Shown: positions 1-64,000 of the stretch, piece after piece | Layout: every line of letters begins with the position of its first letter | How positions within the stretch are numbered: position 1 is the first letter of the stretch | From: Eremomyces bilateralis CBS 781.70 | Lineage: Eukaryota | Length of the DNA: 64,000 nt | Reading direction: 5' to 3' (one strand) | NCBI GenBank assembly: GCA_010015585.1 | Contig: ML975176.1 | Translations under genes and position numbers: made by a program | Notes under the pieces: model-generated | Database searches by the model: none | What the model was told of the DNA's origin: nothing | Seen by the model: the letters and a program-made list of their open reading frames with translations, nothing else

Positions 1-611
1 GAGGTCTAACCGGAGGCACCGCAGGGAAATTGTGGCAAAAGCAATCGACTCGTCTCAAGACGAGTTGAGAAAAGACGAACAATCTGAGCTAGATTGGTGC
101 AGGGAGCGGGTGTTGGGTGGAGAGTTGAGAGGTTGGTTGCGAAAATGGACCACGACGAAAGGGAGGGATTTGAGGAATTCAGGATTGGTATGGAGTATCG
201 ATAGGGTAATAGAATAGAATACCTTACAGAGCTCTTACAGAATACTGGATTCTCTTGATTCTTGATCCAAGGCCCTTTCCGCTCTCACACGGCGCACCCA
301 ATGCACCGTTTCTTCCACAACTCCACCGGGAGTCAGGGAGTTCCACACAGGATGGGAATGATCGACAGCTGTACCATACAGATCGTGGTATTTAACTGTT
401 CTGTATTCTTTGCTCCGTACTAGCGGTAGTACCGTACACAAATTTCAATCGCCGTTCCCGCGTCAGGACCTCAGGGGGTCACCTTTCCCACGACCCTGAT
501 CCCAACCAGGAAGAGATGATGATAATGATGTCTAATCTAAAGCCGAAAGCCAAACACAGCTGTGACGTAGGAGGTTGGGGGAGAAGCCGACGTTCCCGAG
601 AGTCCGAGACA

Positions 612-793
612 CCACATGCAAGATGCAGTATGCACCTAAGATGCAAGTTGTAAGTTGCAAGTCTTGATGAACATAAGCACGCCTGCATGGACTGCGAATC
701 TGCAAGCTCCAAGCTGCAAGCTCCAATTTTGAACTCCTGAACTGCAAAAATGATCGGATCGGAGCTGCGACGCCGATTCGTTTTTCATCCCTC
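612..793. repeat. Possible hAT-like transposon terminus with subterminal TGCAAG repeats
   Basis: Clustered TGCAAG / GCAAGCTCCAA repeats at 617-726. The reverse complement of 773-793 reads GAGGGATGAAAAACGAATCGG, similar to the Ac-type (T/C)AGGGATGAAA TIR. No partner end was found in the window. Confidence 0.35.
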
Positions 794-855
794 GTTACAT
801 TATTTACATAATATGGAGATCTTACCTAAACCCTGTGACCCTTACATATGGATTA

Positions 856-2142
856 ACGGAGGACCCCTTCAAGGGTTCTTGCTCACGCCAAGTCCCGGAA
901 ATGAAACTATTTCTAATTAGGATACATGTACTAATGGCTAAGTCCCACCCATTCGCGTTACCTCAGTCCTTTCTCGTATGGTCTCTCCCTTCCTTATAAC
1001 TACTCGTTCCCTCCTTCTAGCTCAATTATCTGTTGAATATGTCATGGAATCCGCTCAATCCAAGCCTATACCTTCTCCTCCTATTCTTTGGAGCACCTTT
1101 CCTTGTCGTCGCTCTCTTCATGTATAGCCAACATGGCTCGATAACGTTTAGATCTGGGGAATTCCCGCACCAAAGAAGTCGCTGTACTCCGTACAAATCG
1201 TATACTCGTTGCTGTGCGTGATGGGCGTGCGACGGAGCTTTATCCTCTTGAACAATCGTGTCTAGCCGATCCTTCTGATATTCCTCGACGAAAGGAAATA
1301 GCTTCGGAATTAATATCTTTGTCTAATATCGATACTAGTCGATTCCTTCTCCTTTCCGTCGAACTAGTTTCCCTGTCTTCTGCGTCTATTTCCAGATCGG
1401 CTTTCTTCTAGAGGGATTCCGGAGTCCCATCCTCCTTATACCGGTCTCAAGCTCCTATTGGTCTCGACGAATAGGTTTAAGCAAGTCGTTCATCTCTTCT
1501 AATGCCTTTTCCGCGTCGGTTTTCTCCTGTTTCGTTTCCGGCATCCAGCAATGGCAAGGGCCTTTCTTATCATACGTAAAGCAGGCCCAGAACATAAATT
1601 CTGTATATCCTTTCCAACGCTCCCGGATATAGGTCTTTGCAAGCGCCTCGTCTTTCGTCCTCTATACTCGATAACTACCTCTCCGGTGGAGTAATACGAT
1701 AGCCATCTCGTCACTCCAAATAACGATTTTCCAATCTTCCAGTGTCCAATGCTCGTGCTCTTTCGCAAACTTCAACCGTTCAGCTTTCATCTTCTTTGTC
1801 AATCTAGGCTTCCTCGTCGGCTTCGTCTTGTTGAAGCCGGCTTTCTTGAGCACTCTCCAGATGGTAGACTCGGAGACAATCTAACCGCCTCTATAAAGCT
1901 CGCCCGCGATATCAGCGCAAGTCTTCTCCCTCCTATATCGATCCTGACGCACTTTGGTAAGAACAGTATTGCGATGTCAGTATTTGGAGCCATTTCGTAA
2001 CGCGAGAGAGACTTCATAAGATTGAAAATAGGAGCGATGAAGGACGGATTCGATGTATTTAGGATTCCTCGGCTGGTATTGTGGGACTGCCAAGAAAGTG
2101 GCGTATTTAGCGTGGGCAAGAACTTTTGAAAGGGACTTCCGT
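856..2142 (-). mobile_element. Tc1/mariner (DD34E) DNA transposon, internally deleted and RIP-mutated
   Basis: 33-bp terminal inverted repeats at 856-888 (ACGGAGGACCCCTTCAAGGGTTCTTGCTCACGC) and 2110-2142 (reverse complement ACGGAAGTCCCTTTCAAAAGTTCTTGCCCACGC), 27/33 identical. TA at 854-855 and at 2142-2143, so the exact boundary is ambiguous by 1 nt. Encloses a transposase remnant. Confidence 0.9.
963..1993 (-). pseudogene. Tc1/mariner transposase pseudogene
   Basis: Manual minus-strand translation: MAPNTDIA [frameshift] ...KVRQDRYRREKTCADIAGEL...KKAGFNKTKPTRKP...IWSDE...FMFWACF...IVQEDKAPSH...WCGNSPDLNVIEPCW...AWIERIP...LEGGNE. There are 34 residues between the second D and the E. Several in-frame TAG stops sit where Trp/Gln is expected. 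Confidence 0.92.
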
Positions 2143-3093
2143 ATGGAACTACCATATGGATATACCCTAACATAATATTTTTCATTACACCCATAACACT
2201 CGCACCTTGTGACTTCGACCTTTGTCCTTTCCTTCTTTCCATCACTAGGAGATCTCGAGTGATACATCCCCAGCTATGGAACACAGAATATCATCCGGGT
2301 GATTCAAACCTTGCGTTCGTAGAGATGTCCCAATAGCCGGGTCATCATCCTTGAGAGCCTGCATGATCGCATTACTAGCTGATGGGGACACAAAAACTTG
2401 GTTTCAGAATGGCGGAGGTTTGGTGCTATTCCTGTGGATTTCCTGTGGTTTCAACCATTTTTGCGCAATGAGTCTGCATCTCTACGAGCTGAACATAACC
2501 TGTTGATTGGTGAGGATGTGCGCCTCCTGAACAGCCGAACATTCAGCTGCTAAGCCGCATTTTGAAGGTTTTTCTTTCAGCTTCTCTGCTTTGTCCTCGC
2601 TACTTGACCTTATATTTCTTGTTACTACGTCTACGTCCTTTCTGTACTCCCAAGTTTGAATGCCATGATTCGCGACGATCCTGGCTTTAGGAGTGCGGCT
2701 GCGATGTTGGTCGCCTCTTGTTGCTCAGGGACTCTTCCATCTTGAGACATACAGAACTCGATAACCAATCCTATAAGGTATCTCTGTCTCGCCTATGACG
2801 CCCAATAAATGTTCTCTTTGAAATGGAAAGTTCCGTATACATGGACAGCCAAAATCCCAAGCCACGAAAGCAGTGCCCCTAAGCTGCAACTCTATTCATA
2901 GACCGACTCCGATACGGACAAACATATCACTGAGCCTTTGCTCAGGGCCTGAGTTCATGATCCATCTCATTTTCTGTCTCTTTGATATGTAGGGATAAAT
3001 CTATCATGGTCTTCAAGCGGTGATCGTCTGAGGAGTTTTCATATGAACCCTTTTTGCTGATTCTATATTTCCTATTTTCTCCTGCTCTTCATC

Positions 3094-5749
3094 ATGCTTG
3101 AATTTCTCTTTGTCCTGTCACTATTGGCGCTTTGCTTCTCATTGGCAGTTGCACAAGACTCATCATCTAACCTGGTGCAGCAGAGCTCATCAGTGACTCT
3201 CGCTGGTAAGTCGTTTGATCACTTTATATGTCAGCGAACTGAAGTCAATAGTTGGCGTTTCAGTGTCAGCAAACGGCTCACGGGTGTCACGAATGCCACA
3301 AGTATGTTCGAGCTGTTCACTGAATGGTTTCGTATCTACTCTGCCTCCACCTGGTCTTCAGGAATTGAACCCTGGGAATGGGACACTTACTGCCCAGCCT
3401 GACGTATCTGTGACAGCCACAACACTTACTAGGGTTACATCCTTTTTGGATGGACGTCCAGCTTCGACGACAATCGATACTATCACGGTAGCTTTTACCA
3501 TCGCTCGGCCAAAAGACCCCATGAGAACCTCTGTCTTCACCACAGATGGGATACCATACACGTCAAACGACTTTCCCGGGATAATCTTGTAAGATACTTT
3601 GGAGGAGATCAGAAGCTACGCTAATTATCTCAGTACCTACCCATCTCCATATGTTGCTTTCACGGGTTTCCAATACGCGTCAGCTTGTACGGCTCCACCG
3701 ACAGCAATTCCCGTCGACTATAAACAACATGTTCAGGACCTTGTTCTCCCTGCAGCGGAAGCAAGTCCGTTGATCCCTAACCGTGTGCGCAACGCTCTCG
3801 AGACATTCCCCGAGTTCCAACAATCCGGAGCGATGGACCTATCCAACTGCTCGGGAACCGTCGGCGACAACCTGCCGCTAATCGGACGAAGGTTGGTTGA
3901 TAGGCATAAGCTCTACCCAACCCCATCGTACGATGAGTTACCAAAGAGAAAACCAATTCCGTTTGCTTCTCGTCGCGAACCTTGGCCAACCACCACCGGG
4001 TTTGTGCAGATCGTACCACAACAAAACAGCACCATAGAGCACACGTCGGTCCTACTTTTGGTGGGTGTTCAGGATACTCAGATTACCATTGAGGGCAAAT
4101 CTGGGGGAGATGACCTACCAGCGGATCCAAATCCCCCTGGCGGTAGTGGTGAACGAAATCAAAGTGGAGGAAATGAAGGCGGAGGGAACAATAACGGAGG
4201 AGGGAATACCAACGAAGGCGGCAACACCAACGAAGGCGGGAACTCTGTGGGAGGAGGGAACGCCAACAACGGAGGATGGAACACTAACAACGGAGGAAAT
4301 ACGAACGGGGGAGAGAATCCCAATGGAAGAGGGGGCAACGGCGGTAGCAATTCGGGTGGCGAAAGCAGTGGAAGCGGAAGCGGAACCCCCGACGGTTCTG
4401 TGGCCACTCCTGGATCTGGAAGCCCAGGTGGAGGCATCGATGGGGGTTGCTCGACCGTTGCTGGCTGCATTGCCGCAGGGCTAGGAGGATTGTCTGGGGG
4501 TCCATCGACTGGCGGGACCTCTTCCGGTGATGGCTCGTCGAACGGTGGCGGCTCCAGTGGGGGTTCTTCGGGCAGTTCTTCTGGTGGCGGAAGCTCAGGC
4601 GGAACTACATCCTCGAATGGTGGACCGCCAGGTGGGGAGTCTTCTGGCGGAGCATCTTCAGTCGGGAGTCCTTCAGGCGGCACGGCTTCAGGCGGAGGGT
4701 CTTCGAGTGGAGGGTCTTCGTCTTCCGGCAGTGGATCTTTGGGAGGAGGCTCGTCAAGCGGAGGGCCTTCAGGCGGCGATTCACCGAATAATGGTCCAGG
4801 CAATGGAGGCTCTAGCTCTGGATCACCAGGCACAAACCCATCAAATGGGGGACCTGGACTTGGAGAGTCATCCGGTGGAAGTAGGTCCTTGAATGAGGGC
4901 TCGTCCAGTCCTCAATCCATTCCTATCGGTGGATCAACCGTCCAAGTCTATTCTGGGAATGATGGGGTTGTTATCGGAGGAGAGACTATCCAACCCGGAC
5001 AAATCGCAACGATCAACGGAGTCTCCATATCGTTCCCTACCCCTGGACCTGGTGGCCCAGCCCTTGTGATAGGTGGAAGCAGTACAGCCGCGCTCAGTCA
5101 AGGCCCTCCTACACCACCTACCATTGTCCTTGGCACTGCTACAATCACCGCCAATCCCTCCGGATCTTTCGTTATTGGGCCAGGACAGTCTCTCACTCCC
5201 GGTGGTACCATCACTGCCAATGGCCAGGCCATTTCCCTTGCCCCCGATGGTTCCTATGTTGTGATCAACGGACAAATATCGACACTCCGAGGCCTCGGAT
5301 CGATTCCTTCTGCTTCTCAAGTTCCTGCGGCGCTCACTGTCAATGGGAGGATCTACTCAGCAACAGTAAAAGATGGGAAGATGTGGTACAGTGTTGCTTC
5401 AGGCACCACGCTTACCCCTGGAGGTATTGCAACTATATCAGGTACCGTCATTAGTCTTGGAACAGATGCATCCGAATTGGTTATCGGAAGTTCAACGAGC
5501 AAACTTCAACTGGGATCGGTACTTGCATCGACAACAGGGAGTGGGTCAATCCCGACTGCTTCTAGCGCAGGCTCATCGGGAAGCAAGTCCATATCATCAA
5601 GCACGGGTCCATCCGGTTCATCGGTGTCCGCAACTAGATCGAGCAGTGCGGCTCCCTCGACAGGTAGTAGCGGAGTAGGGAGAATGAAGGATGGTATTGT
5701 CGAAGGATGGTTGATGAGTCTCTCAAGTTTTCTGATTTGGGTTTTGTGA
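3094..5749 (+). CDS. Secreted, probably GPI-anchored Gly/Ser/Thr-rich cell-wall protein (3 exons)
   Basis: Signal peptide MLEFLFVLSLLALCFSLAVA. Introns 3206-3251 and 3589-3633 join ORFs 3094, 3215 and 3599 in frame. Long G/S/N low-complexity tract, GQxLTPGG-type beta repeats, Ser/Thr-rich stalk and hydrophobic C-terminus (WLMSLSSFLIWVL). Confidence 0.85.
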
Positions 5750-6095
5750 TGATTCAATGATGGTTAGAGATTGCTTAGATAGGGCTTTGGGGGCGTTCTT
5801 AGGACCGATAGCATTTTTTAGCATCGCTGCGTTGGATCGGGATTGTTTACTATGTACATGAAAACATAGACCATATGCGCCTTTGCAAATCAACGCTTTC
5901 CATGGTGTCAAGCTCCGTTGTCATACAATAACAAGCAAGGCGCCCTGATCGCTCCACACGCCTAATGGGAGAGAGGGATCAATATTCAGAGCGAAAGTTG
6001 ACCATACCTCATGGTGAGAAAGCAGAGAATCAATCGCTAACACCTGGAAATGCTTGAAGGTTGTGTGCTGGTGAATCGAGACCCGCTCTAGGTCT

Positions 6096-7393
6096 TCAAC
6101 TCGGGTTTGGAGGCGCAGTTGTTGGGAGAAGCTCGATTTGTCGGATCAAGAAGCTTTTCTCATCATTGAATTGGTCGTCGTCCGTTCGATCATCTAGGAA
6201 ACTTGGTAGGAACCGTAATAATCGATCTCGATTGTTGATGAGCATCCGTTGAACTTCGTATGATTTGTTTGGATTGGCGACGAAGACCTAACGGAAGTGA
6301 GCAAGCGCTTAGCTCTAAGTACAACGGGCATACCTTGAAAACATGGAATCCTTCGTAGTTGATCATCCTCCGTTCGTCAAGGAGTAGCTTCATGCAGATC
6401 TTGAGATGGTCCCCTGAGTCGACATATTTTGTCATCACATTGTAATTGGCTCGATCCAATAGTAATTCTCCGAGTAGTTTGATGGATTGTCTTTTCGTGA
6501 CATAGCTCTCGGATTGGATGAGGATTCTATTGTATCTGGGGAAGAACGTATCAAAATTGACCGTCAGGTACTGCGCGACCAAGCTTTTATGCCGAGTAAG
6601 GATATCCTGAAACCATTAGCTGAGACTTGAGAACAGTCTGTACCTGATTGGGACTCACCCTGAACGTATTGAAAGCGTCCGCGCTGACTTCGAATGCCCC
6701 TTTATCTATCCAGTCGAAGAATTTCCAAAACACACCATTCCCGCTGGAGGGAAGGGATGGGTCGACCGATCGCAATCCTTGTGGTCGATTTTGATCCCGT
6801 TCGTCATATAGGATCAAAGCGGCTATCGCGTCATATCTTAACGCTTCCCGTAACACTCCTCCGCATGGCATTGCGCTTTCTCTTCTCTCATATCCATTGC
6901 AAAGAGCAATAATCACTTCCGGTCGGTTGGATATAACGTGGTGAAGGGCTTGAGGTTCGCTAGCTTCGGATCCTGGAGGTTTGAATCGGAAAGTATGTGA
7001 GAAGATCATCTGTGTGTCCTTTCTCGTTTCGAATGGGACACGGTGAATGTGGTTCGCTAGGAGAAGTAGTAGATCTTCGGAGATCAGGAGGCTGACAAGT
7101 TGCTGGACTTGGTCGGGGCTGACTTCGATTTCTGGTTTCTGTAAGAATTTGATCGATTAAGTGGGGGAGCATTCCAACCTTGCGTCCCTTGCAATATCAA
7201 CTTCATCTGACTTATATTTCGTGCTACCTCTTCTTCAACCTGGAGATGTTCAATGACCGCTTGGGATTTGGTGCGGGATACTCACCTTTGAGCCCGCCTT
7301 CTCCTCTCCAATGAGCTTTTGGATGAGTTCTTTGGTTGTCCGTACCAGCTCCATGGTCGGTTTCTGTTTATTCCTAGAAAATAGGAACGCCAT
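6096..7393 (-). CDS. hymA: Mo25/HymA family protein (RAM/MOR morphogenesis network), multi-exon
   Basis: MAFLFSRNKQKP start. Mo25 motifs FETRKDTQMIFS, GGVLREALRYD, FEVSADAFNTFR, YVTKRQSIKLLGELLLDRANY, EGFHVFKVFVANP. Ends ...LIRQIELLPTTAPPNPS*. Confidence 0.93.
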
Positions 7394-7981
7394 GGTGCTA
7401 GGAGGTTAGGATAGGCACGATTGTTGTGAGGGCTTCACAAATTGACAATGAAGAGGGGTTGGCGGCTTCTGCTTCAAAGGCTGTGCAACGCAGATCAGAT
7501 GTCAGCGTTGCCTAAACCTGGACGAAACCCAGCAGCCATCCGATACCGGTTCGACTCCAAATACAATGAAACCAAGAATGAACAGAGGCGAGGGATCTGG
7601 CTGGTGTCAACAGCGCGGAATATCTCGTACTTAGAGTATCAACACTTGGATGGATTTCGACAAGGAAAGCCTCGGGGATGACGGCGTCAGTCAGGGGTCA
7701 TCCTTGCCATCCCTCGTGCTAGGACTGAATCAGGTACGAAAGAGGAGGGTCCAAGGGTCATTATCTCCGTTGTCCTGAGCACCGCCGAATGTTTTCATCA
7801 ATCAAGCTAGGAATATTCGAGTTCTTGTTCATTGATGTATTCCTATCATATATTGCTATCATGTCTACTCCGTTGTCCATACCCCAGAACAATACAGTAT
7901 TGTAATATGGGCCGCAGCCTGCGAACCCCATCTTCCTGGCCATTCCGTGAATGATCGGAGCAAGGAAGAATCTCGCATCCC

Positions 7982-9453
7982 TTAGCCGAAGTACGCATGT
8001 CCAGCAGCCTAGCAAACCGTTAGATTACAACGATGCTACACGTTCATCGGTCTTCTCACCTCTGCTGCCGTGATCCGATCACTGCTTTGGTATCGGATCA
8101 ACTTCGATATCAAGTCTTGAGCTTCTCCACAGGCGCTTGGCAATAATTCCGACCATGGTTTCGGTTTATGCTGAACAAATTCAAGACTTCCCCAATTTGG
8201 AAATGACATGGCTTCCTGTAGTACTGTGAGCTGGGTCCGTTATATTGGAGCACTGGTCCTACCGGCCATGTGTCTGCTGTTGGCGTGCCAAGTGATTGAA
8301 ATATACTGCTTATGAGACACAGCTCACTGCCTTCGGTGCAATCAAACAACGGTTGGAGATCCGATTTGATCGAGGCAATTTCCGCTAGAACGCAACCCGC
8401 TGCCCAAAGATCGATTGCTTTCGTATATTTGGAGTTCCCAAACAATAGCTCCGGTGGTCGGTAGTGAGTTGTCCCAACGTCTAAGATTTTGTGATCGCTA
8501 GGTTCTGAGGAAGGGTCCTTCTCGTACCAAGCGACACCAAAGTCGGCTAGGTATGCAGGACCCGAGGGATTTTGCAAGAGGATATTCGAAGGTTTGACGT
8601 CCCGATGGATCATACCAAGGTTATGGATCCAATCAAGAGCAGACAAGACGTGTTTTAGATGCTGCTTTGCTTGATCTTCTTGAACAAGCTTGTGTCGCAG
8701 GGCATGATCGAGATCGTACCGTAGAAGTGGAAATACAAGGACGAGACGGGTTCCAGCGAGTTCTCCTGCAGAATCTCGAAACACGTCAAGCAGACTAACC
8801 ACATGTTCCGATGCAGCGGCCCGCAAGATTCGAATTTCTCTTTCGGAATTGTGAGGGGGCTGCATAGCCGAAGGATATGTCACTTTCAATGCGACCATCT
8901 TTGGTTTTTCGGTCCGATTCGGTGCTTTGTAGACGTCCGAGTAAAGTCCATCACGGAAATGGACGGCGTTTACGTACTTCCCGATATGAATTGCTTCGGG
9001 TACACCCGTATCGAGGGACTAGGGAGTTAGTTTTTATATCAATATATGTTTGACCCGATGTCGGTACCTCTTCTTCTTCATCGTCGGGTGCGGCTCTGCC
9101 TTTCAAATTGTTGATAATTTGATCGCATTGAAGCCGATAGTCTACCTGTGGGAATCCTTAGTGGCGTCCAGCTAGGTAGCAAGCAATAGATACCAATGTC
9201 AACGCAGAATCGTAAATCTCCTGTTCCTCTTCCTTTGCGAACTTGGCGATGTTCGGTTTCTCCACCCTTGGATCAGACTTTTGATATGAAGACTGTCTAA
9301 ATGACGTATAAGCATCGACTTAAGACAACCTTTCCAACCCGAGGCAAACGAGACTAATTAACTCGCTGAACTCCAAGTACGTTACATTTTGATCACCGTA
9401 CTCAATCTCTCGGCGAAGCCGAGCGAAGGCTTCCAGTTCGATTCTGTGCTCAT
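7982..9453 (-). CDS. CMGC kinase, probable monomeric CDK-activating kinase (Csk1/Cak1-like), multi-exon
   Basis: VALK, HRDVKPSN, DFG, GTTHYRPPE and DLWAAGC motifs, with a degenerate glycine loop (RDGLYSDVYKA). Start MSTESNWKP at 9453. Last exon AAGHAYFG* ends at 7982. Confidence 0.75.
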
Positions 9454-10242
9454 GGCTATACAGGAATATGTTTCATCCTACGTTTCAAGCCACTTCATGA
9501 TTTTTCGGGCATACTTGTCGGAGCATACTTTCCGAAGCATACGCCACTCAAGTATCTGTAAGCTGGCGGAGTGGAATCATAAAGTGAGTGGTGGTGAATG
9601 TTATGGTGCTCACAGTACCGTACGGCGGTCCGTAACGACCAAAGTGACAATCCATCACCTTTTCCTCCTTCCGGAAGATGGTAGGGAATATGACCTTCTC
9701 CATTCATCCAAGACCAAATGTTGGATTTCCAATCGTCAATGAACGGTCTTGATGATTATCCCATACTATATTCTTCCGGTGACTGGGAATACTGTCCGGG
9801 ATGGGCCATAGGAAGCATTAACATTCCTCCACTGGTATTCCGAACAAGCCGGTAAATTGACCACTAGCCGCATTTTTTCGCGCCATCTCGCCATTTCACG
9901 GCTATTGGTAGTGACAAAGATCGGCAACATCGTTAAAGATTTTATCCCCGACCTCCACACTGCTGACGTTAGAGACAGACACTTCACGGTTTTATTGGAG
10001 ACAAGATCACAAGAGGCATGGTGGAATCCTCCCCGCCCTATGCGACATTTGTAGCGACATTTGTATGACATTCGTAGCGTATTCGGCAACGTTCTTTTCT
10101 GTCGTTATCCACCATCTCTTCAAGTTTTCTTCAATTTGAACTCCCAAGACCAGTCTTTAAATCATTATTTATGTCTGCTTTCCTGCCTTGAAATCCCCTC
10201 TTCTCCAGGTTGTGATAGAATCTCGTAATCTATCTTTCCAGC

Positions 10243-11619
10243 ATGAAAGAACATTCCTCGAAGTCTTTGGATATGGGTCTCACTTTACAAGACGAACCGA
10301 AATGCATCCCGATCGATGATTCGCCGGCGCAAGAAACCTCAGCCACTCGTCTTGGTTCGGAGCCTCTTTACGATGATCCACCGGATGGAGGACTCCACGC
10401 CTGGACCCAAGCACTGATGGCACATCTCGTGATATTCAACACATGGGGTTATATCGCCAGCTATGGTGTTTTCCAAACCTACTATACGACCGCCTTAAAC
10501 CGACCTCCGTCCGATATCAGTTGGATTGGCTCCATCCAGCTCTTTTTACTCTTCTTCATTGGCGCCGCATCAGGTCGAGCAACCGATGCTGGCCTTTTTC
10601 TTCCTACCATAGCCACCGGACTGGGATTTCAGCTGGTAGGAGTGTTTACTACCTCCCTATGTACAGCCTATTGGCAGGTGTTCTTGTCCCAAGGCATCTG
10701 CCTAGGAATCGGGCATGGTCTACTATTCTGTCCGGCAATGTCTTTGATCCCCACATACTTTTCGAAAAAGAGAGCCTTAGCATTGGCCATTGCAGCCTCG
10801 GGAACGGCCACGGGGGGAATGATATATCCAACCGTCGTCCGACAGCTGCTTTCCAAGATCGGTTATGGATGGACCATCCGTGTCCTTGGATTCATCATGC
10901 TCGCCGTGGGGTTAACGATCTTAGCCTTCATGAGGACACGACTTCCTCCAAGGAAGACTGGACCTTTGGTGGAATGGTCTGCGTTTCGAGAACTGACCTT
11001 TGTCTTGTACATCACTGGGATGTTCCTTTGCTTCTGGTCCTTATATTTCGCCTTCTACTATGTACGAGACCTTCTCTCTGGGTGGCCCTGTGCTAATTTC
11101 CTTTAGGTTGCCTCCTTCGCTCGCGACATCATCGGGGTGACATATGAAGACTCCGTCTCCCTTATCCTTTTAATGAATGGGCTCTCCATTATCGGTCGTG
11201 TGGTTCCGGCCTATTTTGCTGATACCACATTTGGCCCGCTCAATTCCATGATACCATTCGCATTTTCTTGTGGTATCATGCAATACGGTTGGTCAGGAGT
11301 TCATTCGAGAGAGTCTACTTTTGCTTTTGCTGGGATTTATGGGTTGACAGCAGCTCCAGTACAGGCATTGTTTCCGGCAGCTCTCTCAAGCCTAACGACT
11401 GATTTGACTAAAACTGGTGCCCGTATGGGCATGGGTTTTACGATCGTGTCATTTGCAACACTCACTGGGCCTCCACTTGCTGGTGCGCTGATCAGTCAGA
11501 AAGATGGAGGATATTTATATGCCCAAATGTGGGGTGGTAGCTCTTTCATCGCAGGTTGTTTGTTCTTAATGGCAGCCCGGATAAGCAGGTCTGGTCTTAA
11601 AATTTGGTATAAGATTTGA
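10243..11619 (+). CDS. MFS monocarboxylate transporter (MCH/MCT family), 2 exons
   Basis: PPDGG...W motif, SYGVFQTYY, ISWIGSIQ, YFSKKRALA, GPLN. Intron ~11062-11106. Confidence 0.9.
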
Positions 11620-12079
11620 ATGTACACATTGAGCCAACTATCCAGGGCAGCTGAAATGAATGATTCAAGGTTAGGACTGAACTAGCTGAAGATTTACGGA
11701 TATACTAGGGCTGCATACCGGTAGCTGATAGTCTCAACATCTTGAAGGGACATCCGTCGATCCTTAGCTTGCTACTTTCGCGAGAGCTTGCCTAATGCTT
11801 CTATGGCGTGGTAGGGTGAACTGGAGTAGCGACGAAGAATTCAATCAGTCGGAGCCCGAATGAAGGGTGATCGATATTATTGCGACGAAACTATGATGAA
11901 AGTAACCCTCGGTCAGAGAACATTGGCGGATCGGCCAGTGTTGAAAGAATCCGTTGCACCTCCCAGAAAACCCCTATCTCGATCGTCCACCCGCTCCTTT
12001 AAACCCAAACAAATCGATTCGTAATGCCTTCTATTGACGCCAAAATGACAAAACTCCGTTTCCACCTCAGCCTTGCAGA

Positions 12080-13578
12080 TCAAGCCCAAGCCTTCAACTT
12101 GAGCCCAGTAATCGAAAGACGTGAAGCGATCATGATAAGCCCACCGCCAATCATGGTCACACCACCAAATACCCAGACATTTGCGAAACCAGACCGGTTC
12201 AAGATCTCGCCAGCGATCGGAGTACCAACGAGCATGGAAATGGCAATACAGGTGAGTGCCATGCCGATTCGAGTCCCGACCTTCTCTCGGTCCGGCGTCA
12301 GTGTGACGAGGACCGTTGACGGCAAGGAGATGAATGGACCGGTGAAGAACCCAAACAGCACACAAAGAGCGATAAGGCTGGACTGGTCGAAACTTCCAAC
12401 GAGTCCAAGTTCAATGGCACCACTACATATCACGAAGGGAATCATGACATTGAGCGGGCCGGTATAGTCGGCGACCCAATTCGGTAGAATGCGACCAACG
12501 AAATCCGCAGCATTGAAGATTGACACCAACCATGTGGCCAGGTCCATGGTGGTGATCTCGTAAGCCATGGCATAAGGTGTCAGGTAGTAGAACGGTGCGT
12601 AGTATCCCATGTACGAGATGAATCCTCCGAAGACGAACAACGCGTAAGGACGTTCCTTGAAAGCACCAAGCTCGACAAGGGAGCTCCATGACCGTGTAGC
12701 CGATGGAAGGACACGGGATTTCATGAAGACGTTCGACAAGATGAGAGTTCCGAGGGCAATAAAACCGATGACACGGACTGCCCATGGGAATCCGACCTTG
12801 GGGATCAACCGGGTAACAATGATGGGATATATGATGCCGCCTGATGGTATCAGCAAAGGTCAGAATAGGGACCATCCGACTTACCGAGACTCCCCCCCGA
12901 GGTGCCGAGACCCATGGCAATTCCCAGGTTTTTGTTGAAGTAGGTGGATAAAATCGCGACACTTGGAACGAATAGACAACCCATTCCAAGACCCACGCAC
13001 AATGCCTGGGAGAGCAAAACCTGCCAATAGAGAGTTGACAGACTAAGCATCATCATGCCAAAGACGGTTAAGAAACTTCCAACCACCAGGAGGGTACGGA
13101 AGTAGCCCGTGTCGTAAAGGGGTCCTGTCAGGACACCAATGACGAGTACCAGGAACGTTTGGATGGAACCGATCCATGAGATGGCTGACGGTGAATGTTG
13201 GGCGAGATGTTCGGTCTGGTAATAGTTTTGGAAAATCCCATAACTATTGACGATGCCCCAAGTGTTTAAAAACAGGAAGAAGACACCGACAACCTGCACC
13301 CACGCTTGAAATCCGCCATCGGGAATTGAGTCGAGGTCGTTGGCAGATTGAAAACCAGTCACGGCCTGGGCTTCAATGGATTCGACCGAGCTTCCAGTCA
13401 TCGCTCTTATCGAACCACTCTCGCTCTTTTCTTTTATTGATCCATTGGAGGAGATGGCTTGTGGTGTTGAGTCTCGTTCCGTAATAGGGGCGAGGTGAGC
13501 GGTCGTGTCCATCGCGTCCTGGAAAGTGACGTCCGACCGTGAACTTCGAAAAGATTCCCTTTTATAATCGTCGCCCAT
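12080..13578 (-). CDS. MFS monocarboxylate transporter (MCH/MCT family), 2 exons
   Basis: IPDGG...W motif, SYGIFQNYY, ISWIGSIQ, GFPWAVR, GTRIGM. One short intron near 12841-12884. Confidence 0.9.
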
Positions 13579-14586
13579 AACTCTTTCGGATTATTCGTGC
13601 CTTAAGAATAGCTCCTCATGGAAGATTGAGATGGACCCAGCGGAGGTATCAATCAAAATGGCACGAGACAAGATATTATAGGATGAGACTGAACAAGCAA
13701 ATAAGATCTGCACCCAACCCAATCGATTTCAAGTAGAGTCCATTCTGTCTACTGGCGATAACGAATATTTAATGCCCAGACGACCTTGACTTGGATTCGC
13801 AGTACGGGTTCCGACATCCCTGTCATGTCGGGCTTCACCACCAGCTGTCAGTGGTTGATTTCTGAAGGATGTTTGTGGTCCGTTTGAAACTGGGAGTACA
13901 AACTAACGGCCATGTAGTGTCTAAAAAAATTAATGACTGGAAAGGGAAAGTATCTGCAGAAACTAGGAACGCGGTCCGTAAGGTCGGGGTTTCTATTGCG
14001 ATGGAAACCTTGAGCCGTCGGAAGTTGTGTCCTCCATGCCAGAAGCAGGAAGATCAGCACCGGTCCTATCGAAGGAATGATTCCTTCATAAATCATATGA
14101 GCCTCTCATACGGAGATATGAAGCCTAAACCGAGCGGTGAAGGAATATATCGGATATCGTAACACGAAGCTGAACCAACTGAATACTGGAAGCCAGAATT
14201 GAGAACCGGTTGCCGTACGAATAGTCCGCATAATAATAGTCTGCATACGGACTCAAGGAATGCGATGTCCCTGTTGAAAGGGTCCGAGTCTCGAGAGACA
14301 GGTGAAAGCCCGCCCAGTAGACGATTGATCATTGATGACCTTGAAGACCGAGGAGGCTGGAGCGTATCCCTGGTGTTGAAACGGATGGTTGCTTTGCTTC
14401 CGCCACATATTACCTTTCTGAAGATATTTTATTTCCCCATCATACTCCTTTGGTTGAGCAAGTCGATATGGCTCTCCTTTCTGTCTGCTGGTGGTAATAC
14501 CTGAAGGATGTTGTACTTGTAAGTATTGTTGGGTAAGTGCAATGGAAACAAGATGAAACAAGATGAGCTAGAGTGGGAGTTTGTTC

Positions 14587-14619
14587 CACGTGACAAACGC
14601 GTCCCAACGCGTGACGCGT
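14587..14619. promoter_or_regulatory. Three MCB elements (ACGCGT) plus a CACGTG box upstream of the primase gene
   Basis: ACGCGT at 14597, 14607 and 14614 and CACGTG at 14587, ~200 bp upstream of the PRI1 ATG. Confidence 0.75.
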
Positions 14620-14816
14620 CTCTCAATTGACAACAGAAGATCGGATCTAGTTTGATATTTCGGAACTTGACGTTTCTCCTGTGAACATCCCACGCCGATT
14701 GCACGTAACAATACACGCAATGCTCCGCTCTCGATCCTGATAATTGAACTACAATTGACAATCATCCAAAAAACCTGGAGATAACCACGAGCGCCATTGG
14801 TCACCCTTCAAGCAAT

Positions 14817-16411
14817 ATGCCTCATTCGGTGTCTCCAGATACTGGGAGCTCTGGCGACCATGACCTTCCAGATGCCAATCCTCAAAGTTCCCATTCAACA
14901 CCGACCATTCGTGCAGGTGAATCACCGGAAGAGGCCGAGAAGTCTAGCACGGCATTAGAGGACATGTTTGACGATGACGATGACGACTTGGACGATCTCT
15001 CATCCAGCATGGCAGCGTCACAAGAGCCTCAGTCAGTTCAGGCGATGTATGCTCTCAAGAATCCATTTTTGAGTCCTTAATAACCATAGACTAGATCCGG
15101 TGCCCAATCGGCCAGATTCTCCGACCCCGAGATCATGCGAGCATTCTATCAGCGTCTATTTCCTTTCCGTTACCTTTTCCAATGGCTCAATCATTCTCCC
15201 TCTCCTTCCACCGACTTTGGACATCGAGAGTTCGCCTTCACCCTACCAAACGATGCATATCTCCGCTACCAATCATTCCCATCCTCCGACCTACTTCGAA
15301 AACAGTGCATTCAAATGCTCCCTTCCCGTTTCGAGGTCGGTCCCGTCTATAGCACCAACCCACGAGATCGAAAGACCCTTCGAAAATCCTCCGCATTCCG
15401 ACCATTAAACAAAGAATTGGTTTTTGACATTGATATGACGGATTACGATGAGATTCGAACCTGCTGCACTGGTGCAAACATCTGTCATCGGTGCTGGGCT
15501 TTCATCACCATGGCCATCAAAGTCATTGACACGGCCTTACGGGAGGACTTCGGATTCAAGCACATTTTGTGGGTTTATTCGGGTCGAAGAGGTGCTCACG
15601 CTTGGGTATGTGACAAACGAGCTCGAGAGTTGGATGATTCCAAAAGAAGAGCGGTTGCGGGATATTTGGAACTGCTGAAAGGGGGAGATAGTAGCGGGAA
15701 GAAGGTCAATTTGAAGAGACCCCTACATCCACATATCGAGTATGTTCTCATCCATGGAGATGAACTGGACTAATTGCGAGTAGACGGAGCCTCAGGATTC
15801 TTCGGAATCATTTCTCCGATATCCTCGAGACTCAAGACCCTTGGCTTGAAGACGATCGAGCGGCTCATCTTCTATCTCTGCTTCCTGATCGAGACCTTGT
15901 CGCCGCATTACGCAAGAGATGGGACAGCGCTCCCGGACGCCGAAGCGGATCCAAATGGGCGGATATCGATGCGTTGGCTGAAGCAAGGGTATCGGAACAT
16001 CTGGACTCCAAAGCACTTCTGGAAGCAAAGATCGATATTGTGCTCGAGTATACGTATCCCAGGCTGGATGCAGAAGTGTCGAAAAAACTGAATCATTTGC
16101 TGAAGAGTCCATTCTGTGTCCATCCAGGAACTGGTCGTGTTTGTGTGCCAATCGACGTCCAGAAAGTGGAGGAGTTTGATCCTCTGGAGGTGCCGACCGT
16201 CACTCAACTGTTGGATGATATTGATCAATGGGATCATGATAAGATGGATGGCGTGGATGGGGAAGGGACCGGAGAGAAGAAAATCCAGGATTGGGAAAAG
16301 ACCCGGCTGAAGCCCTATGTCGAGCAATTCCGAAACTTTGTTTCCGAGTTGTTGAAAGACGAGCGCGCGATTAAACGTGAACGAGATGATGCAGACCCTA
16401 TGGAGTTTTGA
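14817..16411 (+). CDS. PRI1: DNA primase small (catalytic) subunit, 3 exons
   Basis: REFAFTL, KELVFDIDMTDYD, VYSGRRGAHAW, YPRLDAEVSKKLNHLLKSPFCVHPGTG. Introns near 15047-15094 and 15740-15783. Confidence 0.96.
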
Positions 16412-16459
16412 AACATCCTCCATATATTCGATATGAACAGTACATGACTTCACTAATAT

Positions 16460-18187
16460 CTAATGCATCCCAAAATCATCACTTCGTGCAAGCGTTTTCT
16501 GACATTTGGCAAGGATGGCCGCCTGTCTGCCAACTTCACCCAGTCGCCCAAGGACCGCCTTATTACCATCCACAAAACCAAAAAGCGCATAAGGTACGTT
16601 GACCTCTTCACAAAATTGTTGAACCAGTTTCTGCGCCTGGCGTAGGTTATGGCGTGGCATGCGAGGGTACAAATGATGTATCGCCTGGAACTGAAGACCA
16701 CCATGGAAGAAATCCAACCACTGTGGACAATCCACATCCATCGTTGTGCGTAACATCTTTTGTGGAAAGGATTCGCCGACACCGAGTTCCTCCGTGCTCA
16801 TGGCGAAGTGACTAAGAGTGATCTGGAGATGTAACGGAGATGTGACGATATGGCTCACCATAAAGAAAGCAAACCGGCCGGAGTTCGTCGGTATGGACTT
16901 GTATATAATCCCGTATCCATACCATATCCAAAAGAAGACGTGACCTGCGATCTCCAGCCATCGATGCCAACGTGCCGGACCTTTTCGGGGGGGTTGACTT
17001 CCTAAAAGGTATTGCCAACTCAATCGGTAGAGATTGAATCGACCGAAACATAGAACCACGTAGTAAAGATAATCCTGATATCGAACGAATACCCTTGCGA
17101 CGGCATCGTATTTCATGACATGACCGTAATACGACGAGCGTAAAGAGCCGAAAAACCTTGGGGACACGGCGAAGAAGGGTACATGCTGGATATCGGGGTC
17201 GTGTTCCGGAGAATTGGTCACGACATGATGGACGTTGTGATTCCTTTTCCACCAACCGATCGACAATCCCCCTAGAAAATCCGCGATGAAGATGGCGATC
17301 AAGGAATCGACCTGGAAGTTATGGGTGATGCCGATATGAGCGGAGTCGTGCGCAGTAAAGACCAGTTGTTGCCAAAAACATCCAATGAAAACCCCAGCTA
17401 AACTGTACCAACCCCAATGGATGGATAGCATCGCCATGGAAAATAGGAAAGAATATCGGATAGTTTCCACACCGTAGGCCCAGTAGTTGCACTCAAACAA
17501 CCCCTCACTCTTGAGACGTTCAAACAGTTGTCGGTATTTCCGGATAATATCTTCCTGGACTTCGGGATCGATCGGTGGATATTGAAGAGCGTCGATCTCA
17601 AAAACCTTGCCAGTACGTGCATCAATGGTTCCCATCCTATCGGAATCCATGTCTTCGAGATCCACCGATGATATCGATGTTGCCGAGGACACCGGGTCGA
17701 TCCCTCCTCGATTCCTCAATGTTGAATGTAGTTCGGGAGAGGAGACTGGACTAGGTTCTGAGGACTGGTCGCTTGAATCATTGACTTTGTCGAGGACATC
17801 TAGTTCGGCTGTCTCGTATTGGATCTGTTCTCGAGTTCGAAACTTGCCTCCTTGGATAGGTGGTACGAAACCAGTCCATCGTCCTTCGATCGTTCCAATT
17901 TGATATTTCGTCATATACTCCAGAGTTTCGGGGGAGTGAAATCTAGTCAAGTCAGGAACATGATTGATACATATCAGTACAAGTACAAACCCCTTGACTT
18001 CATCTGTGGCATCTCTTCCCAGGAAATGTCTGATAGATATTTCTCCTCCAGGATGATATTGGAGCCATGCATCACATTTGAGGACCTTCCCATTCACGAT
18101 GACAATATGTCTCCCCTCCGCTATCAAAGCTTCAATCTCATCCCTCGAGAACACCCTCTCTTTCCTCGATGCGGATACGCGTCCCAT
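16460..18187 (-). CDS. Cytochrome b5-fused delta-8 sphingolipid (front-end) desaturase
   Basis: HPGG heme motif and histidine boxes HDSAH, HNVHH and QAIHH. Contains a 48-nt in-frame intron at 17943-17990. Confidence 0.9.
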   Translation of the reverse strand: MGRVSASRKERVFSRDEIEALIAEGRHIVIVNGKVLKCDAWLQYHPGGEISIRHFLGRDATDEVKGFVLVLICINHVPDLTRFHSPETLEYMTKYQIGTIEGRWTGFVPPIQGGKFRTREQIQYETAELDVLDKVNDSSDQSSEPSPVSSPELHSTLRNRGGIDPVSSATSISSVDLEDMDSDRMGTIDARTGKVFEIDALQYPPIDPEVQEDIIRKYRQLFERLKSEGLFECNYWAYGVETIRYSFLFSMAMLSIHWGWYSLAGVFIGCFWQQLVFTAHDSAHIGITHNFQVDSLIAIFIADFLGGLSIGWWKRNHNVHHVVTNSPEHDPDIQHVPFFAVSPRFFGSLRSSYYGHVMKYDAVARVFVRYQDYLYYVVLCFGRFNLYRLSWQYLLGSQPPRKGPARWHRWLEIAGHVFFWIWYGYGIIYKSIPTNSGRFAFFMVSHIVTSPLHLQITLSHFAMSTEELGVGESFPQKMLRTTMDVDCPQWLDFFHGGLQFQAIHHLYPRMPRHNLRQAQKLVQQFCEEVNVPYALFGFVDGNKAVLGRLGEVGRQAAILAKCQKTLARSDDFGMH

Positions 18188-19549
18188 CCTGAGACAGTGC
18201 GGGAGATGATTCTAAACGAGGGGAGGTCCGCTAATGCGGAGAAATCAGAACTATTAGATAAAATTGAACGATGAAGATTGCAGGAACATCTATTCTGTAC
18301 ATTCTCGTGATACAAAGACGGTGAGTGCAGACAGGAGTGGTGGAGTGAGAGTGATGCATGCGTGTGGTTGGACGTGGGGCTTCCCCTGACTTCCGGAGCA
18401 TGGTATGTTTAAAAAGTGCATGTGGTTGCCTAGTATGTATACCTTGTTGCCCGAGCTCGGCTTCACTTCACAATAATATCCAATCTTGAGATGAACTTTA
18501 AATGAATTGACGAATTGACCGTCACATTTGAACTTCGGTCCTTTCTACTCTGGATACATATCTATGTTACTAGCTTGTTGGGTCGTTACCTCATTGACTT
18601 CTTTTACCGATTACGGAGACAGCCCCAAACTCTGACATTCCTCGAGGCTCCTTGGCCATCGTCCCACAAGCATCCAGTCCATGCTCCATTGCCAGCACCA
18701 TCACCAATTCCACCGTGAAATATCACTCTCTCTTCAATCTAAATATCGAAGCATGGCATTCAATCCCAATTCCTAGCAGATGTCCCCAGCCATCACGGCC
18801 AACGCAACAGCAAGGAGGGCCGAGGGGGAACGTGGAGATCCCTGCTGCGTCTCCTTCGCAAAGCCTCTATGCCTAAAACAGAAATGCTTGCGACACACAT
18901 CTACACACGTAGTAGTAGTACGCGGACAAATTCGTGCAAACTTCTGGCCCCTGGGGCCGGGTCCTGGGACAATAGGAGTGAATATGAATCGCTTGTCAAA
19001 TGCCACCATCGCTGACGTCTCTCCATCCCGTCCGGATTATGTCCATATTTCGCATCGGGATTCGTTGGTGAACTGCGGCATGGTCAAGAATCCCATACTT
19101 CCGCGGACGAGCTTAACGAATACCCTAGCCTAATGTTACCTACCCTACGTACTGGCCGAACTTATTCTGGGCTTCTGGCCCCTTCACAGATTGAAGGTTT
19201 TGTTCCTACAACTTAGCATCGTCAAGGCTCAAACGTTAGACACTAGAAGCTCAGGCAAGGCTGCTTCTTCAGGGTCAGATACGTACTTGCCCTGCCCTAG
19301 CTTGCGTGTCCACGCCGCGGCGTTGCAATTGCGCCTCAAGATTACTACATCAGTCGTGTTTACTTTTCACCAAAGTTCTTTATCTTTTTATGATATAGGT
19401 ACTTTGGAAGTGCTATAATCCAGGCATCAATTGATCGTCTTCACCCCTTCCTAAGCTTGAACAATCATCGTCCACCTGGAACTCATTTGAATCTTGCTGA
19501 GCATTGAGTTGAATTTCTATTGCACTATAAGAGGTGGATCCACTCAATC

Positions 19550-21652
19550 ATGGTGTACTGTGGCAAACCGAGTCGAGGATGCCAGATGTGCAAGTCTCGA
19601 CATATTAAGGTAAGAGGAATTAGGTTGTTATAACTTCAATGATTCTATTCGCGTCCATTCAACTGCGGTCCGTACCTGACTCGGGATATGCAGTGCGACG
19701 AAATTCGGCCTAGTTGTACACAGTGTACACGAACACGCCGCGAATGTCCAGGATATCCCAATGAGTTCGATCTGATCTTCCGGAATGAGACGTCTGCTGT
19801 CACGAGAAAAGCTCAAAGGAAGAAAGGTGGGAGTCCGTCGCAACTCTCGCAAGGCAGTCCGTATGTATCCACATCTTTGGCCTTGCCCCTGATAACACCT
19901 CAAAGAGGAATTTGTTCCGACGGCCTCGTATACACTTGAGGCTTCTCACCGTATTCTAACTAAGTGCAGTCAATCGCAAAGTTCATCGACATCTCCGGTA
20001 CCGACAAGAAAGTCGACCACTAGAGCCAATTCTTTGGTTCCGACCGATCAAACCGTGGACGTTGCTTCATCAAGAATCGATCCCGTGATCGGTAAGTTGT
20101 TGGAAGATGGATCGGATATCACGGTCAAGATCCTCGGTGCCCATCCAACTCCTATGGATCTCTTAATCCAGCAAAAGTTCATGGATGAATGGCATATCCT
20201 ACCGGACTTCCTGAACATATCTTCCCACGAAAAAGCCACGAATTTCTTCTTCCGAAATTTCGTCATGAACTTACCTCAGCATTCGGGTAGCATGCGAGGT
20301 TATTTAGAACATCTCATCCCCATGTACAACAACTCGATGACTGGTTCGGCTATTCAATTAGCCACTCATGCCGTTTCGTTAGCCGCAATGGCCAACTACC
20401 CAGGCCATAAACACCTTCGGCAAGAAGCACGGGAAGCTTACAGCAAAGCCATGTATGAGGTCTCCAAGGCCATTCAAGACCCGATCTTGGCAAGATCCGA
20501 CGAGATTTTGGTGTCCACTCTTCTGTTCGGCTTGTTTGAGGTTGGTCTCAAGGATTTCAAAGATTTCAAGGTATCATACTAACGGTCTTAGGCTATATCT
20601 GCGACCGTTCAAGACACGAATACTTGGTGTAGTCATGTGGATGGGGCGGTGGCATTGGTCAAGATTCGTGGAAAGGAGATGGTCAAAGGTGGCCTTCCTC
20701 TCGACCTGTTCCGCGCGGTGAGGAGTGTGATGGTAAGTGTCGCTGAAATGGTTCTGTACGTTTCTGTTCGGTTGCTGATGCATTATAGCTTACCGGAGCT
20801 ATTCAACGTGGCAAAGCTATCGACGACTTTCCCGACCCAAAAGGATGGTTCTGTGATGATGAGAGCGAACAGAACCCTGCGAATCGTCTCACGCTTATCG
20901 CCCTCCGATTGCCAGCGGTTCGAGTCGAGGCCACCGAACTCCTCCAATTACCCAGGACATCAGACACGATTACTCGTATTTTGGAAATGATCAAAATGGC
21001 CCAGGAAATCGACGCGGAGTTAGAGGATTGGCCCAACACACTCCCGGACACGTTCAGTTTCCGGACTATTTCTGTGGAGCCGGTCATTCAACCGCACGAA
21101 GATCCAGCGACATTCCCCAAATGGCAGGGTCCAGTCCATGTCTATGAAGATGTCCACACGGCAAACTGCTGGAACGATTATCGAATGACTCGCATCTTCT
21201 GCCAATCGGTCATATTATTGTGTGCCGCTACCCTTGGTTCTCCTGCATACCAAGAACAGCTCCAGGAGGTATTAATCCGAGCCAACTATGCCATTCAAGA
21301 AATGGCCGATGGTGTTTGCTCAAGTTTGCCTTTCCATATGAATCCCGAATGTCAACCGGAAGTTCGGGAATTTGGTCCAGATGAAATCGGTGCGTACTGA
21401 ACCACACTTTGCTATAGGATGTGTTGCTGAGTCTTCTTAGGACCCGAAGCGACTGGAAGTTATTTCATCATTTGGCCTATGTTCGCCATTTCCCAACTAC
21501 CGCAGTTGTCCGATCAGCAGAAGCAATGGGTTCTCGGGGCCTTGTACCGTATTGGAAAGAATTTCGGGTTGAACTGGGCGCAAACGCTTTTCGTTGCTCA
21601 GCGTCACATCATTACACAGTCAAGCGGACCGATGGCCGAGTTAACGACGTGA
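19550..21652 (+). CDS. Zn(II)2Cys6 transcription factor, multi-exon
   Basis: MVYCGKPSRGCQMCKSRHIK|CDEIRPSCTQCTRTRRECPGY binuclear cluster split by an intron (~19610-19693). Fungal TF domain (LLFGLFE...SHVDGAVALV...WNDYRMTRI). Last exon ends ...MAELTT* at 21652. Confidence 0.9.
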
Positions 21653-22641
21653 GGATACGATCGAACAACCATCAAGTGTTTAGGAACGTCGTTTTCAACT
21701 TGGTGAGGAATCAAGGAAGTGAAGGAGTTCAGGGCCACCTGGCTGAGGCTCCTAGGGGTTCGGTACCGGTTAGAAGGCCTGGGCAAGCTCATTGAATACT
21801 TGCTTGGGCACTTGTCCATAAGAAAGGATAAGATTGACCAATTCGAAGAACAGACGACGAGTATGAACATATAAGTTGATACCGCGTGGTACGACAAGAA
21901 AGCTGCGAATATGTGTGCTTAGTTCGATGGGAACAAATCGAGCCGAGATGAATGAATGTACTTATGTACGAGTAATGAAGCATGAATACTCCGTCTGCGG
22001 TGTAATAAAGCATCCATATTGCGGTAGTACCTGGGTAGTACCTGTGAAATCCAGAGCTCGGTTGGTATCGCGAAAGGATTTCGTTAGGGCCTCAGGGGTG
22101 GATCCAACAGCATAAGATTGGGCCCCTCGCCTTCGGGGGCACGCCGCCATGGATCCGCTTCCCGTGCCGCACGCCTCGCACGGCCGCACCTCATGGCGTT
22201 TCATCATTCATGGGCACACGGTTGGGGCATTTCAACGTGGAAGACCAAAAGTTCCGGTATGAAACACATAATAGCGGGCGAAAGGAGGCTGGTCGAAGCC
22301 GCTAAAACCCTATAACTGAACCCTCCTCAGTCCCCGCGCCTGCATGTGATCGGTGCCATAGACCCTACGATATCCAAGTCCGTATTCACTATTCAACCGA
22401 ACTGCACTCCTGCTGACTACCGTGTGAGCTGTCAGGGCGGAATTCAACAAACAGTGATCACCATCGCATTTGGCTGATAGTTGACCGTTCATACACAAGC
22501 TCAGCCCACCATTCGTTGAGTGCCATTCGCTCACTTAACAATTCAGATTTCGGCCTCTATCCTCCCTTCCCTTTCATTCAATCAGGTTAGAATCGCATTG
22601 CTCTTCAAGAGTTCTCAATCGACATCACCACGACCTTCAAT

Positions 22642-23120
22642 ATGTCTGCCATCGGAAAGCTGGTCCCTCTGGCGATTCTGTTTGCCGTTGTCGGTGTCTT
22701 CGTATGGGTCGGATATCAGGTAAGATAATAGTTCTTGCGGTCTAAGAACCACGGGACAACGGCCCAAGCTGCACCCGAGATTGGGTCACATTGATACTGA
22801 CCCGTTTCGGTTTAGATGTACGTATTCGCCAATGACCTCGCCGATCGCGGAACCAAGAAGATGGAGAAGAAGAATATCACCTTCACCAAAGACGGCATGA
22901 AAGTGGGTGTGAAGGAAGTTCGAACGGAAGACTACGAGGATCGGACACAAAGGTGTGTACTAGCCAGACCATGGCACGACATGCGTTGGATTCTGACATG
23001 AGAAACAGCGTCTTCGTCAAGACATGGAATTACGCGAATGACGGTAAAGATGCGAAGAAGTCCGGATCGAAACCTTCCGCGTCACGGACGAACTCCGGAC
23101 TGAAGAACAAATCGGGATGA
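22642..23120 (+). CDS. Small single-TM hypothetical protein, 3 exons
   Basis: MSAIGKLVPLAILFAVVGVFVWVGYQ|MYVFANDLADRGTKKMEKKNITFTKDGMKVGVKE...TQ|SVFVKTWNY...KSG*, with canonical GT-AG introns. Confidence 0.75.
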
Positions 23121-23757
23121 TCTCTTGGGGATGGTCTCTTCGGGATCGGTATTGGGGGGCGAGATGGGAGACATGAACGATACCAGGAGGATTTCCTAAG
23201 CGTGGGCACCTGGCTTGATGACATTGAAGACGGCATGTTCAGCGGTGCTTTAAACTGAGTTCGACATCAATGGGAAATCCTATGTCAGCAGTGCATTCAA
23301 CGGGAACAATCTGGCGCAGCAAACCTAGGTCTTGAAGACCATTTAGAGTTCATCACTACGGTTCCGGGACGGCGTGTACCTGTATTTCGGGATGGAAGTC
23401 ATCTGTAAACTTGGTTCCAATGCCAATGATGGCATTACGGCGTTCAACTCCAACGAAGCGATATATTGATTGCAATCGAAGATTTGTCTGACTATGGTGG
23501 AGAGATGGTTATATACTCCTGATATATCCACAACTCTGGATAACCTCCTTTTACCATGGACTTTATATGCGTCCCCGAGCCGCCTCTCTTGATGAGAGCG
23601 GGGCTGGTACTGGTAGCAGCTTAACCACCCCTCCATTGATTCTCCAACATACTAATCACGACTCGACTACATGTAACTTATAACCACTCTCTTCCTATTA
23701 CACACCTCTATCCCTCAAACTAGCCGATAGACCTGAAGTAGCTGCACGTCGTTCACC

Positions 23758-24812
23758 ATGGGACCGCCTTCATCGCTTGTGGTATATACATCTTGAAACG
23801 TTCCTTTCGATCTCAAGCTCATACATACAGACTAGGTTGAAAGTCCAACTCAAGCTGGGCATAGCACGACTACGTATGGTTCAACAGAAAGATGTTGCGC
23901 TTGCGAAGCAGCAGAGAAGAGCTATGGCTCAGTTAATAGAGGTACACTCTCGATCTACCGATATGCCGCAAGCTTCACGATTCCCAAACTAATACGCTTT
24001 CCCAGCAAGGAAAGATTGAATCCGCCCGTATCCGCGTCGAGAACATCATCCGAAGCGATATCACCACGGAACTTCACGAGTATATCGAACTGTACTGCGA
24101 GCTGCTCCTTGCCCGCTCTCAACTTCTCGACCCGCCTCCATCCACCACCCTCTCTTCCTCGTCTCCCGCCCCTACTCACCAATGCGATCCTGCCTTGGAA
24201 GAAGCCGTTCGTACCGTCATTCACGCTGCACCACGTACCGAGATCAAAGAGTTACATTCGGCCCGTGCATTGCTGGTTGAGAAGTTTGGGCGGGAATACT
24301 CCACGCTCGCCATGGAAGGAGAGGGGGTTCCGGATCGAGTGTTGAAAAAGTTGAAGGTTGAGAGTCCGTCACCGGAGCTTGTGGATGCGTATTTGCGAGA
24401 GATCGCAAGGACATACCAAGTGCCATTTCCTGGTGTGGACACCGATGAAGATGAGGATGAGGATGATGGAGGCATCAAAGAGCTGGAGCAACAGGTGGAG
24501 CCGCCACTAGAAGCAGAGACAAAGACGGGCTCTGATGACGAAGGGAAAGCTGATGAGACAAGAAGATTGAGTCAGGCTACACCACCGAGGAAGATCGGAA
24601 CGAAACCCGTGGTGGGAGTCGCACCTCAGAGTCCAAGCTCCGAAAATGTTACGCCGAGTGTGAAATTGCCTGGTCCTCCAACCGAGTTAAGGCCGAGTGC
24701 GAAGATGAAAAAGGCAGAGACGAAGAAACCTGAAGGGAAAGGTAAGGGGCCGGGAGGATCGATTCCCGATGTCGACGAATTATCCAAGAGATTTGCTGCG
24801 TTAAAGAGGTAG
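23758..24812 (+). CDS. IST1: ESCRT-III-like Vps4 regulator Ist1, 3 exons
   Basis: LKVQLKLGIARLRMVQQK, ESARIRVENIIRSD, ELYCELLLAR, EEAVRTVIHAAPRTEIKEL, and a C-terminal MIM-like DELSKRFAALKR. Confidence 0.92.
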
Positions 24813-25064
24813 CGTTATCCTGTCACTGGTGGAGTAGCGTGACAGCTTGAGTAACCCTTTGATTGCTACCGTACGAATCTATCGGACAGCGAGGAGCAAA
24901 GTACGCTGGAACCGTTTGATGGACAGCAAGGAGAACGGGGCTAGTATGAACGCGTATGAGTTGAGTGATCACCATACTAACTACCAGAGCGCACTGGCTC
25001 AAAGTTCGAGATATCTCTACGAATTCCACAGAATATCAGATCGGTCTTTTATTTGCGGCGAGAA

Positions 25065-25960
25065 ATGGCACTGACCAAATATATTGATCGTCCTATTCTC
25101 AACATCTCCCTTCAATTTTCCGAACCGCATCAACGTGACCCATGACGGACAACGTTGGCTTCTTCGGCATTGTGGACCATGGCATCGCTCGTTCCCAAGT
25201 GCATGCCATGTTCGAGATCTCCGCCCGTTTCGTCGCATTGCTCAACCCATGAAAGTTCCTGTCTTTTCCTATGCACGAACGCTGACTGGGAGAACAACAC
25301 GTGGATTCGGCCCCTACTGGCGCCATTGACCGGAACGTATTCTACCAACTCCAGTGTGGCGTGGTCATGATTGTGGATGGATGATGAGATACTACATGGA
25401 TTTAAGAGATGGTGTTTGAGTCCATGCCTGTCGTGTAAGCCGTGTCCGACAAGCTCATGACGTTCTTCGCGAGGAGATGGAGATTCGAGGACTGCTTCAT
25501 CAAGGGCCATGACATGAGTAGATCTGAGCTCCAGGCCATTGGGGATTTGCGACAGTATTTCCAACCCTCGGACGAACTTGACCAGCGAGGTGTATCATGG
25601 AGCTGGTACATGGACTGGAACTCATTTACCTTGCTATTCCAGAAAGAGGGAGTCCAAATTGGAGGTCTGCCCGAACGACAGGTGTCGATCGAGTTCGGCT
25701 ACGGAGGGACCCCGGACCAATGTCGAATCCGCGGTCATCTGTAATATTGGCGACTTGGTTATGTCCTGGTAGGACGATCGGCTCAATCCGGTGCTCCATC
25801 ACATACAGGTCCTTTGTGACGTAGGCGACACTCCGGATAGGTACGGTCTTGTGTCTTCAATCAGCTGTAAAACGACGTAGAATCTACGGACCATTGAAGA
25901 AGTACCCCATGGTGATAGGCAAGAAGTTCAACTGGAATGTGATGCGAGGAACTGGCGCAT
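25065..25960 (+). pseudogene. Decayed 2-oxoglutarate/Fe(II) dioxygenase (IPNS-like/DIOX family)
   Basis: Colinear fragments across frames: NVGFFGIVDHGIARSQVHAMFEISARF, DW..FTLLFQKEG, VICNIGDLVMSW*DDRL and GPLKKYPMV. Multiple frameshifts and stops. Boundaries approximate. Confidence 0.75.
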
Positions 25961-26808
25961 GGCAAGAGGTGTTGCAGAGACTCAGCCGCTTTGAAGCATT
26001 ATCGTCCTATCTCCTTCGTGTACATGCCTTGGTTTACTGAATGCAGCATTTCCTTCGAACTGAACCAGCTCAATTACGAGGATCTAGAACTCTTATGAAA
26101 TGGTTGGGCATACTACGTAAGGATTGTGAATTTTAATTCACCATGGCTGGCTGAGACATGAAACCGTGCCTTTGATGGTTTGGGTCCTTCAATTCGACGA
26201 CTTGAACAAGACAAGAGATGTAACGGAAGGCCCTATAAGATCTCAGGACACATGGACATCAAGAACTAAACACGAACGAACCATCTATGTGGCGATTCTG
26301 GTCCGATCACATGCTGTGGCAGGATGAGATTGATTTAGTCGTGATAGAGATGCTGGATAGAGCGGTTTGGTGGACGTTGAGGAGTGGGCGAGTGGCAGAT
26401 CAGCGTGGCTGTGTAATAGCTGTCCCCAACGAATCACGTGGCATTTGCCGTCAAACCACAGCTCCAGTTGGCCAGTTGAAGGTCAAAGGCAACTGAGGTC
26501 ATCCACGGGACTTGTATTCCGTGATCTGCATCCTTACGGAGTACTGGATTGTGCCTTGAATGGTCTTCTCCATGAACTTGTTGATAATTTCTACCAATAT
26601 ATGTGTTTCAGCTTTGCCGTCATCGTCACTTCCACCCCCAATGTCACTGGTTTCAAGTGTTGATCGTTACGAGACGTCCACAACTCTCTCCTCTCGGTCT
26701 ATACCCCAAACCGAACCCTTCTGATGTTCTCGCTGCTTACGGTTAGGATAGCAAACTTCCTGTCTCAATGAAGTCTTGTGTGTTGGTGCAAATATGCGGC
26801 AATGAAGC

Positions 26809-29800
26809 ATGATACCAGGCTATGACCCACGAGTCGTCCGGATGAGCAGAATACCTCAAAAGGAGAGCTATGCGATTCCTGGAACCCATGAGCGAAGAGC
26901 CATACCAAAGTCGTCGGAAGACGTCTCACCAAGCGGTGCGGAACCCGCGTCTGGACAGCACCGGATGAATCTCGACAACAGGCTTGTCACGTCAATCACG
27001 GGAGATTCTACCGACACATCGGACTTACCTACATCCTCGATCGAATCGTCAACCCATTTCGACCCACCCAACGACTCTCACACGTCTTTCGATAGCACGG
27101 AGAGTACGACGGATCGGACTCCCCGTATCGATATGACCGACGACTTGGAAGAGAGCACAATCCAGGCCAAGGTCACTCTTGTGGAATTGACGTCTATCAG
27201 CACATCTGCCTCCGCATTTCCCGAATCGTTTGGTCTTGCAATCTCTCCAAAAGGCCGTTGGATCACCGCCTACAACTCCACCTCGCTCTACATCATAAGA
27301 ACCCAAGATTTACCGCGAATCGAGGTACGCGCATTCCAAGTACGACAGAAGCCGTCCGCTGTCGCCATCACGGACGAAGCGGGAGTATTCGCATTGGTCT
27401 CCAAACCGCATCAGGTAGATGTCTATAAATTCGGTGCGGAGACAACGGGAAAGCTATCGGAAACACTCGGTGGAGTTGCTTCCGGGATACAGATCATTCA
27501 TGATATCCAATCGATTACTCTCGATCCCAAGGGTAAGATCTTGGCAGCAGCATATGCTACCGGAATTGAATTGATATCGTTGAATGGGGGAAACGTTCGA
27601 CGGACGGTGAACTGCGATGTCACCCAGAATATCGCCTTCTCGAACGATGGCAGAACCATCCTTGCCACCGGCCTTGAACGTCGATATCGAACATCGACCA
27701 TCATTTCTGTGGGTGGTGATTTGGACGGACCGATTTCTGAGGATGGTGATCCCGAGCCAGTCCCGTCACATCGTGCTTGGATCACTCAGCTGATATTCCC
27801 CGAGACGAAGTTACCCGCACGGCAATCTAGCTTAGTTCCGGATCGTTCTTCGGGGCATGTTAGCGAGATCATCGCATTCGATCCCAACGACCACAGTTGG
27901 GGCATTTTTGAGTTGAGTTCGAAAGAATTCCTACGACAAAAAATGTCACCGTCGGACAATTTACGTTGGAGGAGAGATCATGAGACTCTCGAAGACGCTC
28001 TTCCAGCTGTTACGCTTGAGCCATTGACAGTGGCTGTTGCCACCAAGAAACCCGGGTTGAGTGAGGTTAGAGTCTTTCAATTCGATCAAAACTGGCGAGA
28101 CGAGTTCATATCAGGACGGGCCAACGAGGATTTGGGTCAGACCTTCCTGGATCCCAAAATTTCTGTGGAAATCAATAACGGGGACACCAATTTTAAGAGC
28201 ATCAGCACGTTGAAATGGTTACAAAATGAGGACTCCCCGCAAAGTCGACTTGTCGCACTCACCAGCTCGTTTGGCCGCACCGTTCCAGATGATGCAATCG
28301 GGTTACCACCTTCCGGAGCGAGGATCTATCTCATTGACCTCGAACCAAGCAATGACAACAACCAATCAAATGAGACAAACAAGTTGACCTTGAATCTCGA
28401 TGAAGTCATGCCACGTACTTCTCTTGAATATGAGGACCTCCCATGGGACCGCGAGGTGGATCTGGTGAGAAGTTTGACTCGGATTCAAAGGCGGAGAGAG
28501 TCTTATGTGTCAATTGGACGAGGCAATCGAACTCCGAGGCGTTCGATGTCCTCAGCAGGACTCGGTTTCATTCCACTACGAGAATCTCTCGACGTCGACC
28601 CTCAACGTCGTCGATCGATGTCGAGTATGTCTCGCACAAGCGGAAGTGATGATATGGAGAACGGGAACGGGGTTCTACTACCGATGGACGAACCATACAC
28701 TCCAGGCCAACCACGTTCTCAATTCTCGATCAATCGTGCTGCCACTGTGGCCGCGAATTCAGGTGTAGGTCGTCGCCATCTTCGAGCCTTGCCTGATCGA
28801 CCACTGGAATATCGTCGAGCAGACAATCTTCCGGAACATCCACATGAAAGCGATGCAGACAACTGGGTACCACCGCCCCCTCCTTACTCTGCAAACCCAG
28901 ATCCAACTTGCCCCCAACCAGTCCATACACCCCAAGGCCTGGCCACCCGTCGTCCTGAAGCACCGTCCAATCGATCTGTCTCCCAACCACTCCCTTCCGC
29001 AAATCCACTAGCAAATCCACAAGCAAATCCACAAGCGAATACACGACATGTTCCTCTACCAAGGCGGATTCCTGTTCCCACACCAAACCCAAATTCCCAA
29101 GCAGATTCATTGCCTGCTCCTCAACCAAGGCGTGTTCCTGTTCCTACAACTCAATCATCCAATCCACCTTTGCCAATCTCAATTCCCGCTACTTCCCCTT
29201 CCCAATCTCCACAACATATAGCACAGTCTGTCTCGTCCCCTTCCAGTCCCGAAACGACTAATCGACCCCTATTTCCACCCCGTCGGTCATCAACGACCCC
29301 TCCCGCACCCGAAACGATGACGAGCTCTCCTCCCGCACCAGGTCAACTCGTGGCGTCATCTACATTCCCCAGGACCATGGTTACACCCCAGATTCCAACG
29401 TCGAATCCATCTCCCTCTACACTTCCACTTAGTGCGCAGAGTAACAATGCCATTCCGCCGTCCCACAACCAGTCCACACCTCCTGCTCCGATCCAGGCCT
29501 CTCAAATCAATCCACTTCCCTCTGTTCCGCGACATAATCTCAACCTCCCTCTACCCGCTCCTCTGGCGGTAGCGACTCCGAACGGACAAGTTCTACGCTC
29601 CTCGAGGAATCGTCGTGGTGTTCTTACTCCCGAACTTCGCGATCGCGCTCTTCCGCCTCTTCCCGGTGAACGAGAGCGGATGGGAGGGCGACGCGACCAA
29701 CGCTCTATGACCCGATTACAAGCACGTCAAAGTCTACCTCTCTTGGGTAGTGAGGGTGATGCAGGGAATATGGTTCAGCGGGTGACACATTCGCAGTGGG

Positions 29801-29946
29801 CCCAAAGATCTGTGCAGTATCAAAATGTTGAACCAGGAAGATATCATTCTCAACAAATGATGGACCCTAGCTTCCGCCAAACTCAAGGTAGTAGAGCCTC
29901 GGGAAGGAGAAAGAAGTGGTCAGAGGCGAGATGTGTTGTTATGTGA
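26809..29946 (+). CDS. WD40-like beta-propeller protein with Pro-rich tail, PPxY motif and C-terminal CaaX box
   Basis: Uninterrupted 1045-aa ORF. Repeats AISPKGRWI / TLDPKGKILA / AFSNDGRTILA, WVPPPPPYS motif, and end GRRKKWSEARCVVM*. Start codon uncertain. Confidence 0.75.
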   Translation: MIPGYDPRVVRMSRIPQKESYAIPGTHERRAIPKSSEDVSPSGAEPASGQHRMNLDNRLVTSITGDSTDTSDLPTSSIESSTHFDPPNDSHTSFDSTESTTDRTPRIDMTDDLEESTIQAKVTLVELTSISTSASAFPESFGLAISPKGRWITAYNSTSLYIIRTQDLPRIEVRAFQVRQKPSAVAITDEAGVFALVSKPHQVDVYKFGAETTGKLSETLGGVASGIQIIHDIQSITLDPKGKILAAAYATGIELISLNGGNVRRTVNCDVTQNIAFSNDGRTILATGLERRYRTSTIISVGGDLDGPISEDGDPEPVPSHRAWITQLIFPETKLPARQSSLVPDRSSGHVSEIIAFDPNDHSWGIFELSSKEFLRQKMSPSDNLRWRRDHETLEDALPAVTLEPLTVAVATKKPGLSEVRVFQFDQNWRDEFISGRANEDLGQTFLDPKISVEINNGDTNFKSISTLKWLQNEDSPQSRLVALTSSFGRTVPDDAIGLPPSGARIYLIDLEPSNDNNQSNETNKLTLNLDEVMPRTSLEYEDLPWDREVDLVRSLTRIQRRRESYVSIGRGNRTPRRSMSSAGLGFIPLRESLDVDPQRRRSMSSMSRTSGSDDMENGNGVLLPMDEPYTPGQPRSQFSINRAATVAANSGVGRRHLRALPDRPLEYRRADNLPEHPHESDADNWVPPPPPYSANPDPTCPQPVHTPQGLATRRPEAPSNRSVSQPLPSANPLANPQANPQANTRHVPLPRRIPVPTPNPNSQADSLPAPQPRRVPVPTTQSSNPPLPISIPATSPSQSPQHIAQSVSSPSSPETTNRPLFPPRRSSTTPPAPETMTSSPPAPGQLVASSTFPRTMVTPQIPTSNPSPSTLPLSAQSNNAIPPSHNQSTPPAPIQASQINPLPSVPRHNLNLPLPAPLAVATPNGQVLRSSRNRRGVLTPELRDRALPPLPGERERMGGRRDQRSMTRLQARQSLPLLGSEGDAGNMVQRVTHSQWAQRSVQYQNVEPGRYHSQQMMDPSFRQTQGSRASGRRKKWSEARCVVM

Positions 29947-30372
29947 TGAGCGATGATGGGTTTTTATCCAACAGTATTGATAGCTGTAGATCGCCGATGT
30001 CTACATTGAAATTGAGACTGGGAATAGTTCTGAGTTGCGTGACGGCTCAATATGGCTGTTTGGTTAAGCGGATGGACATCCCGAGCGTATATAGCTGTAA
30101 TGATACCCTTGATTCATTGTTATTTTTCCATTGTTTTACGTGCTATGCTTCATGACTCATATGCTAAACCACTGGGTATCTAACATCTGTCAGTGACAGT
30201 CTGTAACTGGCATTGCCAACGCCAAATTCCTCGCACACTTCCCTATTGCTTCCAATCTTGGTGGGATGACATATAATGATGCGGATGTGTCACAACACCC
30301 GGGTCGTGGTTCATGTCTCGTAGTTTCTTTTGACCTTCAACAGTTCCGTCAATGAAAGTCCATTCCGGGATT

Positions 30373-31839
30373 TTAGTGGTGTCCAATCCTCTTCTCGGCT
30401 CGATTGTAGACGACTTCCAAGCGTGCGGCGATCAAGCATGCCAAAACCGATACCAAAACGAACCCATGGATAGCCCACCATATATGTTGTACTCCAAGAG
30501 GGCATGAACTGTATCCAAAATTCCAGACGCCTTCACAGTCCGTCCAAACGCTGAGTAGGCCTGCATTGCCACCATATTCCCCCATCATGCTACGGACAGT
30601 GATCTCCCGAATGCTATTCTGCGGGTTGTGGACCTTCTCGTGGATAGTGACATCCCACAAGTCGTCATCCGATCCATTCGATGAGTGGAAAGTGTCACAT
30701 CCTGTGTGATCGTGTCCGGTCAGGATAATGCCATCCCGTTTGTGACCCTGGTGAAATTCGAAGATTTGATTCAACACGTCAAGGCTGCGCTCTTTGCTCA
30801 AGTGATTCTGCTCCATCACGCCACCACCTTGGTCGGATGGGAAATAGTCGAAGAAAGGACCGTCTGTACAAATCCCTTCCGGCTTGTAGAGTGGAATATG
30901 TGTCAAAAGAACAACCGCCTGTCGGGTATCGTTGTGTTTCCCCAGTTCGGTTTCCACTTGACCAATGAAGGATTGCGTGTCCGATGCTAAGTCGTTGTCG
31001 AGTGTAGGACCATCCAGATTCATTGAGTTCAGCACGACAAGCCGTAAGACATATGGCTCTGACTTGCATTGTGGGTCGAGACATGGCATGGCAAACGATA
31101 ACATGCCATTAACCGGTCCAAATCGTTCCTCGTACCTCGTTACGCGATCACTGTCCATATCACCCGAGTATCCCACATCGTGGTTACCAACAATGTTGAT
31201 GAGTTGCCGATTCCAGTTCCATGATCCAAACTCCCCATTGGAATTGTTCAAGTCGAAGATCGTGTGGAAAGATTGCATCAAAGATTTGTTGATTTGATTC
31301 GCTCCACGGAAGACACGATTCCAGTATCGATCGCTTCGTTTCTGAAATTCCTCATCGCCAACCCATTGACTTCCGACTAGATCCCCTAGCACGGTGGTAT
31401 GAGTCGGTTCAGTCCACCAATGTAGTGTGCGATATATATGAGCTAGGTAATAGTCATTGCCAAAGAGGTCAATATGTTTCCGATATCCATGAATCGTCTT
31501 TGGAACGTCGTCACGAATGAAAGCCTGGGACTCTGACCAGACTACATTGTAATCCACATCGAGGCCGTATAAAATGTTGCCCAACTCTGATTTGGCCGTC
31601 CTCAGGTGAGGGAATCGGAATTCGTTTGGATCTGGAAGGGAGCTGTCACCTTCTAGCTGTGGATCAGCGAAGATTAACAGTCGGAAAGGAGCCGTGGGGG
31701 ATGTTGTGCAGTGTCTTGGTTGTTTCGATTCGGGGAAGTGGCAGAGATGGAACGCTGGATATAGATAGAGGTAGATTAGTGAGAGACAGGACGGGATGAA
31801 GGCCCAATACAAGAGCTGCTGAGATATGCGGACTCTCAT
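30373..31839 (-). CDS. TED1: Ted1-like calcineurin-type metallophosphoesterase (GPI remodelling)
   Basis: N-terminal TM, FADPQL, DLFGNDYYL, LGDL, GNHDVGY, THIP, GHDH, REITVRSMMG, and a C-terminal TM. Confidence 0.85.
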   Translation of the reverse strand: MRVRISQQLLYWAFIPSCLSLIYLYLYPAFHLCHFPESKQPRHCTTSPTAPFRLLIFADPQLEGDSSLPDPNEFRFPHLRTAKSELGNILYGLDVDYNVVWSESQAFIRDDVPKTIHGYRKHIDLFGNDYYLAHIYRTLHWWTEPTHTTVLGDLVGSQWVGDEEFQKRSDRYWNRVFRGANQINKSLMQSFHTIFDLNNSNGEFGSWNWNRQLINIVGNHDVGYSGDMDSDRVTRYEERFGPVNGMLSFAMPCLDPQCKSEPYVLRLVVLNSMNLDGPTLDNDLASDTQSFIGQVETELGKHNDTRQAVVLLTHIPLYKPEGICTDGPFFDYFPSDQGGGVMEQNHLSKERSLDVLNQIFEFHQGHKRDGIILTGHDHTGCDTFHSSNGSDDDLWDVTIHEKVHNPQNSIREITVRSMMGEYGGNAGLLSVWTDCEGVWNFGYSSCPLGVQHIWWAIHGFVLVSVLACLIAARLEVVYNRAEKRIGHH

Positions 31840-32779
31840 GTCTTCAACCACTTGCAGTTAGCTCTGAATCCTATGAAATGGTGTGGATGTAAGGAACTGA
31901 AGGCGGAAACGTGAGACTTAAGGAAGCCTGGTCGCCTGGTGAATGGCATATTGAAGGCATAGGTCTCGATTGGTATCAACAACATGAGAACCCACCACAA
32001 TGGTGAAAAGTGCTGGCACAAGACATTGAATATTTGTGTTTAAGATGCGATTGAAAGTTGGATGAGCAGATTCCCCTGAAATTCCATGGAACGGAATTGA
32101 GTCATGTAGTCACGTGCTTCGAATTTTCCAAGATCACTACCTGACGCATGTATCACCACCGAGTCCAGGCCATCTTCAATGAGCGCCCGACTATGATTCG
32201 ATCTACTTCACCCGAAGACGGCGAACTCATCAAGATGCGCCCTTGAATACGAAGTACCTGTACAACAAATCGCCACTAGACTCTCGTACAGACGGGCAAG
32301 CCAGAGGTGCTTGAATGGCGTTTGGTACTTCATCACAATCCGTATGCCAGCTTCAATCGCCATGTGTCGCCTCATTGGGGTTGGTGGGTGGTATGTTCAC
32401 ATCAGACACGGTACACCTACAGCACCGGAGAGGGACTAGCGATGCTATCATGGCTCGATTGATGGCGAGAATCTCGATTGATGGCGATGAAGTGGTCCCC
32501 GGGTGGAAAGGAGTTTTGTGACATCGTAAACGGATTCTGTGGGAGGCGCGTGTGGGAGGCGCGTATGAAAGACATGGATTCAACGAATCTGCTCCGAGGA
32601 GTTTAGGAATCGCGTTTCTGGGCCGAGAAATCGAGGCGGATCACCGATCACAAGGGAATGGTGTGTCGTGGATTCTAGTCATGAATTTTTGGGATATGGA
32701 AGATACCACAATTGCCTCGAAACATCGAGGCTCCGAACCGATTGTTTCCGCTCAACTCCGAATAATATGCATCGACACT

Positions 32780-33379
32780 TTACATCACGACGCCCGAGTT
32801 GCTCGCAATACGCTAGATTGATGTGAGTTATGATCCTCCCGGTTTGATTTGCTCAACTTACCGGCCACAGTTCTGCAGCTTCCTTGCCAACGGGACCCGT
32901 GATAGCTGATCCTTTCATTTCACCCTTGGGGTTGACAATCTATACCTGTTAGCACCATTCTCCGAATCGTCTTGACAAAAAGTCCCGAAAACTCTGTTCC
33001 AAATCGTATGTTACGTACCACGCCAGCATTGTCCTCGAAGTAAAGGAAGATACCATCGGCTCTCCTCCATGGCTTGCTCTGTCGAACCACCACAGCGGGC
33101 ATGACCTTCTTCCTCAATTCCGGCTTTCCCTTCTTCACCGTAGCCATGACCATATCACCAACACCGGCGGCCGGAAGACGATTGAGACGAGCACCGATGC
33201 CTTTCACGGAGATGATGTAGAGATTTCGGGCGCCGGAATTATCGCAGCAATTCATGACCGCACCACTAATCATGTTAGTTGTCGGTTGGAGATTTCATTG
33301 AAAAGTCCACGTACACGGGAAGACCGAGGGTCATCTTGAGCTTGTTGCCGCTTGAACCGCGACCTCGTTTTGACGACAT
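32780..33379 (-). CDS. RPL23: 60S ribosomal protein uL14 (L23), multi-exon
   Basis: [21 protein letters not shown]|...[16 protein letters not shown]...[43 protein letters not shown]. Confidence 0.97.
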
Positions 33380-35309
33380 CTTGGAGGTTCACGATGGAAT
33401 TTGTCGGGTGTAATGGTGCTGAGCGCAAATGTAAGAGAAAGTGTTGAAGTCAAAGTGTGGAGAGTGGAAGTGTGTCTCGCTAAATGGTTTTAGCCTTGAT
33501 GCCTGGCGCCAAGATCCTGATCGACCTCATCGACCACCTCCAACTCACCACCCAACAGTATCCATCACATTTCTACTTCTATCTCGTCACGAGCAATCCT
33601 CTTCGATTTCACATTTTCCTACCGATATTCTAGGAATCTAGGCCTGTGTACGATCGTCGATCAAGACCTTCTGTAATTTTTCGAGCTTCGAAAAATCTTA
33701 CTTCAATGTTGTAGAGATAGTATGTCAGTACTCTCTTGTCACGAATGGCTTCATCTCAAGCTTTCTTTTTCGGGAATGTATGACATCTCTTCTGGTCGAG
33801 TACTCAATGGAAAGAAACCTCAAAAAGTCTATAATATAAATGTAATTGCTGCTTTCCATGTTAATGGCGGAAATATGCTCTATATGTTCTCACTTCTCCA
33901 GTCTCTTTTTGTGCTGCCTTTCGTCTCTAGCTAAAGCTTTCAAAGGCATTGATATTGATTACCTTATTCCTCTAACCTGCTCTCAATTGGCCCATCAACT
34001 TGATTCTTTCGTGTTCTCTGTGCCGTTGTGCATCCGATCTGACCCCAACCCTTGATAGCAATTATATGCCGCGCAAAGCGAGGATCCTATTATCGAATTG
34101 CCGCAAGTATTCGACTGCTCCTACAACTAACCGACGATGATCTACAGCTCCTGCTACGCTGGACTCCGGTGCATTGTGTCTATGCGGAGTATGATGCCAC
34201 AATGACCGAAACCTTGGCCACATGGTCTAGAGCATTTCTCGCTTCCCTCTAAATTATCTTCGAATCCGCAATGCATGTACCCTCGACCGAGAGGGATATT
34301 AGGAACAGAAGATAGATTGTATGCACTTATTTGACGACGTTTAGATCACAGAATACAACTTATCAGGACTTCTGCTGATAAGTCACGAACTCTGGACAGC
34401 GTCCACTCAAGATTATCCCAGGTAGATTTGCTCAGAAATCTCGCTATCTTCTCGTTGGACCAGGGGATTCAAGCTGGTACAGCATGTCGATACGCCCTCA
34501 TTTTTATATTGGTTCTGGCGAATTCTTTAGCAGTATTGTTAGCTAAGGAGCGTGCAAGGATACGTCGAACATCTATTTCCTCATTGCCTTGAATACGTGA
34601 GTGGATGATCATCGATTAGGGGTGTCTTCGTGCAAAAGATGAGCTCCGTTATCGTCGGATATCCTCGGAGAAACTCACTACCATCGCTCCATCTGTTAGC
34701 TTGAGCGAGGGCTTCTGCATCAGTAAGCTGGCTTGCGATACTGATCCGGCTTGTCAATTGGGAGGTCAAGAGGTAGTTTGAAGCGATTTCGAACGTAGAT
34801 CATCTGGATTCGTTTCATCTTTCAGCACTTTATGGATGAATTAAGCTATTAGTATTGATGGCTGCAGCCAACGCTGAATACGGGTCAACGACTTCCCGAA
34901 GATAGGAATGGGACCACCAAGAGACGCTTTGGCACGATTACTTGTCATTATATATATCAAGTGCTTATATCGCATATCCGAAGCACTGATGGTTCTACAG
35001 GGCACAGTAAGCGGGTTTGTTCAAGAGGACCGACCTGATCCATGCTGCCAGAATATCAATCGATCGACGCAGTCCCTCAATGCTAGGTACTACTTAACTT
35101 GGCTGTCAAACAGCGATGAGAAAGTTGATTTCAAGAGGAACTTGAGTAGTATTTGCAGCGTGAGCTGCTTTCATTATTGATCTATGCCCCTTAAACCTTA
35201 TCGTACAAGCCCATGGTTTCATCAGCGACTATCGAGGCCGCTATCATATCTGATGGATCGGAGATGTTTCGGACATAATGGTGATTACTCTCGTCTATTC
35301 GCCGCAAGT

Positions 35310-37991
35310 TCACATCCCCGGATTCGGCCATGGACCACCTGGGAATGTGGCAAACGAATCCTGCATCGACCACATGGGGTCACCCGCAAATAACCCACCA
35401 TCTAATATCCCGTCGAGTCCCATACTTCCCAACATGCCTCCCATTGACATGTCGTTTAAATCTATCCCCGTAGGTAGATTGTTCCATTGGAAGGCCGGAT
35501 CCAGACTAGAAACGCCTGCCATTCCCGGTGGTGCAAACCAGTCACTATTCACCGGGGCTAACCCAGCGAGTGGACGTCCCTGCATGCCCACAGGATGAGT
35601 AGTTCCGGACATGGCGACTTCGCTTAGGAGTTGTAGACCGTGGGATGAAGGAGTCGGTTCGGATGGACCACTTCGTGATTGAGGGTGACCACGTGGATCT
35701 TCGCTACGTTTGAGGGAAATGAAGCGATCGTTCAGGCGCTGAATGACCAAGTAGAACTTCCCGTGAGGAATGCCTTGATTTCGATCATGAATTCCTTGGA
35801 AGAGCTGGAGTATGGAGAGAAGATAACTTTCGATCCGAAGTTCGCTTTTGTGGATGACCTGACTTATTTCTCCGGAACTTGTCGCTGCGACATAGAGTTT
35901 GATGAGGACGACGGTGGTATACACGATCCGAACCGCTGGAATGGTTAGCGGAATCATCCACCGTCGTTGCTGACTTACAAGAAATGACGGGTAATGTAAT
36001 GATTGTCTCAACATCTAGAGACAAGAAAATATCCAGTTCTTTCTGTGCCGCACGTTGGATTCGTTCCAAAGCATCCACATGATGAGGTCCAGCAATCGAG
36101 TAACCGCCCTTAAATGATTCCGGAACGTTGAGGGGGATTTTGAAATCATCCATGTCCGAGTTATGGAGGGCGATCTATACCGTCAGTATGGAACCATGGA
36201 ACCAGCGGAAAGTACATACTTCATGAATATAAAGGTCGATGATGGGTTCCAACACTTGTGAAGCCGCTGGACTGGTTAGTATGAGTGGTTGAGGTGGAAC
36301 ATTGACGTACTGGACTCTTCGGGTTTCGAAAGGATCTCGGCAAGATCCTTCTCAAAGTGTTTGATGCCGTAAGTCACCTTTGCGTCGGAGACGGACACGC
36401 TGGCAGAGGGATCATCCATGGAAAATTGAACCGCCACTTCCTCTGCAATATGAGCGAGTCTCACATGTCGAGTAATGATCTTGTCGGACGGTAAAGCATC
36501 CGAAGCCGTCTCCAGATACTCAATACTTTCCCGCATATATTCGTTGAAGCGTAAGAGCATCGGTCGGCGTAAGACCATAGTAGTACTGATACACATGAAG
36601 TAACAAGCCAACCATGATCTCCGTGATTCGGCCGATTCCGGAGGAGGCTTGAGTTTTCGAAACGGACTTCTGTCCCCGTACCATTTCTTGTCGAGCTGCT
36701 GAATTCTTCGTTTTCCGAGTCCGATGTCAATCGCCATGATAGCCGCCATGTGGATTTGTTGATAGAACAAATGTTGCTCGAAAACCGGTGGGATCCGATA
36801 CCAGAGGGAAGAAACGAGTAACGCTTGAACCAATTCCAAACTCTTCTCCCCTTGTTTCCACATCACCACCGCATATACATCCACCATTTCCACTCGAAGC
36901 GCCTCTTGAACTTCCACGGATACCTCCTCTCGATAGGATGTGCTATTGAGGATGGCAAGAAATAGGATGGGTTTGGTGTATCGGATATCGTCGGCTTTGG
37001 TTCCTGGTGGGAAAGCTACAGCAGGGAATCGAACCATATGTTCTTGACAGTACCTCTCGAAAATCCGGTTCGATAACTCTCGGCTAACGATTTTGTCGAT
37101 ACGTGAACGAATGGTGTCCTGGTCGAGAGTTTTACGAGTGGGTTGGTCTCCAAACACCGATTTGGCCATCTTGTAAACCAATTCCCCATTTGGCAATGTA
37201 GCTGTCTCCATCCGTAGCTCTTGATCAGGGGAGGTATACTAGACTCGTTAACAATGTCAAAAAGTGGGCGGATCACATACACTCTCGACGCGTCTACGTT
37301 TGTCTATGGTCGTTAGCCCGGTCACACATTGCGATCCCGACGATCCGTACGAACCTGTTCGAATATCCACGGATCTCCCTTCATTGTCCGAACCTGACCT
37401 GGAGTCTCCATCGCGCACATTCCCCGATTGCGCTTGAAGGGTGGCTGTCAAAGCATCGATCTTCCGTTCCAACTCCGCAACTCGGTTGTCCGCTTTTTTC
37501 TGTCGTTTTCGAGTCGGTGGGGTGACAATACATGTCCGACCTGCCTTCTTACATCTCAAGCAAGGTTCACCGGATCCAGGGTCGATCGCGCAACGAACTT
37601 TGAGTTGTCGACATGAATCTATGGTCGTTAGAAGCGCTCCATTCAACGGTATGCAATACTTACCACAAGCTCGTGGTCTCTTTTGATGTTCTCCAGGTGG
37701 TTGTGATGGACTATCGCCGCGTTAGATGTATGCGTTCAAATGAAATGAGACATACTCGGTGCCAATTCCTCCCACATGTACTCCTTCTGGTGACTCTGTC
37801 GATGAATCATCATGGTCTTCGTAGGGTGTTGGATTTAGCGGACCGGATCGTTGTCCTGGGCTTTGATTGGAACTTGGACCATGACTTTGGGATGTTGATC
37901 TTGAGGTTTGGGGTCGAGGTTGCGAGAAGTTGACGTCCTGCGCGTCGAGTGTATCATGCAATCTAGGATCGATAGGTCCGATATTTGCCAT
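35310..37991 (-). CDS. Zn(II)2Cys6 transcription factor (War1/PriB-like), multi-exon
   Basis: RPRAC|DSCRQLKVRC...PCLRCKKAGRTC cluster, middle domain (KPILFLAIL, KSLELVQALL, ESRRSWLACYF) and GLQLLSEVA motif near the C-terminus. Confidence 0.88.
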
Positions 37992-37999
37992 TTGGTGCA

Positions 38000-38032
38000 C
38001 GGTATGATCGGTATGATCGGTATGATCGGTAT
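38000..38032. repeat. (CGGTATGAT)x3.6 tandem repeat just upstream of the TF start codon
   Basis: Perfect 9-bp tandem units seen directly. Confidence 0.9.
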
Positions 38033-38999
38033 CAAGGATGAATACCTGCACAGTCTTCGGCTAGGTCGGTCTTGTTGTGTCCCGTTCACCGACACCAGCT
38101 CCACTCGGTATGAGAGTCGTGACTTGGGACCATGAGTTGCGAGAAGATCGTTGAAATGGAGTTGCCATGAAACCTGATGGATGATCAGTAATTAATCGAT
38201 ATAGGATTTAGGCCACGAAACGATAGCGAATCAATACGATTCAAGAGAGACGGCGCAATGAATTGGCCCGACTTGAGTTTACGTGTGGGTGGGAATAAGG
38301 AATGGCTGCAATTGGATCCTTTTCGTCATGAACTCGTACTCTATTCCATACATATTTACTTATGGGTCCAGGCATTGAATTTACCACCATTTACCAGGTT
38401 TTTCAGATGTTTGGACTCATACCTGCATGAAGCATTCCTCCAGCATCGAAGAATTCGAATCTGATTTTGCTTCAGAAGTAATACTCTCAGAGTTCATCAT
38501 GTGTGATTTGTATCATGTAACCCGTAGTGTGGTATTGGTATGCGGTACAGGCAGAGCTAATCAACGCTTCTACGGAAAGAATCCGGATATTGCTCCGGCT
38601 CATACATCACTCTCGTTGACCTAGCATCAAGTCGACATGGTCTGGGATCGTCCAGAAATGTACATAAATATGATATGAGAAAATTCGGCCCGTCCATCGA
38701 AGACTCGGGAGGAAAGTCGAGATCCCGCCCAAGAAAGCACGAAATTCATTCGATTGCGGGGCGGTCCAGAGAGATTTGGGAGACGCTCGCGACTCATTCT
38801 CTCGGATTTCTCTAGCCGTGTGGATGCGACCGCAAATCGCCTAACATGGCATTGGAAGGAAAGAATACTATGTGGGAGGGAAGATCCTGCACGACATTCG
38901 GCTGACTGGGTTTTGCTTCGTTGACAAGAGAAGTTGCCTTCATAGAGCAATTGGAAGACCGTACGCCGCGTCAATCGAGCGATATACCTGACATGATAT

Positions 39000-39278
39000 C
39001 TATCCTGAGCTGACAGGAGGGATTATAGCGACTTCATCTCCAGCTTGAAAGATGGTCGGATCGTCATCTTCAAGGTCGAGATATTCCAAATTTCTGGTCA
39101 CAGCGGAGCTATCGAGAACTGAAGCTTTCATTCCTGGATACATCTGGTCTAATACATCGAACAGTTCTCGGGAATTGAGAGGCGCATCAAGGTATTCCTC
39201 GGACTTGTTGGTGAAACTGGTAGCCGAGGCGAAATAGAGGATCTTGAATTGACCGGAAGGTTTCGTTTGGGAAGTCAT
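39000..39278 (-). CDS. cnxG: Molybdopterin synthase sulfur-carrier subunit (MOCS2A/MoaD-like)
   Basis: FKILYFASA N-terminus and C-terminal GDEVAIIPPVSSG. Confidence 0.9.
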   Translation of the reverse strand: MTSQTKPSGQFKILYFASATSFTNKSEEYLDAPLNSRELFDVLDQMYPGMKASVLDSSAVTRNLEYLDLEDDDPTIFQAGDEVAIIPPVSSG

Positions 39279-39943
39279 GTTCACCTAAGAAAGTTGTCAG
39301 CTTATGAATCCATTGAATATCAAACTTAAGCAACAATATATGTCTGATCAGATACCGTCGTAGAAAATTGTCAACAGGGGAGTGATGATCACTCTTCAGG
39401 TAATACATGCTATTTTCTTTTGCTCATCAAGAGACATGGACAATCGTCCTAGATGGAAAGGAAGTGGAATCTTACCTCAAGATAAGCAATTACTTAGATT
39501 CTCACAGCAACCAGTTAGAAAACTATATCCTTCTCTAGAAAGTGATCCGACAGTCATGGACTTGGAGTCATCGAGAAAGAATACATATCAGGAATTTCTA
39601 CAGAATTGCCATGGAATTTTTAGTGATGGAAGAATTTGCGTAGTTTAGGTTTGTGGAAGGAAATTGAGCGAGAGATGGTGAGATTTCTTGGGCACGTGAC
39701 TTTAGGAATGCACCGCCACATATGTGGCTGATCGCTTACCCTCCGACGCTCTGGCCAATTTCCTGGGGATGAACTTGAGGACACGACAACGACCATTACT
39801 TTGACAAAGACATACTTGCTCCGATCAACTTGGACCTGAACTTGAGACATCTACCCAACATCCTGTCTCTTTCTTAACGACTACTTTGAGACCCTTGAAG
39901 GGAACAGCTCCCGATCGGTGGAGCTGTCCATCCAGCCTCCACC

Positions 39944-42900
39944 ATGCAGTCCCCTAACATGCTAACGAAGGTATGGGAGCTTCCTTTAGTTAGGAATTGA
40001 TACTTACCTTTCCTAGTTTGAATCGAAGTCGTCGAGAGCCAAGGGAATCGCATTCCATCCGAAACGGTAAGCTCAATTCCTCCTTGAGAAGCCGTCAATA
40101 ACAGGATAGGCCATGGATTCTGGTTTCGCTACACTCGTCGACTATCCAGCTATGGGATTATCGGATGGGAACTCTAATCGATCGTTTCGAAGAGCATGAT
40201 GGTCCGGTTCGAGGGATTGACTTCCACAAAACCCAACCCCTCTTTGTTTCTGGAGGGGACGATTACCGTATCAAAGTATGGTCACATCAATCAAGACGTT
40301 GTCTCTTTACCTTGACGGGACATTTGGACTATGTTCGAACGGTGTTCTTCCATCATGAACTTCCATGGATCATTTCCAGCTCCGACGATCAAACCATAAA
40401 AATTTGGAACTGGCAAAACCGGTCACTCAGTATGTCTTCGACCAGGAATGGTACTAAAGGGTACTAACGGAATAGTTTGCACCATGACCGGACACAACCA
40501 CTACGCCATGTGTGCCCAGTTCCATCCCAAGGAGGATTTGGTGGTTTCCGCTTCTTTGGATCAGTCGGTGAGAGTTTGGGATATCTCGGGACTTCGAAAG
40601 AAACACTCCGCACCGACCACGATGACCTTCGAAGAACAGATCGCACGATCCAACCCGAACCAAGCCGATATGTTTGGAAATACCGATGCAGTGGTGAAGT
40701 TCGTTCTTGAGGGTCACGATCGAGGTGTCAATTGGGTGGCTTTTCACCCCACACTTCCTCTCATCGTTTCCGCAGGCGATGATCGATTGGTTAAACTCTG
40801 GAGGATGAGTGAGACCAAGGCATGGGAAGTTGACACCTGTCGAGGACACTTTCAGAACGTTTCGGCCTGTTCGTTCCACCCACATCAAGACCTCATCCTC
40901 TCCGTTGGTGAAGACAAGACCATTCGTGTTTGGGATCTCAACAAGCGTACGGCGGTTCAATCGTTCAAGAGGGAAAATGATCGGTTCTGGGTGATTGCCG
41001 CGCACCCGGAGATCAATCTTTTCGCCGCTGGCCATGACAACGGTGTGATGGTTTTCAAATTGGAGAGAGAGAGACCGGCTTCGGCTGTCTATCAAAATCA
41101 ACTCTTCTACATCACCAAAGAGAAGCATGTCCGGTCATATGATTTCTCCAAGAATATCGAATCTCCCTCCATGCTATCCTTGAAAAAGATTGGAAGTCCA
41201 TGGTTGCCACCAAGAACCCTTTCCTACAATCCGGCGGAGCGAGCCATTCTTGTCACATCGTCTGCTGATGGAGGATCATACGAATTGGTTGCACTTCCAC
41301 GGGATGCTACCGGAGCCATTGAACCGACCGATACCAAACGAGGTACTGGGAACTCTGCTGTCTTTGTGGCCCGAAATCGATTCGCAGTCTTCACAAAATC
41401 CAATCAGCAGATTGACATCAAAGACCTTGCCAATTCCACCACAAAAACGATCAAACCTCCTCCAGGAACGACCGATATCTATTTCGGTGGCACCGGATGT
41501 CTTCTCATGATCACCGCTACCTCTGTTGTTCTATACGACATTCAACAAAAGAAACAACTTGCGGAACTTCAAGTCAATGGAGTGAAATATGTGGTCTGGT
41601 CTAATGATGGACTTCATGCTGCACTCCTCAGCAAACACAATGTGACCATCGTTACGAAGTCATTGCAACAAATCAGCACTTTGCATGAGACGATTCGTAT
41701 CAAGAGCGCAACATGGGATGATGCTGGTGTTCTCCTTTACTCGACTTTGAACCACGTCAAATATACTCTCATGAATGGGTATGTTCAAACCCAATATTCA
41801 AGCCACATACTGACGTTTTAGGGACAACGGCATTGTTTGTACACTGGATCAGACGGTTTACCTCCAACGAGTCAAAGGAAGGAATCTGTACTGTCTTGAT
41901 CGATATGCGAAACCTCGAATCTTGGCCATCGACCCAACCGAGTACCGATTCAAGTTGGCCTTGGTCAAGAGAAATTACGACGAAATGTTGAACATCATCA
42001 AAACCTCGAGTCTGGTCGGCCAGAGCATCATTTCTTACCTTCAAAAGAAAGGATACCCGGAGATTGCATTGCAATTCGTGCAAGACCCACAAACTCGATT
42101 TGAGTTGGCACTTGAATGTGGCAATCTTGATGTCGCGGTCGAAATGGCCAAAGAACTGGATCGACCGAAACTTTGGACTCGTCTGAGTCTAGAAGCATTG
42201 GCACATGGCAATCATCCAGTGGTTGAGATGACTTACCAAAAGCTACGAAGTTTCGACAAGTTGTCTTTCTTGTATCTTGTGACTGGCGACAAAGATAAGC
42301 TTCGTCGAATGGCGAAGATTGCCGAACATCGAGGCGATACCAGTTCAAGATTTCAAAATTCTCTGTATCTGGGCGATGTACAGAATCGAGTCGAGTTGTT
42401 GAAGGAATTGGATCTATGTATGTTTTATGTTTTCAAGCCCGGTGCTTTGCTGACTTTTCAGATCCTCTTGCCTATCTTACGGCGAAATCGAATGGTCTCA
42501 GCGAGGAGTGCGAATCCATCCTTGAAGCCACCGGTATGACCGAGGATCAAATCAAACTTCCACCAATGGGCGAACCTACCTCCATACCGAAGCCGATCGT
42601 TCCAACGTTCACAAGTCCATGGCCTGCCAAGGTAACATCGACGTCCGCCTTCGAAACCGCTTTGCTTGGTCCAGGGGAGGAAGACGTTGTTGCAACCAAT
42701 AGCGAGGATCTTGAGGACGAGCCCGTGGAGCTGGAAGAAGGCGATGATGAAGATGCTGCAGGATGGGATATGGGTGAAGTTGATGTGGACACTTCTGAAG
42801 ATTTCATCAATGTCGAAAGTGCCGAGGCTGGTGCTGGTAGCAGTGAAGCCGACTTATGGACACGAAATTCTCCTGTTGCTGCCGATCATGCAGCGGGTGG

Positions 42901-43879
42901 TTCATTTGAGACGGCCATGCAATTGCTCAATCGACAAGTCGGTGCAGTGAACTTCTCACCCCTGGAAGATCGGTTCATGGAGATTTACCAAGCATCTCGA
43001 ACTCTGCTTCCCGCATCCGTTGGTTTGTCTCCTCTGGTCAATTATGTTCGGAGGACCGTCAATGAGACCGACTCGAGAAAACTCCTTCCCACCATCCCAA
43101 GAGATTTGGAGCATATCACCACGGTGGATCTTGTTGCAGGGAAGACTCAAATGCGGACGAACAAATTGGAGGATGGAGTCCGTACCTTCAAGGGTATCCT
43201 TCATGATGTGATGCTCAATGCTGTTGGAACACAATCGGAAGTTTCTGAGGTTAGTATCCCCACTTCGATCCCCTCTTTAATCCAACTGACAATCCAGGCC
43301 AAACAACTCATCCATACTGCCGCCCAATACACACTTGCCATGTCCATTGAACTCCAAAGGAGATCCTTGACTGGAACAAGCACCGATCTCTCCTCTTTCT
43401 CCGATGAAACGAAGAAGCGAGCTTTGGAGTTGTCGGCTTACTTTACTGTTCCCGAAATGGAACCTAATCATGTCACACTTGCCTTGTTTGCGGCAATGAA
43501 TTTGGCACACAAGAACAAGCAACTGTCTTCGGCCCTCAGTTTCGCCAATTCTGTCATTGAGAAAGGAACGAATGCTAAATTTAAGGAGAGCGTAAGTGTT
43601 TGCTTTGGTTTTTTGATCTGTACTTACACCCTACAGGCAAGGAAAATCAAGGCGATCTGCGAACGAAACCCCAATGACACCCTTGAAATCGAATTCGATC
43701 AATTTGCCGAATTCGATGTATGTGCTGCTTCATACACACCGATCTACAATGGGTCTCCAAGTGTTGCTTGTCCGTACGATGGGTCCAAATACCATCAAAA
43801 GTACAAGGGGACGGTATGTAAGGTTTGTGAGGTGGCCCAAATTGGTGCCCCAGCTAGTGGGTTGAGGTTAACGGTTTGA
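39944..43879 (+). CDS. COP1: Coatomer subunit alpha, multi-exon
   Basis: [36 protein letters not shown]..., WD40 repeats ([19 protein letters not shown]), [12 protein letters not shown], and C-terminal CPYDGSKYH...[10 protein letters not shown]. Confidence 0.97.
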
Positions 43880-45037
43880 TTTCATGGTCCTGGACGGGAG
43901 ATCAATGATCATGTTATGAAGCATGTCAAGGCGCCGTATTATCAAATAGCGTTCTAATAGTTCAAACTCGACCATGTTTTCTCGAGCGATATTCATACAT
44001 GCAGGTGGAGGTTGAGTCTGATGAAACAGTATGATTAGAACCAGGTAAATTCGGGCGTGTATCAGAGTGAGGACCGCATCGTTGAGCAGCGTTTTCAAGG
44101 TCCCCGCTTATGATGCGTTGATAATAATATGGTACTCTGTGCTTGTACCGGATCTAAGACTGGAATAAACCCAACACTTAGCCATTCTAATTCTATTTAG
44201 ACCATCTTAGCTGTATGCAACGTGACGGAGCCGCAATCTCGCCAAACCCGCCAAACCCAATTCTTCGTCTTCATGTCTCGGATTGATATCCAATGCGGGC
44301 TTGCGGAGGGATTAGGCGGGGCTACACGTCTTCATCCCGTCTCCGAAGCGTGCTGTACCGCACAATAGGAGTCCCGAAAACTGCAGGGAATCATCCTTCC
44401 GAAAAACGGAATCGAAGCATTCACAGGCGGCCACATCATCTGCCACCAAGTTTCTGCAGAGTTGGTCCTCTTCTCGACCAATCTCAAGCACGCAAGCAAG
44501 GCGAACAAGGGCAAGCAAGCTGTTTAGGCCTTAATGCAGCTGTGAGTCGCATCTAGTGGACGTGGATGCTGGGCTGAATTTTAGCCACGTTGGCGCAGAT
44601 TTCTTCTTCAACATTTTGTAATTTCGAACCAGCCGAGTCCTTTAAATCATCTGGTTCTTTCTCCTTTCCCTCTGATTTTATTCATGTGTGGCTTTCTCTA
44701 ACCTTTTCACTACTACAACTTATTGAGAACGTTCTACGCCGATTGAAATAGCCCGGCACAACGTTGAAGACCCGTGGTTCATCGTCTTTCTCCTTATCGA
44801 TCTCACGATCCCGAACCAGGAACTCATTCGAACCTGACCTTCATACAAAAAATGACTTTGATTCTACAGACCATTGATTCACCTATACCTCGATTTTTAT
44901 GGTTGCGCAGTGCGCTTCGGTGTCGATAATTTATAACTGGATTGTTCGATCCTAGGATCACTGGTTCCGATTGAACTTGGAATGATCATTCGGGGCTTAC
45001 GGAATGAAATCTAGGAAAATTCGAGGATGATAGCAAT

Positions 45038-46165
45038 ATGCGACACACTTCAAAAGCGAATTATCCCACAATGACGACCCATCGACCTTCGTCACCACCG
45101 ACCTCTCCGGACGACTCATTTCATTCAACCAAGACTCGTCCCGCCATGGCTCTGAACAAAAGGCAGGCTGGCATGTTCCAGTTCAGTCATTCGCCTCCTT
45201 CCGATGATCCAGGTTCTCTACCTAGACATGTATCTCTTTGGGGTTCTACACAAGGTCCGGGATCCACTCACCGTTCTCCATCACAAATGTCAATCAGTGG
45301 TTCGGAAGCTGAAGATGAGGATATCTCCGACTCAGATGAGGATAACTCTGAGGATGTCGAGGATATCTCCGACTCATATGTCTCCGACTCAGGTGAGGCA
45401 TTGGATGAAGACCTTATACATGAGGAACCTTTGACTATTCGAGATGCCATCCCTGAAATCGATGAGCACCTCTCCGATTCGTCAACTTCTTCACGGGATT
45501 TTCAACCATCGATCCATGTATTTGCGGATGGCAAACAACGATTCGCTACATTCACGGTTGAAGAAGTCCATACTGCCACCAATATTGCCGACGCCGAAGT
45601 TGTCCATCCCGATATCTCGGATGCTGAGACCGATCTCAATTCCAATCAAGATCGGAAGCGAAGAGAGAGCCGAGAGTTCTGTTCTAAGTTCTCTGGATTG
45701 CAGTGCCATGAAGAACATTCCGATGACAGCACCGACGGTGAAGACACGGAAATTCAACGTCGTCGACTTGAACGACAAAAACGCTGGAGTCAACGATCAT
45801 CTTATCAAAAGCGAACATACACCGAGAGTCTTGGTTCTTCAGGTAGTGATCGTGCCAGTTGTGAGATTGATCGAGATATGGTGGATGGACAAGGGATCAG
45901 TCGTAGCGAGAGAAGACTACGACGTCGTATTCGTGGACCAGGTGACACTAGTCGCTTTAGTCTCAATTCAGTCGATGAAGAAGTCTTCAACTTCTTTCAA
46001 CAAGGAGCTCTCCTTGCGGAGGAACCCGATGAATGGGATTTGAATACCGATTGCCCGTCAGGATATATGGGGGTAGAAAGAATAGCTGATTCGATGGATC
46101 GAGCATGGCAGGAGCTTCCATTCTGGCGGGTTGATCCGATGGTTATTGATGATCTGGAAACCTAA
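45038..46165 (+). CDS. Hypothetical acidic/Ser-rich, probably disordered protein
   Basis: Single 375-aa ORF with a duplicated EDISDS motif, basic patches (RRLRRRIRGP) and C-terminal LPFW. No recognisable domain. Confidence 0.6.
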   Translation: MRHTSKANYPTMTTHRPSSPPTSPDDSFHSTKTRPAMALNKRQAGMFQFSHSPPSDDPGSLPRHVSLWGSTQGPGSTHRSPSQMSISGSEAEDEDISDSDEDNSEDVEDISDSYVSDSGEALDEDLIHEEPLTIRDAIPEIDEHLSDSSTSSRDFQPSIHVFADGKQRFATFTVEEVHTATNIADAEVVHPDISDAETDLNSNQDRKRRESREFCSKFSGLQCHEEHSDDSTDGEDTEIQRRRLERQKRWSQRSSYQKRTYTESLGSSGSDRASCEIDRDMVDGQGISRSERRLRRRIRGPGDTSRFSLNSVDEEVFNFFQQGALLAEEPDEWDLNTDCPSGYMGVERIADSMDRAWQELPFWRVDPMVIDDLET

Positions 46166-47383
46166 AGCTTTTATTTCCTTTGTTTCTTTCTTTTCGGCCG
46201 ACACGGCTCCGAGACACACCTTGACACAATTGGACTCTTGTTGGTCAACGTCGCGTCAATGTTCATCAGGCACGGTACAGGAGGCCTTAAAAGCAAATGA
46301 GGATGATGGAACGCCTGATATGATCATTTTGATGGATGAAGAGATTCATGAGGTATAAGACATGAACCATGAGATGCATGGATACAGCTTGGGGCATCAG
46401 CGACTTTCTCATATTACATTGTCGCTTTCTCGTTGTGGCTCATGGTTGATGAAGAGATATGGGGTATCAGTTTGGTTCATGGTTTATGATATGGCAGGTA
46501 ATGGGTTTCTCTTCCGGAAAGATACCCTAGACTTGGATGTCATCAAGGCAATCAGTGTTTTCTTCTAAAATATCATTCCGTATGGATTCGGATTCCGGCT
46601 GTATGAATCGGCATAGAGTTCTGATTTGGCACTCGATGTTCCGTCCGGCTATTCTAGTATCCATGTGCCTAACCGATGTTAATGATGGAGGATGATGATC
46701 TATTTTGGGATTTGGGGGCTGCTGACAGGAAATCGACATTGAATAACAGGGGTGTGGTGAGAGGCTGTGTTTTGTTGGACGTTGGTGTTGATTGGTTCAA
46801 TTCTTCAAACATCCCGTTTTCAACTTCTCGGCTTCTTCTCCGACCGAAACACCAACTTTCCTTGACTTTGGTCGAATCATACTCCCAATTTCGACAAGGA
46901 GGTGGATATGTCTAGATCGTTACCAACCATCCACAACCCAGGAATAGAATTAAACCTTGAGCAGATCGAACACGGCCCCAATCTCCCGGATCGAGATGTA
47001 TTGCTCCATGGCTGTACTTGCACTGCCTTTGTATGTTCTGGAATTTGATTAAAGTTTAAAGTTTAAGCGTAGAGAATAAGCTTAGTTTAGCGCTATGTTG
47101 GTCCCCATAGAGTGGCGCTGTCATACAACCGCCTGCTTGTTGCTATCTTAGCATCCAGCGTCGAACAGGGCATAAGCGCGAAGATGGCCTTGTACCTGAC
47201 GGTCCGCCTTAAGGTGAGTTTGGATGACATTTCGGACAAGACAGTAAGCTATATAAGAGTGCTGTCTCCGCCTCTAGATGATTTGAATTCATTATCACCA
47301 GCCAGTCCTACCGACCAGATACTAGATATTCTCCAGTCTTCTCTCACTTATCTACTCTTACTCATCTACAATCAGTCAACACT

Positions 47384-48175
47384 ATGTCTTTCACCATCAT
47401 TAAACTCCTCATCGCTGCACTTGCAGCCGGTGCCACTGCTGCTCCGCAGCCAATCAGTCTTCGACAACCCCGTTCTGCCTCTGCAATCTCCCCTATCCCT
47501 CCAGCCCCTTCAGTCGACTTCACCAAGCTCCTAACCCAACCCACTCTAGTCGATCGCTTCAAGCAACTTGTCACTCGTGACGGCAAACTTCTTCCTGAAG
47601 ACGAACTACGTAGTGTCGTTTCTTTCGACTTCAACCCTCCGAAACCTGCACCAGGCGCGAAGGGAGGTGCCGTCAACCTCGCCAACACCAAGAATTGGCC
47701 CATCCTCGCCGAATCAGGAATTTCCGTTGCTGTTGGATTCCTCGGTGCTTGTGGCATCAACACCCCTCATGTCCATCCACGAGCTGCCGAACTTCTTACC
47801 GTCACTAGTGGTGAGGTGGACTTCGGTTATATCCTTGAGAACGGACTTGTCGATGCCGGTGAAAAATCGGAAATCGTTGGCAAACTTGGCCCACTTCAGG
47901 CCGCTTTGTTTCCTATGGGTAGCATCCATTATCAGGTCAATCCAACCTGTAATGATGCTACTTTCGTTGCTGCCCTCAACAATGAGGACCCCGGTGCATC
48001 TCAGATTGCACAGAACTTTTTCGGTTTGGATGGCGAGACAATCGAGGCGGTCCTCGGTTTCCCGGAACAATTTGATGGAGACCGTATTGAAGAATTCCGC
48101 AGCAAGATTCCTGCTAATGTTGCCCGTAACGTCGAGCAATGTTTGGAGAAATGCAAGATTCCCAAGAGGAAGTAA
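47384..48175 (+). CDS. Secreted spherulin-1/germin-like cupin
   Basis: Signal peptide, germin box GINTPHVHPRAAE, FPMGSIHYQVNPTC and NEDPG. Confidence 0.9.
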   Translation: MSFTIIKLLIAALAAGATAAPQPISLRQPRSASAISPIPPAPSVDFTKLLTQPTLVDRFKQLVTRDGKLLPEDELRSVVSFDFNPPKPAPGAKGGAVNLANTKNWPILAESGISVAVGFLGACGINTPHVHPRAAELLTVTSGEVDFGYILENGLVDAGEKSEIVGKLGPLQAALFPMGSIHYQVNPTCNDATFVAALNNEDPGASQIAQNFFGLDGETIEAVLGFPEQFDGDRIEEFRSKIPANVARNVEQCLEKCKIPKRK

Positions 48176-49854
48176 TGCCACTGTGAGATAGAATCTTGAT
48201 TTTTGGAGCATCAAGTCAATAGCGAGCATCGTCCTGGCGTTCCAATTTCGATGGGTGGTTTGTTTCTAGAACTACCGAGCCATTTACAGCTGTTTTTATT
48301 GGAGTCAGCGGTCTGAGTGCTCTATTGAAATACCCCTTTTAATTCTAGAGAATTCCATCCAGTTTCTCCTTCTTGTCCTTGTGTTACAACAATAAGTCTG
48401 ATGCCATGTATTGTGCACTCCACAGTACCGGACCCAATCCAATGATATTCACGTTTGAGATAGGAAGTTATCAGATCTTTTTCGTCTGAGTAACCACTAT
48501 AACTGTGTCTCAAGGATAGGGCAACAGAAGGAGTTGACCGTTCGCCGTTGACGGTCACTTGAACCAAAATTGAGTCATCTTTTCTTCGCAAAGACCGATC
48601 AAGTGCGCGGGATTGCTTTCCAAGGTGCCTAGCGGCATAGGGGTTTTCGACTGGACGTACCTCCATCCCAATAAAATTGCGAGGGTGAGAAACAGAACAA
48701 AGAGTCGAACTCTGGGAGAAGGAGACCTAGAGGCACCACATGGTGAGGCGATTGGCGAGGTTCCAATCCGGACTTTTGCAGGGAACCACGGGAGGTCTTG
48801 ATCAGCGGCTGCCGGCTAGCAGTATCATATCGATATTCTTGGAGAATACAAGTACCCTTAAAGTAGTACGTCACCTCTGCAAATTTGTATAGAACAAATG
48901 AGTGGACGTCAAAATAAAACCTTTTCTTTGAAACGCGAACCGTTAGTACGGGAAGTCCTTATTAATTCAACTGATCATAGTAGGAAACCTTTGCTTGTGA
49001 GTGGTGACACCATCGTACCCTTAACTATAGAAAAGTCAATCTTCAACCTCATGATCTTGAGTCTTGGCTGGTTCCCCGATCATTGCCTGATGTTGTCGAA
49101 GATCACCGCCATTATTCACATTCTGACCGTGAACCCCGCAAAACACCAACTGAATGGGGTCATTCGCCGATGTGGGTGTCGATCTCCCGGTTGTCCTCCA
49201 ATCGCCTCTCACGACGCTGTGCCTGAACACACCGTCCGGAGCAACTAACCTCTTCTCATCGATGGACCGATTTCCATCGTGATCCGTGACGATTAAATGT
49301 CGAGGTGGACTCTGCAGGGGAACATTCGTGGACAAATCGATATTGATGTGTTGGCAGCAATTCAGCAGAATGACTTCGAACAATAACCAGTATGGATATC
49401 AAAGACATTCTCTACCATCTCCAACCAATCCTTCATGATGCTGACATGGTTTACATCCAAGGCAGAGTTAGACAAGGGTCCTATCCTCTGACGACTCGCC
49501 ATGGTAGCTATTCCCACTACAAGGCGGAAGATCTGCCAGCTTTCTAACGCGACTGGTTCGGTTTCGTTGATGATCCCCAGTTCATTTTAATGGTCACATC
49601 GACCTGCAACTGTAGGACCTCGTCCGGCTCGACCACGGTTGACTTTGATGATCTTTCCGAGATACAGATGGCTCCGTACCCTGGCATGCACTTTAAGCTG
49701 GAGTTTTGGTTAAAGTCCTTCTATTCGCCTAGTTCTGATTTTGTAATCTGTCAAGTCTTTCTTCTGGCATCGATGATCAGCTACTCTGTGGGAATATTAA
49801 TTTGGTAAAGAGAACGATTAAAGGCAATCTATCAATCTCAACTCTCCAATCACG

Positions 49855-51242
49855 ATGTTGATTCGCGCCTTTGGTGTAGCTCTAGGGGCAACTCTTCTTT
49901 CTAATGTTATTGGAGCTCCAGCTGAGTATGTCGAGACTAGATTTCAACTACACTCAAGAGACTAACGTATACAGGTTCACCAACTTCAAACGCCAAGACG
50001 GTAATCCGTTGAAGTTCGACTATAACAACAAAGTTCAAGGTGTTAACCTTGGTGGTTGGCTTGTACTTGAACCTTGGATTACTCCATCCATTTTTGAGGA
50101 GTGGGCAGATAACCAAATCGTGAAAGACGAATACACTTTCAGTCAAGCTCTGGGTAAAGATGAAACCTTCCGTCGATTGAACGATCATTGGAATTCGTGG
50201 ATTACCGAAGATGACTTTCAGCAAATCGCTGCGGCTGGGTTAAATCATGTCCGAATTCCGATCGGATATTGGAGCGTCATCTCTCGTGATGGCGACCCTT
50301 ATGTCCAAGGGGCATATGAATTCTTGGGTCGTGCTCTCGACTGGGCACAAGGTGCCAGTCTTATGGTCATCATCGACCTCCATGGAGGTAAGCAAAGAAT
50401 TGAGCCGGGAGGATGGGACTGACATGTTTAGCTCCGGGCTCACAAAATGGCTTTGACAATTCCGGACAAATTGGGTCTGTCGATTGGACTCAAGGAGATA
50501 CTGTCAAACAGACTTTGAATGCTATAGCGAAAATTCGCGATGATCATGCCGACCATCCAGCCGTTGGTGGAATTGAATTACTCAATGAGCCTCTTGGACC
50601 CGTCTTGAATATGGACGTTGTCAAACAGTTCTATATGGATGGTTGGGGTCAGCTCAAAGGCTCACATGTGGTTGTACCATTCTCCGATGCTTTCATGGGA
50701 GTTGATAATTGGAATGATTGGGGTGACGGTATGTGGTCCCTGATGGTTGATACTCACCACTATGAGATCTTCGATGGACAGATTGCCTTGTCTCCTGATG
50801 AGCATGTCCAGTCCGCTTGTGGGTTCGGAAATCAAATGGCTTCGAACAATAAATGGACAATTTCTGGTGAATGGACGGGAGCCATGACCGACTGTGCGAA
50901 ATGGTTAAATGGTCTTGGGAGAGGAGCAAGATATGATGGTACCTTGGAGGGTGGCTCGTCATACGGCAGTTGTGATGGGAAGTATGTTGGGAGTGTCGCT
51001 AGTTTGAGTGAAGCGGATCGATCGAATATCCGGAGATATATCGAAGCACAATTGGATGCTTTCGAGAAAGCTTCGGGTTGGATCTTCTGGACCTGGAAAA
51101 CCGAGGGTGCACCGGAATGGGATATGCAAGACTTACTTGCTGGCGGACTTTTCCCACAGCCCCTTTCCGATCGTCAACGTAAGTCAATCCATTCAACATT
51201 CGGACATAACTAACTGTTGTAGACCCAGGACAGTGCGGTTAG
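49855..51242 (+). CDS. exgA: Glucan 1,3-beta-glucosidase (GH5 exo-1,3-beta-glucanase), 4 exons
   Basis: Signal peptide, GVNLGGWLVLEPWITPS, RIPIGYW, DLHG|APGSQNGFDNSG, NEP acid/base, GEW nucleophile and GWIFWTWK. Confidence 0.93.
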
Positions 51243-51421
51243 ACAAGACTCCCTGATGTTGGGAAGGCCTGCTTGGTTAGACATGTCATTATTTACGAAA
51301 TATAAAACCACAATCGTTTCCGCTATCTAGTCAACGGTTGACAAAGAATGTCTAGATAGGGAGGACCATCCGCTAGACTTGTGTATGAGTGTCAGCTCTG
51401 CATGCTCTTTCATTCTCTGAA

Positions 51422-52489
51422 TCAGAATTTTGCCATCATCTGAAGATTCACAGGACTTATTGCCTTGCCAGTCTCAAAGAAACTTAGAATATTCTCCATT
51501 CCCAAACGTTCAAAACCGATATGAGATTCTAGAGAGGCACCAGCCGTGTGTGAGAGAAGTTCCACGTTCCTCATCTTCACCAACCTCGGGTTGAGGACGG
51601 GTTCATTGAAATGAACATCCAATCCGGCTGCCGAAAGTTGACCCGACTCCAACGCTTCGATGAGGGCATCCTCATCCAACAATTTTCCTCTTGCCACATT
51701 CACCAAACGACTACCTCTCTTCATCATGCGGAAGTGTTCTTGAGATAGTAGTTGATCGCCGTTAAATGGTGTTGCAATCAAGACACAGTCTGCCTTTCCC
51801 AACATCGTCTGGAGGGAGTGGAATTCGGCATCGATGCTCTTCTTAATATCCATACGCATCACGTCATGGTAGATGATTCGCATACCAAAACATTGCTGTG
51901 CTTTTTGCGCAACACGAAATCCAATCCGACCCAAACCAATGATCCCAAGAGTTGAACCAGATGGATTATTGGATATGGCAGCAATGTTGCGATTGGCATC
52001 AACGAATTCGGAGACGGAGAGCGAACGAGCTGCTTGACTCGACCAAGAAAACAATCGATACGTGGATAGGATCAACCAAATTGCAGCATCGGCTACTGAC
52101 TCGGTACAAGCAGATGCTGCATTGCAATATACGATGCCTACGAAGGTTAGTTCGAGATACTCTTGGAAGAATCACTTACCATGATCGGCCATCACCTTCG
52201 TATCAACCCAATCGAATCCTGCTCCGGCACTGGCGGATATTTTGCAGGAATTTGGGAGAAGAGAGATCAATTCACGGTCCCACTTCCCCATCTCCCCTCC
52301 GGTATTCCAGAATGGGCGATATATTGCCACAAAGTTCCCAAACTTTTTCGTTTTGAGGGCTTTTATGAACGCCCCACGATCCATCTTGTAACTTCTTCTG
52401 ATTTCAAATCTCTCCTGTAGTTTCTGGTATAGATCATGATTCCACTTGATATCATCTCCAAGATGGAGAATAATCGGCTTCGACTCCAT
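51422..52489 (-). CDS. D-isomer-specific 2-hydroxyacid dehydrogenase (glyoxylate reductase/D-mandelate DH-like), 2 exons
   Basis: SAGAGFDWVD, GIIGLGRIG, VNVARG, GLDVHFNEP and SHTAG. Confidence 0.9.
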
Positions 52490-52900
52490 CTCTTGTGGCT
52501 TTGGAGTAGAATTGACTTACGGAAAGGCGGTCTGAGGGTAACTAGCTAAGAAAGCAATGGTCACAGGTGGAGTTCCCGTCCTTCTGATACCCCATGACTC
52601 ATCCTTTCGCCTCATATGTAGAACGGACATCTTTGACGACAATGAATCCCTTGAGGATTAGACCGGCTTAGAGCAAAGATCTGGACAAATCGATCGAGTA
52701 ATTCTTGAGTTGTGATAGTCGAACAGGACGTGGGAAATTGTAGTCAGGCTACAAGGCAACAATTCCGTTTTCGCGACATCCATCTTCGCGACTTCGCCTC
52801 TCAGAAACAACTCCTGTCATTCAACCAAGATCATCCGCCGAGAACTCATCAAGAACCATCGATATTCACTCCGTCACCGAGAACCCATCAAGAACCGATC

Positions 52901-54161
52901 ATGGGAAAGAAGAAGAGGAATCATCCCGATGTCGAAGATGTCCTGTCACGACCTTGGTGCTACTATTGTGAGCGCGATTTCGATGACTTAAAGATCCTCA
53001 TATCTCATCAGAAGGCTAAGCACTTCAAGTGCGATAGATGTAATCGTCGGTTGAATACCGCTGGAGGTACGTTGATCCCATGACTTTACGCGCATCGCTA
53101 ACCTCTCAGGTTTGTCCGTTCATCTGAATCAAGTCCACAAAGAGACCCTCAATGCCGTTGACAATGCCCTTCCCAATCGACAGGGCTTGGATGTGGAAAT
53201 CTTTGGGATGGAAGGTATCCCGGAGGATGTCGTCAACTCACACAAACAACGCGTCCTTCAACAATACTACGAAGCTCAAGCCGATCGTCAAGCACAAACC
53301 GGAAACCCAGCTCCTGGTGCAAATGCTCCAAAGAAACCGAAATTCGAATCTCCATCCGATTTGAAGAGGAGATTGGCCGAACACAAAGCTAAGAAAGCTG
53401 CCGAAGCCGCTGGAAGTAGTGGTGATGTAACACCGTTACAGGGAGCTCAAAGTCCAGCCGCTGCTACTCAAAGTCCGGTTCCTTTCGTAAGTCGATCGCT
53501 CTAGATGTTGAGCAGATACTAACTCTTCCAGCACCCGCCCTTCCCTTCACACCAAGTACCTCATATCCCTCCCCAAACCAGTCCTCCTCCCTATGGACAG
53601 TTTCCGCCTTACGGTCAGCAAGCTTTCCCTCCATCTTGGGTTCCCGGAATGCCTCAAGTCCCTCCCATGCCCGGTGGATACTCACCAGGTCAATATCCAT
53701 CCATCTCCCCCCCATTCCAAGGACATCCGCAAGTCCTTCGACAAAATCTCCCAAATGCCCCGGGACTTCCACAAAGACCCGCCTTTGGCGCTCCCCAGGT
53801 GAATTCATTTCAGTTTCAGCAAATGCATCAAGGCCATGCTCAACCATCTTCACCGGGCCCTAACCAGACCCAGGGAGTCAATGGTCACAACGCGGCCGCT
53901 TTCTCCGCGTCAGTTGATGAACTGATTGCTAGCACCAAACAGGAAATGGACAAATCCAAACCAAGTGCAACGGAGAAATCAAAGAAAGACTTCCGTTTGG
54001 TTTATTCGGATAATGAGGTTAGTCCGGAGGAGAAGATGGCAACCCTTCCAAGGTACGCATTCGTTCCAAACAACAAACCAGAAACCGTCTTGGGGGATGT
54101 GGAGGGTAGTGTGACGGGTCCTGTGGTAGGTCCAGACGATGTCATGGACAAATCAGGTTGA
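52901..54161 (+). CDS. C2H2 zinc-finger protein, ZNF207/BuGZ homolog, 3 exons
   Basis: [17 protein letters not shown]...[10 protein letters not shown]...[18 protein letters not shown], Pro-rich middle and GLEBS-like [20 protein letters not shown]. Confidence 0.9.
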
Positions 54162-54429
54162 TCCGGTTGCTTCAGAGGCGATGGAAAGTGCTCACTTAGT
54201 ACTCCCGACTCCCTACGACACGAGATCATAGGCCATCGGAGTTGCAGATTCATTATGGGATATGGTCAGTCAGTCCATCGGTGTTCATAGTTCTTGCGGG
54301 AACTGATTCTTCATTCAAGTTCTGGTCCGAAGGATGGATGGAATACCGTTTGTAAGTCGATTGATACAAATTTTCAAGCCTTTTCATGATTTCCACATCT
54401 GTGTCGTTCCACCGGCATTTGCGCTCAGT

Positions 54430-55669
54430 AGTGGCATGATTTCCTCACCTTTCTATAAACACCATTGAGGATGCAGCATTGCATTGGTAATATTGTGATT
54501 GTGCCTCTAAAAGACCAGCCATTGTATGGCGTGGTGGAAGAATGGGAAAAATCGGTGTCAGAAACCTGATTTTGAAGGCATTCTATACCTCTCTCACTCC
54601 TTCGAGTTCCTCGAAAATGGTGTCTACCGCGCCCTCGGCTCCTTTCAACACCGTTTCCAGCGTTCGGATGTTGATGAAGATCGGACATTCCGAGATATTG
54701 GCCACCGCTGATTCGAACCATTCATTTGCGGTTGGAAATGCGTTCTTGGATATTAACGCAAGAGAATAGAACGTATTAGAGGCTGATCGGATTTAGCTCG
54801 GCATCCAACTTGTCAGATGAGTGATGATACATCGCCTCTCAAAACGCGTGCGGGAGATGAGGATCCCAGTCTGCGCGATGAATGCGACAAGGGCTTTGGT
54901 GAGTTTGGATGGATTGCCCTGGTAATTATTAGCGTTGAGTTCTTTGACCCGCTTTATGCAATCGTACCATGTCGATGATGCGTTCACGCCCTAGTGTACT
55001 GTCTTCGAGTCGATCCAGCGTCATTCTCGGGCTCATCCTCGTCCTCATCCTCGTCCTCACCCTTATCCGCCTCGCTGCCCTCGTCCCCCTGGTTTGTACG
55101 GCGCGTCCTCCAGATCCTCCGGCTCCTCTGGTTCGTTCAGTGCGTCCTCCAGGCCCCCCGGCTCGTCCGGTTCGTCCTTCGATTCGTTCTCCTCCAGGTC
55201 TTCTTCTGTCTCATCTTCATCCTCTTTGTCTAGCTCGTCGGCACCTCTAGCATTTTGCTTGTCCGGTTTGAGGGACCTCGAACTACCTTGAGGACAGCAG
55301 CTTTGTCGATGTTAAGGTCGGAAAAAACAAGGTCAAGTGCGATGCCAAGCACATCTTGAGTGGCTCGTTCGATTGATGGCCGCGTCTGGTTCGTGTTCCT
55401 GGCTCCCTAATGTTGTCTTGCGGCCGGGGTGATTGCATTTTGTAGCTCAGCATGCGAAGCGCTTGGTTGACTTGCTGCAATTGGCAAGCGACTGTCATGT
55501 GGGATAGGAAGAGTGGTGATGTGATCCCTAGATTTTCTACCCGATTCTTCTCTGGAAGTCGAGGACGTCTTGGGACAACATCGTAGGTGTCCGTTAGCCC
55601 TACATATTCTTTGATATGGCGAATGTTGGCCGCGGTGGCGTTTAAACCTTTGTTTTTGCCGCGTGCCAT
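54430..55669 (-). pseudogene. Degraded hypothetical gene with an acidic (D/E) tract
   Basis: ATG at 55669 (MARGKNKG...), then an acidic segment (DKEDEDETEEDLEENESKDE...EDEDEDEDEPE) and further coding-like segments in shifted frames with stops. Confidence 0.4.
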
Positions 55670-55734
55670 TGCTGATGCTTGGTGGAGTGGTGATTGGATC
55701 TGGGGTTTTCTGGAGAAATCGACGCTACGGATTG

Positions 55735-55983
55735 CAAGAAGCCCGTCCCGATGACAAGGTTGATGGGGGATGGATTGAAAGAAAACAAGAAGTTGTTCTA
55801 AGGACTAAACTTATGTCGGCAGCAACGTCGAGATGATTGATGAGATGAATCCCAATGGGATAACAAGAAGCCTGTCCTAGGGACAGGGCTTAGAAGATGA
55901 TGGGGCAACAAGGAACCCGTCCGATGGACTGGACTTACAATACGAAGGGAAAACAAGAAGACCGTTCTATGAACAAGGACTTG
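55735..55983. repeat. Array of five ~29-bp imperfect palindromic repeats
   Basis: Units start at 55735, 55786, 55864, 55909 and 55954. Consensus approximately CAAGAAG-NYY-GTYC-NNN-GRAC-...CTTA. Confidence 0.7.
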
Positions 55984-58900
55984 ACTATGGATATCCGTGC
56001 AGATATGATGGCGGTGATTGGAAAGTGATGGTGGAAAATGTAAGCTGAAACCTGGCTATCCATGTGAGTGAAACCTAACAAAAAACCCCACAGCTCAGTT
56101 CTCAAAATTCTGCCTATTCGGACTTAATATCACTTCACTTTGATTTATCCACAGATTCCACTGGACACCCTATGTATCTGCCCGACCAGGCGGGACGGAT
56201 CGTTCCGGGATCCAGGAAACCGGAATCCTCAAGTTCTACTGGTATGGATAAATTGCTCGACTAGACGATGGGTCGACAGGCACGGTGAGTTCCAGCATGA
56301 TTTCCCGAAGGAATCGATGGGTGGTACGTCTATGAACAAGTGTATTGCGTCACCAAATTCATCATCAACTCCTCTCATCATCCCTTCTGTTTGCATGTCC
56401 CGTTTGCATCTTCGGTATACAAATATTCTCCAAGTCCCCCGTCTTTCAATATTCTACTGCAGCTCTGAATTGGAGTTCTGAATTGTCCTTGACTTTGCAA
56501 TGCTCCTTGAATCGCGAATATACTCTGCATAGCCATTTGCTTGTTCAATGTATCTAGTAGAACCTTCGTATATTGTCGCATTGGGTTGTCGAGTCATTAT
56601 CTCATCGAGCAGACTGGCATCCCGATTTCCTGCAGCTGATCTTGAAACCTCACTTTCTAACAACATACTGTCATGACGTGACAATCCTTTCTGTCTCATT
56701 ACCCCATCCACCGGAGTTATATTTACGATATACGATTAAATGTCTTGTCTTATCTTCATCCACCGGTTCTATAACTCCGCGAATCATAACCCCAACCCGT
56801 GGACCCGTTACTCAGTCGACTCGATCCATTGTTAAGCTTAGACATAGTGTGGGATTCTTCTCCCGTCCGTTGATTCGTAAGCTCAGCCATAGTGCGGGTT
56901 TCTCACTCTTCGGGAAAGCGACTTCTCCCTTCCCGATGTCAAAGCGGGGTTGTATCAAACTTCAGCCAGATATGACGAGACAAAACTGACGCAAGACCGC
57001 CCAGACAGGAGGATTTCCGAGCTGGAAACGAAAGTGAAGGTGAATCTGGCCGACAAGGTCAGATATTGGGCAGAGGCTGGACCAGCAGGGGAAACCTGCG
57101 ATTAGTGTTGGGCACCGGGGATAGCAATCCCACCGATTATGAAAGGATCAGGCGGTGCGCATTCAGCAACTTGAGATAGTTAATCAAAAAGTCTCGATGC
57201 TGGGGCCAGATTGGCTGGCGCGGCCGGCAGAGCTTGCGCGACGAGATTTCAAGAGGCGAATATCGAGCATGGAAAGGTCAAGGGCAATTATGAGTTAGAA
57301 GATGCTACCCATCAACTACAGATGGAGCTAACTGATCAATTGTTAACGGTTCAGGCGGTACAGATTCAGTCGCGGGTTCAATTATGCACGAGAATGGTGG
57401 AGGGCAGTAATTGATCATATCTCCGGAACTTCGGTGATCAGCACACACAGTCGGTATGCTCTTCGTATTCCGAGTCAATTCATCGCTGTGTAGTATCTTT
57501 TCGTTTCTGTTACTTCTGGTCAGTCGGTTTGTTGGGGTGCTCTTCTCGATAGAGAGCTTGTATTTCGATTCTTTATCCGAGTTAAGAGGCCGATGCCGTG
57601 CAGTTCCTCGAGAGTACTATCCTCAGGCAGCTCCACCAGTCGACATTAGAATCAAGAAGGTTTTTGTCGGAATGGTGGTACGATGCTGCCTGGTGATCTC
57701 TGGCGGGCCGAAATGGGATAAAGGGCATGAGCGTACTGCCGTGTGTATGTATCTTCGATCCGATACTGCGCATTGTTAACATTATATTAGGCCAGTCATG
57801 TGGGACTCATAATCGGCCCTAATAGTTTAGGAGTGATATCCCGACGAGGCACCATGTGCTGGGGCTCCTAGATCATTCGTGCGAATCGACTGATTAGTGT
57901 CATGGGCCCAAACCACGAAGGATTTGGTAAGCTGGTAACGCTATTGAATTGCTAAAGAGAAAAGGAAAAGATCTCTCTCACGATCTACTATGTACATCTG
58001 TGAGCAAACGGTCTACCTATCCTTCCTGCCTTAGGCCGCAAGGCCACAATACACAGACTGGGCGAAGCCCAAGACTGTCACAATTAGAGGCGGGTTAGAT
58101 CAACCACAATATAGTTGCATCAAAAGGGGGAAGGCCATCAAAGCAGGTCGCATAGATATATGTACAGGGTTCTTTGTTCTTTGCATTGATTCTCACTTCA
58201 TCTTAGTGTCTCCAATGGTTTCATATTCCGTACCACTGCTTTCACACGAATCTTTGCTACCACTCCGGCCAAACTGCTTGAGAAGTCTTCCTGCGAAGAG
58301 CGAACATCACAGTAATGGTTGTTCAGCAACCATGGCCTGAAATTAACAGCTTCCGTTTTCGAAAGTCTGCTAATTCCACTCGTATAACTATCACAAAGTT
58401 TCCATGCCTTGCTAGTTGCCAATTTGCTGGTTTACATTGTGACTGGTGAATGGAGGACGTAGCTTTTAACGGTCGGCAAGCCAACAGTAGTTGGTTATTT
58501 TCATTAGCTTGGAAAACACATTGATTATGTGTATTCACTGAAATTCTGTGTTGAAAATTGTCCATCGTGAGTATGGTGAATTGCGCTGAAGTAAAACCTC
58601 CTAGTTTCCACCTGTCCGTAGACTTTACTTCTTCATTCTTTCAATATTTTTCCACTTCTTTAAGAAGAAAATTCTACAGAAGCCCGCGAAGTCCAACTGT
58701 ACGCGTCCACGTCGCCGCGGGTGAAACATTGATGGAGAAGAGTTCTCTATTGATGGCTAAGTGCAGTGGCGATGAGAGAGACGCACGCGTTGCGCGTGCA
58801 GGTCGCAGGCCTTGAGCGTGGTATCGCCATACCACCAATACCAGCACGACTGTGTCTACTGACTCCGCTTAGACACGGTGTCCTTTCATTAAGGGAGGCC

Positions 58901-59360
58901 TCTTGAGGGATATAAAGGGATACGAAAACCATCCGATAGGGGTCTATCTAGCTCGCAGCTGGATCCGGAAGCCTGACTTATCATTAGGTAGATGAGGACG
59001 CGTCCTAGGCCTCTAACAGGACATCCTCAGGCTCGCCTACTCTGGGGTTACGCGTGAGCAACGAGCTGCGTGTAGCGAGGGTTTAGAATAATCCTAATTC
59101 TAAAGAACTGTCACGGTCGTACTTTTCGTGCTTTGAGGCGTTAATGTATTGTTGCCTTATGGCCTGATACGGATGCCTCACGATACGATCGGTGTTGTGA
59201 GCACCTCAAGGCCTACTTATCATCGCTCACACAGCGGCATGTACTTAGATCTTCCTTCCTCCTTCGTAGATTGATTCTCGTATATCGCGAATTACAGAGT
59301 TTCACCTCATCCTTTCGTAGCCTGACAGTATCCATCTTCTAACTTCAAAAACCATTCCGT

Positions 59361-60398
59361 CTATAACTTTTGCTTCTTCGGTGCTGGTCTCAGAATGCAC
59401 TGTTGGGTCATATTCGCCACTAACTTCGTCCCTGTCTTATCAAAGAGCCTCGACTCGGTGTACGTCCTCGCATGGTCGGCAACTATCGTTCGCCATTCTC
59501 TTAGGTGCCACTTACTGAGGTCGATTTCAGTGACATATAATCTTAGGGCGAAGTCAAGCGTCGAGCACGGGCCGGCTTCATCGAACCACATGGCGTTATG
59601 CGCCAACGGAATGAACGACAGCGCCCCGTCCATCATGAGCGAAAGTCCGCACACGTTCTCGGCTTGGGTTTGAGTCGTTCCAACATGTCGGAAATAGTCG
59701 GCAGATGTCTTCTCTGTAACATCCAGATCATCCTGGCTGGTCTTCAACCACTTCGCCGCCCCAAAGGTCTGGCCCATGACTCCTTCTGGCGTGGTGCGCT
59801 GTTCGAATTGAAGTTTCTTGACCAGCCCAAATTCCTTCTTCAACCCTTCTGACACTCCCGGTGGGAGTAATCCCTTCTCTTCCATCTCTAGAGCGGTTTG
59901 ATCGTGCGGCTTGCATATCTCGACTGGAGAGTATTGCCTGAATGGCTTGACAGAATACTGGAGCAGCGCCTCCGGTTCCGGGGCTTGGAAATCCGCAATC
60001 ATGATCATCACCTTCCGCTCAGTCTTCTCCAGGTTTTCCTTCACGGCCTTCGTGAGGGTTTCGTAGGGAACAGCGTTCGTGCTTTGGCTCAAGTCTATGA
60101 CGCGAGTTGCAAATGATCTCGTGTCGCGCACGCGTCGTACTCGCGCAATGAACGGCCGGTCAACCAACGAAGGGCCCAAGAAGCTTCCAGTTGCAGAATA
60201 GAGGGCGTAATTTGGGCCTACGGTTTGGAAGGCCGCGTGAAGCGAGGCGGAAATGGTACAGCCGCCGTACGCGATGCTCTTCGAGTTGGCCATTTGATCT
60301 GGAGGAATCACACTGATGAACTGATCATCTCCAATCGACCGGAGAGCTAACTGGGCGCTCAGCGATTTTGGTGCCAGCTCAACAGCGTGGGCAGCCAT
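59361..60398 (-). CDS. Acyl-CoA thioesterase II (TesB-like double hotdog)
   Basis: Intronless 345-aa ORF with AYGGC, GSFLGP, RDTRSFATR, MMDGALSF, STLDFALR and MTQQCILRP. Confidence 0.88.
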   Translation of the reverse strand: MAAHAVELAPKSLSAQLALRSIGDDQFISVIPPDQMANSKSIAYGGCTISASLHAAFQTVGPNYALYSATGSFLGPSLVDRPFIARVRRVRDTRSFATRVIDLSQSTNAVPYETLTKAVKENLEKTERKVMIMIADFQAPEPEALLQYSVKPFRQYSPVEICKPHDQTALEMEEKGLLPPGVSEGLKKEFGLVKKLQFEQRTTPEGVMGQTFGAAKWLKTSQDDLDVTEKTSADYFRHVGTTQTQAENVCGLSLMMDGALSFIPLAHNAMWFDEAGPCSTLDFALRLYVTEIDLSKWHLREWRTIVADHARTYTESRLFDKTGTKLVANMTQQCILRPAPKKQKL

Positions 60399-61135
60399 CT
60401 TAACGAGGGATTCGAGAGTGATGAGATAAGGATAACGCGAAACTAGTCCAAAACTACCGGATCGATGAAAAATCTCCCCGTGACTTCAGAAATATATGTA
60501 AAGGGATGTATCACTTGTATGGGAAATGGGAAATATATTAAATTTACGGACGTATTCCGTCACTAACTAACTTCCGGTTTGCTGAGACGGCGAAGTTCGG
60601 ACTTTGAACGTTGCTGGAAGGGGTTACAGCAATTATCTAATGAGAAGCCACTAATGGGCAGAGTAACAAGTTGGAGATAGGCGGCAAGGGGCCCATTCTA
60701 ATAATATTTTGGTTAATCTCTCAGTAACTTGAACCTTCTTGATTACCATTCACACTTCATCTTTCTCACCGCATCGGCTAATGCAATGGTGTTAGCCGGC
60801 TATGAGAGATGAATCTCATTCTACGGCAGCTAGCCATCTTTTCATGTAGAAGCCAGGCTTCTGCGATCATCATGGAGTTACAAGGCCTAACCCGTAGAGT
60901 TGCACAGCATCCACTGTGCGCCCAGGCCTTCTTGACCGGGGGGTGGTCGGATGGTCTGTGTAGGCCGATGGCCGGCCTGGCGAATAGGTGAGCATTATTA
61001 CGGAATACATTTCTATATACGGTACATATTTCTAAGCTGGGGAAGCCTTCTTTGTTTACATCGAAGAAGGTTGGACGCTGAATCAACCCTTAACCTAATC
61101 AGGCTTGGGCTCTCAGCCTTAGCGAACCAAGGGTT

Positions 61136-61500
61136 TCAACCCATAACAATCCGCTTCACAGTCGTACCAAGTTCCCTCTTCGTCCGCCGCCAATACTGGT
61201 CCCTGAACTGTACAGGGCCGATAGTTCCGAACCTAACGGCCGTAAGAAATGCGGCGGTCTATACAAGTGTGATGAGGAAGCCAATAGGGAAGATGTCTAG
61301 TGTCACGCCTGGCAAGACCAAAGACGTAACGGTCGCAGCCAGCGCCGATACTGAAGCTTGGGTCGCGGGGTCGATCGTGCTCGTGCCCTAGTTTGCGAAG
61401 ACGCCGGACATAAAGCTGGCTTCGGTGCTAGATAGCGTAGTATTGACTACAGCCTGAGTGACCGCACGCGTCGTAGATAGCTCTTCTTCTTTAGCTTTGC
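61136..61500 (-). pseudogene. C-terminal fragment of a fungal membrane-protein gene with RIP-type stops
   Basis: VNTTLSSTEASFMSGVFAN*...LVLPGVTLDIFPIGFLITLV*TAAFLTAVRFGTIGPVQFRDQYWRR. Two in-frame TAG stops (probably from CAG and TGG) and no obvious 5' part. Confidence 0.6.
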
Positions 61501-62019
61501 AATAAATGAAAGTGGTTCTCGTAACTTCTGCGATCAAACCGTCTCAACGGTTAGATATATCAGCGGTTTAGAATTCAATCGGGAAATTTCCTCGATCGTT
61601 TTGCTTAATTAACAGTTGGTTAGCGGTTGTGTCGCATCACGCGTGGGTGATGATTAAGCACGTTTGCTTCTTTAGCTCAGTTGCTGTAGAGTCACAACGC
61701 AAGTTGGTCTTGACGATTCCCATTGTCTCTCCAAAAAGGAGATCTAGCTAGCAAAACAGTTGAAGATAACTGGGACATATCATAAGGGCAATTTTGGTGC
61801 GTCATGGCCTGGGTTATTAGGCAAAAATGCCAAGACCTTAGTTCTTCACACATAACACCCATCGCGGAAATGGTACTCTTATTGCCTGTAACTAACAACA
61901 ATAACAGTAGCAGTAGCAGAGAAAGTATGGATATCCATGCGTACGCGCATATTTTTATGTTTAACCATCTTGGTTGAGATCTTCGGTAGGGACGGTAAGC
62001 TGTTAGATATATCGACTTA

Positions 62020-62049
62020 TAAGTAACAAGTGACAAGTGACAAGTGACC
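62020..62049. repeat. Short tandem (ACAAGTG)n repeat
   Basis: TAAGTAACAAGTGACAAGTGACAAGTGACC. Confidence 0.7.
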
Positions 62050-62099
62050 AAAGTCAACTTGTTGTATTGAAATCCCGACTACCCAAGGTACAGCATAAT

Positions 62100-64000
62100 A
62101 GGGTGAGCCTTCTGAGATAGAGATTCGTACGTAGGTGGAATTTCTCTTTCTAAAATAGGAATTCGTACGGAAGGGGTGATTCATTTGACTCAGTAAGGTG
62201 TAGTTATAAGTCTAAGCTTCTGTCCTATGGATACTCGATTCCTCCTTTTCCCTCTCCTCCTCCTCCCCTTTCTCCTTCTCCTCTTCCTCTTCCTTCTTCT
62301 CTTCCTCTTCCTTCTCTTCCTGATTCTCTTGATCCTCCTCTTCGTTTTACTTCCTCCTGCTTGATTCCAAATTAATTTATTATCGTACGAGCACCTCCTC
62401 TATCAATCTTAGAGCTTATCCAAGTAGATTACTCTTTTTTTAAGCAATCTCCTTGTAGAGATGATGTAAACTCCACTTTGATCTCGTACGCACCTCTTCT
62501 AACCGTGTTACCGCAAGGAGAGCTGGTATTCTCTTCGCCTCAGATACTGTACGGATATAATCGATAATAGCTTTTCTACGACTATACCACGTCTTCTCTG
62601 AATCTTTCTGTCGCCATAAGGCACCATAACTTAACTCTAACGCTTGTACGGAAGGATTAGGTGCAAATCCTTCAAACCACTCTCGCCAGAGTTGATCAAC
62701 GGTTTCTACCGTACGAGACATAGTATAGATTGGCTCTCCATTCTCTTTAATCGGCCGATCAGGTAGCGGTGGTACAGTCGAAGGGCTGGCGGCCAATAGC
62801 GGTAGAGCTGAAGAGGTGGTAGGAGTAGAGCGTGCGATAGAAACCGGAGTTTCTATTACCGGCGTTGAAGGTATTCCCGTGCCGGGAGCGGCCGTCCGAA
62901 CCGCTGGCAATGGATCCTGGAGTAAGGATAAGTGTCCTACATTAAGGTAAAGAGGTGTTCTGCCACTGAATACATCATCTAGAACCGTACGCTGGCGGCA
63001 CTGTTCCGTACGAAGAGAGTCGAACATCTCTTGTAATCTTTGTCCAATATTGGTCTCCATCACACTCAACCGATCTGCAATTATCGGAACAGCTTATCGT
63101 ACGAGTACATCTTGCGGTTGAACTACTTCAGCAGCAAGAGTTTGCCTCATCCTCCGCATAAAGTCAAGGTACTCCGGATCAGAGAAGATCGGATGCTGGA
63201 AGAGAGGGTGGTGTGGAAACTCATCGCGGATTAGTACGAAGTCCTGAAGAAGCACCGTACGAAGATAATCAAGTAGCCGGAGGAAGGCCTTTCCAGCAAG
63301 GTCATTCCGATCTCCCTCACCCTGTTCTTCTAACTGGTGATCCTCACGCACGGTGCTCTCATTCTGTTGGAACCGCTCGATCCACTCGTCCACCCATGGC
63401 CAGATCTTCCGTACGAGAGTCTCAGGAGGCAGGACCTGTGCTCGCGGAATGAAGTAGTCTCCTCGGCCGCTGGGAGAGAAGCCAGCGGCTGCTCGTACGA
63501 ACTTTCGGGGAATGTGGCTGAGGTATGCATTCGACATGGAATCCGAATTCCATCGTCCAGCTCTCTGAATCTGAGATTCGCTGACCCCAAGTATCTCCGC
63601 ATGCTGAGCACCTTGCTTTCGTCCGGCATGTGTCTTCTTGTATGAAGAGATCTCATAGCGGTCAAAGATCTCATTGACCTACTGCAGCTGAGTAGCGTAC
63701 GAGAGAGGATGGGTATTCTGGCCACCTTTCAAAATCTTCGTCCGATACTAATCTGAGCGCTGCTTGAAGGTCGGCGGCGGTTCTTTCTCAAGGTCCCAGC
63801 GGAAGAAGAGGTAGAACGCCAGTTGAGAGACTAAACATTTCCAATGCTCCTTGTGCCGTACGGTAACACCATACTCTAGCTTCCCAAAGGCGTTTGTCTT
63901 CCCGTTGTCTATAATCATACAGAGAACACGGCAATCTGTTGCTCCTTCATTCTGCAGCGGGACGGCGAAGAGATCAGGCAGTTCTCCGTTTCGTACAGTC
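62100..64000 (-). mobile_element. Crypton-type tyrosine-recombinase transposon (Ndc10-II-like YR + GCR1_C), RIP-mutated, runs off the window end
   Basis: One reading frame 64000->62440: ...DLFAVPLQNEG...IDNGKTNAFGKLEYG..RH...KKTHAGRKQGAQHAE...RAGRWNSDSMSNAYL..., then C-terminal YTMSRTVETVDQLWREWFEG...WYSRRKAII (GCR1_C-like). Stops at 63748, 63679 and 63094. The 3' boundary is approximate. Confidence 0.85.

Follow-up and report, generated by a model that had tools for sequence, protein, structure and literature searches.

To our knowledge, Cryptons lack terminal inverted repeats, and no recognition of their own DNA is known beyond a crossover word of 5–6 bp. The element described here is located at the end of the 64-kb stretch of DNA that was analysed (the window). 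It resembles the CryptonF elements, reportedly described by Goodwin et al. in 2003, in having one long gene, whose product carries a GCR1_C domain C-terminal to a tyrosine-recombinase core, a fungal host, a low copy number and no visible terminal inverted repeats, its 5' end lying beyond the window. On the other hand, it contains an array of the palindrome CGTACG. No internal word array has been described for CryptonF elements, the string "palindrom" is absent from the texts of PMC3212892 and PMC13465315, and the 6-bp terminal repeats listed for these elements are AT-rich, with none of the 13 being CGTACG (PMC3212892, Additional file 1). No published description of such a CGTACG array was found, the transposon literature being judged by title or start of abstract among the matches listed.

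Maize Ac/Ds elements carry AAACGG repeats in both orientations and at irregular spacing, which are read by the element's enzyme and lie in the non-coding subterminal 200–250 bp. The present element likewise contains many copies of a short CpG-containing word, but CGTACG is palindromic and covers a coding stretch of at least 1.5 kb, with 10 of 13 sites in the ORF and in three phases. For CGTACG, the element's enzyme is a candidate reader. Accessory sites apart from the crossover site are also known from lambda integrase (arm-type sites) and phage Mu (internal activation sequence), where a recombinase with a second DNA-binding domain uses them to build the recombination complex; they are few and lie in a compact region, in contrast to the at least 13 putative sites over ~1.8 kb of the Crypton element. 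Genome-wide words that override codon choice in all phases are represented by the palindromic HIP1 of cyanobacteria and by the uptake sequences of Neisseria and Haemophilus. CGTACG is similar to them in its presence in genes, in all phases and far over expectation, but its excess is limited to one eukaryotic mobile element, adjoining host genes using it at 3 of 46 encodable positions. RIP-mutated ascomycete repeats share with the element a TA excess, a CA/TG deficit and nonsense mutations of C-to-T type, but here the composition signal is gone after masking CGTACG and the differences between copies show no CpA bias. We know of no route by which RIP leads to one specific hexamer.

The array is hosted by the 3' two thirds of a minus-strand CryptonF-type gene with premature stops (62416–63999), assigned from Pfam matches and 66 homologues. 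The frame from 63999 to 62443 encodes 519 aa (protein P0001), the natural stop is at 62416–62418, and the 5' part is located beyond the window end. P0001 matched NDC10_II in Pfam (E 1.7e-27 and 1.9e-12), the tyrosine-recombinase-like part, supported by conserved alignment columns, spanning 63169–63999 on the minus strand. GCR1_C (PF12550), a DNA-binding domain, was matched in full length (1–80 of 80, E 1.5e-23) at residues ~425–504 (62488–62727, minus strand). The catalytic residues K34, H124-x-x-R127, W150 and Y159 of P0001 were invariant or nearly so in alignments of 13 and 33 sequences, while the first catalytic Arg falls just past the window end and was seen in homologues only. Among the 66 homologues, P0002 was 78% identical and continued through 'HKKSNLLG'; the only solved structures among the relatives were those of Ndc10/CBF3 subunit A. 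These data support the Crypton-type affiliation proposed in the initial annotation.

The reading frame is interrupted by TAG at 63748–63750 and 63679–63681, both aligned with Trp in homologues, by TAA at 63094–63096 (Gln in homologues), and by a premature TAA at 62440–62442, eight codons ahead of the natural stop. In a second version of the element both TAA codons are CAA (63096 A>G and 62442 A>G). Since the window copy, the sole one seen in full, is a pseudogene, any function has to be assigned to the active ancestors of this copy. No second copy was detected in the 64-kb window, where tblastn of P0001 found only itself. A 41-nt inverted match of 71% at 32278, considered as a second copy, was not a homologue. 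The host organism is a Dothideomycete.

CGTACG occurred 23 times in the window, against a mean of 7.3 and a maximum of 12 in dinucleotide shuffles, none of 100 reaching 23. The region 61900–64000 contained 14 sites, where 0.46, 0.28, 1.0 and 3.0 are expected under Markov models of order 0, 1, 2 and 3, respectively, a density 43-fold over that of the remaining window. All 13 positions of the initial annotation, and the additional one at 61940, were recovered exactly, against an expectation of ~0.4; its count of about ten in the preceding ~62 kb equals the 10 sites found before 62126 (61940 included). Apart from a CT-rich low-complexity tract in the 3' non-coding part (62240–62360; GA-rich in mRNA sense), all other strongly enriched hexamers of this region overlap CGTACG. 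The 13 exact copies within ~1.8 kb of repeated unit, approximately one per 150 bp, are irregularly spaced, with no fixed period. Their flanks are weakly symmetric (Y-CGTACG-R), position -1 being a pyrimidine in 22 of 28 half-sites. The array runs past the stop codon, as initially noted, with the sites at 62384, 62164 and 62126 all 3' of the natural stop; the whole region 3' of the ORF (61900–62442) contains four, against 0.073 expected (Poisson P 1e-6). An unrelated repeat, the Tc1-like relic of the same window (a weak DDE_3 match at 1029–1322, E 1.6e-5, under the Pfam cut-off), has no CGTACG, as previously observed, the first site of the window being at 3927.

Ten sites are coding. Four have the phase NNC-GTA-CGN (Val-Arg): ACC-GTA-CGG at 63857–63862 (T-V-R), which forms a perfect CCGTACGG; TTC-GTA-CGA at 63494–63499 (F-V-R); CTC-GTA-CGG at 63410–63415 (L-V-R); and CTC-GTA-CGA at 63098–63103, followed by the in-frame TAA and lying within the 12-mer TTATCGTACGAG, which is found again at 62380. 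Five are CGT-ACG (Arg-Thr), located at 63256–63261 (L-R-T-V), 63007–63012 (L-R-T-E), 62986–62991 (Q-R-T-V), 62710–62715 (S-R-T-V, within GCR1_C) and 62485–62490 (V-R-T-R). The remaining one, TCG-TAC-GCT at 63696–63701 (S-Y-A), encodes a Tyr conserved family-wide, and L001, a distant relative, likewise has CGTACG at the homologous A-Y-D. All three codon phases are thus represented, in accordance with the initial annotation. The non-coding sites are those at 62384–62389, 27 nt 3' of the natural stop, at 62164–62169, extended as CGTACGGAAG, and at 62126–62131. A further site at 61940–61945 is probably outside the repeated unit, since the contigs of the second version end at ~62022–62065. Similarity to this version stops approximately at a GTGACAA-type microsatellite (62024–62060), whose 37 nt are all that an unrelated locus in the sequencing runs has in common with the region.

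One-mismatch forms of CGTACG were within chance expectation. TGTACG at 62548–62553 occupies an encodable R-T-V (CGT-ACA-GTA on the coding strand) and is a possible decayed site; TGTACG at 62645–62650 (P-S-V-Q) has identical letters in the second version; AGTACG at 63233–63238 is replaced there by a sequence with G at 63235 and 63239, giving Ser-Val as in homologues; and CGTACA at 63992–63997 is placed at an encodable T-V-R (ACT-GTA-CGA). A CpG transition separates three of these four from CGTACG.

The second version was obtained from runs X1 and X2 of one sample, which contain at least one further version of the element, ~5% divergent; summed read depth over the element was 2 to 3.7 times the flank depth. 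Run X3, which bears an identical species label, yielded no more than a low-complexity piece of 39 nt. The comparison, in which the CT-rich tract 62240–62360 was skipped as a repeat, covers five of the 13 sites and places the 3' limit of the element at ~62022–62065. Among the 40 listed of 79 differences none is inside a CGTACG hexamer, a weak test of conservation, with ~1.8 hits expected at ~5% divergence. By the stated coverage, the sites at 62710, 63256 and 63410 are unchanged, as is 63007, which is in the shared flank of the two-version bubble and therefore identical in both versions; 63098 is probably unchanged. CGCACG or CGTGCG, sought in another copy as possible precursors, did not replace CGTACG at these sites among the differences listed.

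The protein sequence leaves 18 residue triplets of the 519 aa able to encode CGTACG, and the hexamer is used at 10 of them. Permutation of synonymous codons (20,000) gave a mean of 1.54 and a maximum of 7, and the 3 of 46 encodable positions used in the six neighbouring host ORFs differ from the element with a Fisher P of 5e-5. In a family-wise min-P test, which corrects for the post hoc choice of CGTACG, one of 3000 synonymous permutations gave any hexamer with a Poisson P as small. The corresponding max-z test was not extreme (z 7.3, whereas the permutation maxima averaged 5.8 and reached up to 9.9), but it is uninformative because rare words inflate z, and the min-P test was used instead. 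Dicodon bias was also observed: Thr is ACG in eight of nine Arg-Thr pairs and in two of 23 cases elsewhere (P 4e-5). The constraint at nucleotide level proposed initially is supported by this codon choice together with the four non-coding sites. The use of CGTACG at over half of the places permitted by the protein, and its continuation past the stop, suggests a DNA signal overlaid on the gene.

To assess the distribution of the array in related elements, metagenomic, genomic and viral data were scanned. One distant locus was found in metagenomes (L001) and one fungal contig inside a bacterial bin in genomes (L002), and the viral scan gave no relatives. L001 has four CGTACG and L002 two, all as NCG-TAC-G, as GC-rich codons predict, and none of their eight Arg-Thr or Val-Arg positions carries the hexamer. 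The array is therefore absent from these two distant, GC-rich relatives (51% and 34% aa identity), contrary to what a general property of related elements would give, and it is not a family-wide requirement. At protein level, encodable triplets (Val-Arg, Arg-Thr, x-Tyr-x) were two to three times over the composition prediction in 22 of 67 family proteins (z ≥ 3), with no excess in the others. This excess is ambiguous because ~16 alignment columns hold such triplets in at least eight of 33 sequences, so that much of it is conserved protein motif; conserved Val-Arg and Arg-Thr motifs provide unusually many places for CGTACG without a DNA-level cause.

It is quite unlikely that the array is a functionless by-product of RIP or of a RIP-like process, in which CpA-to-TpA and TpG-to-TpA changes turned CGCACG and CGTGCG into CGTACG. 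The ancestor would have used codons rich in GC and CpG and would have contained numerous Val-Arg and Arg-Thr pairs (precursors CGC-ACG and C-GTG-CG). Val-Arg and Arg-Thr are indeed conserved at many family columns, two of five Arg-Thr pairs are CGCACG in the GC-rich relatives, and CGT-ACG-GTA of the window (site 62710) corresponds to CGC-ACG-GTG in L002. The premature stops are of C-to-T/G-to-A type (two TGG to TAG, two CAA to TAA), and CGT for Arg is found mostly before ACN (seven of nine). Additionally, GTA accounts for 47% of Val codons in the element, nine of them outside CGTACG, against 11% in host ORFs, and Leu NTA:NTG is 17:9 against 58:96 (P 0.01); with this TpG-to-TpA-like synonymous shift, some sites may owe their central TA to mutation. 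The shift implies a conversion of ~45% (estimate), yet 14 of 16 CG[YR]CG words have TA at their centre, just one CGCACG and one CGTGCG remaining (hand-calculated binomial P ~6e-4). The sixteen precursors in 2.1 kb, four of them non-coding, would themselves be ~30-fold over the rest (15 in 62 kb). Furthermore, the TA of the Ser-Tyr site is ancestral because its Tyr is conserved family-wide, the preference for ACG after Arg is unreachable by C-to-T or G-to-A changes, and other TA-containing or TA-centred words showed no enrichment in hexamer counts of the CGTACG-rich region. RIP is indicated by TpA/ApT above ~0.89 and (CpA+TpG)/(ApC+GpT) below ~1.03. The raw indices of 62061–64000 were 0.95 and 0.97, but 0.80 and 1.15, no longer past these thresholds, when CGTACG and its one-mismatch forms were masked; by bin, they were 0.67 and 1.14 in 63001–64000 (coding) and 1.23 and 0.79 in 62001–63000 (3' non-coding). 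The 40 listed differences between versions do not form a RIP spectrum either, with 12 transversions and with transitions spread over CpA (9), CpG (7), CpC (7) and CpT (5). Generic RIP does not explain the array, as had been anticipated.

Reading of the array by a host factor, either a transcription factor acting as a dimer or a system for silencing or methylation sensing that uses the two CpGs of each site, is unlikely but deserves more weight; the element would recruit the factor for its expression, or the host would recognise the element. The enrichment, codon choice and symmetry that indicate a double-stranded DNA motif serve this reading equally. Sites of this kind hold 28 of the 112 CpGs of the region, and methylated, decaying CpGs would fit the three CpG transitions among the one-mismatch forms as well as P0002, which at four CGTACG positions has Val-to-Ile (three) or Thr-to-Met (one), as CpG transitions would give. 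Zn2Cys6 proteins recognise CCG half-sites, and one of them could possibly see everted CCG-N2-CGG, which would fit the perfect palindrome at 63857. Against a host factor, none with CGTACG specificity was found in print, by title among the matches listed, the 10 other sites of the window are scattered and not clustered at promoters, and one-mismatch forms are no commoner than chance. PMC4976313, considered in this respect, contains an unrelated SELEX table. It is very improbable that CGTACG is the crossover or target word of the element, comparable to CACCG/CAYCG in Chlamydomonas; its internal copies would then turn the element into a favoured target of its relatives, permitting self-nesting as a safe harbour. 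The hexamer has the length of the CryptonF terminal direct repeats (PMC3212892, Additional file 1), and, according to López-Cortegano et al. (2023, PMC9977147), an active CryptonF uses a 5-bp word for recombination, any genomic copy of this word being accepted. However, those listed repeats do not include CGTACG, and the 3' similarity limit at ~62022–62065 lacks it, the nearest sites being 61940 and 62126. Internal palindromic crossover copies should moreover give deletions and inversions and should be selected against. The slightest probability is given to a signal at RNA level, CGUACG in the mRNA being bound by a protein, as are the Mmi1 DSR hexamers of fission yeast, or pairing with other copies. 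The sites are indeed in the ORF and 3' UTR of the transcribed strand, whatever the frame, but an RNA motif needs neither a palindrome nor symmetric flanks, and the predicted fold of a 921-nt stretch in mRNA sense was not superior to those of shuffled sequences (z -0.28), 8 of 20 of which folded as well.

The reading that we favour, tentatively and at somewhat less than even probability, is that selection has maintained the array as sites bound by a protein on double-stranded DNA, probably by the multimeric recombinase or GCR1_C protein that the element itself encodes. The palindrome, the symmetric flanks and the indifference to frame, coding boundary and spacing make reading as double-stranded DNA by a dimeric or multimeric protein most likely. 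The element's own protein would be the most economical reader, its recombinase core and its C-terminal GCR1_C both being DNA-binding modules and its family working as multimers; GCR1_C is a DNA-binding domain and tyrosine recombinases bind DNA as multimers, according to Kojima & Jurka (2011, PMC3212892). CGTACG would then represent accessory, 'arm-type' or enhancer-like sites and not the crossover site. Such sites may load the recombinase along the element, thereby marking, compacting or synapsing it for excision and integration, or may serve to control the element's own expression. The known site of Gcr1, the CT box, differs from CGTACG, and CTTCC/GGAAG showed no enrichment beyond the low-complexity tract (8 in ~2 kb, against ~3.4 per kb elsewhere). 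A bolder version, which we consider improbable, is that CGTACG serves one subclade of CryptonF as its cis-recognition code and is so old that it has influenced the amino-acid sequence of the recombinase, in keeping with the triplet excess in 22 of the family proteins; the protein would coat its own DNA alone or with a host partner reading CpG/CCG. In CBF3, Ndc10 occurs together with the CCG-reading Cep3; if true, this version would provide a direct mobile-element antecedent of point-centromere recognition by Crypton-derived Ndc10 and Cep3.

Even if the array were a mutational by-product, the data show that one over-used word can inflate RIP indices. If the favoured reading is true, an array dictating codon choice at over half of the positions available would represent a testable candidate for the missing cis signal of Cryptons and a rare example, in a eukaryote, of protein-coding sequence overlaid by a code at DNA level. 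It would also bear on how the Crypton-derived Gcr1, Hot1/Msn1 and Ndc10 acquired their DNA targets.

The window has 23 copies of CGTACG; dinucleotide shuffles gave a mean of 7.3 and a maximum of 12 (0 of 100 as high as 23). The 13 positions reported in the initial annotation between 62126 and 63862 were all exact in the recount, the additional site at 61940 was present, and the first 62,125 bases hold 10 copies in total. Region 61900-64000 contains 14, where Markov models of order 0, 1, 2 and 3 predict 0.46, 0.28, 1.0 and 3.0; the frequency is 43-fold that of the remaining window. This enrichment is a confirmed, robust observation, of which any functional reading is tentative. The words GTACGA, CCGTAC, CTCGTA and GCGTAC were also enriched, all through overlap with CGTACG, setting aside a CT-rich tract with enriched words of its own (e.g. 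CTCTTC, 14 copies, 6-fold). One-mismatch forms keeping the GTAC core numbered four (TGTACG twice, CGTACA and AGTACG), within chance. The gaps between sites are irregular (21 to 276 bp) and the flank symmetry is weak, with a pyrimidine at position -1 in 22 of 28 half-sites. The 12-mer TTATCGTACGAG is present at 62380-62391 and 63094-63105, reads CTC-GTA-CGA-TAA ('...LVR*') on the coding strand, and has one copy at a premature stop and the other just past the natural stop.

The carrier gene product, P0001, is encoded by a single minus-strand frame of 519 codons, from 63999 down to 62443, interrupted by TAG, TAG and TAA. An NDC10_II domain (E 1.7e-27 and 1.9e-12) is followed by a GCR1_C domain (E 1.5e-23), an arrangement that Kojima & Jurka 2011 (PMC3212892) describe for CryptonF. 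The same architecture was found in 66 homologues, P0002 being the best (78% identical), and the recombinase signature K34, H124-x-x-R127, W150, Y159 is conserved in the family; the only solved structures among the relatives are of Ndc10/CBF3 subunit A. The element is a CryptonF member not previously known. The window covers the gene without its 5' third, which falls past the window end. The genes nearby point to a Dothideomycete host, with a COPI alpha protein 93% identical to that of Eremomyces bilateralis. The natural frame end is at 62416-62418, and P0002 continues through 'HKKSNLLG'; in the window the frame is cut short by a TAA at 62440. The window copy is a pseudogene, since its in-frame TAGs (63748-63750 and 63679-63681, minus strand) stand at Trp (TGG) positions of all close homologues and its TAAs (63094-63096 and 62440-62442, minus strand) at CAA codons of a second version (changes at 63096 and 62442). 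With these codons and a Ser restored at 63239, the second version is the less damaged one, and it may be intact.

Two sequencing runs from a single sample and study, X1 and X2, contain the window stretch and at least one further version, ~5% divergent; the summed depth exceeds that of the flank by a factor of 2 to 3.7. The 40 listed differences between versions, of 79, leave all the hexamers untouched. Five of the 13 sites could be compared with the second version: those at 62710, 63007, 63256 and 63410 are unchanged, and 63098 is probably unchanged. The versions cease to match at about 62022-62065, so site 61940 is probably outside the element. A GTGACAA-type microsatellite (62024-62060) lies at about this end of similarity; a separate locus in X1 and X2 has only those 37 nt in common, both flanks being unlike. 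One X2 contig matches rightwards from 62446 and has 20 unlike letters on its left, which hints at a further version diverging exactly at the ORF end.

Of the 8000 residue triplets, only 55 are compatible with CGTACG (x-Val-Arg, Arg-Thr-x and [A/P/S/T]-Tyr-[A/D/E/G/V]). P0001 offers 18 such places and uses the word at 10; two others carry a one-transition form and one CGTGCG. Synonymous-codon permutation of P0001 gave a mean of 1.54 (maximum 7 in 20,000), and after post-hoc correction over 4096 words, 1 of 3000 permutations contained a word whose Poisson P was no larger; the max-z form of this correction was uninformative. Of the 46 positions that could encode the word in six host ORFs of the window, 3 do so (Fisher P 5e-5). 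The Thr codon ACG is found in 8 of 9 Arg-Thr pairs versus 2 of 23 Thr elsewhere (P 4e-5), and the essentially non-coding stretch 61900-62442 holds four copies against 0.073 expected (P 1e-6). These results bear out the earlier proposal that the constraint lies at the nucleotide level.

That the array is a by-product of mutation is improbable, even though the raw RIP indices (TpA/ApT and (CpA+TpG)/(ApC+GpT)) of 0.95 and 0.97, stops of type TGG to TAG and CAA to TAA, and CGC-ACG-GTG in a distant relative where the window reads CGT-ACG-GTA speak for it. Codon usage leans the same way, with GTA at 47% of Val codons versus 11% in host ORFs, Leu TTA+CTA to TTG+CTG at 17:9 versus 58:96 (P 0.01), and Arg CGT mainly before ACN. 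However, with CGTACG masked the indices become 0.80 and 1.15, and the 40 listed differences include 12 transversions, their transitions being spread over CpA (9), CpG (7), CpC (7) and CpT (5), in agreement with the initial annotation that generic RIP does not obviously account for the sites. From the synonymous shift a conversion of roughly 45% is estimated, but the TA form accounts for 14 of the 16 CG[YR]CG words, and precursor words would need ~30-fold enrichment too, non-coding DNA included. Moreover, C-to-T and G-to-A changes are unable to yield ACG after Arg, Tyr is conserved family-wide at the Ser-Tyr site, and no other TA-centred word is enriched. Only two 1-kb bins in the window pass both indices, within 61001-63000 (1.11/0.98 and 1.23/0.79); they span the element's 3' non-coding part and the intergenic DNA to its left, the coding part having 0.67/1.14. 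A RIP-like history may be the source of part of the central TAs, but as an explanation of the array it fails.

A weak DDE_3 (Tc1/mariner-type) match, under the Pfam cut-off, is present at 1029-1322 (minus strand, E 1.6e-5), among short broken ORFs at about 800-2300. Bin 1001-2000 has borderline RIP-like indices (0.85/0.99). As initially annotated, this element is free of CGTACG, the first site in the window being 3927.

Two distant relatives were readable as DNA: L001, from a metagenome (51% amino acid identity, 64% GC, 4 CGTACG in 2052 nt), and L002 (34%, 65% GC, 2 in 1643 nt). All six copies read NCG-TAC-G, as predicted from GC-rich codon usage, those of L001 all in x-Tyr-[D/V] triplets. Arg-Thr and Val-Arg places carry the word in 0 of 8 cases in these relatives versus 9 of 16 in the window (P 0.009), so the family as a whole does not share the array; the comparison with related elements proposed initially showed no array in these two. 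L001 needs two frameshifts and has in-frame stops, which mark it as either a decayed copy or a contig rich in errors. L002, a fragment of a fungal Crypton-like gene, comes from a contig assigned to an Acidimicrobiales metagenome-assembled genome, most likely through contamination of the bin. Encodable triplets reach 2-3 times the composition-based expectation (z of 3 or more) in 22 of 67 family proteins, while other members have no excess. Val-Arg/Arg-Thr-rich homologues include P0018 (24 versus 7.1 expected), P0005, P0033 and P0044; P0008, P0025 and P0031, at a similar distance from the query, have no excess. About 16 alignment columns keep such triplets in at least 8 of 33 sequences, so much of the excess is conserved protein motif and the protein-level result is only suggestive.

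The palindromic form, the symmetric flanks and the indifference to frame and coding boundary point to a dimeric or multimeric protein that reads the word in double-stranded DNA. The reader would be the element's own protein, which has two modules for DNA binding; multimeric binding to DNA is a property of tyrosine recombinases (PMC3212892). A role as crossover word is disfavoured: known CryptonF terminal repeats, as compiled in Additional file 1 of PMC3212892, are AT-rich and none is CGTACG, the inferred 3' limit of the element lacks the word, and palindromic crossover sites inside an element would be harmful to it. The recombination site of an active CryptonF is the 5-bp word CACCG/CAYCG (PMC9977147). 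Reading of the array by a host factor is unlikely, and a signal at the RNA level, with a fold z of -0.28, very improbable. Given the two modules and the multimeric binding, the favoured though tentative reading is that the element's own protein would bind these as accessory sites. Known accessory or enzyme-binding sites of a similar kind are the arm sites of lambda Int, the enhancer of Mu and the subterminal hexamers of Ac.

The literature searched gave no account of Cryptons with an internal word array, and 'palindrom' does not occur in PMC3212892 or PMC13465315. Arrays of enzyme-binding words inside transposons are a known idea; what is unusual here is an array running through coding sequence.
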